A model generated the notes under the pieces. The model was given only the letters and a program-made list of their open reading frames with translations. It had not been told where the DNA came from and ran no database searches. Of a stretch of DNA of 64,000 nucleotides, positions 1-64,000 are shown in pieces. Source of the DNA: Fimbriimonadales bacterium (lineage in GTDB: Bacteria > Armatimonadota > Fimbriimonadia > Fimbriimonadales > JABRVX01); NCBI GenBank assembly GCA_045862955.1, contig BTVI01000015.1:1-64000 (forward strand), read 5' to 3'. A program made the translations under genes and the position numbers. How positions within the stretch are numbered: position 1 is the stretch's first letter; the number at the start of each line of letters is the position of its first letter.

Positions 1-60
1 GGGCATGAGTTGCCACCCCCCCTGGCCTGCGTATCAAAGTCTGAGTCAGGATCCAGATCT

Positions 61-1185
61 TCACTGCGAGAACAACCTCACCAGACCGAAGGTGAGGACC
101 GCGTTCAGCACCTTGTCCCAGTCGCCGCGCCGGTTCGCCGATACTACCACGATATCACCATCTCGCACGATCGGATTCGCCGTCTCGTCTCCGGTCTTTA
201 GGTAGCGGTGGAAGTTCACAATGCGCTTCGGGGCGTTCGGATCGCTTGCACGCAGTATCGCTATATTGGAGTTGATGCCAGACTTCAGCACACCGCCGGC
301 CTGCGCGAGAGCATCCGACAGTCGAGACTCCCGCTCCTCTGGCAACGGATACCAGCCCGGCGAGCCGACTTCTCCGAATACTGCTACCTTCGACGCAACG
401 GGTGGAATCGTGAGGACGTCGTCCTGCTGCATGGCGACATCCTTCTCCACGTCTCCTTCCACTAACACCTTGTGCAGGTTCACTTGCACCTTTTCGCTGC
501 CACCGCGGGTGATGTATGCCCGGCTCAGGGATGCGTTCTCCAGGTGACCACCCGCGCGGGCCAGAGCCTGCACCGTGGTCATCCCTTCATCAATCTCCAC
601 TAACCCGGGGGTCTTGACGGCGCCCGCCACGTACACGCGCAGCGTCTTCTTCGCCATCACGCTGATGGTATCACCGTCACGGAGAAGCAGATTGGCAGCA
701 CCCGCGCCCTCTCGCAAAACCTCGGCCAGGTCTAGCACCACGTCGTCGGCTCCCACGCGGAATAGCCTGCACACCGTTTGCTCGGCAGGCACCGTCAGCC
801 CACCCGCAGCGGCAACCGCTTCGCTAACACGCCATCGCGGCAGTAAGGTCAGCACCCCTGGGGTCTGCACCAAGCCGATAACGCTAACACGCTTGGGCCG
901 AGCGGCTACCAGTGTTACGTATAAGCTGGGGTTGTTCAGACGCGCCGATGCCCTCTCCGTCAGCTCGCGCTGCACTTCTGAGATGCTCTTGCCTAGCACG
1001 TTCAACTCTCCCAGCAGAGGGAAGTTGATCACTCCCGATTCGGGCACGACGAATCTCCCCGCATACTCCTCGTGCCGCGCGACTGCCACCGAAATCTCGT
1101 CGTAGGCACCGAGCACGTAGGTGCCTTCCACCTGCGAGAAAGCCAAGCAGCACAGACCTAACACGAGCATTGCAGCTATCCTCAT
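61..1185 (-). CDS. Polysaccharide export protein (Wza/Poly_export + SLBB repeats)
   Basis: Signal peptide MRIAAMLVLGL, Poly_export motif YVLGAYDEISVAV...GVINFPLLGELNVLGKS, three SLBB repeats (VxGxVxxPG...ALAxAGG). Start trimmed to the ATG at 1185, which overlaps the upstream stop. Confidence 0.85.
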   Translation of the reverse strand: MRIAAMLVLGLCCLAFSQVEGTYVLGAYDEISVAVARHEEYAGRFVVPESGVINFPLLGELNVLGKSISEVQRELTERASARLNNPSLYVTLVAARPKRVSVIGLVQTPGVLTLLPRWRVSEAVAAAGGLTVPAEQTVCRLFRVGADDVVLDLAEVLREGAGAANLLLRDGDTISVMAKKTLRVYVAGAVKTPGLVEIDEGMTTVQALARAGGHLENASLSRAYITRGGSEKVQVNLHKVLVEGDVEKDVAMQQDDVLTIPPVASKVAVFGEVGSPGWYPLPEERESRLSDALAQAGGVLKSGINSNIAILRASDPNAPKRIVNFHRYLKTGDETANPIVRDGDIVVVSANRRGDWDKVLNAVLTFGLVRLFSQ

Positions 1186-3032
1186 GCCGCAGCCTCCCTC
1201 AGCTTCTCTTCCATCGGGGCAACCAGCGCTATTCCGAGCACCGCGTCCCGCGGCAGAGCAGCCAACAACTCCTCCTCGACTCGGTCGGCCGAGGCGCCTT
1301 GCTCCACCACGAGCAGTACCCGGTCCGCCACCCTGGCCGATCTCCCCGAGCCCCATAGGGGCTGCTCGGCAATCACGAGGCCTCCCCGTGCCAGCCACTC
1401 GTGCACCCGTGCATCCATAGCAGGCTCACCTAGCCTGCAGACCGGAACCTCACCCGGTACTGCCGTCGCGTCGCTCACCAGCAACGGCTGGACACCAGCT
1501 CGAATCGCGGCACTGGCCAGGGCGCTCCCCAGGCTGTGCACGTCTCCGAGCAAAAGGAGATGCCTCCACGACGCTCCCGCCCCACACAGCACCAATCGGC
1601 TCCAGAGGCCGTCGGCTGCATCCACGGAGAGCGGAACCTCGTACAGACCCAGGCAAGGAAGCTGCAACAAGTCGCGCGCGTCACGTGCGGTCTTCACCCG
1701 TCGGTCCATCCCCTCCGTCACCACGCAGGCGGTCAGTGAGAGTACGCAGGCCATCAACAGACCCACCGCAGACCACAGCACGGGCCTGGGTCGGGACTTC
1801 CGAATCGGCGGCGTGGCGGCCTCGATCACCTGGGGCCGCATCGCGCCGGCGTACTGCTGAACCTTCAGTTCTTCGTACCGAGCAGTCAGCGCCCCCCAGA
1901 CCTTAGTGAGTGCCTCACGCTCGCGAGACAGCTCTGCAAGGCGATGGGACAGCCCTGGAATTGCCGAGACCTCCGATCGCAGTCTTCCGACCTGCTCGCC
2001 TAGACTGCGCAGCTTCGCCCCCAACGATGCCGCCGCCGCCTCGTCGGCCACGAGCATCTCCAGCGCCTTCTGCCTGACGGGGTTGGCCTGCTCCTCACGT
2101 TCGGCTCGAAGCAGGTCGCCGTCTACGGCCCCAGCCAGCGCCTCTCGCAGCGAAGCCTCCGTGGAAGCAATTTCCGTCTCGAGAACCTTCACCTCTGGCT
2201 GGTCCGGCTTATACTCGTACAAAGCGGCGGCGCGCCGAGCGTGCAGATCGTTCAGCTTCGAGCGAAGAGCCTCCACCACGGCGGAGGTTCGAAACACTTC
2301 TCGCCCCTGAACTTGTGGGCTAAGCGCTGCGATCTTCTCGCGGAGCACCCGACCTTCGCTCACCAGCCGTGTAGCCTCCAGCCGTGTGCTCTGCTCGGCT
2401 TGCAGGGCTTGGTCCAGCCTCGTCACCGCCCCCTGCATCTCGAGCTCCGGGACGGCCAAGCGGTTCTCCTGCAGCCATGCAGTCAACTCGGCTTCCTTGG
2501 CCTCCAGGCGCTTCTCGACCTCGATCAGTCGGCGTTTCACATCGCCCGCCGCAGTGTCGGACTCTGCGTCGTGTCGCCGAGCTTGGTCCTCTCGGTACGC
2601 TTCTACCAAGGCGTTCACGATATCGGCCGCTTGCTGCGCAGTGTCCCCCTCCGCGCTTACCTTCACCACGTCGGTCAGCTTCGGGTGCATGAGCGACACG
2701 CGTTTTCGCAGGTCCTCGGGCCGCCAATCCAGGTCGAGGCGTTCGATGACCTTCTCCAGGTTGGGCCGGGCCGCAATCACCTCGAGCTGGGTCTCCGGAG
2801 AGGGGCCCGCGCTGAGCCCCGTTATCTCGGAGACCACCGCCCCGGCGGCCCCTAGGCCCGAGGTCGGAGTGAGCAGCAGGGTGGAAGTAGCCGTGTAACG
2901 CGGCGGCACGAACAAGATGAGAGCAACCGTCACCGCCAGCACCGTTAGGAAGACCCCGAGTGCCAGTCGTCGGTGTTTGCGGAGTAAGTAGATGTAGTCC
3001 TGCGGGAAACGCAACCCGTCCTCCCTTATCAC
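1182..3032 (-). CDS. Polysaccharide co-polymerase / chain-length determinant (Wzc/GumC-like) with degenerate kinase domain
   Basis: N-terminal TM followed by PPRYTATSTLLL, long coiled-coil periplasmic region, VIEAATPPIRKSRP plus second TM. Start codon uncertain (GTG 3032 or up to 3077). Confidence 0.8.
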   Translation of the reverse strand: MIREDGLRFPQDYIYLLRKHRRLALGVFLTVLAVTVALILFVPPRYTATSTLLLTPTSGLGAAGAVVSEITGLSAGPSPETQLEVIAARPNLEKVIERLDLDWRPEDLRKRVSLMHPKLTDVVKVSAEGDTAQQAADIVNALVEAYREDQARRHDAESDTAAGDVKRRLIEVEKRLEAKEAELTAWLQENRLAVPELEMQGAVTRLDQALQAEQSTRLEATRLVSEGRVLREKIAALSPQVQGREVFRTSAVVEALRSKLNDLHARRAAALYEYKPDQPEVKVLETEIASTEASLREALAGAVDGDLLRAEREEQANPVRQKALEMLVADEAAAASLGAKLRSLGEQVGRLRSEVSAIPGLSHRLAELSREREALTKVWGALTARYEELKVQQYAGAMRPQVIEAATPPIRKSRPRPVLWSAVGLLMACVLSLTACVVTEGMDRRVKTARDARDLLQLPCLGLYEVPLSVDAADGLWSRLVLCGAGASWRHLLLLGDVHSLGSALASAAIRAGVQPLLVSDATAVPGEVPVCRLGEPAMDARVHEWLARGGLVIAEQPLWGSGRSARVADRVLLVVEQGASADRVEEELLAALPRDAVLGIALVAPMEEKLREAAA

Positions 3033-3213
3033 ACGTGCCGCCACGTCTCCACGCGATCGCGTGGCAAAACTTAACAATCTGCTTCAATGGTTGGCACTCC
3101 CGAGGGGGTTCTTTAGCCGAGAGTCTCAGGTAGAGGGGCGTACGAGTCTGGGTTCCGGAGGCGGCCACCCGTGGCTCCGGTTCGCGTCCGCGCCAATTCG
3201 AGGAGGCAAGGCG

Positions 3214-5319
3214 ATGAGCATTCGGGGGATTCTCGCTGCGTTGTTGACGGGAGCCGTTGTGAGTGGGGGTGCACTGCCAATAGGCTGGCCCACCGGTTTG
3301 GAAAACGCAGGCATCGGTGGGCGAGCCGAGCTGCGAGCGGTCTCGGAAGGGCTGCTGACCAAATGGCCGACTGCTAGGCAGGCGACTGACGGGTACTACC
3401 TCGTGCAACTACTCTCCACGCCGACCGAATCCATGCGCTCGAAGTTGGAATCCGTCGGTGTTAGGCTGGACGAGTACGTGCCGCACAACGCCTACCTGGC
3501 CCGTGTGCCGGCATCTGCCCTCTCGCGCGTACGATCGCTCCCTGGAGTGTGGCACGTCACACCCTATGTTCCTGCGCTTCGCGTCAGCCCCGACCTCGCT
3601 GAGAAGCTCTCGGCTCCCATCGCTGGGAGCCCGTTGGTAGTGGGTGCGCGCCTCCGAATCGGAGTCGAGGTTTTCTCCGATGCCGACCTAGATGCGATTC
3701 GCTCGCGCGTGCTGCAGTTCGGAGGTAAGCTGTTAGCCCAGACCGACACGCCCACAGGCCCGACCTGGCTGCTGGACCTACCCGCCACCGCGGTGGCAGA
3801 CCTCGTGTGTGCTCCCGGCGTCAAGTGGGTGAGTGAGGCCGAGCTGCCGCAGACGCAAAACAGCATTGCCAGAATCCTCTGCGGGGCCGACCCCGGCGGC
3901 GTGCGATACGCCACCGCGACGTATCTGTTCGGAGAGGGCGAAGTGGTCGCGGTGGTGGACACTGGACTCGACACTGGCAATCCGCTTACCATACACCCCG
4001 ACTTCGCAGGGCGAATCGTGAACGGTTGGGGTTGGGGTACCGGCAGCTGGGCTGACCTCGACGGGCACGGCACCCACACGGCAGGCTCCGTGCTCGGCAG
4101 CGGCCTGTCTTCCGGCTCGGACCCCGGAGCCCATCAGTATGCCGGCTCACACGCCGGCATCGCACCCGAGGCACAGCTCAGCTTTCACGCCGTTGCGGAT
4201 GACACGGGCTCGCTCGTCGGCCTGTACAGCTTCAACACGATCATGGCAACCGCATACTCCGATGGCGCGCGCGTGTGCAGCAATAGCTGGGGCTCGGATG
4301 CTGCGGGCATCTACGACTATTGGGCGAGGCTGGCAGACAGTTTCGCATCTGCCTATCCCGACTTCCTGATGGTGTTCGCTGCAGGCAACGCCGGGAAGGA
4401 CAGAGACGGCAACGGTGTCATAGACCTCGGCTCGATTGGCTCACCCGCACTAGCCAAGAACGTGCTCGCCGTGGGAGCTAGCGAGAACAACGAGATCGGA
4501 CGCACTTCCGCAAACCGACTGAACTGGAACTACAATCGTTTCGGCTACCTGGCAGGTCCTATTGCCGGGGACTCGATCGCCGACCACCCGAGCGGGATTG
4601 CGGCATTCAGTAGTCGTGGGCCCACTCGAGACGGTCGCATCAAGCCCGATCTGGTAGCACCCGGCACGGCTATCATCTCCACGCGCTCGAGTCTGACGAC
4701 TAGTGGCTACAACAAAGTGCTAAACGACTACTACGCGATCGCGAGCGGAACGAGCATGGCAACTCCACTGGTGGCGGGCGCAGCGGCTGTCGTCAGGCAG
4801 CACCTGCGCGAAAATCTCGGTATCACCGATCCCCCATCCGCTTTGCTCAAGGCGATCTTGATGGCGAGTACGCGCGACCTCTCTCCCGGGCAATACGGAA
4901 CCGGCACCCAGCGCGAGATACCACCTGCACCTAACAACGTGGAAGGGTTCGGGCGCATGGATGTCGCTGCTGCCACTGGTCCGGCACTGAAGGTGCTAGC
5001 TGTCAACGACTCGATACGCCACGGGCGGTATGCAGACTACGTGGTGAACGTGCCCGGAGGCAAGCCCGAGATGCGCGTGGTGCTGGTGTGGACCGATCCT
5101 CCTGGCGCGAGTACTTCTAGCTTCCAGCTTGTCAACGATCTGGACCTGAGCGTGTACGCGCCAGACGGCAAGCGATACATCAGCCGCCTGCGGCGCGACA
5201 ACATGGAGACGCTCTACTTCGCCAACCCGGTGCCCGGCCAGTGGAAGTTTCGCGTCACCGGCGCAAAGGTGAAGACGTCGTCTCAGACCTATTCCTTGGC
5301 CCTGTTCTGGCGCTGGTAG
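3214..5319 (+). CDS. Secreted S8 (subtilisin, KP-43-like) serine protease
   Basis: Catalytic motifs VVDTG, HGTHTAG, SGTSMATP; FAAGNAG; FSSRGPTRDGRIKPDLVAPG; C-terminal LVWTDPPG...NDLDL beta domain; signal peptide starting MSIRGIL. Confidence 0.92.
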   Translation: MSIRGILAALLTGAVVSGGALPIGWPTGLENAGIGGRAELRAVSEGLLTKWPTARQATDGYYLVQLLSTPTESMRSKLESVGVRLDEYVPHNAYLARVPASALSRVRSLPGVWHVTPYVPALRVSPDLAEKLSAPIAGSPLVVGARLRIGVEVFSDADLDAIRSRVLQFGGKLLAQTDTPTGPTWLLDLPATAVADLVCAPGVKWVSEAELPQTQNSIARILCGADPGGVRYATATYLFGEGEVVAVVDTGLDTGNPLTIHPDFAGRIVNGWGWGTGSWADLDGHGTHTAGSVLGSGLSSGSDPGAHQYAGSHAGIAPEAQLSFHAVADDTGSLVGLYSFNTIMATAYSDGARVCSNSWGSDAAGIYDYWARLADSFASAYPDFLMVFAAGNAGKDRDGNGVIDLGSIGSPALAKNVLAVGASENNEIGRTSANRLNWNYNRFGYLAGPIAGDSIADHPSGIAAFSSRGPTRDGRIKPDLVAPGTAIISTRSSLTTSGYNKVLNDYYAIASGTSMATPLVAGAAAVVRQHLRENLGITDPPSALLKAILMASTRDLSPGQYGTGTQREIPPAPNNVEGFGRMDVAAATGPALKVLAVNDSIRHGRYADYVVNVPGGKPEMRVVLVWTDPPGASTSSFQLVNDLDLSVYAPDGKRYISRLRRDNMETLYFANPVPGQWKFRVTGAKVKTSSQTYSLALFWRW

Positions 5320-5346
5320 GGTTCGCCGCTCTCGACTGGCTGCACT

Positions 5347-5378
5347 CGATGCCTCCACCGCGCGCGGTGGAGGCATCG
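5347..5378. terminator. Perfect 32-bp palindrome downstream of the protease (terminator or REP-like hairpin)
   Basis: CGATGCCTCCACCGCGCGCGGTGGAGGCATCG is its own reverse complement; no U-tract follows. Confidence 0.5.
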
Positions 5379-5460
5379 GTCCTATGCCCTTGCGGTTCGG
5401 CGAGAGCCTGCACTTGACGAACAATGGGTGCTAGTGCCCGCCCGCACCCGATACCCCCTC

Positions 5461-5972
5461 CCGTCATGCTGAGCCTGTCGAAGCATGCCCTCGCCATCCG
5501 CATGGTAGTATCGCGAATCCGTCATGCTGAGCCTGTCGAAGCATGCGATCGCCTGCCGTATGGTAGTATCGCGAATCCGTCATGCTGAGCCTGTCGAAGC
5601 ATGCCCTCTCCATCCGCATGGTAGCATCGTGAATCCGTCATGCTGAGCCTGTCGAAGCATGCGATCGCCTGCCGTATGGTAGTATCGCGAATCCGTCATG
5701 CTGAGCCTGTCGAAGCATGCCCTCGCCATCCGCATGGTAGTATCGCGAATCCGTCATGCTGAGCCTGTCGAAGCATGCCCTCGCCATCCGCATGGTAGCA
5801 TCGTGAATCCGTCATGCTGAGCCTGACGAAGCATGCGATCGCCTGCCACATGGTAGTATCGCGAATCCGTCATGCTGAGCCTGTCGAAGCATGCGATCGC
5901 CTGCCACATGGTAGTATCGCGAATCCGTCATGCTGAGCCTGTCGAAGCATGCCCTCGCCATCCGCATGGTAG
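5461..5972. repeat. Tandem array of 58-bp units (8 full + 1 partial) built on a 28-bp REP-like palindromic core
   Basis: CCGTCATGCTGAGCCTGTCGAAGCATGC starts at 5461, 5519, 5577, 5635, 5693, 5751, 5809, 5867 and 5925; the 30-bp linkers are variants of two types. Confidence 0.95.
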
Positions 5973-6326
5973 TTACCATGCCTGGACGTCTCGGCAGCCC
6001 CCTGCCACCACGCTCCTGCTCCCGCAGCCGCCCGAGCAGCCGAACGTGGAGGCACAGACCTAAGCACCGCGCCGAAGCAATACTCGGACTAGCGCTGTAG
6101 CCGCACGCTCCCCGAACAGGCCAGGCTATGGCTCAGGGCCTGCCCGCCACGGAGCCGTCAGCGCGCCCCGACCCGTCTGGGCACTGATTCCGCTGGGCAG
6201 CAGACCTGCCGCAGAACCCGCACCAAAGTTAGCCGGACGCCCGCCCGCAGGTTGTCACGCCGTCCCCGCCAGCCTAGCCTGGACCCCCGAAAGCCCCGAA
6301 GTGCAATAATGTGGGGTCGTTGCGAT

Positions 6327-8597
6327 ATGACTGTAAAGCCTAAGGTTCTCGTCGTCGGACCCGTCCCGCCGCCCGTAGGTGGCGTGGAAACACAGATCTC
6401 CACGCTACTCGAATCCCCCTTGCGCGAGCGCTTCGACCTGGTGCACTGCAACACCAGCAAGGCGAGGCCCAAGCAGACTCAGGGCAAGTTCGACTTCGGA
6501 AACATCGTCTGGGCGCTACGCCACTTCCGAAGGCTTCGCGCCGACATTCGTGAGCACAAGCCCGACGTCGTGTACATGCCTGTGTCTTCGACACATGCGG
6601 GCTTTCTTCGCGATGCGGTGTTCGCGGTGATCGTGAATCGGCATCGCCGCCTCCTCGTCGGCCACGTACACGGTGGCGACTTCGACCGCCTGTATGCAAC
6701 GGTGAGCAGACCGTTCCAAAGGGTGATTGTCCGAACGCTGAACCGTTGCGACGTGGTGTGCGCCCTCGGAACGATGTGGGAGAAGCTGTTCCGCTCGGTG
6801 GGCGTCCGCTCCGCAGTACGTATCGTTCCCCCTACCAGCTACCGTGTGGTATTCGAGAGAGGCGAAACCGTGGTGCGCTCGCCCGATGGCCCGAGCGGCA
6901 AGAATGGGCAGCCTGTTACCATCCTCTTCGTGGGTCAGGTGGGACGGCGCAAGGGCGCCTTCGACATCCTCGCTGCGGCCGAGTCGATCCGACAACGTGC
7001 GCCTACGAGCAGGCTACTGATGGTCGGCCCAGACGAGTTCGCGGGTGAGTGGGAGCAAGTGATGGCGGAGGTGGACCGACGTGGGCTGAAGGACTACATC
7101 GAGTTCACGGGCCCGCTACAGGGAGAGGACTTGCTTGCCGCCTATGCGCGAGGCGACCTGCTGCTACTACCGTCCTACCACGAAGGCTTCCCTGCGGTGC
7201 TCATCGAGGCTGGCGCGTTCGGAGCACCGGTCGTCACCACACCAGTGGGCGCTGTTAGAGATTATGTAACGGACGGCGAGAATGGCTATTTCGTAGAGCC
7301 GGGCAACCCCGATCAGATTGCTGACCGGGTCGTAGAGTTATGCAACGACTCCCTGAAGCGCTACCAGATGGGTATGTGTAATCGTGAGCGGGCGAGAGCC
7401 TACCATCCGGACTCGATCGCCGCAAGCGTCGGAGACGCCATCCAGCTCGCCTTGGACCTGCCTCCACAGCGGAGAGCCCTCGGCAAGAGACCCCGTGTCC
7501 TGTTGGTGGGTCCGATCCCGCCTCCCGTCGGCGGAGTCGAATCCGTGACACGATGCCTCCTCGATTCGGACCTTCGGTCCGATTTCGACGTGATCCACTG
7601 CGACACGTCACGACGACAGACCAAGGAGCACGTGAGCCGCCTGACGCTGCTTAATGTGCTCTGGGCGACGTTCTACTCGTTACGATATACCTATCTGGTG
7701 CTGCGACACATGCCACACATCGTGCACATCCCGATGGTGTCCCTACGTCTGCCCTTCATTCGCGACGCGGGACTCACCCTATTCGGACGCTTGTGTCGTC
7801 GCAAGGTGGTGTTGCACAGCCATGACGGGTACCTGCCAGAAGTGTACGGACGCGCAGGCCCGCTGTGGCGTAAGCTGATGATATGGATCTTCAACCGCTC
7901 GGAGCGATTGGTAACACTAACCGATTCTTGGAAGCGGTTCTTCGAGGAGCGGGGCGTCACACGTCCAATAGACGTTGTCCACAATCCCTTGGACGACATG
8001 TTCGGTGACGTGACGAGCTATCGCACTACCAACCAGAACCGACCGTGGACCGTGCTCTTCGTGGGTGCGATCTGTCGGGACAAAGGCGTGCCAGACCTGC
8101 TAGAGGCTGCGAAGCGGGTACTCGAAGTGCGTCCGGACATCCGCTTCCGATTGGTAGGTCCTGGTCGCTTCGTAGGTGAGTGGGCTGCTATGGTCAGGGA
8201 GCGAGGCAGGTTGGGGCTGGACGAGTTCGTGGAGATGCCTGGCAGTCTGCAAGGGGCCGACCTGCTACGCGCTTATGCCGATGCCGACTGCTTCGTACTT
8301 CCCACCTACAAGGAAGGCATGCCGGTGGTGCTTCTGGAAGCGATGGCCGCAGGCCTAGTGCTGATCACGACCGATGTAGGTGGCATATTGGACCTGGTGG
8401 AAGACGGTGTGAACGGTTTCGTCCTTAGGCCGGGTGATGTGGACGGCCTTACCAGTCGCATTCTCGCCATCGCGCAGGATCCGGAAAAGTACCGGTGGAT
8501 GGGTGAGGAGAACCGGCGAAAGGTTCTCTCACATTACATGGCCCACGCCGTTGCCGAGCAGATGGCCGAGGTGTACCGAAGGGTGCTGCAGCAGTGA
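6327..8597 (+). CDS. Tandem (double) GT4-family glycosyltransferase
   Basis: Two GT-B modules, each starting VL(V/L)VGP(V/I)PPPVGGVE and each with an E-x7-E motif (EGFPAVLIE, EGMPVVLLE). Confidence 0.9.
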   Translation: MTVKPKVLVVGPVPPPVGGVETQISTLLESPLRERFDLVHCNTSKARPKQTQGKFDFGNIVWALRHFRRLRADIREHKPDVVYMPVSSTHAGFLRDAVFAVIVNRHRRLLVGHVHGGDFDRLYATVSRPFQRVIVRTLNRCDVVCALGTMWEKLFRSVGVRSAVRIVPPTSYRVVFERGETVVRSPDGPSGKNGQPVTILFVGQVGRRKGAFDILAAAESIRQRAPTSRLLMVGPDEFAGEWEQVMAEVDRRGLKDYIEFTGPLQGEDLLAAYARGDLLLLPSYHEGFPAVLIEAGAFGAPVVTTPVGAVRDYVTDGENGYFVEPGNPDQIADRVVELCNDSLKRYQMGMCNRERARAYHPDSIAASVGDAIQLALDLPPQRRALGKRPRVLLVGPIPPPVGGVESVTRCLLDSDLRSDFDVIHCDTSRRQTKEHVSRLTLLNVLWATFYSLRYTYLVLRHMPHIVHIPMVSLRLPFIRDAGLTLFGRLCRRKVVLHSHDGYLPEVYGRAGPLWRKLMIWIFNRSERLVTLTDSWKRFFEERGVTRPIDVVHNPLDDMFGDVTSYRTTNQNRPWTVLFVGAICRDKGVPDLLEAAKRVLEVRPDIRFRLVGPGRFVGEWAAMVRERGRLGLDEFVEMPGSLQGADLLRAYADADCFVLPTYKEGMPVVLLEAMAAGLVLITTDVGGILDLVEDGVNGFVLRPGDVDGLTSRILAIAQDPEKYRWMGEENRRKVLSHYMAHAVAEQMAEVYRRVLQQ

Positions 8598-10471
8598 ACC
8601 TGGGATGGGCGCTACGACGGCTCCGAGCCATGCCCGCCGATGAGATCGTCATGCGTCTGCGCCGTAGGCTGCGCGATCACCTCGTGCCACCGCTCCGCTC
8701 GAAGTTGGCTGCGGAGCAAGCGTTCGATACATACTTCCGATGTCGAGACCCACTCGCGTCCTGCGGCGAACTGCCGACTGGTGTTCTCTCCTTGCTGGAA
8801 GGGCCGCCACCCGCGTTGGATCCGTTGACGCTCGAAGCGGCTCGGCAGTTCCACCTTTTCGGAAAGCACGTCACACTGGACGATCCACCCAACTGGCACA
8901 AAAACTACGCCACGGGAACGGAGTGGCCGATCGGCGAGAAGGTGGACTTCCATCGCACGGACCTTGCCGGTGGTCCGAAGTGGGTGTGGGAGGTCAACCG
9001 ACATAGTATGTTCTCGGCGTTAGCCTACGGCTATCACGCTACAGGCGACCTCGCGTACGCCGAGAAGCTGCTGGCGTGGATGGACGACTGGGTGGATCGG
9101 AATCCGGCAGACAAGGGTATCAACTGGACGAGCGCACTGGAGCTGGCGGTGCGACTCGTAGTATGGACGTGGTGCCTGCGCATAATCGCAGCCAGCCCGG
9201 GCGGCAGGGAGCTTCTCGCACGCTCACCCATGAACAAGATCGTGGGCTGCATGGCACAGCACGCCGACTACATCTGCCACAACTACTCCTACGGCTCCTC
9301 TGGCAACAATCACCTGATCGGTGAGCTCGCTGCTCTCGCGGTTTTCGCGAAGTGCCACCCAGACTGGGAGGGGGCGGACCAGTGGCTCGCCTGGTCCCAC
9401 GCGATGGCGGAGCAGGAGTGCCTGAACCAGTTCTGGCCAGACGGCGTCACCAAAGAGCAGTCGTTCCACTACGTGCCGTTCGTCTGGGAGTTCTACCTTC
9501 ACATGGCACTGGCCGGCATACCACTGTCGCGCGATGTGGTCGCCCGCCTCGACGCATCGGCGCGATTCGTGGATGCCGTCGCTACCTGCTCCGGATTTAT
9601 CCCACAGGTAGGCGACGAAGATGACGGAACCGTGCTGCGCCAGCTGCCCGGTGGATGGACGCGCTTTGGACTGATCGGCGATGCCCTCGCAGATGCGTTG
9701 AAGATACGATCTGTCCGACGGCCCATCTCGGGTCACCCAGAGGATGCAGTATTAGTATTTCCCGAAGGCGGCTACACCGTCTTTCGAACTCACGCCCCGG
9801 AGATCCATGTGTTGTTCGATCACGGTCCGTTAGGATTCGGCAGTCTCGCCGCTCACGGTCATGCGGATGCGCTCTCGCTTGCTATAACGGTGTGCGGCAA
9901 ACCGTTGCTAGTGGACCCGGGAGCATATACGTATCACGACGAGCCCGCGTGGCGAGACTATTTCCGCTCTACACGCGCCCACAACACGGTTTGCATAAAC
10001 CGACGGTCGCAAGCCGAGATGCTGGGTCCGTTCCTGTGGGGCCGTCGCTATGAGGTCCGCGCCACCGCTGACTCGGCACACACTTATCACGTACCAGGCA
10101 GGACCACTCCCTACTACGATGCCACTCACGAGCGCTCGGTACGCTTGGAGGGCAGACGCCTCGTCGTGACCGACCGCATCGCGGGAGATTTCGAAAGCGC
10201 CGAGGCAGCGTGGCACTGCCATCCGAACATAGAGGTGACCCGCACGAAAGATAGGGAACTGGTCTTGGCCCTAGATGGTGAGCCGGTAGCACACATGACC
10301 CTGGATTTCGCACCTGGCAACCTTTCACTGATGCGCGGAGACCCCACTGACGACACGCCGGGGCCAGGGTGGTACTCCCCCGGTTTAGGAAGAAAGACAC
10401 CCACTACTACCATCTTGGTCAGTCTTCCATCGCACGCAGAGCAGTTAGTCACACGCTTCGACTTCGACTAG
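8594..10471 (+). CDS. Heparinase II/III-family (polysaccharide lyase-like) protein
   Basis: KWVWEVNRH, NNHLIGE, EQSFHY, HGHADALS, VDPGAYTY, FRSTRAHNTV motifs; start overlaps the GT stop. Confidence 0.88.
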   Translation: MNLGWALRRLRAMPADEIVMRLRRRLRDHLVPPLRSKLAAEQAFDTYFRCRDPLASCGELPTGVLSLLEGPPPALDPLTLEAARQFHLFGKHVTLDDPPNWHKNYATGTEWPIGEKVDFHRTDLAGGPKWVWEVNRHSMFSALAYGYHATGDLAYAEKLLAWMDDWVDRNPADKGINWTSALELAVRLVVWTWCLRIIAASPGGRELLARSPMNKIVGCMAQHADYICHNYSYGSSGNNHLIGELAALAVFAKCHPDWEGADQWLAWSHAMAEQECLNQFWPDGVTKEQSFHYVPFVWEFYLHMALAGIPLSRDVVARLDASARFVDAVATCSGFIPQVGDEDDGTVLRQLPGGWTRFGLIGDALADALKIRSVRRPISGHPEDAVLVFPEGGYTVFRTHAPEIHVLFDHGPLGFGSLAAHGHADALSLAITVCGKPLLVDPGAYTYHDEPAWRDYFRSTRAHNTVCINRRSQAEMLGPFLWGRRYEVRATADSAHTYHVPGRTTPYYDATHERSVRLEGRRLVVTDRIAGDFESAEAAWHCHPNIEVTRTKDRELVLALDGEPVAHMTLDFAPGNLSLMRGDPTDDTPGPGWYSPGLGRKTPTTTILVSLPSHAEQLVTRFDFD

Positions 10472-11407
10472 CTACGTTCTCTTCCACCAGAGGTGCTGCG
10501 AGGTGCCCCATTCCTTACACGCTGCGCGAATGCGATCCATGTCGGCCGTTGCGAGTGCCCGGAATGTCCGCGCCGCCTTCACGTTCTCTTCCACCTGCTC
10601 CAGGTTGGTCATGCCACACGTGAGGGTTGCGATGGGCAGGGAGAGGGCATAGTGGATCAACTCCCTGGATGAGACCTCTTTCTTGCCGGCATTCTGCCAC
10701 CCTTTCAGGCTCTTCATGCCTGCTACCGAGACACCCTTCTTGTTCGCATAAGGGATGGTCTCGAGTGCAAAGTCGTTCAGGTGGTAGTCGGCTGCCGATA
10801 CTGGTACCAATATGGCATCGAAGGGGTAGCGCTTCAAAGCCTCGAGGATCACTTCGGGTCGCGTATGGCCGGTGATACCGATGTAACGGATCTTTCCCGC
10901 TCGTTTCGCCTCCTCCAGGGCTTCGATCGGCCCACCCCGCGCCAGCACCGTGTCTAGCGTGCGCATGTCGTTGACGGCGTGCAGATGGAGTAAGTCTATT
11001 ACCGGGACCTTCATGCGCTCTAAGGAACCCTGGATGTCCTGGGCCGCAGCCTCCTTGGTGCGTCCGAGCGTCTTCGTGGCCAAAAAGAACTCTTTGCGCC
11101 GATCCGCGACCCGTCCCACGGCCAGCTCGCCTGCTCCACGCTGATAGCTGGGCGCGGTGTCTATGTAGTTCACGCCAAGGTCCAGCGCGCGACGCAGCAT
11201 CTTCTCGCAGAGGTCCAGATCGTCCGGAGGCACCTCGGCCATACCGAACGCCAGGATGGAGGCCTTCCAGCCCATCTTCCCCGCGTCGCGCTTCGCCATT
11301 TCGCGCTCGGCAGTCTGCCCCTCTGCCGGCCAGCCGAGCCGAGCCGCCGCAAAGCTCAGCCCCGCTGCGGCCGCCTTCTGCAAGAACTCCCTTCTCGTCG
11401 TACCCAT
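10472..11407 (-). CDS. Tat-exported aldo/keto reductase
   Basis: TRREFL twin-arginine signal; GVNYIDTAPSY, FLATK, IDLLHLH, GKIRYIGITGH. Confidence 0.88.
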   Translation of the reverse strand: MGTTRREFLQKAAAAGLSFAAARLGWPAEGQTAEREMAKRDAGKMGWKASILAFGMAEVPPDDLDLCEKMLRRALDLGVNYIDTAPSYQRGAGELAVGRVADRRKEFFLATKTLGRTKEAAAQDIQGSLERMKVPVIDLLHLHAVNDMRTLDTVLARGGPIEALEEAKRAGKIRYIGITGHTRPEVILEALKRYPFDAILVPVSAADYHLNDFALETIPYANKKGVSVAGMKSLKGWQNAGKKEVSSRELIHYALSLPIATLTCGMTNLEQVEENVKAARTFRALATADMDRIRAACKEWGTSQHLWWKRT

Positions 11408-11451
11408 CGCAACCCCCGGCCGAGCTTACCCGCTCTGGGAGGCGGGCTCGA

Positions 11452-11481
11452 TTGACTCGCCTTCCGCTTGTCTCGTATACT
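11452..11481 (+). promoter_or_regulatory. Putative sigma70 promoter of the pyr operon
   Basis: TTGACT-N18-TATACT upstream of pyrR. Confidence 0.55.
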
Positions 11482-11550
11482 CGCACCGGTTTGCCCCCGC
11501 GTCCCGACCTCACATCGTTCTGGACGCGTGACGGAGCCAGGGAGCACGCC

Positions 11551-12093
11551 TTGAGTACGGAAAACCTCTTGATGGACGCCGACGACATCCGGCGAACGAT
11601 AGTCCGCATCGCTCACGAGGTGCTGGAGCGTAACCGAGGCTCTCAGGACTTGGTGGTGATCGGCATCCTCCGCCGAGGAGCCCCGGTCGCCAAGCGCTTG
11701 GCGTTCGAGCTGGCCCGCATCGAGGGCGGGGCCGTGCCCGTCGGTACCGTGGACCCGAGGCCGTACCGCGACGACGTGGAGAAGGGCGAGACTCCGCCAG
11801 ACAACTCGGACATTCCCTTCAGCATCACCGACAAGAGGGTGATTCTGGTGGACGAGGTGATGCACACGGGCCGCACGGTTCGGGCAGCGATGGACACTCT
11901 GGTCAAGCAGGGAAGGCCCGCCTGCATCCAACTCGTGGCGCTGATAGACCGGGCGCACCGTGAACTCCCCATCAGTCCCGACTACATCGGCCGGGCTGTC
12001 GCAACCGAGCCGGATGATTTCGTCCGAGTCGAGCTTACGGAGCTCGACGGTCAGGACCGTGTGATTGTGGAGAAACGGGAGCAGCGACGATGA
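11551..12093 (+). CDS. pyrR: Pyrimidine regulatory protein / uracil phosphoribosyltransferase PyrR
   Basis: IRRTIVRIAHEVLERN, YRDD, VILVDEVMHTGRTVRAA, LIDRAHRELPISPDYIG. Start is TTG 11551 (after GGAG) or ATG 11572. Confidence 0.92.
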   Translation: MSTENLLMDADDIRRTIVRIAHEVLERNRGSQDLVVIGILRRGAPVAKRLAFELARIEGGAVPVGTVDPRPYRDDVEKGETPPDNSDIPFSITDKRVILVDEVMHTGRTVRAAMDTLVKQGRPACIQLVALIDRAHRELPISPDYIGRAVATEPDDFVRVELTELDGQDRVIVEKREQRR

Positions 12094-13001
12094 GCCTGTT
12101 GGACATCCGCAGTCTTGGACGGAGTGAGATCGAGACCTACATTCGCGAAGCCATCAAGTATCGCAACGCCTGCACCTCCGGCGAGCCCGTGCCACAGATC
12201 TCCGGCACCGTATGCCTGCTCTTCTTCGAGACCAGTACGCGCACTCGAGCCTCGTTCGAAAGCGCGGCTCGGAAGCTGGGGTTGAGTGGATCCTTCGTTG
12301 CTCCCGCGACCAGCTCCATCCAGAAGGGTGAGTCCATCCGAGACACGGTGGTGACACTCGACTATGCCGGGGTGGACTGCCTGGTGATTCGCCACCCCAG
12401 CCCCGGTGCCCCCCACCAGGCCGCAGAGGTTTTCGAGGGCGGTGTCGTGAACGCTGGGGACGGTTGTCACGAACATCCGACGCAGGCACTCGCCGACCTG
12501 CTCACCATCATTAGCCGCAAAGGGACTGTCGAAGGGCTCACCGTGGCTATCGTGGGGGATATCGTTCACAGCCGCGTGGCCCGCTCCAATGCCTGGTGCC
12601 TAACGAAGATGGGCGCGAAGGTGCGGTTCGTCGGTCCCCTGACGCTGCTGCCTAAGGACTGCAGCATGCTGCCGGTGGAGACCTGTGACAATCTCGCCGC
12701 CGGCCTGGCCGACGCAGACGTGGTGATGGCCCTCCGCCTCCAACGCGAGCGAATGAACGGGTACGACCTGGGGAGCCTGGCGGAATACACCCAGCACTTT
12801 CAGATCAACCGCGAGTCACTAAAGCTGGCCAAGGACGACGTACTGGTCATGCATCCTGGGCCTATCAACCGCGGAGTCGAGCTAGACGACTTTGCTGCCG
12901 ACAGCACCTTCTCGGCAATCCACAACCAGGTGGAAAACGGCATCTATGTGCGCATGGCGGTGTTAGCGAACGAGTTCGATAAGCTGCGAGGAGATGCATG
13001 A
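12090..13001 (+). CDS. pyrB: Aspartate carbamoyltransferase catalytic subunit
   Basis: FFETSTRTRASFE, NAGDGCHEHPTQAL, HSRVARSN, RLQRER, MHPGPINRGVE. Confidence 0.96.
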   Translation: MSLLDIRSLGRSEIETYIREAIKYRNACTSGEPVPQISGTVCLLFFETSTRTRASFESAARKLGLSGSFVAPATSSIQKGESIRDTVVTLDYAGVDCLVIRHPSPGAPHQAAEVFEGGVVNAGDGCHEHPTQALADLLTIISRKGTVEGLTVAIVGDIVHSRVARSNAWCLTKMGAKVRFVGPLTLLPKDCSMLPVETCDNLAAGLADADVVMALRLQRERMNGYDLGSLAEYTQHFQINRESLKLAKDDVLVMHPGPINRGVELDDFAADSTFSAIHNQVENGIYVRMAVLANEFDKLRGDA

Positions 13002-14314
13002 AGACGCTGCTCAAGGGTGGTAGGCTGCTCGATCCTTCCCAGGACCTCGACGTCATCGGCGACCTGCTGATCGCGAATGACCAGATTGTCGAGATGAATG
13101 GGTCGGAGAGATTGGAGCCGGGTGATACCGTCATTGACTGCACGGGTCTGTGGGTGTGTCCCGGACTAATTGATCTGCACGTGCACCTTCGCGAGCCAGG
13201 ATTCGAGTACAAGGAGACGATAAGCACCGGCACCCAGGCCGCGGCAGCGGGTGGTTTCACTACCATCTGTTGCATGCCGAACACGGATCCGCCGCTAGAC
13301 CGTCGAGCCATCATCGAGTACGTAGTGACACGAGCCGCTTCCTCGGAGAGTGGTGGCATCTTCGTTGCTCCTATCGGTGCGGTGGCGCGAGGCATGGGAA
13401 GTGACCACTTGGCCGAGATCGCCTCCATGAAGGAAGCAGGTATCGTCGCGGTGAGCGATGATGCGTCTCCGATCCAAGATGCTGAGATGATGCATCAAGC
13501 GATGCAGTACTGCAAGATGCTCGACCTCCCAATCGCCACGCACTGCGAGGAACTAAGCCTAACACGTGGCGGCTCCATGAACGAGGGCGCGATGAGCGCT
13601 GTGTTAGGTCTAAAGGGCATGCCGCGCACCGCCGAAGACATTCAGGTCGCGCGGAACTGTGTGCTGAGTATTTCCACGGGCTGCCGGTTACATGTGTGTC
13701 ATGTCAGTACATGGGGTTCCGTCGAGACCATCCGCAAGGCGAAGTCGCTGGGCGCGCCGGTGACTGCCGAGGTAACTCCCCACCACCTCATCCTCACCGA
13801 TGAGGCGGTAGATGGTTTCGACACCAATTGCAAGATGAACCCGCCGCTGCGTACCCAAAAGGACGTGGAAGCGCTCCGAGAAGCGTTGGCCGACGGCACC
13901 ATAGACTGCATCGCCACCGATCACGCTCCCCACTCGCTGCACGAAAAGCAGCTGCCTTTTTCGGACGCACCCTTCGGTATCGTTGGGCTGGAAAGCGCGG
14001 TCGGACTCATACTAACACACTTGACGCACACCGGAGTGCTGACACCCCTTCAGACGATTCGCGCGATGAGCACGGGACCCGCCGAAGCCTTTGCCCTGGG
14101 TGGTGGAACACTAATCCCCGGGGAACTCCCGGCCGCGCAGATCACCGTAATCGATCCAAACCTAGAGTGGACGTTCGACGTGCGCAAGACGTTCTCCAAG
14201 AGCCGCAACTCTCCCTTCCATGGCTGGCAACTTCGCGGTAAGGCCGTGATGACCATCTGGGGCGACGAGGTGTACCGAGACGGCGTCATGGATGCGCGCG
14301 TCTCGACGCAGTGA
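12998..14314 (+). CDS. pyrC: Dihydroorotase (type I)
   Basis: DLHVHLREPG, CMPNTDP, KMNPPLR, IATDHAPH. Confidence 0.95.
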   Translation: MKTLLKGGRLLDPSQDLDVIGDLLIANDQIVEMNGSERLEPGDTVIDCTGLWVCPGLIDLHVHLREPGFEYKETISTGTQAAAAGGFTTICCMPNTDPPLDRRAIIEYVVTRAASSESGGIFVAPIGAVARGMGSDHLAEIASMKEAGIVAVSDDASPIQDAEMMHQAMQYCKMLDLPIATHCEELSLTRGGSMNEGAMSAVLGLKGMPRTAEDIQVARNCVLSISTGCRLHVCHVSTWGSVETIRKAKSLGAPVTAEVTPHHLILTDEAVDGFDTNCKMNPPLRTQKDVEALREALADGTIDCIATDHAPHSLHEKQLPFSDAPFGIVGLESAVGLILTHLTHTGVLTPLQTIRAMSTGPAEAFALGGGTLIPGELPAAQITVIDPNLEWTFDVRKTFSKSRNSPFHGWQLRGKAVMTIWGDEVYRDGVMDARVSTQ

Positions 14315-14317
14315 GTT

Positions 14318-15421
14318 GTGCAGAGCCTGCTAGTCCTCGAAAGCGGAGACCGCTTCACCGGCCAGTCCCTAGGTGCGCACGGGCGCACCACGGGGGAGAT
14401 CGTGTTCGTAACCGCTATGACGGGCTATCAGGAAGTCCTGACCGACCCCAGTTATGCCGGGCAGATCGTCGTTTTCACGTATCCGCTGATAGGTAACTAC
14501 GGTATCAACGCAGACGACTTCGAGAGTGCAGGCGTGCGCCCGAGAGGCATCGTCGTTCTCCAGGCCTGCCACGAACCTTCCAACTGGCGAAGCAGGCAGA
14601 CACTGCCCGAGTTCCTGGCCCAACACGGTCTCGTGTGCATCGAGGGTGTGGACACCCGTGCGGTCACCCGTCTGATTCGCGATCAGGGAGCGATGAAAGC
14701 GACGATTACCACCGACGAAACCGGGGACGAAGCCTTGGCTCGCTTGCGTTCGGAGCCAGATTACGGGGCACAGACATTCATCGAAGAGGTCTCTACTGGA
14801 GAGCCATACTGCTGGGGGCGCTATGGCAAAGAACCCTTTAGCGCCTACGCAGAGGGTTATCGCTATCAGGTGGTAGTGCTCGACTGCGGCATCAAGTACA
14901 ACATCCTGCGCCGGCTTGCCGCAGCCGGCTGCCGCTCGCTGGTCCTACCTGCATCCACCTCGGCCCAAGAGATTCTGGCCCTACCAGCAGACGGTGTGGT
15001 GCTGTCCCCCGGCCCCGGCGATCCCGAGCTACTAACATCCATCGTCGGTACGGTGAAGGACCTGCTCGGCCGAAAGCCGATCCTCGGCATCTGCCTTGGT
15101 CACCAGTTGCTGGCTTTGGCGCTCGGTGGAAGCACCGCAAAGCTCAAGTTCGGCCATCACGGAAGCAACCATCCAGTGCGCCGGTTGGCCGATGGCACGG
15201 TGCGCATCACGAGCCAAAACCACGGATACGCGGTGCTTGCAGACAGCCTCGCGGGAAGCGGTGCCGAACTAACCCAGATACACGTCACGGACGAGTCGGT
15301 AGAGGGCTTCTGCCATCGTGACCTGAGACTTACCGCCATCCAGTATCACCCCGAGGCGGCTCCCGGCCCGTGGGATAGCCGGCACTACATCTCCGACTTC
15401 CTGGCCAGTCTCGATAGGTGA
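14318..15421 (+). CDS. carA: Carbamoyl-phosphate synthase small subunit
   Basis: GYQEVLTDPSYAGQIV, SPGPGDP, GICLGHQ, TSQNHGY, QYHPEAAPGP. Confidence 0.96.
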   Translation: MQSLLVLESGDRFTGQSLGAHGRTTGEIVFVTAMTGYQEVLTDPSYAGQIVVFTYPLIGNYGINADDFESAGVRPRGIVVLQACHEPSNWRSRQTLPEFLAQHGLVCIEGVDTRAVTRLIRDQGAMKATITTDETGDEALARLRSEPDYGAQTFIEEVSTGEPYCWGRYGKEPFSAYAEGYRYQVVVLDCGIKYNILRRLAAAGCRSLVLPASTSAQEILALPADGVVLSPGPGDPELLTSIVGTVKDLLGRKPILGICLGHQLLALALGGSTAKLKFGHHGSNHPVRRLADGTVRITSQNHGYAVLADSLAGSGAELTQIHVTDESVEGFCHRDLRLTAIQYHPEAAPGPWDSRHYISDFLASLDR

Positions 15422-15434
15422 TCTCACGCACCGG

Positions 15435-17231
15435 CTACCGTTGCGCGCCCACTCCGCGTCGTGTGCGCAGGTAGTCTCGCAGCCCCACCCATGGCCTCGG
15501 GTCCAGCTCCTGCCGAATGCCGGGACAGATTCCGCAGCGCGAGCACACGCTAACATCGCACGGTGGGTCCTGTTGCCCTCGTAGCGCGCGCTGCCATTCC
15601 TTCCACAGGTATGACTTGGGGAACCCTAGGTCTATAATGTCCCACGGAAACACCTCGTTGAGCTCTCGTGGTCGCTCTGCATAGAACGCAGGGTCCACTC
15701 CCGAGCGCCGGAAGGCCTCTCTCGTCGACCCCTCCGCCCGATACAGCTCGTATACCAACGATGACACTCGCCTATCACCCCGCGCTAACGTGGCTTCCAA
15801 CACCGCCATCCTCGGGCTCTCTCCTAACACGCGCACGTCCGGGTACTTGCGGAGGCGCGAGCGCACGTGCTGCACCTTCTGCTCGAGTACCTTCAGCGGG
15901 TCCTGGCCCGTCCACATGAAAGGTGCTCCGGGCTTGGGTACATGGCAACTGACGGAAAGCGAGATACGGTCCGGCCGGAATTCCGATCGTATCATCTCCG
16001 CTGTCTCGCATATTCCTTCCACATCCTCCATCGTTTCGGTCGGAAGCCCCACCATGTAATACAGCTTCACGCGACGGACGCCGTAACGCAACGCCGTCGC
16101 CACCGCGTCACGAATCTGATCCGCAGTCAGTCGCTTGTTGATGAACTCCCGGAGACGCTCCGATCCAGCCTCCGGCGCGATAGTGATAGACTGTTGTCCA
16201 CCCAGAGCCATGTTCTGGACCAGCCTCGGAGTGATCGTATCAGCTCGCAAGGAGCTGACATTGTATGGGATGGAGCGTGACACCAAGTCGGAGGTTACCT
16301 CCTCCGCGTCCGGGTGATCATACACGCTAGCACCAACGAGACCTACTCGTTCACCTACCACCGTGTTAGCATAGGTCTTCTGCACGGTGTCGCCGCTCTT
16401 GAACCGCGGAGGAAGAAAGGCATAGCCTACCACGCAGAATCGGCAATGCCTCCCGCACCCACGCATGATCTCTGTTAGCCGCATGTTGGCGAATTCGGTG
16501 TTGGGGGTGGTGATCACGCTCGACGTGTCGAGGCGTTCGAGGTCGTTCACCCACACACGTCGGACCGGTAGGGGCACACCGGCTCGCTTCGCTTCGAAGC
16601 CGGCCACCGTCCCGTCCGAATGATAGTGCACGTCATAGAAGGACGGCACATAGACGCCGGGGATGCCCGCCAGCGCCTCGAGTGTGGCCTGCCGATCCGT
16701 ACCCGCTTCTGCAACCGCGTCGGCTATCCGAACCAGGCTTTCCTCCGCCTCCCCAATCAGCATGGCGTCCACGAACTCGGCAATCGGCTCGGGGTTCAGC
16801 ACGGTTACGGGCCCACCCAGCAAAACGAGTGGGTGTCGTTCGTCCCTATCGGCAGCCCTCAGCGGCAGCCCCGCCAAGTCCAAAATATGCAGGATGTTCG
16901 GGTAATCGGGCTCGTAGCTGACCGAAAAGCCGAGAATGTCGAACTCGCGAACCGCCCGCTGTGTCTCTACAGTGAGAAGCGGCGTCGCCGTACGGCGGTA
17001 CTCCTCGCAGTCCTCGGGGTCCGGGAGAAACACCCGCTCGCACGCTACGCCTGGCATCTCATTGAAAAGCCGGTACACCACCTGAAACCCCAGGTTGGAC
17101 ATTCCCAGGTAGTAGGTGTTAGGGAAGGCGAGCGCTACACGCAGCCGCGCGCCGTGAGGACGCAGAATCGTGCCGCGCTCGTCTCGGAGCAATCTCTGCA
17201 GTTTCTCGATCAGTTTACGGGACATGGACAT
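15435..17231 (-). CDS. Radical SAM protein (B12-binding / TIGR03960-like family)
   Basis: FPNTYYLGMSNLG, EIMRGCGRHCRFC (CxxxCxxC), TIAPEAGSERLR, YYMVGLPTE, C-terminal CxxxxCxxCGIC. Confidence 0.85.
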   Translation of the reverse strand: MSMSRKLIEKLQRLLRDERGTILRPHGARLRVALAFPNTYYLGMSNLGFQVVYRLFNEMPGVACERVFLPDPEDCEEYRRTATPLLTVETQRAVREFDILGFSVSYEPDYPNILHILDLAGLPLRAADRDERHPLVLLGGPVTVLNPEPIAEFVDAMLIGEAEESLVRIADAVAEAGTDRQATLEALAGIPGVYVPSFYDVHYHSDGTVAGFEAKRAGVPLPVRRVWVNDLERLDTSSVITTPNTEFANMRLTEIMRGCGRHCRFCVVGYAFLPPRFKSGDTVQKTYANTVVGERVGLVGASVYDHPDAEEVTSDLVSRSIPYNVSSLRADTITPRLVQNMALGGQQSITIAPEAGSERLREFINKRLTADQIRDAVATALRYGVRRVKLYYMVGLPTETMEDVEGICETAEMIRSEFRPDRISLSVSCHVPKPGAPFMWTGQDPLKVLEQKVQHVRSRLRKYPDVRVLGESPRMAVLEATLARGDRRVSSLVYELYRAEGSTREAFRRSGVDPAFYAERPRELNEVFPWDIIDLGFPKSYLWKEWQRALRGQQDPPCDVSVCSRCGICPGIRQELDPRPWVGLRDYLRTRRGVGAQR

Positions 17232-17271
17232 TCCTAGCTTGACTAAGCATCCAGTATTGTATCATGTAGAC

Positions 17272-18954
17272 ATGAGAACGTCCCGACCACTGGCCGCCAT
17301 AGCGGTCCTCTGCCTCGCCAGCTGCCTCGCGGGTCAGTCGCTGTTCCACCAGAGGCTGGCAGTCGGCTTGGGTGCGGCATCCCAGGGGATCCTGAACTCC
17401 AAAGGCCACGCGGCATTCTTGGCAGCCCTGCCCGATGGACAGTATTACGATCCGTGGATCGGTGGGCGGCCTTTCGCCACGCAGCTGCTCATCGGCGGAC
17501 GAACTTGCGAGCTGTACGCACTGGATTCCTCGGGCATCCTCTTGTGGGGGCTTCAGCGCGACTCGGTCGGGCCCTACAGGCACGTGTATCTGGATGTGAC
17601 CGACCTCAGCGCTGCGGTGGGCAGCCTGACGAGCCACGGCAGGGGCGCCGGGTTCATCCCGGCGAGCGGGGAACCGGTCTGGTACGACGGCAAGCGGGTC
17701 TACGTCGGCACTACGCCCTACAGCGACGCCATCCTCGGCAGCGGTTCGACCTCGGTTGGAACCGCACTCGTGGACGATGCCGGCAACATCGCCTGGTCGG
17801 GGGGCGGCCCGGCAACGGGCGGGCAGCGAGACGTGTTCTTCAACTCCACGAACCTGAGTGCGGGCGCCCTCGGTTCCTCACGCTTTGCAGCTCCCGTCGC
17901 CACCGCCGGGGGTAAGACCGCCTGGTTCGGTTACGGCAGCCTCACCGACGGAAACACCGACGCGTTCGTCAACACCACGAACGTCAGCCGGTCGGCGCTC
18001 GGCACGGACCCGCGTGAGGCCTATCCGAAGGCGGTCAACTCCTTTGGCAAGCTACTGTGGTCCGGCTGGGGCTCCGCAACCTTCGGGGGTCTCGACGTGT
18101 TCCTGGACGGCACCAATCTCAGCATGCCGCTTCTCGGCAACGGAGCGGACCGCTCGGCTACGCCCATCGGGATGAGCCCAACGGCCTCGGCTCTCTGGAT
18201 CGGGCAGTCATTCCAGGCTACTGGCGGCGCTCCGGTGCTCTACCTCAACTCCACCAACTACAGCGGACCGATCCTGGGCAGTGGCGGCGACGTGGTGGCC
18301 CTCGGGATCACCGATGGGGGAGTGCCCGTCTGGGCGGGCACGGGCAATGGTACTTCGGGCCGTCGCAACGTCTTCCGCGGAACGGTCAACGTGACTAAGG
18401 AGGCCTACGGAGGCACGAGCCGCTTCAGCTTCCTCATGGCAATGAACCGCAGGGGCCAGGTGCTGTGGAGGGCAGAAGAGCCGGAGGGCACCGTCACCGT
18501 GTGGCTCACCTCACCGAGCCTGCCAACCACCCTCACCGGCACTGTCAACCTAGAGGGTGTCGCCGACCCCCAGCCGCGAGAGGTGGTGTTCGAGTTCTTG
18601 GAGCCGGGGACGGGCGACGTGCTGTTCACGCAGGACGTGTACGTGTATTCCGATGGCTCCTTCTACACCGAGCCGCTCCAGACCGGCCTCTTCGACATTC
18701 GCGTGCGCGCCCCGCACTTCGTTAGCCGTGTTGCCCGTGGCATCCCCGTCTGCGAGACGGGCTCGTTCGACCTCTCACTGCCGAATGGCGACGCGAACCT
18801 CGATAACGTTGTCGACCTGAACGATCTGAGCGCAGTGCTGCTTCGTTTTGCCTCGTCAGGCAACGGCGATCCGGTCGACTTGAACGAAGACGGCACGGTG
18901 GACCTGCTCGACCTCTCCATCGCACTGCTGTCGTTCGCCAAGACGGGAGAGTAG
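17272..18954 (+). CDS. Secreted repeat (probable beta-propeller) protein with C-terminal Ig-like + dockerin-like module
   Basis: Signal peptide MRTSRPLAAIAVL; ~45-aa repeats (W.G.g..t.G..dVF.n.TN.S...LG); C-terminal GDANLDNVVDLNDL...DLNEDGTVDLLDL. Confidence 0.75.
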   Translation: MRTSRPLAAIAVLCLASCLAGQSLFHQRLAVGLGAASQGILNSKGHAAFLAALPDGQYYDPWIGGRPFATQLLIGGRTCELYALDSSGILLWGLQRDSVGPYRHVYLDVTDLSAAVGSLTSHGRGAGFIPASGEPVWYDGKRVYVGTTPYSDAILGSGSTSVGTALVDDAGNIAWSGGGPATGGQRDVFFNSTNLSAGALGSSRFAAPVATAGGKTAWFGYGSLTDGNTDAFVNTTNVSRSALGTDPREAYPKAVNSFGKLLWSGWGSATFGGLDVFLDGTNLSMPLLGNGADRSATPIGMSPTASALWIGQSFQATGGAPVLYLNSTNYSGPILGSGGDVVALGITDGGVPVWAGTGNGTSGRRNVFRGTVNVTKEAYGGTSRFSFLMAMNRRGQVLWRAEEPEGTVTVWLTSPSLPTTLTGTVNLEGVADPQPREVVFEFLEPGTGDVLFTQDVYVYSDGSFYTEPLQTGLFDIRVRAPHFVSRVARGIPVCETGSFDLSLPNGDANLDNVVDLNDLSAVLLRFASSGNGDPVDLNEDGTVDLLDLSIALLSFAKTGE

Positions 18955-18958
18955 CCAA

Positions 18959-20473
18959 CTAAGCCGTCATCGTCTCGACACCGGTCATCAGCCGCATTAG
19001 ACCCTCTTCCGTCGCCTGCCCGGCTAGCACTTCGCCAACGAGTCGCCCATTGCGCAGAACCAGAATGCGGTCGCACAAGTTCAGCAACTCCGGCAGCTCG
19101 CTGGAGCTGACCACTACACCCCGCCCCTCCGATGCCATCGCCCGCACCAGCGAGTGGATCTCCGTCTTCGCACCTACGTCCACTCCGCGAGTGGGTTCGT
19201 CGAGAATCAGCACTCGGCACTGGGCCGCCAGCCACTTGGCGATCACCAGCTTCTGCTGATTGCCACCCGACAGGCCCGCCGCGACTGCATCCAACGAAGG
19301 CGCCTTCACCCTCATTGCAGCGAAGAACTTCGCTGCCAGCTCTCGCTCCGCCCCAGCGTTCACCCACCCGAAGCGCGAAAGCGAGTCCAGCACCGGCAGC
19401 GATATGTTATCCTTGGCGCTCATCCCCAGCACCAGCCCGTACCGCTTACGGTCTTCGGGCACCAGCCCGACTCCCATCCGCATCATCGTGGTGGGACTGC
19501 GCTGCTCGACGATCTGGCCCGCCACGGCCACCTCGCCCTGGACGAAAGGATCGAGACCGAAGATCGCCAGTGCCACCTCGGTCCGACCAGAACCTACCAG
19601 GCCCGCCAGCCCGACGATCTCCCCACCGCGGACGGCGAATCCGATATCGGTGAACTTCCGTGGGCTGCTCAGCCCAGCTACGCGCAACAACTCGGGCCCG
19701 AACGGCACGCCGCGTTCCGAAGGCCTACCTTCCACCACGCGACCGATCATCATCCGCACCAGGTCATCCCGTGTTAGGTCGGCAACAGGGCAAGTGCCTA
19801 CTAGGTGCCCGTCTCGCAACACCGTCACCGTATCACACAGCTCGAACACCTCTTCCATGCGGTGCGACACATATATGCATGACACCCCCTGCGACCGCAA
19901 CTCGCGGATCTGCTCGAACAGCACCTGTGTCTCGTAGAGCGATAGGCTGCTCGTTGGCTCGTCGAAGATCAACACCTTCGCGCCGCGCCCCACTGCGCCA
20001 GCTACCTGTGCCAGCTGCTGCTTGCTGATGGGTAGGTCGCCGACCAGGTGCCACGGGTCCACATCCAAGTTAATGCGCTGCAGCCATGCCTTGGTGCGCC
20101 GCTCCATCTCCACGTGATCCACGAAAAGTCCCCGTGCCGGCGGATCGTCCAGGCACAGGTTTTCGGCCACCGATAGGTTCTCGCAAAACGCCAGCTCCTG
20201 GTGGACGATACCGATGCCTGCCCGAATGGCATCCAACGGCCCCCCGAAACGCACCGGCTTGCCCTCTAGAAGGACTTGCCCAGCATCCGGTCTGATCAGA
20301 CCCGCCAGCACCTTTCCCAGCGTGCTCTTGCCCGCTCCGTTCTCGCCTACCAACGCATGGCAAGAGGCACGTCGCACTCGCAGGGCGACATCGTCCAATG
20401 CTAACACGCCAGGGAACCGCTTCGTGATCCCCTGCGCCTCGAGCACTATCTCTCCCGAAGAACTACTACTCAC
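18959..20473 (-). CDS. Sugar ABC transporter ATP-binding protein (RbsA/MglA type)
   Basis: GENGAGKST, FDEPT, LSGGNQQK, LDEPTRGVDVGAK. Confidence 0.95.
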   Translation of the reverse strand: MSSSSSGEIVLEAQGITKRFPGVLALDDVALRVRRASCHALVGENGAGKSTLGKVLAGLIRPDAGQVLLEGKPVRFGGPLDAIRAGIGIVHQELAFCENLSVAENLCLDDPPARGLFVDHVEMERRTKAWLQRINLDVDPWHLVGDLPISKQQLAQVAGAVGRGAKVLIFDEPTSSLSLYETQVLFEQIRELRSQGVSCIYVSHRMEEVFELCDTVTVLRDGHLVGTCPVADLTRDDLVRMMIGRVVEGRPSERGVPFGPELLRVAGLSSPRKFTDIGFAVRGGEIVGLAGLVGSGRTEVALAIFGLDPFVQGEVAVAGQIVEQRSPTTMMRMGVGLVPEDRKRYGLVLGMSAKDNISLPVLDSLSRFGWVNAGAERELAAKFFAAMRVKAPSLDAVAAGLSGGNQQKLVIAKWLAAQCRVLILDEPTRGVDVGAKTEIHSLVRAMASEGRGVVVSSSELPELLNLCDRILVLRNGRLVGEVLAGQATEEGLMRLMTGVETMTA

Positions 20474-21491
20474 CAGTGAGGTACTTCGGGTCGACGTCCG
20501 AAAAGCCCCATTGTTTGAGCTGCCTTGCCCACTCGGACAGGTTGTCTTTGGACACGCGCACCAGCTCCATCTTGTTGATCGGCGGAATGTCCTTCTTGTG
20601 GATTAGCTTGTCCACGATCATTTCCACGGACACCTTTCCCCACAGATAGGTGGGTTGGGCGAGCAGCACCGGTGCAATGCCCTTCTCGATGTATGGAAGT
20701 TGCGCAGGCAAGCAATCTACTGCCACCACCTTCACCTTCGAAGGGTCCAAGTCGGATAGCAGTGTCTTCGTGAAGAGCGGCCACCCTCCGATCATCGCCC
20801 AGGCCGTGATCTCCGGGTTGGCTTGCATCACCCGCAGAACCTCGGCAGCGGCATCCTGCGGTGTCTCGGCGTGGTGAAAGGTGCCGATGATCTTGATGCC
20901 CCGATACTTCGCTGCTTCCTGCTTGGCCCCCTGGACGCGCTTCTGCAGGTTGGGGGCGTTCTGGTTTCCCGCGAGGATCGCAACGTTCGCCTTCCCGTTC
21001 GTCTGCGCCGCTAGCTCGGCCATCACCTTCCTGCCGGTCTCCACGTCGTCCACGCCGTAAAACGCAAAGCGCTTCGAGTCCGGTGCATCACTGTCGAAGG
21101 TCATAACAGGAATGCCAGCGTCCACAGCGTCGTTGATGGCGCCGGTCACCTTCCCGGCGTCGGAACAGGAGATGAGTATTACGTCGGCACCTTCGTTCAC
21201 TGCCTGTTGAACGCGCTGCGCCTGAATCTGTCCGTCCTCGGTGGGTGGTGTTCGCCAATCAATCTCGATGTTGACGCCCGTCTCTTGCGATAGGCGTCTA
21301 GCAGCATCCTCCGCGCCGGTGCGTGCGGAGATGAAGACCGGGTTCGTCGAACTCTTCGCGATCATCACGATCTTCAGCGACTTGGGCTTTTGCGTGGTGC
21401 TCGCTTCCTTCTTTCCACATCCCGCGGCAAGCAGCGCGATGCCACCCAGCGCTGCTAGAGCTACTATGAACAGGCGTTCTTTCATTGCCAT
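20466..21491 (-). CDS. Sugar ABC transporter substrate-binding lipoprotein
   Basis: Lipobox LAAGC; GIPVMTFDSDAPDSKR periplasmic-binding-protein motif. Confidence 0.92.
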   Translation of the reverse strand: MAMKERLFIVALAALGGIALLAAGCGKKEASTTQKPKSLKIVMIAKSSTNPVFISARTGAEDAARRLSQETGVNIEIDWRTPPTEDGQIQAQRVQQAVNEGADVILISCSDAGKVTGAINDAVDAGIPVMTFDSDAPDSKRFAFYGVDDVETGRKVMAELAAQTNGKANVAILAGNQNAPNLQKRVQGAKQEAAKYRGIKIIGTFHHAETPQDAAAEVLRVMQANPEITAWAMIGGWPLFTKTLLSDLDPSKVKVVAVDCLPAQLPYIEKGIAPVLLAQPTYLWGKVSVEMIVDKLIHKKDIPPINKMELVRVSKDNLSEWARQLKQWGFSDVDPKYLTGE

Positions 21492-21500
21492 AACTACCTC

Positions 21501-22691
21501 CTAACCCTTCGCCTGAAGCAATCGCTTCGACCCCAGACGCGCACTCGCACGATCCAGCACTACTGCGATAATGATCGCACAGCCGATGATAATCCACTCG
21601 TACTTCTGGTCGAAATGCAGCGTGCGGATGGATTGCTGCATGAGGGCAATCAATAACGCACCGAGCATCGCGCTGATCGCGCTTCCCTTACCCCCCGCAA
21701 GGCTCGCACCGCCTACCACGGCAGATGCAATTACATACAACTCATATCCGGTCGCGTCGGCACTGGATGCTGCCCCGAAGTATCCCGCAGCGATGAACGC
21801 CGCAATGCCGGCAGTCAGCCCGGAGATCGTGTACACCGCAATCAGTACCCGCTCGATGCGTACTCCGGAATACCGAGCCGCCTCGACGTTGCCACCCACC
21901 GCGAACACCCTCCTGCCACTCACCGTCTTGGTAAGAAAGAGCCATCCACACACTGCCACTGCCAACATCGCTAACATCGGCACGGGATACAGCTGCTTGC
22001 CGAGCCCGAGGTTCGCCTTCGCCAGGTCTGTCAGCGAGCTGGGCACGAGGATGCTCTCTGCGCGGCTGGTAACGAACGCGATCCCGCGATACACCCACAT
22101 CGTCCCTAGGGTGATAATGAACGGGTGCACGCCGAGCGACGTAATCATCACGCCGTTGGCAAATCCACACATCGTGCCGAGCCCGCAGCACACCAAGATG
22201 CCGACCCAGATAGCCGATCCACCCGTCAAACCCAAGTCCCTCAGCACCATCGCCGAAAGCACTCCGGCGAGCGCGTAGGTGGAACCGACGGACAAGTCGA
22301 TCCCGGCGGTGATGATCACCATGGTTACACCCACCGCCATGATCGCGAAGAAGCTGGCGAAGGTGGCAACCTGCATCAGAGTCGCGGCGTTCAGGAAGTT
22401 GTTTACCTCCGCCCCGGTGGCCCGATTGGTGTGAGTACCCGCGAACACAGTGAGCACCACTCCGAGTGCCACGATCACCACCAGCAGTCCGAATTGCTGC
22501 GAGCCGACGAGTACCAAAAGGTTGCGCCGCATCCATGCTCCGATTCCGCACCCGCTGTCCCGCCTCCTGCCCCGCCGGGTCGCCTGGCTGACTCCGCCTG
22601 AGGGCACCCCCATCTGGCAACACGCCCGCGCCAGAGCAGGGGACCAGGCCTGGTCGAGCCCCCTTCCCAGCAGCACACGGTGCCTCGTCAC
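21501..22691 (-). CDS. Sugar ABC transporter permease (RbsC type)
   Basis: ITAGIDLSVGS, PFIITLG, GGNVEAARYSG, YELYVIASAVVGG. Start uncertain; it may lie further downstream at MGVPSG or MRRNLL. Confidence 0.9.
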   Translation of the reverse strand: MTRHRVLLGRGLDQAWSPALARACCQMGVPSGGVSQATRRGRRRDSGCGIGAWMRRNLLVLVGSQQFGLLVVIVALGVVLTVFAGTHTNRATGAEVNNFLNAATLMQVATFASFFAIMAVGVTMVIITAGIDLSVGSTYALAGVLSAMVLRDLGLTGGSAIWVGILVCCGLGTMCGFANGVMITSLGVHPFIITLGTMWVYRGIAFVTSRAESILVPSSLTDLAKANLGLGKQLYPVPMLAMLAVAVCGWLFLTKTVSGRRVFAVGGNVEAARYSGVRIERVLIAVYTISGLTAGIAAFIAAGYFGAASSADATGYELYVIASAVVGGASLAGGKGSAISAMLGALLIALMQQSIRTLHFDQKYEWIIIGCAIIIAVVLDRASARLGSKRLLQAKG

Positions 22692-22708
22692 TAAGATCTC
22701 CCTCCCCC

Positions 22709-22737
22709 TTGACACCGCGCAGCCAGTGTGATACGAT
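22709..22737 (+). promoter_or_regulatory. Sigma70 promoter of the riboswitch-controlled cassette
   Basis: TTGACA-N17-TACGAT immediately 5' of the riboswitch. Confidence 0.7.
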
Positions 22738-22756
22738 AGACCCGACAAATAACACG

Positions 22757-22890
22757 CTGGGTTGCGTGGCCACGGGGAAGCCGGTGAGAATCCGGCGCAG
22801 TGCCGCTACGGTGTTGCGATGAACTCGCTAAGCCCGACCGCCACCACGCAGCCGGTCACGGTAACCTCTTCGCGCTTGAGAGGGTGACTG
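22757..22890 (+). ncRNA. Cobalamin (B12) riboswitch
   Basis: GGGAAGCCGGTGAGAATCCGGCGCAGTGCCGCTACGGTG core, B12-box-like AAGCCCGACCGCC, closing stem GGTTGCGTGG (22760-22769) / CCACGCAGCC (22844-22853), 3' hairpin CCTCTTCGCGCTTGAGAGG. Confidence 0.88.
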
Positions 22891-22905
22891 CGCAGCAGTT
22901 CTAGC

Positions 22906-22943
22906 AGACCCCGTCCCAAAGCGAGGAGCGGGGTTTTCGTTTA
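22906..22943 (+). terminator. Riboswitch expression-platform terminator
   Basis: GACCCCG...CGGGGTT stem followed by TTCGTTT, between the aptamer and the first ATG. Confidence 0.6.
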
Positions 22944-22987
22944 CCCCGTTTCCCGAACCGGCGCCCGGCTCGATACAAAGGAGAGCA

Positions 22988-23935
22988 ATGGATCGAGCAG
23001 TGGCCATCACACTATGCGCAGCCGTCGCCGTTACGGCCAACGCCTTTACTCCTGCAACCGGCTATCGCACGGTTGACCTCGACCTATTCGGCTCAGCCAT
23101 CGCCGTGTCGCCATCCGGCAAACTCGCAGTCGGTGAGGATGCCTTCGGTGGAGGCGCCCTAATACGGGTGTTCGACAGCGTCTTGCCCGGACGAAACCTG
23201 CTCTACACGATCACCGCTCCGAGCGGCCACAACTGGCAGTTCTTGTCCGCGCTGACGTGGCAAGACGACGAAACCCTCATCATCGCCGAGAACGGCGATA
23301 TGGACACCGCCTATTCCGCGGTAGGACCCACCGTGACACCGCTTGCCCCCATCGGCTCCATTCCCAGCATCGCCGGGTTGACCCTCGGTTTCGGCGGCGA
23401 TCTGTTCGCAACGGCTGCAACCGATCCAGGAACCGGAACGGTGTACCGACTTCACTCCGGTACCGTCACAGCGTTCGCCGGTTCCTTTGGTACCGGCTAC
23501 CTCGGAGGCATCGCCTTCCTGGACGACGTCCTCTATGTTGCCGACACCAACGATCCCTTCTTCCTGGGCAACCCCGGGCAGGTGCATCGCTTCGCTTCGG
23601 ACGGAAGCTATCTCGGAGCCATCTCCCTCGCCGATGGAGGCGGATCCGGGGTGGTAGACATCCTTTTCGACACCGAGGGAGACCTCATCGCAACGACTGG
23701 CTCCACCCTCACCGTCAACAGTGTAACGCTCGGGACCTTCAGCGGGCCCTGGCCGTTCCCAACCTCTCTTGCCTACACGGGGTCCGGCTTCGAGCCGTTC
23801 TCCGGTACCGGGCTGCTGCTGGTAAACGGCACGTTCACGGAGATGGGTGGCATTTTCGGCATCACGCCCGTGCCCGAGCCGGGAGCCATCGCCCTGCTGC
23901 TGCCCGCGCTCGCACTCATCAGGAGGCGGAGGTGA
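22988..23935 (+). CDS. PEP-CTERM surface protein, probable beta-propeller
   Basis: Signal peptide; propeller-like strands (AIAVSPSGKLAV, GIAFLDDVLYVAD, DILFDTEGDLIA); C-terminus VPEPGAIALLLPALALIRRRR. Confidence 0.85.
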   Translation: MDRAVAITLCAAVAVTANAFTPATGYRTVDLDLFGSAIAVSPSGKLAVGEDAFGGGALIRVFDSVLPGRNLLYTITAPSGHNWQFLSALTWQDDETLIIAENGDMDTAYSAVGPTVTPLAPIGSIPSIAGLTLGFGGDLFATAATDPGTGTVYRLHSGTVTAFAGSFGTGYLGGIAFLDDVLYVADTNDPFFLGNPGQVHRFASDGSYLGAISLADGGGSGVVDILFDTEGDLIATTGSTLTVNSVTLGTFSGPWPFPTSLAYTGSGFEPFSGTGLLLVNGTFTEMGGIFGITPVPEPGAIALLLPALALIRRRR

Positions 23936-24720
23936 TCCTCACCGCGCTCGCCATCCTGTATCAAGGCGTCTTTGGCCCGTCCGACTTCGCAACGAAGCTG
24001 TTCGACTACAACGGGGTGAACGGCGTGCCGGGATACAACGTGGATGCGACCAAAGTGCTGGGCTACCCCTCGCCTAACGCGACACCGTCGGTACCCGACA
24101 ACAGTCACCTCTTCTCATTCGGATGGGGAGGGTTCGTGACGGTCGGTTTCGACCGGCCAATCCGAAACGGCCCCGGACCGGACTTCATCGTCTTCGGCAA
24201 CGCCTTCTATGCGGGCGGAGACCCGCTGTCGGTATGGCGCGAGCCGGGATTCGTCGAAGTCGGAGTAGACGTGGATGGTGACGGCGTGCCGAGCCAGCCA
24301 GACCGGTGGTACTTGCTCCGCGGATTTCCGGCCCCGCCCTTTCCCCTAGACCCGTACTTCTACGGTTGGTTCGAACCGGAACTCCCCTGGGCCTACGCAG
24401 ACTGCACCCCGACGGACAATACGGGCAATCCCCTCCTCCCCGATAACCCTCTGTCGGTCGGAATCGACCCCGGCTCCGCGGGCGGGGATTCGATGGACCT
24501 GGACTGGGCAGTGGATTGGACCACTGGCCTGCGCGTATGGCTGAAGGAGGCTCACTTCGTGCGCATCACGCACGCGCTGAACTCCTTCCACCCTGTTTTC
24601 GGGCCTTCGTCCACCGAGGTGGACGCGATCGCCATCGTGCACCCGGACGGCCCGCTCGCTGCCACGCCGGTACCCCGCAGTGAATCGAAGAACGAGGTGC
24701 CTCCGAGCGGACGTGGATAG
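23932..24720 (+). CDS. 'Cell surface protein'-type domain protein (candidate B12-binding, BtuH-like)
   Basis: Real start is GTG 23932, overlapping the upstream TGA; motif SFGWGGFVTVGFDRPIRNGPGPDFIVFGNAF...EPGFVEVGVDVDGDG...WYLL...WAYAD...GGDSMDLDWAVD...STEVDAI. Confidence 0.7.
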   Translation: MILTALAILYQGVFGPSDFATKLFDYNGVNGVPGYNVDATKVLGYPSPNATPSVPDNSHLFSFGWGGFVTVGFDRPIRNGPGPDFIVFGNAFYAGGDPLSVWREPGFVEVGVDVDGDGVPSQPDRWYLLRGFPAPPFPLDPYFYGWFEPELPWAYADCTPTDNTGNPLLPDNPLSVGIDPGSAGGDSMDLDWAVDWTTGLRVWLKEAHFVRITHALNSFHPVFGPSSTEVDAIAIVHPDGPLAATPVPRSESKNEVPPSGRG

Positions 24721-25492
24721 CAGAAGAGCCTTCACGCTAATCGAGCTGCTCGTGGTGATTGCGATCATCGCGGTCCTTGCCGGCATCCTCTTTCCGGTGT
24801 TCGCTTCTGCTCGAAAGCACAGCCACACTGCGAGATGCGCCGCCAACCTGCGGCAGCTCGTCCAGGCGAACCTCATGTATGCGGGAGATACCGGCAGGTA
24901 CGTCCCCGCTGCACAGGACCTGTACGAGACCAATCGCCGACGGTGGTTCGGAGTGCGAGGCTCAGACGGGCGGTTCATCCCTCGGGATGGGCCGCTCGTC
25001 CCCTACCTCGAGGACGGCGGACTCCTCCGCCAGTGTCCGCTCTTCTCGACGAAGATTGGGTTCTCCCTCGGCGCGGGGGGCTACGTGTACAACCACATCG
25101 CAGCCGGGTCCAACGTCTGGGACATGGGCTTCGTGCCCGAGGCCTACCACACTTCGCGAAGAGAAGGGAGCGTTGCTCGACCCGCCCAGGTGGCGATGTT
25201 CGCGGACGGTGCACTCGATGTCGGCAGTCCCCGGGGTCTTGCCGAGTACACATTCCTCGAGCCGCCCGAAGAAGTGCTCCGACGGATGGGCAGCCCCTAT
25301 TCGATGGACCCGTCGCTCCATTTCCGCCACTCCGGCCGGGTCCTGGTGGGTTACGCGGACGGCCACGTCGGCGCCGGCCGCCTAGCCCGAACCGTGGAGA
25401 GGAGCGGCGTGTACCCTCGGGCCAATCCCGCCGCGCATGGCCTCGGCTGGATAGCCCCCCTCGACGGCGAAACCCCCTACGATCCGCTGTAG
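24713..25492 (+). CDS. Prepilin-type N-methylation protein with H-X9-DG motif (DUF1559-like)
   Basis: RRAFTLIELLVVIAIIAVLAGILFPVFASAR, CAANLRQL, FRHSGRVLVGYADGHV (H-X9-DG). Start GTG 24713 overlaps the upstream gene. Confidence 0.9.
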   Translation: MDSRRAFTLIELLVVIAIIAVLAGILFPVFASARKHSHTARCAANLRQLVQANLMYAGDTGRYVPAAQDLYETNRRRWFGVRGSDGRFIPRDGPLVPYLEDGGLLRQCPLFSTKIGFSLGAGGYVYNHIAAGSNVWDMGFVPEAYHTSRREGSVARPAQVAMFADGALDVGSPRGLAEYTFLEPPEEVLRRMGSPYSMDPSLHFRHSGRVLVGYADGHVGAGRLARTVERSGVYPRANPAAHGLGWIAPLDGETPYDPL

Positions 25493-25650
25493 CGAGCTTC
25501 ACAATCCTTGCCAACTCTTGGTGGATGCTTGCTGGCGAAGCGGCCCCGGTGGAAAGCCTACCGCTCGCGGTGGCTGCGCCCACACACCCGAGACATTCGT
25601 CTATACCAGGCTAACGATCCCTTAGCATCCGTGGTAGAATAAGGTAGCTA

Positions 25651-25716
25651 CGCGTTTTCCTGACGACGCGCAACATCCCCGTCCGTCCAACCCGGACTGC
25701 GCGCCGAGGAAGGGGT
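25651..25716 (+). ncRNA. Candidate NAD+-I (nadA-motif)-like riboswitch, single compact domain
   Basis: P1 CGCGC (25667-25671) / GCGCG (25699-25703), joiner AACAUCCCC, P1a GUCCG/CGGAC, bulged U25698; lies between an extended -10 (TGGTAGAAT, 25632-25640) and the nadA RBS. Confidence 0.6.
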
Positions 25717-25724
25717 CGCAACCC

Positions 25725-26843
25725 GTGTATCAACCGCCTCTACCAGCGGAATACGTCTCGCTATCGGAGTCCGAGACCCATGAGCGCATCCAGGCCGCAC
25801 GGCAGGCCCTCGGCAGCCGCTTGGTCATCTTGGGTCATCACTACCAGCGCGACGACATCATACGATACGCCGATTACCGGGGAGACAGCTACAAGCTGTG
25901 CCGGGACGCCGCCGCTCGACCCGAAGCGGATTACATCGTGTTCTGCGGAGTGCACTTCATGGCAGAGAGTGCCGACATTCTGTCCGCAGACCACCAGATC
26001 GTCATCTTGCCCAACCTTTCGGCAGGATGCAGCATGGCCGACATGGCCAACACCTTTCAGGTTCGGCAGGCATGGAGGCAGCTCGGCGAGGTCACGGACA
26101 TCGAGCGGGTGGTCCCGATCACGTACATGAACTCCGCCGCCGCCCTCAAGGCCTTCGTCGGTGAGCGCGGTGGCGCCGTGTGCACCAGCTCCAACGCCTC
26201 GAAGGTGCTGTCCTGGGCACTGGGGCGGGGCGACAAGGTGCTGTTCTTCCCGGATCAGCATCTCGGTCGCAACACCGCCGTGCGCATGGGTTTCGACCTG
26301 GACCGCGACATGCTGGTGTGGGATCCCGATCTGCCTTTGGGAGGCAACACGCCCGAGCGCATCCGCGAAGCCACGTTCCTGCTGTGGAAAGGTCACTGCT
26401 CCGTGCACATGCGCTTCACGCTAGAGCAGGTCCAACTCGCACGCAAGGTCCACCCCGGTATCAACGTCGTCGTGCACCCCGAGTGCACTAAGGACGTGGT
26501 GGATGCGGCCGACTGCTTCGGCTCCACCGAGTTCATCATCAAGACCGTGTCGGCAGGCGCCCCGGGCTCCAAGTGGGCTATCGGCACGGAGATCAACCTG
26601 GTCAAGCGGCTGGCAGATGAGAACCCCGACAAGCTGATCTTCTGCCTCGATCCCATCACCTGCCCCTGCAGCACCATGTACCGCATACACCCTTCGTTCC
26701 TCCTGTGGGTGCTGGAGAACCTGGCGGCCGGACGCGTCGTCAACCGCATCGAGGTCCCTCCGCAGACGAAGCGCCACGCGCTGCAAGCGCTCCAACGCAT
26801 GGTGACCATCACCGAGCAGTCAGCCGCCGCCTCCGCTATCTGA
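25725..26843 (+). CDS. nadA: Quinolinate synthase
   Basis: LGHHYQ, FCGVHFMAESA, AGCSMADM, YMNS, CTSSNA, PDQHLGRN, GHCSVH, HPEC, CPCSTM. Confidence 0.96.
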   Translation: MYQPPLPAEYVSLSESETHERIQAARQALGSRLVILGHHYQRDDIIRYADYRGDSYKLCRDAAARPEADYIVFCGVHFMAESADILSADHQIVILPNLSAGCSMADMANTFQVRQAWRQLGEVTDIERVVPITYMNSAAALKAFVGERGGAVCTSSNASKVLSWALGRGDKVLFFPDQHLGRNTAVRMGFDLDRDMLVWDPDLPLGGNTPERIREATFLLWKGHCSVHMRFTLEQVQLARKVHPGINVVVHPECTKDVVDAADCFGSTEFIIKTVSAGAPGSKWAIGTEINLVKRLADENPDKLIFCLDPITCPCSTMYRIHPSFLLWVLENLAAGRVVNRIEVPPQTKRHALQALQRMVTITEQSAAASAI

Positions 26844-26943
26844 ATCGCTTCGCGCATCCTCGCGCTCGTCATCCTGAACCCCGTCGAAGCACGTCGCCAC
26901 GAACCGCGAACTCCTGGATACAGAGGCCAAAGGGCGGGGAGAG

Positions 26944-26982
26944 AAAAAAAGGGAGGCCTGTCCCGCTGCTGCGGGACAGGCC
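26944..26982 (-). terminator. Intrinsic terminator of PEP-CTERM gene
   Basis: GGCCTGTCCCGC-AGCA-GCGGGACAGGCC hairpin followed on the minus strand by TCCCTTTTTTT. Confidence 0.8.
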
Positions 26983-27016
26983 AATCTACTTTCAGGTCTA
27001 CTGTAGACCCAGTTGT

Positions 27017-27706
27017 TTACTTGCGGCGGCGCAGAGCCAGAAGGCCCACGAGACCGGTTGCGATCGCAGCGATGCTGCCCGGCTCGGGGACGATCTTGAT
27101 GTAGTTGTCCGTGATGTCCACGGAAGCGCCGACGCCGTCCAGAATGCGGGTCGAAAGGCCCGTACCGGTGTTGCGATTGTCGAATTTCCAATCGAGGACC
27201 TGGCCGGGAAGCCCAGGGCCGCAGACGAAGTCGAACAGCATGACGTCCCAGTTCTTCGCCTTCGATGACTGGCCCGACACACCGATCAGCGAGTACACGC
27301 CGCGGTTCGTGACGAACGGCTTGGTGCTGTCACCGGGGTCGACGGCCCAGTCGTACATCGGGCCATAGTCAGGCTGCCAGTGGATCTTGACCGGGAACTG
27401 CGTGCCAGGAACGAGCTTGGAGTTGACCTCGGCGTCCCAAGTGTTGGCATCCGCGTCGGTCATGATCTGGTTGCCTTCGAGATCCAACGTGATCTGCATC
27501 GTGCCCCACTGGAACGGCGGGTTAGTGTCCAGATCGTTGAAGTGGAACCAGATCTCGATTAGGTCGCCGGGGTTGGCCATAACCGCGCCCGCGTTGCTCA
27601 TGCCGGTCGTAGCGTTCTTGAAGTAGAGCCTTGCCTCGTACGCTGCGAAGGAGCTGGTCGCCAGCGCCATCGCCAGTCCGAGGACTACCGTGTTTCGAAT
27701 GCTCAT
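27017..27706 (-). CDS. PEP-CTERM surface protein (paralog A; possibly cohesin-like fold)
   Basis: Signal peptide; C-terminus VPEPGSIAAIATGLVGLLALRRRK. Confidence 0.88.
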   Translation of the reverse strand: MSIRNTVVLGLAMALATSSFAAYEARLYFKNATTGMSNAGAVMANPGDLIEIWFHFNDLDTNPPFQWGTMQITLDLEGNQIMTDADANTWDAEVNSKLVPGTQFPVKIHWQPDYGPMYDWAVDPGDSTKPFVTNRGVYSLIGVSGQSSKAKNWDVMLFDFVCGPGLPGQVLDWKFDNRNTGTGLSTRILDGVGASVDITDNYIKIVPEPGSIAAIATGLVGLLALRRRK

Positions 27707-27866
27707 GATGATCGGAGACTCCTTTTTCTAAGCAACTAAGACCAACTCAGAGCAGGACATTGCCAATCAAACAACGCGACTCGGAGAAGGCCGTCTCCGG
27801 GCCACACCCAAACATAGTCTCTCGGAGCGGAACGGACTGCCCGACTGCTCGGACAATCTCGAACAC

Positions 27867-27895
27867 ATGATACCAGCACTTTGGCCGAATGTCAA
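27867..27895 (-). promoter_or_regulatory. Near-consensus sigma70 promoter for paralog A
   Basis: TTGACA-N17-TATCAT on the minus strand. Confidence 0.7.
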
Positions 27896-28141
27896 CTAGA
27901 AAATCGTTCATTGTCGGTTCGGTTTCCGCGATCGGCGGGTCCGGCGCACACTTTCTTCTGACATCCAGAAAATACGTCCGGCTACTGGGCCTACTGGGGG
28001 CTGCGCCAGATTTTCCCGTGTCCCAACGACCCAGACTCAGCACAGCGCGTGCCTATCCGCTGAAGGATATGCTGGAATCGCCTTCTGGCCGCATCGGATG
28101 GGCCTAGCCTTGGACCGCGCCGGGGCAGGGTCGGGGCCTAC

Positions 28142-29350
28142 TGGGTTTCCGCCCTCGCGTGAATGACGCGGTGTGCTCGATGCCCCGGCCCGCTTCCGCC
28201 GGCCCAGATTGCCACGCAGAGAACGCAACGAGAGCCGCAGAGATCGCAGCCACCGAAAGGCGGCGTGAGGACAACGGTTCCCCCTGCAGCCCTGCGGAAG
28301 GGGGAACCTTAAGGAGGGGGTCCCCCTTGAGGATCTGCGGAAGGGGGAACCTTAACGAACGGTTCCCCCTGCAGCCCTGCGGAAGGGGGAACCTTAAGGA
28401 GGGGGTCCCCCTTGAGGATCTGCGGAAGGGGGAAACTTAACGAACGGTTCCCCCTGCAGCCCTGCGGAAGGGGGAACCTTAAGGAGGGGGTCCCTTCCCC
28501 CGGCCCGCGTCCGCCGGCCCAGCACCTACCGAAGGCTTGCCTCGCCCCCAAGGACCGCGCCGGGGCAACTGCGGCGCTTGCGCCGTCCTGGCGATCCTTT
28601 GGCCGGCCGAGCAGTGCGGCTCTGGCTCTCGTGGCAAGAACCCCCTCCCCAGCTTCGCAGGCCCTCCCCCTTCCGCAAGGCCTCCAGGGGGAGGGGCTAT
28701 TCTCTATGCCCCGACCCGCCTCTCCAGATTGCCGCGCAGAGAACGCAACGAGAGCCGCAGAGATCGCAGCCACCGAAAGGCGGCGTGAGGACAACGGTTC
28801 CCCCTGCAGCCCTGCGGAAGGGGGAACCTTAAGGAGGGGTTCCCCCTGCAGCCCTGCGGAAGGGGGAACCTTAACGAACGGTTCCCCCTGCAGCCCTGCG
28901 GAAGGGGGAACCTTAAGGAGGGGGTCCCTTCCCCCGGCCCGCTTCCGCCGACCAGCAACTGCCGCCGGCATGCCTCGACCCCAAGGACCGCGCCGGGGCA
29001 ACTGCGGCGCTTGCGCCGTCCTGGCGATCCTTTGGCCGGCCGAGCAGTGCGGCTCCGGCTCTCGTGGCAAGAACCCCCTCCCCAGCTTCGCAGCCCCTCC
29101 CCCTTCCGCAGAGCCTCCAGGGGGAGGGGCTATTCTCTATGCCCGACCCGCCTCTCCAGATTGCCGCGCAGAGAACGCAACGAGAGCCGCAGAGATCGCA
29201 GTCACCGAAAGGCGGCGTGAGGACAACGGTTCCCCCTGCAGCCCTGCGGAAGGGGGAACCTTAAGGAGGGGGTCCCTTCCCCCGGCCCGCGTCCGCCGGC
29301 CCAGCACGAACCGAAGGCTTGCCTCGCCCCCAAGGACCGCGCCGGGGCCT
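28142..29350. repeat. Nested REP/BIME-like mosaic: three macro-units carrying 5, 3 and 1 palindromic hairpin modules
   Basis: Macro-units begin CCAGATTGCC at ~28204, ~28724 and ~29156; hairpin module GGTTCCCCCTGCAGCCCTGCGGAAGGGGGAACC; inverted variants at ~28661 and ~29093. Confidence 0.9.
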
Positions 29351-29484
29351 CGCCCCCCAACCCGCAGAAGTTCTATGCTCTCTCAGCGGCGCCAGACCGC
29401 GAGTCCAGCCAGAGCCCATAGCAGTCCCGTCCCGTGACTCGTTTGTTCTCCTCCAAGCGAACCGCAGAGGTACGCAAGATAGAA

Positions 29485-29507
29485 GGCCCCGACCGGAGGC
29501 CGGGGCC
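29485..29507 (-). terminator. Probable terminator of paralog B
   Basis: GGCCCCG...CGGGGCC hairpin followed on the minus strand by TTCTATCTT. Confidence 0.55.
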
Positions 29508-29575
29508 AAACTAGTCTCAGACTATTCGCGAACGATTACGACGAACCGCACGCGATTCCTAGGAATCGCAGGCGA

Positions 29576-30286
29576 CTACTTCCGGCGGCGCAGGGCGAGA
29601 AGCCCGACCAGGCCAGTGGCAATCGCAGCGAAGGTGGACGGCTCGGGGACGATCTTGATGTAGTTATCGGTGATCTTAACCGAGGCGCCCTGATAGTCGA
29701 GGATTCGAGTCGACAGGCCGGTACCGGTGAGCCGGTTCTCGAACGCCCAGTGGAGCTCCTCGTTCGCGACGGCGCCGCCTGCCACGGTAAACGTGAAGAG
29801 CGTCTTGCTGAAGTTCCACGAAGGCGTCTTGTTGCCAGCGACACCGATCAGCGCATAGAGGCCCTTCGTCGCGACCTTCGGATACGTGTTATCGCTCGGG
29901 TCCACGGCGTTGTCGTACATGTCGCCGTAGTCCGGCTGCCAGAACACCTTAATCGGGAAGTTCGTCGGCGGAGTCAGAACGGCGCCGATCTGGGTAGCCC
30001 AGGTGTTTGCGTCGGCGTCGGTCATGATGGTCTTGCCGTCCAGAATGATGGTCGCCTGGAAGGTTCCCCACTTCTCCGTGTTGCCGGTCGTGTCATCCGC
30101 GAGGAAGAAATACTTGATGGCGATCTGGTCGCCGGGGGCAGCCAACAACGCACCAGCGTTGCTCGTACCCTTGGTAACGTTCTCGAACCACAGGCGAACC
30201 TGATAGCCTGCAAAGCTCGGGGCGGTCAGTAGCGCGGCGAGGGCGCCGGCAACCACGACGTTTCGGATCTTCATGTGTCGGTCCAC
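29576..30286 (-). CDS. PEP-CTERM surface protein (paralog B; possibly cohesin-like fold)
   Basis: Signal peptide; shares IMTDADANTW, WQPDYG.MYD.AVDP, TGTGLSTRILD and ITDNYIKIVPEP with paralog A. Confidence 0.88.
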   Translation of the reverse strand: MDRHMKIRNVVVAGALAALLTAPSFAGYQVRLWFENVTKGTSNAGALLAAPGDQIAIKYFFLADDTTGNTEKWGTFQATIILDGKTIMTDADANTWATQIGAVLTPPTNFPIKVFWQPDYGDMYDNAVDPSDNTYPKVATKGLYALIGVAGNKTPSWNFSKTLFTFTVAGGAVANEELHWAFENRLTGTGLSTRILDYQGASVKITDNYIKIVPEPSTFAAIATGLVGLLALRRRK

Positions 30287-30423
30287 TCCTTCTTTCCCAA
30301 ACTGATTAGCTGTCTTGTGGACCTACTGTCGGAGGTCCATCCAGAAACAAGACAAAGTATGTTGGACTTCCTCAAGCGCGGCCGCGCTGCGACCCTTTGG
30401 GAACGCTTGCGTCGTCCGCCAAT

Positions 30424-30452
30424 AGGATAGCACGGTTTTTCCGATCTGTCAA
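30424..30452 (-). promoter_or_regulatory. Sigma70 promoter for paralog B
   Basis: TTGACA-N17-TATCCT with extended TG on the minus strand. Confidence 0.65.
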
Positions 30453-30528
30453 CGAGATTCTGCAGGAAAACCCGGAAGATCGCGTAGCGGACCCCGTTTC
30501 GGGCCCGAAAAGGTGCCCCGTGCGCCCC

Positions 30529-31638
30529 TCAGAGCTTGCGCAGAATCACAATCAGGCTCAACAAGATCCATGCATAGTTGATGGCTTCACCCACCGAAAT
30601 AGGCTTCGGCGGGAAGGGAACCACGACCGTATCTCCAGCCCTCAGCTCCACATCCGAAGCCTGGCCGCGTAGAACCGCGTTCACGTTCACCTTGATCGTC
30701 TGCTCGCGTCCGCCCTCGATCCGCTTCACCTCGACGCGGTCCAGCCGAGCCGACTGCAGCGGCCGCCCCGCCCCGTACAGCGCCTCGGTCACGGTCATCT
30801 TGTCCTTGTACGGCACCAGCCCCGGATTGCCCACCGCCCCCCGAACCATCACGTACGAGGATGCTGCGAGCATAGGTACGAAGACCTGGTCTCCGGAAGC
30901 AATCGGTGCGTTCCCCCCTACCTGAGTTAGGTTGATCTCCAGGGTCCGGCCGTCGGACTTTTGGACGCGGATGCGCGTTAGGTCGGCATCCGCCTTCGTT
31001 CCGCCGGCAGCCTTCAGAGCGTCCGCGAGGGTCATGTTCTCGGTGTGCTTGACGATCCCCGGCTTCAACACCGCGCCCAGCACGGTGACCTCCTGCAGGG
31101 ACGGCCGAATGGCTACGTAAACCTTCGACCCTGCAGGAACCGCCGGATTGCCCGCCGCGCGACCTTCCGTCTGATAGGCCCGGTAGTCCACGACCTGCAC
31201 CGTTCCGTCCGGCAGCGTGAGGCGCACGGCAGACAGGTCGGCGTTCTGCGTCGGCTGCGCCTGCTTCAGGAGGTCGTCCAGTGTCGATGTTGCGGAGACC
31301 GCATAGTCACCCGCCTTCTGAACGGCTCCGGTCACCGAGGCGGTCTTGGGTGCCTCACCGGATAGCCTGACTGTGACTCGGGGGTCTAGCAACACCCGCT
31401 GATCCGCGAGAATCTTGCGGATCTTGGCCGCTGCCGCGTCGAACGTCATGCCCACGACCTCGACGGCGCCGATGAATGGCATCAGGATCGTGCCGTCTGC
31501 GCTCACCACGTACTCGCCGGTCAACTCCTTGCTGTCTGCAACCGCCACCGTCAGTTTGTCCCCCACCGCGATCTTCTGCTGGGCAGACGACGCCGTGCAC
31601 AGGCCTATCAAGAGCAGCCCGATCAACCAAATTCTCAT
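30529..31638 (-). CDS. Second polysaccharide export protein (Poly_export + SLBB repeats)
   Basis: VGDKLTVAV...DGTILMPFIGAVEVVG and three SLBB repeats; same architecture as 61-1185. Confidence 0.85.
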   Translation of the reverse strand: MRIWLIGLLLIGLCTASSAQQKIAVGDKLTVAVADSKELTGEYVVSADGTILMPFIGAVEVVGMTFDAAAAKIRKILADQRVLLDPRVTVRLSGEAPKTASVTGAVQKAGDYAVSATSTLDDLLKQAQPTQNADLSAVRLTLPDGTVQVVDYRAYQTEGRAAGNPAVPAGSKVYVAIRPSLQEVTVLGAVLKPGIVKHTENMTLADALKAAGGTKADADLTRIRVQKSDGRTLEINLTQVGGNAPIASGDQVFVPMLAASSYVMVRGAVGNPGLVPYKDKMTVTEALYGAGRPLQSARLDRVEVKRIEGGREQTIKVNVNAVLRGQASDVELRAGDTVVVPFPPKPISVGEAINYAWILLSLIVILRKL

Positions 31639-31880
31639 CCCGACCTCCTACCTACCGATTGTGCGGTCGGCTCACCCATTCCTGCCGTTGCCAGGCGCTA
31701 GTTTCGCCGTCCCTGCGACGATGGTGCACGGCGGGATTACCCGGGACCGCCAAAGGCTGTATGGCTCCGGCTCCCGGCCCGGTCACTGGGAAGCGTGCTC
31801 CCGCTTGCGTACAGGTCGGTGACGGCGCCGGGGCTGCCTGCCAGATGACGTGCACCTCTGGCCAAGATACAATCCCACAC

Positions 31881-33218
31881 GTGCACAACGACACGATTGC
31901 AGCTATCGCTACGCCCGCGGGTATGGGAAGCATCGGAATCGTGCGGCTCTCGGGCCCCGAAGCGTTCCCAATCGTGCGGGGGCTCTTCCAGGGCCCCGAT
32001 ATCCGGCCTGGGCACATCGCACACGGCACGTTGCGCGGCCCGGATGGCGAAATGGTGGACGAAGTGGTCCTGCTACCCTACGCAGCCCCCCATAGCTACA
32101 CGGGTGAGGATATCGTGGAGATCTGTTGTCACGGAGGCGTCGCGTGCCCGCCTGCAGTCTTGCGTCTATGCCTGGAAGCCGGAGCGCGCATGGCCGATCC
32201 CGGTGAGTTCACGCAACGCGCTTTCCTCAACGGAAAGCTGGACTTAGCTCAGGCCGAAGCGGTGTGCGACCTAATCTGCGCGACCGCCGAGGCGCAGCGA
32301 CGACTCGCGACGCGCCAGCTCCAGGGCGAACTGAGCCGTGCGGTCCGGTCAATTGCCGACCGCCTCACGGCGGTAATCGCCGCTGCCGAGGCCGCCGTAG
32401 ACTTCGCCGAAGAGATCGGCGAACTGGATTCCCGGCACGCCCTGGATGAACTTACGCAGGCGCATGCCGCTATTCAGCAGCTTCGCGCGAGCTACCATCA
32501 GGGGCGAATGATTCGCGAAGGTGTTGTCATCGCCATCGTGGGCCTGCCCAACGTAGGAAAGTCCAGCCTGCTCAACGCACTCCTCGGTACCGAACGAGCC
32601 ATCGTCACGGACATCCCTGGCACGACGCGCGATACCATCGAGGACCGTATTTTGCTGGATGGCGTGCCGGTAACACTCTGGGACACGGCGGGCCTGCGCG
32701 AGGCAACGGACCCGGTGGAGCAGATCGGCGTCCGGCGCACCGAGGAAGCTATCGAGCGCGCGGACTACCTGCTGCTCGTCCTCAGCCCCGATGATTGGCA
32801 ACACCCGGCTAACGCGGAGCTCGCCCGCGTGCAGGGCGCCGGTCGCACGCTGGTGGTTATGAACCAGATCGATCGTGGTGCTGTCGTGGAAGCATCTGCG
32901 ATATTCCCCGACGCCATCCCCGTTTCCGCTCGGACCGGCTCGGGGATCGACCGGCTCCGGTCGGCGATGCGCGAGAGGATGCTGGCAGGCGCGCCACCCG
33001 ACTCGGCCCTGGTAAGCCGAGAGAGGCACTCGAAGGCTCTAGCGGACGCACAAGCGGCGGTCGAGGCGGCTCTACGGACCCTCGGAGAGGACATGCCCTC
33101 CGACTTCGTGACCATCCATCTGCGTGAGGCTCTGGACGCATTAGGCCTCATCACCGGCGAGACGGTCACGGCCGACATCGTCGAGCGCATCTTCGCCGAC
33201 TTCTGCGTAGGCAAGTAG
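31881..33218 (+). CDS. mnmE: tRNA modification GTPase MnmE
   Basis: DTIAAIATP, SYTGEDIVEICCHGG, GLPNVGKSSLLN, GTTRD, DTAG, C-terminal FCVGK; start trimmed to GTG 31881. Confidence 0.96.
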   Translation: MHNDTIAAIATPAGMGSIGIVRLSGPEAFPIVRGLFQGPDIRPGHIAHGTLRGPDGEMVDEVVLLPYAAPHSYTGEDIVEICCHGGVACPPAVLRLCLEAGARMADPGEFTQRAFLNGKLDLAQAEAVCDLICATAEAQRRLATRQLQGELSRAVRSIADRLTAVIAAAEAAVDFAEEIGELDSRHALDELTQAHAAIQQLRASYHQGRMIREGVVIAIVGLPNVGKSSLLNALLGTERAIVTDIPGTTRDTIEDRILLDGVPVTLWDTAGLREATDPVEQIGVRRTEEAIERADYLLLVLSPDDWQHPANAELARVQGAGRTLVVMNQIDRGAVVEASAIFPDAIPVSARTGSGIDRLRSAMRERMLAGAPPDSALVSRERHSKALADAQAAVEAALRTLGEDMPSDFVTIHLREALDALGLITGETVTADIVERIFADFCVGK

Positions 33219-33263
33219 CCCGTCGCGCCTGGTTGCGAACCCGGAGGGCAACCCTACACCCAC

Positions 33264-34052
33264 ATGGAACGTAGTGGAGACGTGGGCATTCCAACGAGTC
33301 CGACTGACTATCTGGACCTGGGCGACCGTCCTCACCGGACGGGGCGCACGGGTGTCAACTACCGCACCACGCTCGTCGTCGCTTCGCTCGCTGCGATGTT
33401 CCTGTGGTACTGGCCCATAGGCCGGATGCTCATCAGCCCCGTCACCATCCTGAACACCTTCATCCACGAGTACATGCACGCCCTTGCGGCATGGGCCTCG
33501 GAAGGCAGCGTGTCCCACATCATCGTGTATCCCAACGCTAGCGGGGTCACGCACATCACGGGCGGTCAGATCTGGCTCATCGCTCCTGCAGGGTACGTGG
33601 GTTCTGCAGTGATGGGAGCTCTCTTGCTCGTGCTTTCCCATCGCGAGCGGCTCGTGCGCTGGCTTCTGGGCTTCTTCGCAGCCTCGGTGGCGTTGGGCAT
33701 GATCGTGCTGGTCCGTGGAGAGGCGCTCCCGGTTGCCATCGGAATCACCAGCGTGGTAGCAATCTTCGCCGGAGCGAAGTGGCTCCCGACCGGCGGAGTG
33801 GTCTTCCTAGCGCAGTTCGTTGCAATCCAGCAGTGCGCTGCCTCGTTCCAGGCGTTCTACTGGCTCTTCAAGGCCACGGAGGGGTACGGAACACCTAGCG
33901 ACGCAACGCGAATGGCTCAGGTGACCGGTCTGCCCGCAGGGCTCTGGGCGGCCTCGTGGTGTGCCTTCAGCGCTGCGCTGGTTTACTTCGCCATCCGCTA
34001 CACTTGGCGCTCAGCCGGACGAGAGGAACCTCGCAGGAAATCGCGCACGTAG
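33264..34052 (+). CDS. M50B-like membrane metallopeptidase
   Basis: FIHEYMHALAA (HExxH), APAGY, SDA motif, multiple TM segments. Confidence 0.82.
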   Translation: MERSGDVGIPTSPTDYLDLGDRPHRTGRTGVNYRTTLVVASLAAMFLWYWPIGRMLISPVTILNTFIHEYMHALAAWASEGSVSHIIVYPNASGVTHITGGQIWLIAPAGYVGSAVMGALLLVLSHRERLVRWLLGFFAASVALGMIVLVRGEALPVAIGITSVVAIFAGAKWLPTGGVVFLAQFVAIQQCAASFQAFYWLFKATEGYGTPSDATRMAQVTGLPAGLWAASWCAFSAALVYFAIRYTWRSAGREEPRRKSRT

Positions 34053-34115
34053 CTCGTATCCCGTCCTCGGGTCGGCGGTGCGCCGCACGACCTTTTACGA
34101 ACCCGGAGGAAGCCC

Positions 34116-35111
34116 ATGCTGAACATCGGCATCGTGGGCCTCGGCAACATGGGCCGAGTCCACGCTCGCCATTACCGAACCATCCCTGAAGCCAAACTGG
34201 CGGCCGTGTACGACGTGAAGAACGAACGCCTCCAGCCCTTCGCGAGCGAATATGGCGGTGAGCCCGCCGCGTCGTTCGAAGAGTTGCTCCGACGCTGCGA
34301 TGCGGTGGACATCTGCACCCCCACGCCGACACACAGGCAGCTCGCCCTCCAGGCACTGGATGCAGGCAAACACGTCATTTGCGAGAAGCCGATGTGCCTC
34401 ACGGTAGAGGAGTGTCGCGAGGTGGCTGCGGCGGCAGAGCGAGCACGCCGGGTGTTCATGCCGGCCCACGTGCTCCGCTTCTTCCCGGAGTTCGCGTTGG
34501 CGCACCGCCTGGTGAAGGATGGCGAGGTGGGCTCGCCTGCAGCCATTCGCACCCACCGAGGCGGCCCGTTTCCGAAGTGGAGCAGCGGGTGGTTCGGTGA
34601 CTACAGTCAGAGCGGTGGCGTGTTGCTGGACCTAGTGATCCACGACTTCGACTGGCTGCGCTGGACCTTCGGCGAGGTGGAGCGCGTGTTCGCCAAGGCG
34701 CTCGTGCATCGCAACATCCCGCAGTGCGATTACGCCCTAACCACTCTGAAATTCCGCTCCGGCGCCGTTGCCCACGTCGAGGGCACGTGGGCCGATCCCG
34801 GCGGCTTCCGCGTGTGGTTCGAGATTGCGGGCGATGGCGGATTCGTGGAGTACGACTCCCGTGACAACCCTACTTTCAGCATCGCCAAACGTTCGACGGA
34901 CGACACGCCCGTCGTCCCGCAGCGCGAGAGTCCCCTGATGCCCCACGACGATCCCTACCGGCAAGAGCTCGCACACTTCGTGGAGTGCGTCACCACGGGG
35001 CGGCAACCCGACATCAACGCGGAAGATGGATTGCGAGCCGTGGCAATATCCAGAGCGGCGCTGGAGAGCGCCCGCACTGGCGAGCCAGTTGGTTTGGGAG
35101 GTGGACAGTGA
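34116..35111 (+). CDS. Gfo/Idh/MocA oxidoreductase
   Basis: GIVGLGNMG, GKHVICEKP, GGVLLDLVIHDFD. Confidence 0.92.
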   Translation: MLNIGIVGLGNMGRVHARHYRTIPEAKLAAVYDVKNERLQPFASEYGGEPAASFEELLRRCDAVDICTPTPTHRQLALQALDAGKHVICEKPMCLTVEECREVAAAAERARRVFMPAHVLRFFPEFALAHRLVKDGEVGSPAAIRTHRGGPFPKWSSGWFGDYSQSGGVLLDLVIHDFDWLRWTFGEVERVFAKALVHRNIPQCDYALTTLKFRSGAVAHVEGTWADPGGFRVWFEIAGDGGFVEYDSRDNPTFSIAKRSTDDTPVVPQRESPLMPHDDPYRQELAHFVECVTTGRQPDINAEDGLRAVAISRAALESARTGEPVGLGGGQ

Positions 35112-36094
35112 GCCTGAAGACGGGAATTCTGAACACCGCGCACCTGCATTCCATGGGGTATGCGGACGCGCTGTTGAAAAACCCTCGTTCCGAGTTCCTG
35201 GGCGTAGCCGATGAGAACCCGGAGCGCGGTAAGTGGTTCGCGGACAAATTCGGCGTGCCGTTCTACGAGAGCTACGAAAAGCTCGCCTCGGAAGCCGATG
35301 CGGTTGTCGTTGCGGCGGAGAACGTGAAGCACCGCGAGCTGGTAGAGCTTGCCGCGGCGCATGGCTGCCACGTCGCATGCGAGAAGCCCCTCTGCACCAC
35401 CCTCGAAGACGGGCACCGCATGATCGAAGCGTGCGAGAAGGCGGGCGTGCAGCTGATGACCTGCTTCCCTTGCCGATACGCCCCGTCGTTCGAACGAACT
35501 CTTGCGCGGGTGAGAAACGGTGAGATCGGTCAGGTGTACGCCGTCGCCGCAACCAACCACGGCATGATGCCGCACGACTCATGGTTCAACGTGGTTTCGC
35601 TGTCGGGCGGAGGCTCGATGATGGACCACACGGTTCACGTTGCCGACCTGCTACGCGTACTGCTCCGATCCGAAGTGGCGACGGTGTACGCCGAGACCGG
35701 CAACAACATGTACCACGGCGACTACGAGGACATCGCCATGCTCACCGTGGAGTTCGAGAACGGCGTCTTCGCCACCATCGACTCCAGTTGGTCGCGCCCG
35801 CTTTGCTACAAGATCTGGGGCGACGTCACGATGAACGTAGTCGGCAGCGACGGCGTAATCGAGATGGACATGTTTGCCCAAGGCCTGATGGCGTATAGCA
35901 TGAAGGATATGCGCGCGCGTCAGCAGAGCGTTGGTGGCAACATAGACGAGCCGCTCATCGAGGAGTTCCTGCGGGCCATCGAGACGAGGGAGCCGGTGCC
36001 GATCTCGGGGTACGACGGATTCAGGGCTGCCGAGGTGGCCATCGCTGGATACGAGTCTGTGAAAACTGGAAAGCCGGTGAAGCTTCCGCTATAG
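35108..36094 (+). CDS. Gfo/Idh/MocA oxidoreductase
   Basis: CEKP, GGGSMMDHTVHVAD; GTG start overlaps the upstream stop. Confidence 0.9.
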   Translation: MSLKTGILNTAHLHSMGYADALLKNPRSEFLGVADENPERGKWFADKFGVPFYESYEKLASEADAVVVAAENVKHRELVELAAAHGCHVACEKPLCTTLEDGHRMIEACEKAGVQLMTCFPCRYAPSFERTLARVRNGEIGQVYAVAATNHGMMPHDSWFNVVSLSGGGSMMDHTVHVADLLRVLLRSEVATVYAETGNNMYHGDYEDIAMLTVEFENGVFATIDSSWSRPLCYKIWGDVTMNVVGSDGVIEMDMFAQGLMAYSMKDMRARQQSVGGNIDEPLIEEFLRAIETREPVPISGYDGFRAAEVAIAGYESVKTGKPVKLPL

Positions 36095-36763
36095 CTTCGC
36101 GCGCTTGAACTCCTTCAGCATCAACACCCGCTGGTCCGCCTCGGGTCCCATCCCGGTCTGATAGCGAACCACACCGAAGCCGGGTGCATACCAGGTGCGG
36201 CGATAGAAGGCGTTCTCCAGGTCTTCACCATAGTAGTTGAACGCGTCTACCCGGATCGCCATGTGCTTGCCGGATGGCGTCTGGATGGACTCGAGGCCCT
36301 TCACTTCGTACACCCACTTCTCGTCGCGGACATGGCCGCCATCGTAAGTCTTGATCATGGTCTCCCACTTCTTCCCCATAAAGAGCGGGAACCGCAGCTC
36401 GGGTAGGACCGAGTCGCGGTGAGTCACACCGTCGAACTGATGGATGTGCAGTCCTTCCTGGTCTACCCAGGCAACGAACTCCGAAGGTGCGCGCCCGTCC
36501 TCGGCTACGTCCTTCAGTTTCCAGACCTGTTTCCCTTGGTACTCGACCCGACCCACGACGGTGCGAATCCGGTCGGGCATTATCTCTCCGGACCGAGAGC
36601 GGTCGGAGTACACCCACTTGTTGCCTTCGCCGAGCGGGTACAGGTCGTCCGAGAGCCCTCCGATGATCTGGGGCTTGCTCGAGTCGCGGCAGCCTATCGT
36701 TGCGGCGGCCACTGCGAGGCACGCAACTAGGAGCTTAGCCAAGCGGAGTACTCTTCGCTTCAT
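36089..36763 (-). CDS. Hypothetical lipoprotein (YPL..GNKW.Y / TP.G...WYAPG.G family)
   Basis: Lipobox TIGC; motifs shared with 39661-40254 and 40251-41024. Confidence 0.7.
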   Translation of the reverse strand: MKRRVLRLAKLLVACLAVAAATIGCRDSSKPQIIGGLSDDLYPLGEGNKWVYSDRSRSGEIMPDRIRTVVGRVEYQGKQVWKLKDVAEDGRAPSEFVAWVDQEGLHIHQFDGVTHRDSVLPELRFPLFMGKKWETMIKTYDGGHVRDEKWVYEVKGLESIQTPSGKHMAIRVDAFNYYGEDLENAFYRRTWYAPGFGVVRYQTGMGPEADQRVLMLKEFKRAKL

Positions 36764-36853
36764 AGGCGGATCCAGGGTACCCCGAGCCGGCAAAAGAGCG
36801 TGCTTTCTGGCTGCAGAGCGGGCCCCCCCATCCCCATCTCCAGCCGGGACGTT

Positions 36854-36862
36854 TGGTATAAT
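36854..36862 (+). promoter_or_regulatory. Extended -10 promoter of tRNA-Ser
   Basis: TGGTATAAT ending about 10 nt before the tRNA 5' end. Confidence 0.65.
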
Positions 36863-36872
36863 GTCGCACCGC

Positions 36873-36964
36873 GGAGAGGTGGCTGAGTGGTCGAAAGCGC
36901 CCGCCTGCTAAGTGGGTAACGGGGGAAACCTTGTTCCCGGGTTCGAATCCCGGCCTCTCCGCCA
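36873..36964 (+). tRNA. tRNA-Ser (GCT)
   Basis: GGAGAGG/CCTCTCC acceptor stem, anticodon arm CCCGC-CTGCTAA-GTGGG, long variable arm, GTTCGAATC T-loop, encoded CCA. Confidence 0.97.
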
Positions 36965-36977
36965 GACCATTTAAGGG

Positions 36978-37973
36978 ATGATGCGCGGAACTATCGCAGC
37001 CCTACTTCTCGCGCTCGGCGCCGCCGCCTCGGGCGACGGACTGAGCGACTACCTGGCCCTGCGCGCCAAGTTCGGGGTAAAGGCCCCTTGCGCCCCCCAC
37101 CTCGTCGGCACCCGACCCCATGGCTCGGTCGTCGAGGTCTCCGGGCGACTGCAGGGCACGTCCAAGAGCGCCGAGACCGAGATGTGCATCCTCTCGTCGG
37201 GCGAGCACACACTGATTGTCCGATCTTCACGATTGCCCGAGTGGTTCGGTCGCGGGCAGATCACGGTACGAATGCTGGTTCGGGTGGACGCCGAGGGCCG
37301 GTTCGGTATGCCGGACCTCCACCTCATTGCTGCCATCGGGGAAGGGGAAATTGCGGCGCACGAAGAGAGTGTGCGCCGAGCCGAGGCAGCGAGGCAAGCC
37401 CGGGCAGTCGCTGCGACCGCAAAGAGCCCCAGCGCTGCGCCTGCACCCAAGGAAGACCTGCCTAAGCAGGTGCTCGCTTCGCTGGAACAGGTCTTGCCCG
37501 GCTACAAGGCCTACGTGAAGTCGGTGAACGGCAAGCTTACCGATTGGGAGGCGGAGCAGATCGCCCGCAGCATGCTGGTCTTCAGCGCCAAGCATGGCGT
37601 GGACCCGCGCCTCGTGACGGCTGTGGTGGTGTGCGAGTCGGGGTTCCGCCCAGCGGCTACCTCTTCGAAAGGTGCGGCCGGGCTGGGTCAGCTAATGCCT
37701 TCCACGGCGAGGGGCATGGGAGTGCAGAACGCCTACGACACCAACCAGAACCTCGAAGCCACGGTGCGACTTCTGCGAGGGCACATGCTGAAGTACAAGC
37801 CCCCGGACAAGCCGTACGTGGACATGAAGACGCTGGCGACGGCGCTCGCGGCGTACAACGCGGGCTCCGGGGCTGTCCGCAAGCACGGTGGGATTCCCCC
37901 CTATGCCGAAACTCAGGGCTACATCACGAAGGTGATCTCTCTCTACCGGCGGTTGTGCGGAGAGGGCAGGTGA
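36978..37973 (+). CDS. Lytic transglycosylase (SLT domain), secreted
   Basis: AVVVCESGF, GAAGLGQLMPSTA, ALAAYNAGSGAV, PPYAETQGY. Confidence 0.9.
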   Translation: MMRGTIAALLLALGAAASGDGLSDYLALRAKFGVKAPCAPHLVGTRPHGSVVEVSGRLQGTSKSAETEMCILSSGEHTLIVRSSRLPEWFGRGQITVRMLVRVDAEGRFGMPDLHLIAAIGEGEIAAHEESVRRAEAARQARAVAATAKSPSAAPAPKEDLPKQVLASLEQVLPGYKAYVKSVNGKLTDWEAEQIARSMLVFSAKHGVDPRLVTAVVVCESGFRPAATSSKGAAGLGQLMPSTARGMGVQNAYDTNQNLEATVRLLRGHMLKYKPPDKPYVDMKTLATALAAYNAGSGAVRKHGGIPPYAETQGYITKVISLYRRLCGEGR

Positions 37974-38006
37974 GGCGGGTCTGTCACACCCTTCCGACCA
38001 CTCCCA

Positions 38007-38897
38007 CTAACCTACCACCTGCTCCGGCCAGAGCCGCAGCCGCATAGCCGGCCAGTGGGGCGAGGCCTCGGCACGGGAAAGGTCGCAGCGCCGCACCACC
38101 CCTACCACCTCGCACCACGCCACCGCATCACCGGCACGCGAGGCAACGAACGAGAACACATCTGCCATTCCCGTGCGCTCCGGCTCCGTGATGTTGGTGG
38201 ATACCTGCGACATGCCGCGCGACTCGAGCGCCACCCCCATCGCCATCACGCCGTGCAAAACCTCGTCCCTATCTCGCGCAGACCGGAGCTCCTTCGCAAT
38301 CGCGCGTGCCAGGCCCGGCTGCGGCAGCGAGAGGTTCACATTGAACGCCGTCAGAGGGCCCCGGACCCCAAGGATGACCGCACCCCGCGCTTCATGCAGC
38401 CGAGCCGGCCCGAAGTCCGGTGCGTGCTCACCCTCCAGCTCTTTCCCGACCCAACCCTCGTACTGACCCTTGCGCAGGGCTCCTAGCTCCCTGGGCTTGC
38501 CGGGTCGGGCCGAGTCGCCATAGAGAAACACCGGCACCTGCCCGAGCTCTGCGATCTCTCGTCCCAGATCCTCGGCGAGCCGTTGCGCGGCAGCCGCATG
38601 CTCGGGAGCAGTCGCCACCAAAGGCAGCACGTCCAGCGCGCCGATTCGGGGATGCACGCCGCGATGTCTCCGCAGGTCAATCCGCTCGAAGGCCACGAAA
38701 GCCATCGCGAGCAGCGCGGCGCGCAAGGCCTCGGGCTCGCCGGAGAGCCCGACGACCGTTCGATTGTGGTCAACGTCCCAGCTGAGTGTGTGGAGCACTA
38801 CGGTCGGGGCCGATGCGGCGTCTTGCAGCGCCCTGACGAAGTGGTAGTCACGCCCCTCGGAGAAGTTGGGTATGGACAGGATGGGCCCGGGTCTCAC
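38007..38897 (-). CDS. Glutamate formiminotransferase (FTCD N-terminal family)
   Basis: PNFSEGRD, DHNRTV, HRGVHPRIGALDVLP, PDFGP, QVSTN. Confidence 0.88.
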   Translation of the reverse strand: MRPGPILSIPNFSEGRDYHFVRALQDAASAPTVVLHTLSWDVDHNRTVVGLSGEPEALRAALLAMAFVAFERIDLRRHRGVHPRIGALDVLPLVATAPEHAAAAQRLAEDLGREIAELGQVPVFLYGDSARPGKPRELGALRKGQYEGWVGKELEGEHAPDFGPARLHEARGAVILGVRGPLTAFNVNLSLPQPGLARAIAKELRSARDRDEVLHGVMAMGVALESRGMSQVSTNITEPERTGMADVFSFVASRAGDAVAWCEVVGVVRRCDLSRAEASPHWPAMRLRLWPEQVVG

Positions 38898-39652
38898 ACC
38901 ATGTGATACCCGCCGTCCACGAAGATCACCTCCCCGGTGATCCCGCGCGACAGGTCGCTCAGAAGGAACAGGGCTGCGTCGGCCACCTCGGGCTGCGCTA
39001 CCGGGGTGCTTAGTGGCACGCGCTCCTTCGCTTCCGAAGTCATCTTGCTGAAGCCGGGGATGCTCCGCGCTGCCACCGTGCTGATCGGCCCGGGCGAGAG
39101 TGCGTTCACTCGAATCCCTCGAGGACCGAGGTCGTATGCGAGGTATCGCGTTGCGCTCTCCAGCGCAGCCTTTGCAATTCCCATGACCCCGTAAATCGGC
39201 ACGACCCGGGAGCTCCCGAGGTAGCTCATGGTCAGGCAGCTTCCCCCATCGCGGAGCAGACGCTCCAACGCGTGACAGCAGGCAACGAAGGTAAAGCAGC
39301 TGGTCTCCAGCGCCACCTTGAACCCGTCCCGAGAGCAGTCGAGGAACCGGCCGGCCATATCCTCACGCCGGGCGTAGGCCACGCTGTGAACGACAAAGTC
39401 CAGCCCGCCGTAGTCGCTCCGAAGGTCGTCCGCAAGTTGGCTTAGTTGCTCGTCGCGGTTGAGGTCGCACTCGTACACGCGGAAGCTCTCGTTGCCTTCC
39501 GTGAGTGCGAGGACCGAATCGAGCATCCTCTCGTCCTGGTAACCGATGGCCACCTTCGCGCCGTGCCGAGCGGCAGCATCCGCCACGGCCCACGCGATCG
39601 AGAACTTGTTGGCGACGCCGAAAACGACCCCGGTTTTCCCTTCGAGCAGCAA
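38894..39652 (-). CDS. fabI: Enoyl-ACP reductase
   Basis: GVANKFSIAWAVA, HSVAYA, Y-x6-K (YGVMGIAK), RVNALSPGPIST; TTG start after a G-rich RBS. Confidence 0.93.
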   Translation of the reverse strand: MLLEGKTGVVFGVANKFSIAWAVADAAARHGAKVAIGYQDERMLDSVLALTEGNESFRVYECDLNRDEQLSQLADDLRSDYGGLDFVVHSVAYARREDMAGRFLDCSRDGFKVALETSCFTFVACCHALERLLRDGGSCLTMSYLGSSRVVPIYGVMGIAKAALESATRYLAYDLGPRGIRVNALSPGPISTVAARSIPGFSKMTSEAKERVPLSTPVAQPEVADAALFLLSDLSRGITGEVIFVDGGYHMV

Positions 39653-39660
39653 GTCCCCCC

Positions 39661-40254
39661 TCACTTGACCAGTTCGTACGACACGAGCTCCGTTACCGTC
39701 CTCTTCCCGTTCGCATCTAGCACACCCTTCACCCACCCGACCCCTCGGGCATAGCTGTCCGTGGTGGTGATGCGGATGGGGGAGCTACCGGCTTCTACCG
39801 TCACGGTCTTGGACACTACTAGGACATCGAACGTGCCGGCGGGCACGGTCAGCTTCCCGAGCGCAGAGTTCTGGCACTTTGCCGATGCCTTGTAAGTGCC
39901 ACCGCCGATCGTCACGGTCCCGGACCACTCCCATGCGGTGCCCGGCTTTGCAGGCAGCTTCAGCTCCACCATGGGGGGTGAGAACTTGGCCGCCGTACTG
40001 TCCTCCTGGACCAGACCTTCGGCCGTCCAGTACAGAATGCTCGACGTCCTGTCGCCTTTCTCTCCGCGCACCTCGAGCACGAACGCCTGATGCTCACCCT
40101 TCTTGCGCGTCTCGGTCACCCGATTTACGACGGTCTCGGTTGCGCCGCCTGCCGTCTGACGATAGGTCCAGCGGTTGCCCACCTTGAGCGGCAGGTAGTC
40201 GGATGGGCCCGCCGCAAGCAGCAAGGGCGCAACGAGCAGCGCGACCGCGATCAC
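39661..40254 (-). CDS. Hypothetical secreted protein (same family as 36089-36763)
   Basis: Signal peptide, YLPLKVGNRWTY, TVPAGTFD, YARGVGWVK. Confidence 0.7.
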   Translation of the reverse strand: MIAVALLVAPLLLAAGPSDYLPLKVGNRWTYRQTAGGATETVVNRVTETRKKGEHQAFVLEVRGEKGDRTSSILYWTAEGLVQEDSTAAKFSPPMVELKLPAKPGTAWEWSGTVTIGGGTYKASAKCQNSALGKLTVPAGTFDVLVVSKTVTVEAGSSPIRITTTDSYARGVGWVKGVLDANGKRTVTELVSYELVK

Positions 40255-41024
40255 GAGCCCCTCTTGGAAAGCAGCATGGACATCTTGCCGGACCGACTGA
40301 CGAACACGGCCTTCACAATCCCGATGTCCTTCGCGAACCAGAAGTCGAACTGCTCGGCCACGGCACCGGCGCCTGAGCCGACCACGCGTGTGATCTCCGT
40401 ATGAATGGCATCGAAATCACCGGCCGGAGTCGCCACGCGCTCGGTGCCCGTGATCTTGCCGATGGCCTTGCCCGGCACCGTGCGACCTTGGTCGTCTTTC
40501 AGCGTGAAGGTGTCTTCCCAGCGGGCCTCCTCGCTCCATTTGTTGGGCAGGATTCGTAGGGCGTAGGGTGCCGGAGAATTGCCCGTTCCAGGCTGAAGAA
40601 GCAGTCCCTTGTCGGGGTGCCAGAAGTACGTCTCCTTGACGGTGCCTGTCGCCTTGGGTGGTGGCGCCGGTTCCCCCTCCTTGGCAGGCTTGTCGAACTC
40701 GTGCCTAATCCCCGTGACGTGTTGGTACCGGATGGATCCGCTGGAGCCGGGGGCCTGAAACGAGTAGTCGACTCTCGCAGTCTTTAGGTTCGCGGACGCC
40801 ACATACTCCCGCTTCTCGGGACCTTTCATCGGGAAGAAGGAGGTGAAGGGAACCTTCGAAGGGTCGAGCGTCGGTTCCGCCAGGTGTTCGGGCTTGGTTG
40901 TCGCCTCTGTCGCAGACTTCGCGCTTCGGGGGGCCTCGCCGCAGCCCGAGCTAACAAACACAGGCAGCAAGAACAGGGCGAACAGCGCGGCGGCGAACGG
41001 CAACCTCATCCTGTTGATCTTCAC
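40251..41024 (-). CDS. Hypothetical lipoprotein (same family)
   Basis: Lipobox SSGC, FFPM, ATPAGDFDA, WFAKDIGIVK. Confidence 0.7.
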   Translation of the reverse strand: MKINRMRLPFAAALFALFLLPVFVSSGCGEAPRSAKSATEATTKPEHLAEPTLDPSKVPFTSFFPMKGPEKREYVASANLKTARVDYSFQAPGSSGSIRYQHVTGIRHEFDKPAKEGEPAPPPKATGTVKETYFWHPDKGLLLQPGTGNSPAPYALRILPNKWSEEARWEDTFTLKDDQGRTVPGKAIGKITGTERVATPAGDFDAIHTEITRVVGSGAGAVAEQFDFWFAKDIGIVKAVFVSRSGKMSMLLSKRGS

Positions 41025-41041
41025 TGGAATACGTCAACCTC

Positions 41042-43231
41042 CTACCCTAAGGCTTCGAGCTCGGCGAATCGCTGCAGCAGCTTCTTGACGCCGACAATAC
41101 CCGGAAACGCAACGGTGACTTCGCTGTCCTCGCCCACCGGAACGCACGCCACCACGACCCCTAGGCCGAACTTCTTATGCCGCACCTTCTGTCCCACCGC
41201 GAAGGCTGGCTCGCGTACGGGCTCTGTCTGCTGCATGAAGCCTGGCGGACGCGCCGGATACCGCTCCGTTCCTGGTCTCAGACCCGATGCGGCAGGCGGA
41301 ATCGTCGCGCCGAGCGAAGTTACCGCCTCGGGATCGAGGTCCTGGAGGAAGCGCGAGGGAGGGTTGAACGAGGTCTGCCCGCGGAATGCGCGCCGGGTCG
41401 AATAGGTGATGTGCAGCTCCTGCTGCGCCCGTGTCATTCCGACGTAGCACAGCCTGCGCTCTTCCTCGACCTCGGCCTCCGAGTCGAGGCACCGCTGATG
41501 CGGAAACACGCCCTCCTCTAAGCCCGCAAGGAATACCACGGGGAACTCCAAACCCTTGGCGGTGTGCACCGTCATTAGCTGCACCGAGTTCGCCCGCTCC
41601 CCCACGAAGTCGGCGTCCGATACCAGGGCTATGTTCTGTAGGAACTCGGCCAGAGTGGGCTCTTCGGCGCGGCCGTCGTAGTTGCTCGCCACGGTCAAGA
41701 ACTCACGAACGTTCTCTACCCGGTCGCGACCCTCTTCCGACCGATCTGCCAGGAGCGCGTCGAGGTAGCCACTCCTACGGAGCGTTGCCTCGACTACGGG
41801 CAGCACCGGCCCTTCCGTCGGCAGCTGCCTCAGCTCTTCGATAAGCTCGACGAACGCCGCGACACGCTTGCGTGCCGACGTGCCGAGTGTCTCCATAGCC
41901 GCATCGGACCGCATAGCGTCCCACAAGCGCTCGGGGTCGTCGGCAAGGTCCCTTAGTACCTGCAGCGTCGTAGGGCCTATTCCTCGCGCAGGCACGTTGA
42001 CGATGCGCTCCAACGCCTTCAGGTCATACGGGTTGTGAATCATGCGCAGGTAGGCGACGACGTCCTTGATCTCCTTGCGTTCGTAGAAGCGCATGCCGCC
42101 GATGATGGCATGGGGAATGCGCAGTCCGAGGAACGTCTCCTCGAAGGCCCGAGACTGAGCGTTGGTTCGATACAGGATGGCGAAGTCGCCGTAGCGCCTG
42201 TGGCCGGCTCGGACCTCACGCTGAATGGTGTCGGCTATCACCTGCGCCTCGTCGGTCTCCGTGCCGCACATCGTAAGAGTGACCGGCGAGCCGCCGGCAT
42301 TCTCGGTCCACAGCTTCTTCTCTGCACGGTTGCGGTTGCGGCGGATGACGCGGTGCGCGGCGTCCAGTATGCTCTGGGTCGATCGGTAGTTCTGATCTAG
42401 GGTGACCACCTTCGCATCCGGGTAGTCGCTGGTGAAACGCAAGATCAGCTTCACATCGGCGCCCCGCCACCCATAGATGGACTGGTCGTCGTCGCCCACT
42501 ACGGTGATGTTCTGGTGCGCCCCGCCGAGCAGCTGAATCAGCATGTACTGGGACTGATTCACGTCCTGGTACTCGTCCACGAGGATGTGGTGGAACTGGG
42601 CCTGATAACGCTCCCGCACCGTTGGTTCTTGCCGCAGCAGTTGCACAGCATAGTAGATCAGGTCATCGAAGTCCAGTGCGTTGAGCTTGCGTAGGGCAAA
42701 CTGATACTTCGGGTACACCTCGGCGACGATTCGCTCCAAGAACCCGTGAGCAACGTCGGGGTACTGCTCCGCCGAGATCAGCCTCTCCTTGGCCCGACTG
42801 ATGGTTGCCAGCACCGATCGGGGGGCGAACTGCTTCTCGTCCAGCTCCATCTGACGCAGACAGTCCCGGATTACGGACACCCGATCGTCATCGTCATAGA
42901 CCACGAAGTTGCGGTCAATGCCGATCCGCTCACCGCACTCTCGCAGCACGCGGCTGCACATCGAGTGGAAGGTGCCGACCCACCTAGGCTGCAGGTCCTC
43001 TCCCAACAATGCCGCGACACGTTCCTTCATCTCGTTCGCAGCTTTGTTGGTGAAGGTGACGGCGAGAACGTTCCAAGGGCGAAGACCCGCCGAGATGAGG
43101 TGCGCAATCCGATACGTAATTACGCGGGTCTTCCCACTCCCTGCGCCGGCGAACACCACCAGCGGCCCGCCGGGATGCATGACTGCCTCCAGCTGCTTGG
43201 GATTGAGGGAGGAGAGATCGAGCGTGCTCAC
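41042..43231 (-). CDS. pcrA: ATP-dependent DNA helicase PcrA/UvrD
   Basis: AGAGSGKT, TFTNKAA, VDEYQD, VGDDDQSIYGWRGA, QNYRST, HTAKGLEF, EEERRLCYVGMTRA, C-terminal Tudor-like VRHKKFG. Confidence 0.96.
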   Translation of the reverse strand: MSTLDLSSLNPKQLEAVMHPGGPLVVFAGAGSGKTRVITYRIAHLISAGLRPWNVLAVTFTNKAANEMKERVAALLGEDLQPRWVGTFHSMCSRVLRECGERIGIDRNFVVYDDDDRVSVIRDCLRQMELDEKQFAPRSVLATISRAKERLISAEQYPDVAHGFLERIVAEVYPKYQFALRKLNALDFDDLIYYAVQLLRQEPTVRERYQAQFHHILVDEYQDVNQSQYMLIQLLGGAHQNITVVGDDDQSIYGWRGADVKLILRFTSDYPDAKVVTLDQNYRSTQSILDAAHRVIRRNRNRAEKKLWTENAGGSPVTLTMCGTETDEAQVIADTIQREVRAGHRRYGDFAILYRTNAQSRAFEETFLGLRIPHAIIGGMRFYERKEIKDVVAYLRMIHNPYDLKALERIVNVPARGIGPTTLQVLRDLADDPERLWDAMRSDAAMETLGTSARKRVAAFVELIEELRQLPTEGPVLPVVEATLRRSGYLDALLADRSEEGRDRVENVREFLTVASNYDGRAEEPTLAEFLQNIALVSDADFVGERANSVQLMTVHTAKGLEFPVVFLAGLEEGVFPHQRCLDSEAEVEEERRLCYVGMTRAQQELHITYSTRRAFRGQTSFNPPSRFLQDLDPEAVTSLGATIPPAASGLRPGTERYPARPPGFMQQTEPVREPAFAVGQKVRHKKFGLGVVVACVPVGEDSEVTVAFPGIVGVKKLLQRFAELEALG

Positions 43232-43476
43232 CGCCCTTCAGCCTACCCTCTCGCCGCACCGGGTGTCTAGCGCACGGGGCAGATTCGCGTTGACGCTTGT
43301 CAACTTCTGCGGCCCGCATCTCCTCCGGCGGAGGGCGAGCCGTTCGAGACCCCTGATGCTGATTCCCTGCGGCTTCACTGTCGTTGTCGGCGCGCTTCCC
43401 CGGACAGCCCGAGGTCACGACAAGAGCAAAGGCTTACGCGATGCTCGCAGGGAGACGCGCCCCCGGGTGCCCGAGG

Positions 43477-44310
43477 CTACGAGCCAGGTTGAGAGCTGGG
43501 CTCGGCCTTCGGCGGCCGTGTGCGGGGTACCCGCTCCTCCGGCGGCGCCCACCTGGCCACGCCGTGCCGACGAGTCCAAAGAAGGCCGATCGCGCCGATG
43601 AGGATAACCACCAAAGCTACCGCCTGGGCGTCCGTCAGCAGATCCTGGATCAGATACGTGGAAGTGGTCCCAGCGCGGGTGAACTCATACAGGAACCGAT
43701 ACAGCCCATGCAGTAGCAGGAAGCCCCAGAATATCTGGCCTTGCTTCCCGTCCTTACGATCCCACCAGAGCAGCACTCCCACGATGATCAGGTTCGATAC
43801 TGTCGCGTAGAGCTGAGACGGGTGGCTGGGGGGTGTGAGACCGTTTGCCGTGCGAAACGTGCAGGCCCACGGAAGGTCCGTGGGTGAGCCGTAGCAGCAG
43901 CCATTCAGGAAACAGCCGATCCGCGTGATGGCGTAGCCCAGAGCGATCGAGGGTGCGCACAGGTCTGCCCAGCGCCAGAAAGAGATCTTTCTGCGACGTG
44001 CATACCAAATTCCCGCCAGCACTCCCGCGGCCAGACCTCCGAAGTAGGTCAGCCCGCCCTGCCAAATGTACAGTACCGAGATTGGATCGTCGCGATAGCT
44101 AGACCATTCCTGCACTACCCAGCCGATCCGGGCTCCAATCACCCCGGCGACAAGCAACACCACGCCGAGGTCCAGGATGGTGTCCAGATCGGCACCGTAC
44201 TTGGGGCCGCGACGCCATGCCAGTACGATTGCCAGAATGAACCCGAGGACCAGCATCAGCCCGTAGGAACGTACGGGCACGCCGAACACTTCGAACAGAA
44301 TGGGGTACAC
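43477..44310 (-). CDS. lgt: Prolipoprotein diacylglyceryl transferase
   Basis: YGLM, GARIG, GGLTYFGG, RIGCFLNGCCYG, HPSQLY. Confidence 0.93.
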   Translation of the reverse strand: MYPILFEVFGVPVRSYGLMLVLGFILAIVLAWRRGPKYGADLDTILDLGVVLLVAGVIGARIGWVVQEWSSYRDDPISVLYIWQGGLTYFGGLAAGVLAGIWYARRRKISFWRWADLCAPSIALGYAITRIGCFLNGCCYGSPTDLPWACTFRTANGLTPPSHPSQLYATVSNLIIVGVLLWWDRKDGKQGQIFWGFLLLHGLYRFLYEFTRAGTTSTYLIQDLLTDAQAVALVVILIGAIGLLWTRRHGVARWAPPEERVPRTRPPKAEPSSQPGS

Positions 44311-44596
44311 GGCGAACCTCGGCAGTCAGAGTACCGTCAATATACCTGTTGTGCCGATGGTCACCCCGGATGCCTCCGTCACATGTGGGCTGGGAGCTTG
44401 GCCTAGACCTCTGCGGGCCGTTAGCCCGATTAGGCTATACTCTCGCGCGCGAGGGCCCGAGCTCGACCGTTCATCCCCCAGAAAGATGTCGTTGGAGCCG
44501 ATACGAATTTTCGGGAATAGGAACGGTGAGGGCCGCGCTCGTTTGTGCGTTGCGCTATGGATTCTACGGCTTAGGCCGCGACGATAAGGTGGGGTT

Positions 44597-45700
44597 ATGG
44601 CTGATTTGCCCGAATTGAGAAGGGACCCGGCTACCCGAGAGTGGGTCATCATTTCGCCGAAGAGAGAAGGTCGAGCAACGGGCTTTCGGATACCGGACGG
44701 GGACGAGCCGCTGGAGGAGTACGATCCCGAATGCCCCTTCTGCCCCGGCAACGAGGCGATGACCCCGCCCGAAGTGCTGGCCTATCGAAGTTCCGACTCC
44801 CAGCCCGACTCGCCCGGTTGGTGGGTGCGGGTCGTTCCTAACAAGTTCCCGGTCATCTCGCCCGATGGCGACCTGGACACCAAGGGCTTCGGCATGTACG
44901 ACCTGATGCACGGAGTGGGTGCCCACGAGGTGATGATCGAAACGCCGAAGCACAACCTGCAGATCGCCACCATGCCCCTGCAGCAGCTGTCCGAAGTGCT
45001 CTGGGCGTTCCGCGACCGGTGCCTCGACCTATCGCAGGATACGCGCGTCAGGTATACGATGCTGTTCCGCAACCGCGGCCGGATCGCGGGCGCAACACTG
45101 GCTCACCCGCACTCCCAGCTCGTCGCGCTGCCCATGATCCCGCACGACCTCAAACAGAAGATCGCGGGAGTCGCCGCATACTACGACTTCCACGAGCGAT
45201 GCCTGTACTGTGATATGATCCGGCAGGAGACCAACTTCGGAGAGCGCATCATCTGCGGCAACGAGGAGTTCATCGCTTTCTGCCCGTATGCCCCGAAGTA
45301 CCCCTACGAGATCGTGATCATGCCGCGCGGTCACCGGAGGGCCTTCGTCGAAGAGACTAGGCACACCATTGAACCGCTAGCACGCATCGTTCGGGAAGTG
45401 ATGCAGCGCCTCGATAGCGCTCTCAACAGCCCGCCGTTCAACTTCACCTTCCACTCCGCGCCGGTGAATGTCGAGAAGGACCCGCTGTTCCACTGGCACC
45501 TCAGCGTGCTGCCGCGGCTCACCATCGCTGCGGGCTTCGAGATGGGTACCGGCATCTACATCAACACCGTGCGGCCCGAGGATGCTGCGCGCATCCTGCG
45601 CGAGGAGCGTATCGAGCCGAAACCCGTTGAGACGGCTCAGCCCGCTGCAGCAGGCAACGGAGAGACCAAGTCCGCTGGCAAAAGCAAAGTTTCGACTTGA
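44597..45700 (+). CDS. galT: Galactose-1-phosphate uridylyltransferase
   Basis: CPFCPGNE, VVPNKFP, HEVMIETP, AGATLAHPHSQ, AGFEMGTG. Confidence 0.93.
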   Translation: MADLPELRRDPATREWVIISPKREGRATGFRIPDGDEPLEEYDPECPFCPGNEAMTPPEVLAYRSSDSQPDSPGWWVRVVPNKFPVISPDGDLDTKGFGMYDLMHGVGAHEVMIETPKHNLQIATMPLQQLSEVLWAFRDRCLDLSQDTRVRYTMLFRNRGRIAGATLAHPHSQLVALPMIPHDLKQKIAGVAAYYDFHERCLYCDMIRQETNFGERIICGNEEFIAFCPYAPKYPYEIVIMPRGHRRAFVEETRHTIEPLARIVREVMQRLDSALNSPPFNFTFHSAPVNVEKDPLFHWHLSVLPRLTIAAGFEMGTGIYINTVRPEDAARILREERIEPKPVETAQPAAAGNGETKSAGKSKVST

Positions 45701-45780
45701 CAGACCGGTAGGGATCGTTCACACTGAGAGGCCCGACGCACCCGCGTCGGGCCGCCTCGCCTTTGCTGTGAGTTAGCCGA

Positions 45781-46608
45781 ATGGGGGGCGAGACCATAGA
45801 GGTTGCCGTGAGGGACAAACCCACCCTTAGCCCGTCCAAGTTCGTAACCTACCTCGCTTGCCCGGTCATGTATCGCTGGAGCTTCGTCGACCCGCGGGGC
45901 CGCTGGTACCGAACGGCCAAGCCCTACTTTAGCTTCGGCGCCACGCTGCACAAAGTGCTGCAGCGCTTCCACGAACGGGGAGGCGTGGGCGAGGTGCCCA
46001 GAGAAACGCTGCTGGCCGACTATGAGGAGAGCTGGATCGAGGCGGGCTACGACAGCCCCGAGGAGTCGGCGAGGAGGCTGGAGCTCGGCCGTGAACTGCT
46101 CGTTCTTTATTACGAGAAGCAGGCTGCGGCGCCGACGCTTGCCAAGCCCGTGTACGTCGAACGGATGCTGCGCTTCGACCTCGGCCCCTTCCTGCTGCAG
46201 GGCCGCGTGGACCGCGTGGACGAGCACCCCGACGGCGCCCTCGAGGTGGTGGACTACAAGAGCGGTCGGGACAGCGTCAGCGAGGACGACGTGCGCAACG
46301 ACCTCGCGATGTGCGCGTATCAGTTGCTACTGCGTCGGCTCCATCCGGAGCGTGCGGTGCGCGCGACGATCCATGCTCTTCGGGCGAACGAATCGGCGAC
46401 CGTGGCGCTCACCGACGAGGAGCTGGCGCAGTTCGAGGAGACCCTCCGCTTGCTGGGCGAAGAGATCCTGGAGACCGACTTTGCGGCGCTGAAGCCGGTG
46501 TTCAAGCCGGTGTGCGAGGGGTGCGATTTCGTTCCGCTGTGCAAGCGCGACCCCGAGTATGCAGCGCAGTGGGAAGCCGCACGGTCCGAGGCCCCGCCGG
46601 AGGTCTGA
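45781..46608 (+). CDS. PD-(D/E)XK (RecB/AddB-like) nuclease with probable 4Fe-4S cluster
   Basis: LSPSK...ACP, FGATLH, GRVDRVD, VVDYKSG, C-terminal CEGCDFVPLC. Confidence 0.85.
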   Translation: MGGETIEVAVRDKPTLSPSKFVTYLACPVMYRWSFVDPRGRWYRTAKPYFSFGATLHKVLQRFHERGGVGEVPRETLLADYEESWIEAGYDSPEESARRLELGRELLVLYYEKQAAAPTLAKPVYVERMLRFDLGPFLLQGRVDRVDEHPDGALEVVDYKSGRDSVSEDDVRNDLAMCAYQLLLRRLHPERAVRATIHALRANESATVALTDEELAQFEETLRLLGEEILETDFAALKPVFKPVCEGCDFVPLCKRDPEYAAQWEAARSEAPPEV

Positions 46609-46714
46609 TGCCCATCCGAGGCAGCAAGCAATGACCCCACCCAAACGTTGCCATGCCGTTGCGGCTGCCGAATGCGGTGCAATTCCCCCGCGACCCTGGC
46701 AGCCGGAAAGCGGA

Positions 46715-47821
46715 TTACTTGCCGACCGCGTCTGCAGGCTTCAGCGTGATCTTGGGCAGGTCGCCGTGCTTGGAGAACTCCACCTTCACGCCTAGTGCCT
46801 TTTCCGCGAAGGAGGAGAGCGGAACGAGCATAAAGCCCTGGTCGCTCTGCAGCGGGCGGTCCAGTTGAACGGCCTTGTCGTCCGCCGTGAGCAAACCCTT
46901 GTCCGGGTCCAGGTGCACCTTCTTGCCTAGGATGGTAACGTTGGCGTAGGGCGGCGGTGGCCCGTGGAAGGTCGCGCCGGCGAACTCCGGGTTGATCTTG
47001 CTGGTCGGGTCCAACAGCATGGTGACGAAGTTGGGAGGCACCAGGTAGTCCTTCTCTCCTAGGCGCTTCGCCGGGATACCCCGGGGCAGGCCGTTGTCAT
47101 CTACGAACACCAGCGTCGTCCCTTGCTCGCCCCAAGACTCCTGCAACTTCTTCACCGCCCACGCCCCCTCAATCCCTTGCTCTTCCCTTGTGGCACCGTC
47201 ACGTGTGCCTCCGTGCCCCAAGAAATGCAGCACCGGCACCGGCTCCGGCTTGCCGGCAAGGACCGCATCGATCTTGCGAGACAGGGCACGTGCGACGGAC
47301 AGCAGTGCCTCTTCCCCGATGTTACTGGACACATAAACGTCGCCCATGATGTTCCCGCGCGTAAAGAGCAACCTGCCACCGCCGGTCCCTGGCTCCGGCC
47401 GCCAAGCACGGTCGGCGAAGGACGCATAAGCGGGCCCGTCTGATACGTCAATCAGACGAGACTGGATCGTTCCGCTGAGGGTATTCACTCCCGCCACCGC
47501 CGATTCGGGCGTCGCCCGCACAGAAGCAGCAACCCACACTGTAGGGTGGCCCGAGCCCTCTGACTCCTCCTTGGGGCAATACCACACCTGTCGGTAGAAT
47601 GATGGCCCAATCTCCATGCGGCCTAGAACCGCGTTCGTAGAGACGTGCTCTGGCCCGATGATCAGTGCTGAAAGGAGGGTACTCGGCTCCTGCACAGCGT
47701 GGTTGGAGGCTCCGCCGGTAGTGGTACCACTCATCGAATGCACCCCTCCCAAGCCGGCCTGGAACGCAGCCGCGAGCGTTGCCACGGCGACTCCTGCTCC
47801 ATACACCCAATATGTTCGCAT
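46715..47821 (-). CDS. Hypothetical exported protein, possible C-terminal copper-amine-oxidase-N (stalk)-like domain
   Basis: N-terminal hydrophobic segment; C-terminal VQLDRPL...MLVPLSSFAEKALGVKVEF. Confidence 0.6.
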   Translation of the reverse strand: MRTYWVYGAGVAVATLAAAFQAGLGGVHSMSGTTTGGASNHAVQEPSTLLSALIIGPEHVSTNAVLGRMEIGPSFYRQVWYCPKEESEGSGHPTVWVAASVRATPESAVAGVNTLSGTIQSRLIDVSDGPAYASFADRAWRPEPGTGGGRLLFTRGNIMGDVYVSSNIGEEALLSVARALSRKIDAVLAGKPEPVPVLHFLGHGGTRDGATREEQGIEGAWAVKKLQESWGEQGTTLVFVDDNGLPRGIPAKRLGEKDYLVPPNFVTMLLDPTSKINPEFAGATFHGPPPPYANVTILGKKVHLDPDKGLLTADDKAVQLDRPLQSDQGFMLVPLSSFAEKALGVKVEFSKHGDLPKITLKPADAVGK

Positions 47822-47824
47822 CTC

Positions 47825-49804
47825 TCAATCTACCCCCGTGGGGAGATTCCACCAGAACGGGTCGGGCTGGCCGAGTCGCCATGGCGTGCACTCGTACCAG
47901 CGGCCCGTGTAGTAGAGATCTCGCTCATAGGTTGATAGGGCCTCATCCTGAGGAACACGCACCCACGTCCCTTGTCCCTCCGGCGGCTCCGGGGGAACCG
48001 TGTACGGGTTCGCCGTCGTGATACGGACGCAAGGATCGAAAACTGCGTTGTCCCACCCAGCATGGTGGAACGCCCACAGCGTAGTCCCCCAATTCGCCGC
48101 GTTCGCTCGGTCGATCGGGTGGATATAGCGGGTTAGAAAACCGCTGTTGGGCCAAGGAACCTCGCCGTTCTCGCACTGAGGGGCGGTGGGCCCATCGGAG
48201 CGTCCATCAATCCGCCTCGCCCGTACGTCGAGTCCTATAGAGTGGCACAGCTTCTGCCACTACAGAGACATATCCTGGCAGTCAGCCTCGGATGCGCCCA
48301 TCAGCTCCCATAGGTCGAATCCCCATCCGGTAGCAGTACAGGGATTGTTCGCATTAGGTATCGGGTGATAGTGACTGATATTGCCACTATAGTCCTTGTA
48401 CCCGCTATAGTAGGCCTTGCAGGCCAACCGCTTCATCGCATCTCGTGCTTGACCCGAGTTGTAGCCTTCGGCAGGCATCCACGTGCAGGCGGTGTTCAGC
48501 ACGGCACTCCAACACGTGCGGATCGTGCCGCCTTGGGTCTGCCCCCAAGGTCCCACCGGCTGGCCGAACGTCAGGAAGACCTGGGGGTGCACGGCGGTAC
48601 GTGTCCCCGCACACGCCCAATCGCTGTCCTGATGCCTCTTCACGTAGAAGGCGTAGTTCTGTGTAAGCGTGTACGGCGGCCTCACGCGAGGCCTCGCAGG
48701 AGGCTGATGCGCCAGCTCCGTGGGCAACGACGCAATCTTGTCTTTCGTGCGAGGTATGTCCTCGAACCCGTCGCTCCACGAGTTGACAACCAAGTAGCGG
48801 ATGCACACCTGGCCCGTCACCGATTGGTCGGGCGTGACCAGGTGCACGTTTGAGGTCATCGTGGTGCTGATGGTGTAGGCAAAGGGCTTGGTGTTAGTAG
48901 GTGTCCAGTGCGGGGGGACGATTGGGACATCGCCGTCATCTGGCTCGCCGCCCGGGATGTCCGGATCCCTTAGCCGCAGGTCGTGGTCGTTCTGCCACTC
49001 GATCCAGTCCGTGGCCAACTGCGGCTTCACTTACACGTCGCGTTACACGTACGCGATGTTGTCGCAAGCAGAGGTGTCGCAAGCCTCCACCTTGATCATA
49101 TGCGTGCCCTGTGATGTTCCCGAGACGTCCCAGATGAACTTCCAGTAGTCGGCTTCCTGGATCATGTCCCCCTTGTACGCGTTGTCCACATAGAACTTCA
49201 CCCACAACACTCCCGACGGGTCCGTGATGTAAGCTTTCACGAAGACCGAATCACAATCGTACGGGTCCATGTCGTCCTGATCGCCCATTCCGCCGACGTA
49301 CTCGTTGTCCACCGCCGGCTTCTCCAGGTCAATGGTCGGCGGTGAGCAGTCTGACGATACCTCGATCTCGACCTCAACCAGCATTCGGGGCGAATCCGGG
49401 TTGATGTCCTGCGCGAAGCTCCCCTTGTCCCAAACCCACGCTCGAACCACGAACGTACCGCACGACGTGTACGTGTGGTACACGTTGCCGATGATTGTCC
49501 TGCGCGGGGTCGAAACATTGTCGCCGTAGTTCTGGCTGAGAAAGGTCTCCTGAGAACTTCCGTCTCCCCAATCCCACTTCACGTGGATGTCGTCGTACAG
49601 AGCCTCGGGGTCGTCCCCACAGTAATCCGGGTCCGTTGTTGTCACCCAGAACCGCACTGGGGTGCACGCCGTCGGGGCGTCGTGTCCTACGGAGCCATTG
49701 TTGAACCCGTTGGCCCGACAGTTCTGCGCCACGGCGGGCAGAAGCTGCGCCACGCCGGCAAGCAGCCACACGCAGGCGAGGATTACTCGCCGTTGTTTGC
49801 CCAT
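47825..49804 (-). pseudogene. Secreted PKD + Ig-like + transglutaminase-like protein interrupted by 3 in-frame stops
   Basis: Single frame from ATG 49804 to TGA 47825 with TAA 49043-49045, TAA 49031-49033 and TAG 48260-48262; WDWGDG...HTYT (PKD), WVKFYVD...WDVS (Ig), ADCQDMS...FHH...VFDPC. Confidence 0.8.
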
Positions 49805-51025
49805 GCTTCCTCCTCCATGCGTGCCTGCCGGGTCCAGGAGCTATCGGGGTGCCGACGGCGGAGCTCGTCCCACGCCCGTTTGGCCTCGACCCGGTCTCCT
49901 GCCAGGCTGTACGAGTGGCCCGCCATATAGCGGGAGGCGACCGGACAGGGGTACCTGGCAATCGCGTGCAGGTAGCGTTCCGCTACGGTGAGGTAGTCCC
50001 TCTCTTGGTAATAGCCAAACGCGATGTCGTGTGCAATCTCCACGGCGAAATGGTCTTTCTGGTAGAGGTCCACGATCTCCACGAGGTTGGCTCGCGCAGC
50101 CGCGCTCTCTCCTGTAGTACAGCTAGTTGACAGCCGCCCGGTACTCGGCCAGATACGCGATGTAGGGGTCGTCACTTTCGGCGGCGAGGGCATCGGCGAG
50201 GTCCGATGAGGCACTCGCATTGCCCAGGCTGTCCGCAAGAATCTCGCACTTCGCAATCAGCGCGCGACCCCGCAAGGTCGGGTGCTCCGAAACGATCCGG
50301 TCGAGGTGCGCGACAGCCTCGGAAGGCTTCCCCGCATCGCGGTACACCTCCATCACCCGAAGGGCCACCTCCTCGAAGCGAGGCTTGTCCCGGTATTTGT
50401 CCATGTATTACCGGTATGCCTCCAGCGAAGCTTCGTACTGCTTGGCGGCGTGCGCCGTGGCCCCGATGTGGAACAGGATGTCCTCGGCGTGTTCCGGGTA
50501 GAGAGGCAGAATCCGGTGGTAGTGCTCGAGTGCCGCGGGCCAGTCGGCCTTCAGCTTGAGGCAATCGCCGATCAACAGGTCGGCTCTGGCCGCCTCCTTC
50601 GGGTCGGTCACTCCCTTGCGTCTCTCGATGAGCCGAGAGATGTAGGCATCGGAAGTTGCCGTGTCCCCCTTTGCCCGGTAGCGCACCGCGAGCTTGTTCA
50701 GCACCTCCGACCAGCGGAACTCCGGTGCGACGTCCGTCAGTGTCTCGAAGCACTCGATGGCCTCATCGTTCGGCCCCAGGCACTCCAGCGCGATACCGCT
50801 CCAGAAGATGCACCTGTGCTGGACCTCGGGTGTTGGGTCGCTGCCGCGGATGACGCGATACTTATCGAGCGCCTCCTCGTACCGGCCGTCGCGGATCATC
50901 TGGTACGCGTCTCAGAGGTCCTGCTCGGTGTCTGCACGGGACGTCGGCGCAGCCCCAAGCACCATGCAGGCCGCCAGAAGTAGACCTGCGAGCCGCAGCC
51001 CCATGCCCCCTCTACGATTCTCCAT
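49783..51025 (-). pseudogene. Exported TPR protein interrupted by 3 in-frame stops and 1 frameshift
   Basis: MENRRGGMGLRLAGLLLAAC signal; TGA 50912-50914, TAA 50408-50410 and TAG 50123-50125 in frame; frameshift near 50113; TPR-like helices throughout. Confidence 0.8.
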
Positions 51026-51095
51026 GCCGACCTTCACCCTCTCTTCGGCTAGCTAAACAAACGCCGTAAGCGTTCCACCATATACGCCCGCAGAT

Positions 51096-51124
51096 AATAT
51101 AACGGAGCTTTCTAGCGTTTTCAA
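51096..51124 (-). promoter_or_regulatory. Putative sigma70 promoter of the interrupted operon
   Basis: TTGAAA-N17-TATATT on the minus strand. Confidence 0.55.
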
Positions 51125-51244
51125 GCCCCCACCGCACAATTTCCTGAGAAAACTGCCTGTTCACGGCAAACCAGCAAGTCTCCGTAGGAAGGGGAGCAGG
51201 ACAGAGGAACCGTGGGTGGGGGGTGCGTGCATAATGCGGGGCGG

Positions 51245-53155
51245 ATGATGCCTGCGCTCGCACCCGCCAGAATCCAGGACCGTCTCGCCGAGCCCGGTGC
51301 CGTGCTCCTCGACGACCGCGAGCATGGCCGCACTTTCCTGCTGCATCGCCCTGTCGGCCACATAACTGCCGACACCCCCGCGCAGGTGGAGGAGGCGCTC
51401 GCGAAGTTAGACGCTGCTTTGGCCGACGGGCTGGTCGCCTCTGGTTTCCTGTCCTACGAGGCGGGCGTCGCGCTCAATCGGCCCAACGCCATCCCCCACA
51501 CGCACGACCTGCCACTCGTGTGGCTGGGCCTTTATGAGGGGGTTGAGGAAGCCGATCCCGCGTGTTTCGAGTTCGACGCCTCGGCCGCAAGCGGCCGAGG
51601 CGTCGAGAACCCACGGTTGTGCGTCGGCGCGCGAGAGTACTGCCGTGCGGTCGAGCGCATCAAAGCGTACATCGAAGCCGGCGATGTGTACCAGGTCAAC
51701 TACACGTGCAAAGTGCGCTTCAAGTACGAGGGTCCGCCCGCGGACCTGTTCCTCCGGCTGCGAAGCGCCCACCCCGTCGGCTACTCGGGGTTCCTGAATC
51801 TGGGCTACGCGCAGGTGCTCTCCCTCTCCCCCGAGCTGCTCTTGCGGCGCGAAGGAAGACGCGTGCTCACCCGCCCGATGAAGGGAACCGCGAAGCGCGG
51901 CCGATGGAGCGAGGAGGACCAGCTCATCGCAGACGCGCTGGCGCGCGACGAGAAGAACCGCGCCGAGAACTTGATGATCTTGGACCTGATGCGAAACGAC
52001 CTCGGGAGGGTGTGCGAGTACGGCAGCGTGACGGTGCCCGCGATGTTTCAGGTGGAGCGCTATCCCACGGTGTTGCAGATGACCAGCGAGGTGGAAGGGC
52101 TGCTGTACGAGGGCGTCCGCGTCTCGGACCTGCTCCGAGCCATTCTGCCGCCCGGGTCCGTCACTGGAACGCCGAAGCTGAGGGCCTGCGAGATCATCGG
52201 TGAGCTGGAGGCGGAAGCGCGCGGTCCTTATTGCGGCTGCATCGGCATCTTCCGGCCGAACGGCGATTGCCTGCTGAACGTGGCCATTCGCACAGTCGTA
52301 AAGCAAGGCGCTCGCTGCGAACTCGGCGTGGGTGGCGCGATCGTGGCGGATTCCACAGCCGTGTCCGAGCGAGAAGAGGCCATCAGCAAGAGCCGCTTCC
52401 TGTTCAGCAGGCGGGTGGAGTTCGACTTGCTCGAAACCTTACGCTACGACCGAGGCAGGGGCTACCGCTGGACAGAAGAGCACCTCGCACGCATGGCGGC
52501 CTCCGCCGGCTACTTCGACAGGCGTTGGGATGCGGAGCGGGTGATCGAGGCGCTCGAGGGTGCTGCCTCCGGTGTCGAGGCCGACCTGTCGGCAATCGGC
52601 GCGAAGGCTGCCCGCGTCCGACTGCTGGTCGGCGCCGACGGAGAGCCGAGGGTCGAATGGGCAGCGCTGGTGGGAGGCGAGACCCGCCCCGTCACCCTGA
52701 TGCTAGCGGAGGAGCGAACCGACCCAGACGACGTGTTCCTGTACCACAAGACCACCCACCGCGCGCTGTATGATCTCGGGCTGCGCGAGGCCCAGCAGCG
52801 GGGCCACTTCGACGCGCTGTTCCTGAATGCGCGAGGCGAGGTGACCGAGTGCTCCCGGGCCAACATCGTCGCTCTGCTAGACGGCGAGTGGGTTACGCCG
52901 CCTCTTGCGTGCGGCCTCCTCCCGGGGCTGTGGCGAGAGGAGTGGCTAAGACGTGGACCGGCGATCGAACGTGTGATCACCCTGCCGGATCTGCTCCGGG
53001 CCGAGCGGGTCGTCATCGGCAACTCCGTGCGTGGGGCGATTCCGGTAGCGAGCCTCGAGCTGGGCCAGGGAAGGGTCGTCGAGTGGCAGAGGGCAGCAGA
53101 GGAGAGCGATGGGGCAGGCGAAGTTGCCTGGACCCGACTACCAGGCTCCCGGTAG
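51245..53155 (+). CDS. pabB: Aminodeoxychorismate synthase component I fused to ADC lyase (aminotransferase IV) domain
   Basis: GDVYQVN, SPELLL, PMKGT, AENLMILDLMRNDLGRV, NVAIRT; then LLETL, HKTTHR, ECSRAN, GLLPG. Confidence 0.92.
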   Translation: MMPALAPARIQDRLAEPGAVLLDDREHGRTFLLHRPVGHITADTPAQVEEALAKLDAALADGLVASGFLSYEAGVALNRPNAIPHTHDLPLVWLGLYEGVEEADPACFEFDASAASGRGVENPRLCVGAREYCRAVERIKAYIEAGDVYQVNYTCKVRFKYEGPPADLFLRLRSAHPVGYSGFLNLGYAQVLSLSPELLLRREGRRVLTRPMKGTAKRGRWSEEDQLIADALARDEKNRAENLMILDLMRNDLGRVCEYGSVTVPAMFQVERYPTVLQMTSEVEGLLYEGVRVSDLLRAILPPGSVTGTPKLRACEIIGELEAEARGPYCGCIGIFRPNGDCLLNVAIRTVVKQGARCELGVGGAIVADSTAVSEREEAISKSRFLFSRRVEFDLLETLRYDRGRGYRWTEEHLARMAASAGYFDRRWDAERVIEALEGAASGVEADLSAIGAKAARVRLLVGADGEPRVEWAALVGGETRPVTLMLAEERTDPDDVFLYHKTTHRALYDLGLREAQQRGHFDALFLNARGEVTECSRANIVALLDGEWVTPPLACGLLPGLWREEWLRRGPAIERVITLPDLLRAERVVIGNSVRGAIPVASLELGQGRVVEWQRAAEESDGAGEVAWTRLPGSR

Positions 53156-53239
53156 TCCATCGTTCGGGGAACGCCTAACCGCCGTGCCCTGTCTTGATGT
53201 GCAGACCTATCAGGCTACCGAAATGGCGGTGAACCTTCT

Positions 53240-54910
53240 ATGAGATTTTGGCTGCTGCTTGTCTCGGCGCTACTGGGTGCTTCGGTGATCGCGGACGGTG
53301 CGGCTCGGCCTATGGTGCTGCCATCACCCATCGAGCTCGACACCCGCGAGGCACACGACCTGATCACCCCACTACGCTTCGATGCCGAGCGTTACTCGGC
53401 GCTGAAGGACGTACGGGGAAGCGTGATCCTACGCGGCTTTCCCATCAACAGAACCGTATCGGCTGACCTGCTGCTCGAGCGCTTCGACGTCTTGCCGTCG
53501 AACGCGTCGGTGGTCATCGGGTCGGACGTTGGCGACATCCCGATCGAACGCCCGGACGTGGTGCTGCTGCGTGGAACGATTGATGGACAGACTAAGTCCT
53601 CCGTGTATCTCGGCCTGTCTCCCTGGGGCTGCAACGGTTGGCTGATGTTGGACGATGATCTGTACTTCGTTTCGGCCGGATCGAGGACTAACAACCGATC
53701 CTTGCACATATACCGAGTCGAGGACATGCCGAGCTACTGGTTGCGGTCGGATTGGTTCTGTGATGCGGATAGCCTGTTACCTAACGGACTCGCTGGCCAC
53801 ACTAACAGTGATGTCGTGATCGCTGACGATTGCGGAGGCAAGCTAGCTTCCGTTGCGGTCGAGACCGACTGGGAGTTTACTGGCAGCCTGTTCGGTGGCA
53901 ACACCAGCGCATCCGGTGCCTACGTGGTCACACTGTTCGGTGCGGTGGACTTCATCTATCGGCGCGACTTCGGGGTGGCAGTCAACGTCCCGTACATGCG
54001 GCTGTGGAGCAACTCGAACGACCCTTGGAATCAGAACAACACATCGAATCAGCTCGATCAGTTCCGTACGTACTGGACTCAGAACATGCAGAACATCTAT
54101 CGCACGGTCGCGCACTTCCTCTCGGGCAGAGCTCTAGGTGGCGGCGTGGCGTGGATGAGCGTTCTGTGCAACTACGGCTATGGTTATGGGCTCAGTGCGA
54201 ACCTCGCCGGCTTCTTCCCGCCAGGGCTAGAGCCTGGCCCGAACAACTGGGACCCGTTCGTGGTGACGCACGAAATCGGGCACAACTTCGGCGCCCCACA
54301 TACGCATGAGATGTTCCCTCCGGTCGACACGTGCGGGCTGGGATGCAACGATCCCCCATTCGTGGGCACGATCATGAGTTACTGCCACATATGTCCGGGT
54401 GGCATGTCTAACATTCGTCTGGAGTTCCATCCTCGAACGATCGAGGTAGTGCAGAACTACCTCAGGGGGGTGGGCTGCCTCAGCTCAGCAGTTCTCACCT
54501 GCAATGTCGCCTTGCAGGAGTATCAGGGTACGGCTCCGCTCATGGGGTATGTCGAGCTTCGCAAATCGGGGACCGGGGACTTGGAAGCACTGCGGTCCGT
54601 GGTCTATCAGGATGGCAGGTTCGGCATGAACTCGCCGCTGCTCTGCGAGCACGACGTCTCGGTGAAGTTTCCAACCTTCCTGCGGAAGACGATCCCATCC
54701 GTCATGATCCTGCCACCGGAGACGATCTTGAACTTCGCGATGCTGAATGGCGACGCTAACAACGATAACGTCGTGGATATTCGCGACCTCAACATCATGC
54801 TGTCTCGATTCGGCATGACCGGTCAAGGGGACGTGAACTACAACGGCGTAGTGGATGTCTCCGACATATCGGTTGTGCTCATCAACTTCGGCTTGGCTGG
54901 CGATTTCTAG
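53240..54910 (+). CDS. Secreted M12B/reprolysin-like zinc metalloprotease with C-terminal Ig-like + dockerin-like module
   Basis: HEIGHNFGAPH, Met-turn GTIMSYCH; C-terminal GDANNDNVVDIRDL...GDVNYNGVVDVSDI. Confidence 0.88.
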   Translation: MRFWLLLVSALLGASVIADGAARPMVLPSPIELDTREAHDLITPLRFDAERYSALKDVRGSVILRGFPINRTVSADLLLERFDVLPSNASVVIGSDVGDIPIERPDVVLLRGTIDGQTKSSVYLGLSPWGCNGWLMLDDDLYFVSAGSRTNNRSLHIYRVEDMPSYWLRSDWFCDADSLLPNGLAGHTNSDVVIADDCGGKLASVAVETDWEFTGSLFGGNTSASGAYVVTLFGAVDFIYRRDFGVAVNVPYMRLWSNSNDPWNQNNTSNQLDQFRTYWTQNMQNIYRTVAHFLSGRALGGGVAWMSVLCNYGYGYGLSANLAGFFPPGLEPGPNNWDPFVVTHEIGHNFGAPHTHEMFPPVDTCGLGCNDPPFVGTIMSYCHICPGGMSNIRLEFHPRTIEVVQNYLRGVGCLSSAVLTCNVALQEYQGTAPLMGYVELRKSGTGDLEALRSVVYQDGRFGMNSPLLCEHDVSVKFPTFLRKTIPSVMILPPETILNFAMLNGDANNDNVVDIRDLNIMLSRFGMTGQGDVNYNGVVDVSDISVVLINFGLAGDF

Positions 54911-54991
54911 ATTCGTCTCAACGTCGTTTGTGTGACAACGCCCTGGAGCGAGATCCGCTCCAGGGCGTTGCATCCGAGGGGTGGTTACCCG

Positions 54992-56407
54992 CTACACGCC
55001 GTAGTACATCATGAACTCGTACGGGTGCGGACGAAGACTGAGCTGCAAGACCTCCTCCTCACGCTTGTACCGGATGTACTCCTGCAGCAGATCCGTGCTG
55101 AACACGCCGCCCGTTGTTAGGTACTCGTTGTCCCGCTCGAGTGCCGTCAGAGCGTCCGCTAGACTGCCAGGCGTCTTGCGGACCATCGCATCTTCCTCGG
55201 GGGAGAGGTGGTACACGTCCTTCTCCATGGGATCCGGGGGAACGATTTCCCTTCGGATACCATCGAGGCCTGCCATCAGTTGTGCCGCGAACGCCAAGTA
55301 GGGGTTGCAGCTCGGGTCGGGAGCGCGAAACTCTAGTCGTTTTGCATGGGGCGCAGGGTTGAAAGTCGGAATGCGAATGCAAGCACTGCGGTTGCGCTTG
55401 CTATACACCAGGTTGATCGGCGCCTCGTATCCCGGCACCAGTCTACGATAGGAATTGGTGGTGGGTGCAGCGAACGCGAGGATGGAAGGCGCGTGCTCCA
55501 GCAGACCGCCGATGTAGTGCAGCGCGAGCTTCGAGAGCCCGGCGTACCCATGTTCATCGTACATGAGATTCTGGTTGTTCTTCCAAAGGCTCTGGTGGCA
55601 GTGCATGCCGCTGCCATTGTCCCCGTAGATGGGCTTCGGCATGAACGTAGCAGTGAATCCGTTCCGAAACGCAACGTTCTTGATGATGTACTTATAGATC
55701 ATCACCTGGTCGGCTTGGCGCAGCATCTCAGCGAACCTGAGGCCCAACTCGCACTGACCGGCAGCGCCTACCTCGTGGTGGTGCGATTCCATCTGCACGC
55801 CTACGTCGCGCAGAGTGGCAATCATCTCGCCACGTAGGTCCTGGAGTGTGTCGTTCGGTGGTACTGGCGTATATCCACCGCGTACCTGCATCTTGTGGCC
55901 GGGAGCTGGCTTGTCCGCGCGCCCGCTGTTCCAGATGCCCTCCGCACAGTCCACGAAGTGCATGGAGGAGTGGTTGTTCTGGTCGAACCGCACTTCGTCG
56001 AACACGTGGAACTCCAGCTCGGGTCCAAAGTACACGGTGTCCGCGATGCCCGTCTGCCGCATGTATTCGACAGCCTTTCGTGCCACCAACCTCGGGCTGC
56101 GGTCATAGGGTCGGCGTGTCTCCGGATCGATGATGTCGCACACGATGACCAGCGTCTTGTACTTGCTGAAGGGGTCTATGAAGTGGACATCCGGGTCTGG
56201 GATCAGCAGCATGTCCGACTGCTCGATCGTCGTGAAGCAGCGGATGGACGAGCCATCGAAGCCGATGCCTTCCTCGAACGAGGCCTCCGAAAACATGTTG
56301 ACCGGCATCGAATAGTGATGCCAGGAGCCGATGGGGTCCGTGTAACGGTAGTCTATGATCTCGATGTCGTTGTCGCGTGCGTACTGAACGACCTCTCGCG
56401 GGCTCAT
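54992..56407 (-). CDS. glnA: Glutamine synthetase type I
   Basis: FDGSSI, GPELEF, HHHEV, FMPKP, NGSGMHCHQSL, NSYRRLVPGYEAP, NRSACIRIP, EFRAPDPSCNPY; ATG 56407 after AGGAGG. Confidence 0.97.
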   Translation of the reverse strand: MSPREVVQYARDNDIEIIDYRYTDPIGSWHHYSMPVNMFSEASFEEGIGFDGSSIRCFTTIEQSDMLLIPDPDVHFIDPFSKYKTLVIVCDIIDPETRRPYDRSPRLVARKAVEYMRQTGIADTVYFGPELEFHVFDEVRFDQNNHSSMHFVDCAEGIWNSGRADKPAPGHKMQVRGGYTPVPPNDTLQDLRGEMIATLRDVGVQMESHHHEVGAAGQCELGLRFAEMLRQADQVMIYKYIIKNVAFRNGFTATFMPKPIYGDNGSGMHCHQSLWKNNQNLMYDEHGYAGLSKLALHYIGGLLEHAPSILAFAAPTTNSYRRLVPGYEAPINLVYSKRNRSACIRIPTFNPAPHAKRLEFRAPDPSCNPYLAFAAQLMAGLDGIRREIVPPDPMEKDVYHLSPEEDAMVRKTPGSLADALTALERDNEYLTTGGVFSTDLLQEYIRYKREEEVLQLSLRPHPYEFMMYYGV

Positions 56408-56475
56408 TGCTCCTCCTTCGTGGTGTGCCTTCCCCGGACGGGCGGGGACGGCTGCGGCAGGGCTGCGCGGTGCAC

Positions 56476-56547
56476 AAACGACGAAGACGCCGGAGCGATC
56501 CCAGCGCTCGCCGGCGTCCTTGCAGAATGGTGCGGTCCGCGTTGACC
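56476..56547 (-). promoter_or_regulatory. ANTAR-type twin-hairpin antitermination element overlapping a leader terminator
   Basis: Minus strand: GGTC-AACGCG-GACC, 10-nt linker, GC-AAGGAC-GC overlapping terminator stem GACGCCGG...CCGGCGTC followed by TTCGTCGTTT. Confidence 0.7.
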
Positions 56548-56559
56548 CAACAAGGGCGT

Positions 56560-56589
56560 ATTCTACCGACCTGCCGCGGGCCCTTGCAA
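56560..56589 (-). promoter_or_regulatory. Putative sigma70 promoter of glnA
   Basis: TTGCAA-N18-TAGAAT directly 5' of the twin hairpins. Confidence 0.6.
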
Positions 56590-56603
56590 CCGGGGGCTGG
56601 GCC

Positions 56604-57077
56604 CTACTCCTGCCCGCGCTCCCGTGCGCGGCGTTCGTCCTTCTTGGCGATGGCCTCGCGCTTGTCGTATGCCCGCTTGCCACGCGCCAGGCCGATCTGC
56701 ACCTTCGCCTTGCCGTGCGTGAAGTACACCTTGAGCGGGACGATGGTCAGGCCTTTCTCCTGCGACTTGGCCTTCAGGCGCAGGATTTCGCTCTTGTGCA
56801 TCAACAGCTTGCGCGGACGGCGCTCTTCCACGTTCCAGCGGCCCGCCTGCTCGTAGGGTGCGATGTACACGCCCTTCAGCCACAGCTCTCCGTTCTCCAC
56901 CTGACAATAGCCGTCCGTGAGTTGCACGTTGCCCTTGTACACCGACTTCACCTCCGGTCCGATCAGCACGATGCCCGCTTCGAACGTGTCGAAGACTTCG
57001 TAGTCGTGCCTGGCCTTGCGGTTCTGTATGGTGGCGGGGCCGCTCTGCTCCTTGCCGCGCTTGTCCTTCTTGGCCAT
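56604..57077 (-). CDS. smpB: SsrA-binding protein
   Basis: NRKARHDY, EAGIVLIGPEVKS, RKLLMHKSEI, GKRAYDKRE. Confidence 0.96.
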   Translation of the reverse strand: MAKKDKRGKEQSGPATIQNRKARHDYEVFDTFEAGIVLIGPEVKSVYKGNVQLTDGYCQVENGELWLKGVYIAPYEQAGRWNVEERRPRKLLMHKSEILRLKAKSQEKGLTIVPLKVYFTHGKAKVQIGLARGKRAYDKREAIAKKDERRARERGQE

Positions 57078-57154
57078 GGCGCGGGAAGTGTACCTCTGGG
57101 TCAATGGCCGCGGCCCTCTCGGTGCGAGAGGGCCGCATGGAGGTGGGGAAGTGC

Positions 57155-57625
57155 CTAACGTCCGCGGGGAGGTGGGGGACTTTCGTAGCTGAGGTGCACT
57201 CCGTCGTCAGACCATGTGCCTCGGATCCACTTGCCGGAGCGGTGGCGGACTTTGTACACGCCTTTGCCGCGCAGGGTGACGGAGCCCTTTCCGGCTGCCG
57301 CTAACGCTACTTTGCCATCGAACTCCATTCCGAACTTCGGAGCCCTGACGGTAGCATGCCCTCTTCCCTCGAAAGTCCACCTATCACCGTCGTGAGACTT
57401 CAGGGTGAATCCCTCTACGTGAAGCTGGTCTTCGGTGACACCGGCGAGGACGAGGAGGCCGCTACCCCTGAGGTGTACGACGCCCGTACCTTCCAGCCTT
57501 ACCTGTCCCTCGCCGCGAGCGAGCAAGACACCCTTGCCGCCGATCCTGACGTTTTCCTGCTGCTGAGCCATCGCGAATGAGGACGCCAGCAGGAGGCCGA
57601 CTGCAACTGCCATGAGTCGCTTCAT
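57155..57625 (-). CDS. Hypothetical secreted Gly-rich beta protein
   Basis: Signal peptide MKRLMAVAVGLLLASSFAMA; repeated GxG beta-strand pattern. Confidence 0.65.
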   Translation of the reverse strand: MKRLMAVAVGLLLASSFAMAQQQENVRIGGKGVLLARGEGQVRLEGTGVVHLRGSGLLVLAGVTEDQLHVEGFTLKSHDGDRWTFEGRGHATVRAPKFGMEFDGKVALAAAGKGSVTLRGKGVYKVRHRSGKWIRGTWSDDGVHLSYESPPPPRGR

Positions 57626-57757
57626 TGGTAGTGTTACTCCTGTAAGCTTATCTCGTGCCTGCGTCGTATGCATACTCGCTAGCCAGCAGGCTTAGACGCG
57701 ACTCATCTCGTTCGGTTCAGTGGACCCATGCGAGGTTTTTCAGACCTGAGGCGAGCG

Positions 57758-58756
57758 TTACATGGCAGCGATGATTGCGTCGGTGATCTCTGTGGTGGTG
57801 GCACTGCCTCCCAGGTCGGCGGTGAGCGTCTTGCCCTCGCGCAGCACGGTGTGCACTGCCTTTTCGACGCGATCCGCCGCCTCGGTTTCTCCCAGGTCGC
57901 GCAGCATCATGGTAGCACACTGAATCAGTGCGATGGGATTCGCCTTGTTCTGCCCGGCGATGTCGGGAGCGCTGCCGTGAACGGCCTCGTAGAGCGAGCA
58001 GCTCTCACCCACGTTGACACTGGCAGTAAGCCCGAGACCACCTATCAGCCCCGCGCACAAGTCGGACACGATGTCACCGTACAGGTTCTCCATCACCATG
58101 ACATCGAATCGCTCCGGGCGCATCACCAGTTGCATGCAGGTGTTATCTATGATCAGTTCGTCGGCCTGGATGTCGTTGTACTGCCTGGCGACCTTGCGGA
58201 AGCAATCCAGGAACAGCCCGTCGGTGAGCTTCATGATGTTGGCTTTGTGTACCGCCGTGACCCGTTTTCTGCCATGCCTGCGCGCCAGCTCGAAGGCATA
58301 TTGCGCGATTCGCGTGCTGCCCTTCTCGGTGACTACCTTCAGACTCTCTACTACGCCGGGGACCACTTGGTGCTCCAGTCCGGAGTACATTCCCTCGCTG
58401 TTCTCGCGCACCACGATCAGGTCCACGTTCGGAAACGGGGTCTGGATGCCTGGCAGGGTCTTGACGGGCCGCACGTTGGCGTAAAGCTGCAGCCGTTGCC
58501 GCATCAGCACGTTCGCGCTGGCAAAGCCTGTCCCGACCGGCGTGGTAATAGGGCCCTTGATGCCTACCCGGTTTCGTAGTAGGGAAGTGAACACCTCGTC
58601 GGGCACCGTGGTGCCGTATCGTGTGTACACCTCGGCGCCGGCATCGTGTCGGTCCCAGTCCACGCGCACGCCGGTGGCCTCGACCACCCGAACCGCGGCC
58701 TCCACCACTTCGGGCCCGATGCCGTCCCCCGGAATCAGCGTGATGTTGTGCGTCAT
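57758..58756 (-). CDS. Isocitrate/isopropylmalate dehydrogenase family (NAD-IDH-like)
   Basis: IPGDGIGPEV, VRENSEG, HKANIMK, NLYGDIVSD, EAVHGSAPDIAG. Confidence 0.92.
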   Translation of the reverse strand: MTHNITLIPGDGIGPEVVEAAVRVVEATGVRVDWDRHDAGAEVYTRYGTTVPDEVFTSLLRNRVGIKGPITTPVGTGFASANVLMRQRLQLYANVRPVKTLPGIQTPFPNVDLIVVRENSEGMYSGLEHQVVPGVVESLKVVTEKGSTRIAQYAFELARRHGRKRVTAVHKANIMKLTDGLFLDCFRKVARQYNDIQADELIIDNTCMQLVMRPERFDVMVMENLYGDIVSDLCAGLIGGLGLTASVNVGESCSLYEAVHGSAPDIAGQNKANPIALIQCATMMLRDLGETEAADRVEKAVHTVLREGKTLTADLGGSATTTEITDAIIAAM

Positions 58757-58863
58757 GGTTCCTCCCGGCGCCGAGCGCGGCGCGACCGATTAGTATACTA
58801 GGCGCCCGACCGAGGTCTGCGGAGCCCGCGGGCCGGGCGGGGCCAAGGGAATCGGGAAGTCGA

Positions 58864-60732
58864 ATGCAAGCTCTTCTTCTGGTCTTGGCGTGCTGCTTCG
58901 TGCAGACCCAGCCCTCCAACCTCCTCCTCAACGCGGGGTTCGAGGAAGGGGGCGGCTGGACCACCCCCGGGCCTGTGTGGAGCCTTGACCGCTCGGTCCA
59001 CCGTTCGGGTTTGGCGTCACTGAAGTACAATAATACAGCCAAAAACTTATACAAAATGGCCTCTCAAGTTGTTCCGGTGAAGCCAGGGGCCAGATACCGA
59101 ATCGGTGCTTGGATCCGCGCGCAAAACGTCGTCGGGAGCGAGATCGGCGCCACCATTGCGTTGGAGTGGATCGGTACCGCAGGCGAGTTTCTAGGCGGCT
59201 GCTATCCGAAAGGAGTCACGGGTACGACCGACTGGACCCGCGTCGAGGCGGTCTCTGCCGTAGCACCGACCGCGGCGCGCAGCCTGCGCTTCGTGTGTTA
59301 CGTCGCAAATGGCTCGACAGGCACCGCGTGGTTCGATGATATCGATCTGGTAGCCATGGGGCGAGACGACTGGCACGTCACCATCGTCGAGCCGTGGTTC
59401 CGGGGCCGCCTGGACGGGTGCAGCGCGGTGCGGATCGATGTGCGGCTTCCCCTTGAGGCGGCCACGAAGGGTCACTCGGTTCGCGCATCCTGGGCGGGGC
59501 TGGCGGGATCGGGTTCCACCGCTAAGGCCGCCGAGCTAACCACGCTCTTGCTGGATGCATCCGATCTCGCTTTGGGCCGACACCGCCTCGTCGTCGAGTG
59601 GCTGGACTCGCAGGGCAACGCCAGCCGCCGGTACGAGCGAGAGATGACGAAAGGGTTCCTCGCTCCGAAGAGCGTGGGCTTCGACGGTGTGAGGCTGCGC
59701 ATCCGGGGGCGACCCTTCTTCCCGCTCGGCGTATACGACAGCGAGGGCTGGAAACCCGAGACGACACCCGAGAGGCTCCAGCAAATGGCGAAAGCAGGGT
59801 TCAACTGCGTCCTGCCCTATGGACTCCTGAGCGGTTCTGTCGAAGATTGTCGCAAATACTTGGACACTGCTGCTCGCCTAGGTCTTCGGGTGATCGTTTC
59901 CCTGAAGGACCTCTGCCAGCACGTGCGCTATCCGCTCCGGCGGATGTCGGGCATCGAGGGCCGCGAAAACGTGCTTCGCAGCGTGGTCCTGGCGCTGCAG
60001 GACCACCCCGCCCTTCTTGCTTGGTACGTGAACGATGAAAGCGGCCCGGAGCACGCCGAGGAGCTTCGCGGCCTTTACGAGACGGTGATCGCACTCGACC
60101 CAGAGCATCCTTGCCTCGCCGTTACCAATCAGCCCGAGTCCGCTTACGAGTTCTGGGACAGTACCGACGTCATCGGCGTTGACCCTTATCCAGTACCCGG
60201 GTCGCCTCTGACCCTGGTTCGCGATTGGGTTCAGGCGAGTGGGGAAACGGGTCGCCCCGTGTGGGTAGCGGTTCAGGCCTTCGACAAGGCCAACTACTCA
60301 CCGGGTCCGAGCTTCCGGTCGCCGACCACAGCCGAGTACCGAGCCATGGCGTTCTTGGCCCTCGCATCCGGTGCAACGGGTCTCTTAGCGTACTCCTATC
60401 ACGATGTGCGCCGAGAGGCGGACTTCGAGCGACGTTGGGCGGAGATGGGGGCAGCAAACCGCATGCTATGGCGGTTCGGTGAAGTGGTCTCCGAGGGCGA
60501 GCGGCTGCCCATCGAGTGCGAGGGGGCAGTCGCAGCGAGGTGGCGCTTACGTGGGCAGGAGCACCTCTTGCTCGTGAACCCCACGCCTAGTCCCGTAGTC
60601 GCGTCTTTGCCGGTAAGCTCTGCCCGCCGTTGCACGGAGGGCTTCACGCGAGCGGTCATCCAACCGCAGGCGGGTCGTCTGGGACGCAATCTGCCGGCAT
60701 TCGGTGTGGAGTGGCTGATACTGGACTACTGA
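58864..60732 (+). CDS. Secreted carbohydrate-binding module + glycoside-hydrolase-like protein
   Basis: NLLLNAGFE...WFDDIDL (CBM4/9-like); GRPFFPLGVY, HPALLAWYVNDE, DVIGVDPYP (clan GH-A-like barrel). Confidence 0.75.
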   Translation: MQALLLVLACCFVQTQPSNLLLNAGFEEGGGWTTPGPVWSLDRSVHRSGLASLKYNNTAKNLYKMASQVVPVKPGARYRIGAWIRAQNVVGSEIGATIALEWIGTAGEFLGGCYPKGVTGTTDWTRVEAVSAVAPTAARSLRFVCYVANGSTGTAWFDDIDLVAMGRDDWHVTIVEPWFRGRLDGCSAVRIDVRLPLEAATKGHSVRASWAGLAGSGSTAKAAELTTLLLDASDLALGRHRLVVEWLDSQGNASRRYEREMTKGFLAPKSVGFDGVRLRIRGRPFFPLGVYDSEGWKPETTPERLQQMAKAGFNCVLPYGLLSGSVEDCRKYLDTAARLGLRVIVSLKDLCQHVRYPLRRMSGIEGRENVLRSVVLALQDHPALLAWYVNDESGPEHAEELRGLYETVIALDPEHPCLAVTNQPESAYEFWDSTDVIGVDPYPVPGSPLTLVRDWVQASGETGRPVWVAVQAFDKANYSPGPSFRSPTTAEYRAMAFLALASGATGLLAYSYHDVRREADFERRWAEMGAANRMLWRFGEVVSEGERLPIECEGAVAARWRLRGQEHLLLVNPTPSPVVASLPVSSARRCTEGFTRAVIQPQAGRLGRNLPAFGVEWLILDY

Positions 60733-60797
60733 CATCCACTCCCACCGCTCGCCGTACCTCCAGCCTCCCCCTGTCCCACTGCTCCCCGCGGTCTCCT

Positions 60798-61047
60798 AGG
60801 TAACACCACGGCCCCCCCAAATCGTCATGCTGAGCCTGTCGAAGCATGACATCGTCAGCCACGGCTCACCGCACCTCCGGACCCCAGGCTCCAACAGCCC
60901 CCAAGCATCTGCCAGGTAACACCACGCGTCCCCCGCATCGTCATGCTGAGCCTGTCGAAGCATGACACCGGTCGCCGCCAAGGTAGCACCTAAAAGCGAT
61001 AGCGTGCGGCTATCGGGCGCATGCTTCGACACGCTCAGCAGGGACGG
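60798..61047. repeat. Three dispersed copies of the same REP-like core as the 5.5-kb array (two direct, one inverted)
   Basis: CGTCATGCTGAGCCTGTCGAAGCATGAC at 60823 and 60939, each preceded by AGGTAACACCACG; inverted degenerate copy at 61019-61047. Confidence 0.9.
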
Positions 61048-61134
61048 TATCGCGTTGTTGTCCGAGTCTGGATGAGTGCTAGGGGCTAGCAGCAAGAGGC
61101 TGCTACCTAACAATGCAAGGCACGACGACAGCCA

Positions 61135-62238
61135 CTAGCTATCGTCGCTATCGTCCTTCAGCTTCCGGCTCTGCTTCGGACGGCGTAGCTTGCGAAAAGC
61201 CCGCTGCTCGATCTGCCGCACCCGCTCGCGAGTCACATTCAGCGCCTTGCCAACGTCTTCCAGCGTGTACATGTTGCCGTCTTGAAGACCATAGCGTAGC
61301 ATGATGACGGTGCGCTCGCGCTCCGACAACACGGAGAGTGCATCCTCGATGCGATCTCGTAGCGCAAGGCGCGAAGGGATATCCAGTGACGCGGCCCGGC
61401 TGTCCTCCAAGAAGTCCGCCAGCACCGAGCCTTCGTCCTCGCCGACGGGCATCTCCAGCGAGATCGGCTGCGGAGCGATCCGCATGAGTTCCGTTACCCG
61501 CTCGACCGGAACGCCCAACTCCACGCCGATCTCTTCTAGCGTCGGCTCGCGGCCTAGGCGCTGCACCAATCGGCTAGTAGCTTTCACCAGGCGATTGATC
61601 GTCTCCACCATGTGCACGGGGATGCGGATCGTTCGCCCGTGATCCGCGAGTCCACGCGTAATGGACTGGCGAATCCACCAGCTCGCATAGGTACTGAAGC
61701 GGAACCCCTTTGTGTAATCGAACTTGTCTACCGCCCGGATCAGCCCCACGTTCCCGTCTTGGATCAGGTCAGCAAGGGGAAGTCCACGTCCCGTGAAGCG
61801 CTTTGCGATGGAGACGACCAAGCGAAGGTTCGCCTCTACCAGCGCCAGCTTGGCCCACTCGTGACCTTCCGACGCCAGCTTGGCCAGCTTCAGCTCTTGA
61901 TCCGCATGCAGCAGCGGGACCCGACCGATGAGCCGCAGCCAAACTTTGACCGAGTCCTCCACCGCAGGGCCTTCGATCGCTGCGAGGTCTTCTCCGGTTA
62001 GGTCAGCCTCCTTCGGGATCTCCGGCTCCTCGGTCGCCGCCTTGCGCATATGGACGGCCGCCACTTCGGCAACTTTGATGCCCGAGCGCTCCAGCATGGC
62101 GAACAGCTCGTCCAAGCGCTCCAGGTCGTCCTCGGACAGACGCGCGTTGATCTGATCGAGCGTAACCCAGCCGGTAGCTTTGGATTGCTCTACCAGTTCG
62201 ATGATATCGGGAGGCCACTCGTACGATGTGTTAGCCAC
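61135..62238 (-). CDS. rpoD: Primary sigma factor RpoD/SigA
   Basis: [52 protein letters not shown]; follows dnaG. Confidence 0.93.
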
Positions 62239-62288
62239 GATTGAGTCCCAGCAGAAGTGACATACAGGTTAACGACGGAAGCCAACCC

Positions 62289-64000
62289 TTAGTCCCTTCT
62301 GCTCTGTTCGCCGAGAAGCCTGCAATATTCCTGCCATACGGCGTCGGTTTTCGTGGTAGCGTCGCTGATGCCGGCCTGCAGGCGTCTTCGCAGCGCCTTC
62401 TGAAGCGCAGCCGAAAGGCATTGGATGTAGTCTTCCAGCACCTGCTCGCTGAGGGGCTCACTGTCCGTGATCAGGATGTCATTGAGCGCGCGCCGCGTTT
62501 CCTCTGGCGCTACGGAGGCGAGCACCGCCGCAGCGGAGCCTTCGGGCGGCAGGTCGGGGTATGCAGCTAGCAGCGCGTGCACGATCTCTCGATACTCCTG
62601 CGAGGGGAACTGCTCCGGCTTCAGCGCAGGCCAGCCCAAACCGCGCCATTCCGGGTCACAAGCGGCACGCAAGAGGCCCCGTTGCGCCTTTTCGACTGCA
62701 GAAAGCGTTCGCACGGCGGACGGGCGAGTCTCCGCACGCACCACCGCCTTGCCACGCGCGAGCGCTGCGACTTCTTGGTGAACCAAGCGCTCGGCCCGCA
62801 CTCGGTCGGTCTGAAAGCTGGGAAGATGCCTTGCCACTCGCTCGATGTACCGGTCGCGCTCCACTCGGCTAGGTATCGCTGCCAACACGCGCACGGCAGC
62901 CGCGACGAACTCCGCAGCACCCTCCGATGAGGACGGATCGTGCCGCGCCTCTAAGAGGTCCAGCTCGAAATCCGTGGGTGTGGTTGCTTGCGCCACCACC
63001 GTGGCCAACGCTCCGGCGCCCTGCGTCTTCAAGAGCGAGTCCGGGTCTTCGCCGGCCGGCAGGCGGGCGATGCGGGTGCGAAGCCCTCCGGCACCCGCGA
63101 TCTGCGCAGCCCTCAAGGCAGCCGTGCGTCCTGCGTCGTCGGCGTCGAACAGGATCACCAACTTCTCGGTCCAGCGTTTTAGCAGGCTTACGTGGTCCTC
63201 GCCGAACGCGGTGCCCAAGCCCGCGACCGCATGTTCCAGCCCAGCCGCGTGGCATGCGATCACGTCCAGATAGCCTTCCACCATTAGCGCGAAGCCGCGC
63301 TCGGCAATTTTCGCCTTCGCGAGGTGAAAACCGTACAGCACGTTGCGCTTGCTGAAGAGCGGTGTGTCGGGCGAGTTCAGGTACTTCGGTTCGCCCACCC
63401 CGAGCACACGCCCGCCGAAGGCGATGACACGCCCCTGGGAATCGCACACCGGGAACATCAGGCGGCCACGGAACTTGTCGTAGTAGCCGCCGTCCGGCCC
63501 TTGGTCCACCAGCCCAGCCTTCGCGGCGTCTGCGAGCCGGTGGCCTTGCTTCTGAAGAGTGGTCGCTAGTGCGTCCCCGAAACTCGGTGCGAATCCGAGG
63601 CCGAAGCGCTCGACGAGGCCATCGGGTATGCCCCTGGCCTGCACGAACTCCTGTGCCGACTGGGACTTGTGTAGTTGCTCTCGAAAAAAGGCTTGGGCGG
63701 CCGCCAGCGCGGCGCGCATCGCGTCGGCCTCGCCCTTTGCCTCCGGCGAGCGCTTCACCAGCCGTACGCCGGCACGATCGGCCAGGCGCTCGAGCGCTTC
63801 GACGAAGGAGATGTGCTCGATCTCCTGCAGGAAGGTGAAGACGTCACCGAACTTGCCGCAGCCGAAACAGCGGAACGTCTTCAGGTCGGGGTTCACATAG
63901 AACGAGGGGCTCTTCTCGTTGTGAAACGGACAGAGCCCCTGAAAACTCCTTCCCGATCGCCGGAGACGGACGTAGTTCCCTACGACTTCCAGGATGTCGG
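62289..64000 (-). CDS. dnaG: DNA primase (5' end lies outside the window)
   Basis: CHC2 zinc finger LCPFHNEKSPSF...CFGC, FRGRLMFP, KYLNSPDT, TOPRIM EGYLD...FDADDAG. Confidence 0.96.
   Translation of the reverse strand, partial: DILEVVGNYVRLRRSGRSFQGLCPFHNEKSPSFYVNPDLKTFRCFGCGKFGDVFTFLQEIEHISFVEALERLADRAGVRLVKRSPEAKGEADAMRAALAAAQAFFREQLHKSQSAQEFVQARGIPDGLVERFGLGFAPSFGDALATTLQKQGHRLADAAKAGLVDQGPDGGYYDKFRGRLMFPVCDSQGRVIAFGGRVLGVGEPKYLNSPDTPLFSKRNVLYGFHLAKAKIAERGFALMVEGYLDVIACHAAGLEHAVAGLGTAFGEDHVSLLKRWTEKLVILFDADDAGRTAALRAAQIAGAGGLRTRIARLPAGEDPDSLLKTQGAGALATVVAQATTPTDFELDLLEARHDPSSSEGAAEFVAAAVRVLAAIPSRVERDRYIERVARHLPSFQTDRVRAERLVHQEVAALARGKAVVRAETRPSAVRTLSAVEKAQRGLLRAACDPEWRGLGWPALKPEQFPSQEYREIVHALLAAYPDLPPEGSAAAVLASVAPEETRRALNDILITDSEPLSEQVLEDYIQCLSAALQKALRRRLQAGISDATTKTDAVWQEYCRLLGEQSRRD

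Follow-up and report, generated by a model that had tools for sequence, protein, structure and literature searches.

The leader of the quinolinate synthase gene nadA in a Fimbriimonadales bacterium raises the question of whether one half of a tandem riboswitch can stand by itself, which half this would be, and what it could do for NAD synthesis. The domains of the nadA motif (NAD+-I class, Rfam family RF03013) are described as never occurring alone, all representatives being tandem, in the accessible sections of PMC6859854, PMC9481103 and PMC10702441. The window analyzed here, that is the whole stretch of 64,000 nt from contig BTVI01000015.1, carries a stem-bulge element at 25667–25703, about 20 nt 3' of a −10-like hexamer and 21 nt 5' of nadA. 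A first-pass annotation had described this leader as a compact NAD+-I-like riboswitch, and a sequence check recovered every element it had named in its place, including CGCGU at 25651–25655, ACGCG at 25666–25670 and AGGAAGG at 25707–25713. In window coordinates, and with the aptamer numbering taken from the available part of PMC7297122, the leader is made up as follows.

25632 to 25640, plus strand: extended −10-like element TG-n-TAGAAT, read from the sequence
25651 to 25670, plus strand: anti-P1 hairpin (25651–25656 with 25665–25670), a predicted cotranscriptional intermediate at the level of the genus, kept in genome G001
25655 to 25661, plus strand: UUUUCCU, the anti-SD strand in the distal extension of P1, in MFE and centroid folds
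25667 to 25672, plus strand: 5' strand of P1 by folding, with covarying outer pairs; C25671 corresponds to C6, part of the ADP-contacting pair C6:G47 of domain 1, and A25672 to A7
25673 to 25680, plus strand: 8-nt bulge J1/1a ACAUCCCC, the ligand-pocket signature of the nadA motif, placed by the RF03013 alignment
25681 to 25697, plus strand: P1a hairpin of 5 bp with a 7-nt loop by folding, arms GUCCG (25681–25685) and CGGAC (25693–25697), covariation at 17:44, 18:43 and 19:42; P1b and the GYG internal loop are absent, as in domain 2
25698 to 25703, plus strand: 3' strand of P1 by folding, with U46 at 25698 and G47 at 25699
25707 to 25715, plus strand: purine-rich RBS AGGAAGGGG, read from the sequence and paired in the predicted full-length fold
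25725 to 26843, plus strand: nadA, quinolinate synthase of 372 aa with a GTG start, TIGR00550 above cut-off

The core folds into a 6-bp P1 (CGCGCA/UGCGCG), the 8-nt bulge and the 5-bp P1a hairpin with its 7-nt loop. U25698 had been taken for a bulged nucleotide; in the fold it pairs instead with A25672 and closes the 6-bp P1, in the register of the A7:U46 pair of the crystal structure (PMC7297122, as far as accessible), and because of this pair the bulge comprises the eight nucleotides ACAUCCCC. The element has the makeup of the nadA motif, a ACANCCCC bulge between P1 and P1a together with C6:G47 and A7:U46. Folding of the 38-nt core gives a z-score of −2.9, with 2 of 200 shuffles equally good, but for the entire 82-nt leader only −0.64. 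The joiner by itself is not rare either, as seven strict copies are found in the genome, so that proof of the element has to come from its conserved, covarying copies ahead of nadA in relatives.

At gathering threshold, Rfam returned only a tRNA over the window and missed the nadA element. The proposed comparison with the Rfam nadA model nevertheless gave a match of RF03013 to the leader (cmscan of 501 nt against 4227 families, E=0.0023), at 24.7 bits below the gathering score of 37.5 bits. The best RF03013 matches in four Armatimonadota genomes range from 17.6 to 32.6 bits, compared with 60.6 and 42.7 bits for a Terriglobales tandem. nadA is followed by a gene on the opposite strand, nadB and nadC were located on different contigs, and NrtR was not found in the host genome, which is 97.6 % complete. 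A 213-nt contig from an RNA run spans 25667–25879 with two differences; it shows neither strand nor start and may be DNA, and was therefore left out of the evidence. Two further observations concern the surroundings: a perfect 12-bp inverted repeat at 26955–26982, terminator-like on both strands, lies between nadA and the convergent gene, and a GC-rich region at 28159–29437 with repeated blocks in its ORF translations separates two similar genes with VPEP sorting-type tails.

The claim that the element lies outside Acidobacteria is borne out by RpoB, which places the host in the Armatimonadota: its main segment shares 69–70 % identity with the Chthonomonas, Fimbriimonadaceae and Fimbriimonadales genomes, three Armatimonadota, and 64–69 % with a fourth, fragmented Armatimonadota genome, as against 57–59 % over comparable segments with the Terriglobales genome. 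Leaders of relatives from the same order closely resemble those of Fimbriimonadaceae records, which makes a place in the Fimbriimonadales likely.

Compensatory changes in both P1 and P1a were found in the nadA leaders of relatives. In a MAFFT alignment of 46 copies, whose numbers are not probabilities because homolog picking demanded four core pairs and the leaders are kin, two-sided changes fill 57 cells against 23.5 after shuffling (0/500), and 87 % of the cells are paired, compared with 71 % in shuffled and 26–53 % in slid controls. Among 65 distinct copies, position 17:44 (anchored alignment) is UA in 47, CG in 16 and GC in two, 18:43 is paired in 64 and 19:42 in 60, while A7:U46 is exchanged for G:C once, in L151. 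The unpaired bulge is invariant at A8, C9, A10, C12 and C14 in the 65 distinct homologs, selected at no more than one joiner mismatch, with C13 present in 60 and C15 in 64 of them. The nadA-leader element is a genuine conserved RNA.

Its distribution was followed in 149 nadA leaders from 148 genomes of the phylum, 29 from the initial search (with L028 left out at a contig end) and 120 hand-chosen from listed matches and biased to close NadA homologs. Picked with at most one mismatch to the joiner, the motif is present in 58 of the 149: in all three leaders of f1, the single ones of f3 and f42 and all 15 of f11, in 9/11 of f5, 8/12 of f4, 8/14 of f18, 4/10 of f30 and 9/26 of f2, and in none from 25 further families. 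Three one-mismatch joiner matches (L214, L234 and L235) were discarded as chance matches in coding regions. L014, from the unpublished genome G036, contributes one row to the alignments, to the covariance model R1 built from 46 compact copies, and to the counts of 58 and 66, the latter being the set of the 58 motif leaders plus eight named Armatimonadota. At E≤0.001, R1 finds the motif in 70 of 141 genomes of the order, training members included; all 18 newly matched loci that were checked precede nadA with a single joiner each. At E<1e-4, all 17 matches across 141 genomes of the phylum lie at nadA. As for a second copy in the host genome, the next matches have E=0.007 and 0.26, the former inside long open frames. 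Control of other genes was considered and rejected, as 11 of the 13 weak non-nadA matches in the phylum were inspected and all of these fall in long open frames without nadA nearby. Across the window and the phylum matches, the motif stands upstream of nadA only, and a search up to 3 kb upstream of the 91 motif-negative loci gave no R1 match below E=0.2 that would mark a distant operon start. In f4, the motif precedes a different NadA subtype (PRK09375.1-2 as opposed to PRK09375.2-5), which argues that the motif tracks function and not a single gene lineage.

That the form is compact and single-domain, as the first-pass annotation had it, holds: no second domain is seen, each motif-bearing leader has one joiner, and the window has one R1 match near nadA with no hidden upstream domain of a tandem. 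A pattern scan of GTDB (13 of 64 parts) gave 117 loci, 28 of them with nadA downstream; eight of these are Armatimonadota, all single, and 20 are tandem, 19 from Acidobacteria and one labeled Vulcanimicrobiota. This last locus, L104, is an Acidobacteria-type tandem much like L115 and points to misbinning or transfer. Acidobacterial domain 1 begins 45–179 nt before domain 2. No −35/−10 pair was found in the window leader by sequence search, and the promoter call is accordingly based on the extended −10, from whose pattern transcription would start near 25647. Pattern calls put a −10-like hexamer in a comparable position in 49 of the 66 homologous leaders, with the putative start 7–53 nt 5' of C6 in those 49 and 24 nt in the window; at this distance, there is no room for a domain 1 here or in most relatives.

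Some observations were made alongside these promoter calls. Five leaders without the motif (L013, L017, L022, L150 and L155) have a −10-like hexamer 14–17 nt before the nadA start, and their nadA transcripts are probably leaderless. A CYAC word, mostly CCAC, occurs 8–32 nt before C6 in 31 of the 66 leaders, compared with 4/66 in a control window further upstream; it spans at least eight families, is CUAC at 25648–25651 in the window, and by eye might pair with GUGG/UGUG of the P1 5' strand.

The suggestion that the ADP-binding domain alone is at work here did not survive, since P1b and the GYG loop are absent and the element matches domain 2 of the acidobacterial tandem, the half that binds weakly or not at all. 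Domain 1 requires a 7-bp P1a, P1b and a GYG loop pairing with C13/C14 (available part of PMC7297122), and the two tertiary C:G pairs of this loop raise affinity about 35-fold (available part of PMC7708056). The window has a 5-bp hairpin and none of these three features; it is a stem-bulge without internal loop, as is domain 2. Even a lenient GYG test is passed by only 2 of the 66 Armatimonadota copies, as against 15 of 21 acidobacterial domain 1s, and 51 of the 66 are too short for P1b. In 20 of 21 tandems, R1 gives domain 2 a higher score than domain 1, and together with the GYG test this scoring ruled out a domain-1 identity. The exception is L054, whose own domain 1 is compact, so that its tandem looks like two domain-2-type units. 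In L054 and L063, both from Acidobacteria, domain 1 apparently lacks P1b and the GYG loop and carries a C13-to-U change, which is also seen in four Armatimonadota singlets. L027 (G034) is the sole singlet with AGUG at domain-1 spacing, within an imperfect stem, and may be an intermediate or due to chance.

With acidobacterial domain 2 (RF03013) the element shares C6:G47, A7:U46 closing P1, the ACANCCCC bulge, a short P1a starting with GUCC and lacking the GYG loop, and the position ahead of nadA. It differs in the missing upstream domain 1, in the phylum, and in a variable P1 where the acidobacterial P1' is fixed. The acidobacterial RBS lies in the P1' 3' strand, whereas the window RBS sits outside the pocket-proximal helix, 8–16 nt from G47 and predicted to pair in a distal extension; that of most relatives follows P1 or a second hairpin. 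With domain 1 it shares all positions of ADP and Mg2+ contact (C6, G47, A8, C9, A10, C14 and C15, according to the accessible part of PMC7297122), but not the 7-bp P1a, P1b or the GYG loop. Outside Acidobacteria, the one relative described in print is the ubiB motif of Nocardia, a domain-1 variant ahead of ubiB/aarF with nine representatives (available part of PMC6859854), which, unlike the window element, is neither located at nadA nor domain-2-like. In the literature outside subscription journals, no description of a single-domain or an Armatimonadota nadA motif was found. Some of the original 240 nadA-motif representatives (Weinberg 2017, PMC5737381, accessible in part) may be Armatimonadota singlets. 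The lone domain 2 at nadA is a variant form and not a catalogued member of the NAD+-I class, because it is not tandem and stays below the Rfam cut-off, and this cut-off, which misses these leaders, may explain their absence from the catalogue. A parallel is offered by the glycine riboswitches, a class initially known in tandem form, which in nature also include singlets accompanied by a ghost aptamer. These have another ligand and fold, and the leaders described here have no ghost helix common to all members.

What the domain does in the tandem is disputed. According to the available sections of the respective papers, it binds ADP and NAD+ with domain-1 contacts at a KD of about 3.4 mM (PMC7708056), does not bind by in-line probing (PMC6859854) or ITC (PMC10702441), and has been viewed as a millimolar second sensor (PMC7708056), as an NMN-binding half in need of a co-ligand (PMC6859854) or as a passive platform that domain 1 causes to fold (PMC10702441); the pocket does not discriminate NAD+ from ATP (PMC10702441).

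How the element might act on nadA was approached by folding. The P1 extension that buries the RBS, one of the claims under examination, stands for the window family (UUUUCCU/AGGAAGG) but is an exception among homologs. A third family member (G002) buries its SD by a different sequence, UCCUUGG/CCAAGGA, which supports the extension at family level; the RBS is paired in the distal extension in three members of the window family and lies 3' of P1 in most of the 66 leaders. The alternative pairing that would disrupt P1 likewise stands as the predicted fold of window transcripts ending at 25671–25701 (−7.4 kcal/mol, pairing probability 0.73–0.98). As a general feature of homologs it was rejected, with 0.286 against 0.295 for shuffled sequences in the 33 homologs with long enough leaders, five of which fall in the top tenth. 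Once the P1 3' strand is transcribed, P1 is predicted to displace the anti-P1 hairpin, and from transcript end 25710 on the UUUUCCU/AGGAAGG extension has a probability of at least 0.95.

In an equilibrium model with the ligand represented as a bonus of 2.5 kcal/mol, the window aptamer is 92 % folded without ligand. With ligand, access shifts by −0.14 log2 when only the SD is considered, by −0.2 over −20..+3 and by −5.6 over −25..+10, a footprint that overlaps core pairs; five further footprints yield −2.4, −0.05, −0.07, −0.2 and −3.3 log2. The same model calls OFF in 17 of 19 acidobacterial tandems; for the 66 Armatimonadota leaders the OFF/ON counts are 1/8 for the SD, 20/6 for −20..+3 and 39/2 for −25..+10. 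The proposed translational OFF switch is plausible in the window, but depends on the model and finds no clear OFF counterpart across the Armatimonadota leaders. No terminator-like site was found in the nadA leader. In 37 of the 66 leaders, 8–22 nt separate the last predicted helix from the start codon, and since leader structure in most relatives stops directly ahead of the SD, the output there is more likely steric or due to lineage-specific platforms. The SD is mostly unpaired, 1–13 nt 3' of P1, and 24–54 nt from P1 in 16/66. Taken from these models, the expression platform is regarded as lineage-specific.

Further arrangements were noticed on inspection of the leaders. A closing helix (GCUCC/GGAGC or GCC/GGC) encloses the aptamer in L005, L006, L110 and L320 as well as in L163, L304, L308 and L311; it joins the leader's 5' end with the nucleotides immediately preceding the SD and is a candidate platform in f5 and f4. 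In L015, L026, L043, L082, L085 and L161, a second hairpin lies between aptamer and SD, its loop often pyrimidine-rich and SD-complementary by eye, with a possible loop–SD contact.

What is observed comprises the fold, its conservation, its occurrence as a single copy at nadA and the lack of the domain-1 loop; as to function, we consider it reasonably probable, on the grounds of the modeled folding, that the lone domain-2 RNA is a stand-alone low-affinity NAD+ sensor that lowers nadA translation, and does so kinetically in this genus. Going by gene context and the available part of PMC7708056, the ligand would likely be NAD+, bound through its ADP moiety. During transcription, the anti-P1 hairpin would form first and P1 would then have to displace it. 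Ligand and Mg2+ at the junction of C6:G47 and the bulge would favor or speed formation of P1 and its extension over AGGAAGG, and the extended P1 would hide the nadA RBS and reduce translation. At equilibrium the buried state prevails, so that the window switch would have to be kinetic.

It is unlikely, though the best supported of the alternatives, that the nadA regulatory element serves a partner other than free NAD+, be it a protein, a co-ligand, another metabolite of the pathway such as NaAD or ADP-ribose, or ATP. Such a partner would fit the failure of domain 2 in most in vitro assays and the co-factor left open by the authors (PMC6859854 and PMC10702441, available sections); the combination of widely varying platforms with a near-invariant pocket, as expected of a binding site without simple strand-exchange output, and the model's ON calls in 8/66 leaders point the same way. 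However, the crystal contains NAD+ in domain 2 with domain-1 contacts (PMC7708056, accessible part), and the restriction of the motif to nadA is a better fit to an NAD signal than to ATP.

We find it improbable that the RNA is a constitutive 5' structure (a stabilizer or translation damper) or a relic of the tandem riboswitch without ligand response. Of the 149 leaders, 91 have lost the motif, several of these looking leaderless, and the aptamer is pre-folded in the model, but the unpaired bulge is near-invariant over nine families and both NadA subtypes next to freely covarying stems, a pattern that neither a relic nor a simple hairpin would preserve. Very improbable is a stand-in of the SD guanines for the GYG loop, i.e. 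a ligand-locked C13/C14–SD pseudoknot with domain-1-like affinity and direct SD capture, for although C13 and C14 are kept (60/65 and 65/65) without their domain-1 partners, the SD is usually unpaired 1–13 nt after P1, and the C13-to-A change of L021 accompanies a downstream GGUAG (one case, by eye), acidobacterial domain 2 also keeps the four Cs without a tertiary pair, which stacking explains (PMC7708056, available part), 4/66 leaders have an intact motif without an SD-like GG, and the SD is 24–54 nt from P1 in 16/66.

Returning to the lone domain 2 as a low-affinity NAD+ sensor, its retention under selection across dozens of genera and upstream of both NadA subtypes demonstrates function without domain 1 and contradicts the repeated printed claim that nadA domains never stand alone. 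We put forward only tentatively that domain 2 and not domain 1 may be the self-sufficient sensor of the nadA class, an aptamer of about 40 nt by which Armatimonadota would control NAD synthesis, tuned to a millimolar ligand or another partner, with the acidobacterial tandem as an elaboration and the passive-platform model wrong. Native leaders of about 50–100 nt make the ligand of domain 2, its discrimination between NAD+ and ATP and the direction of control testable without a confounding first domain.
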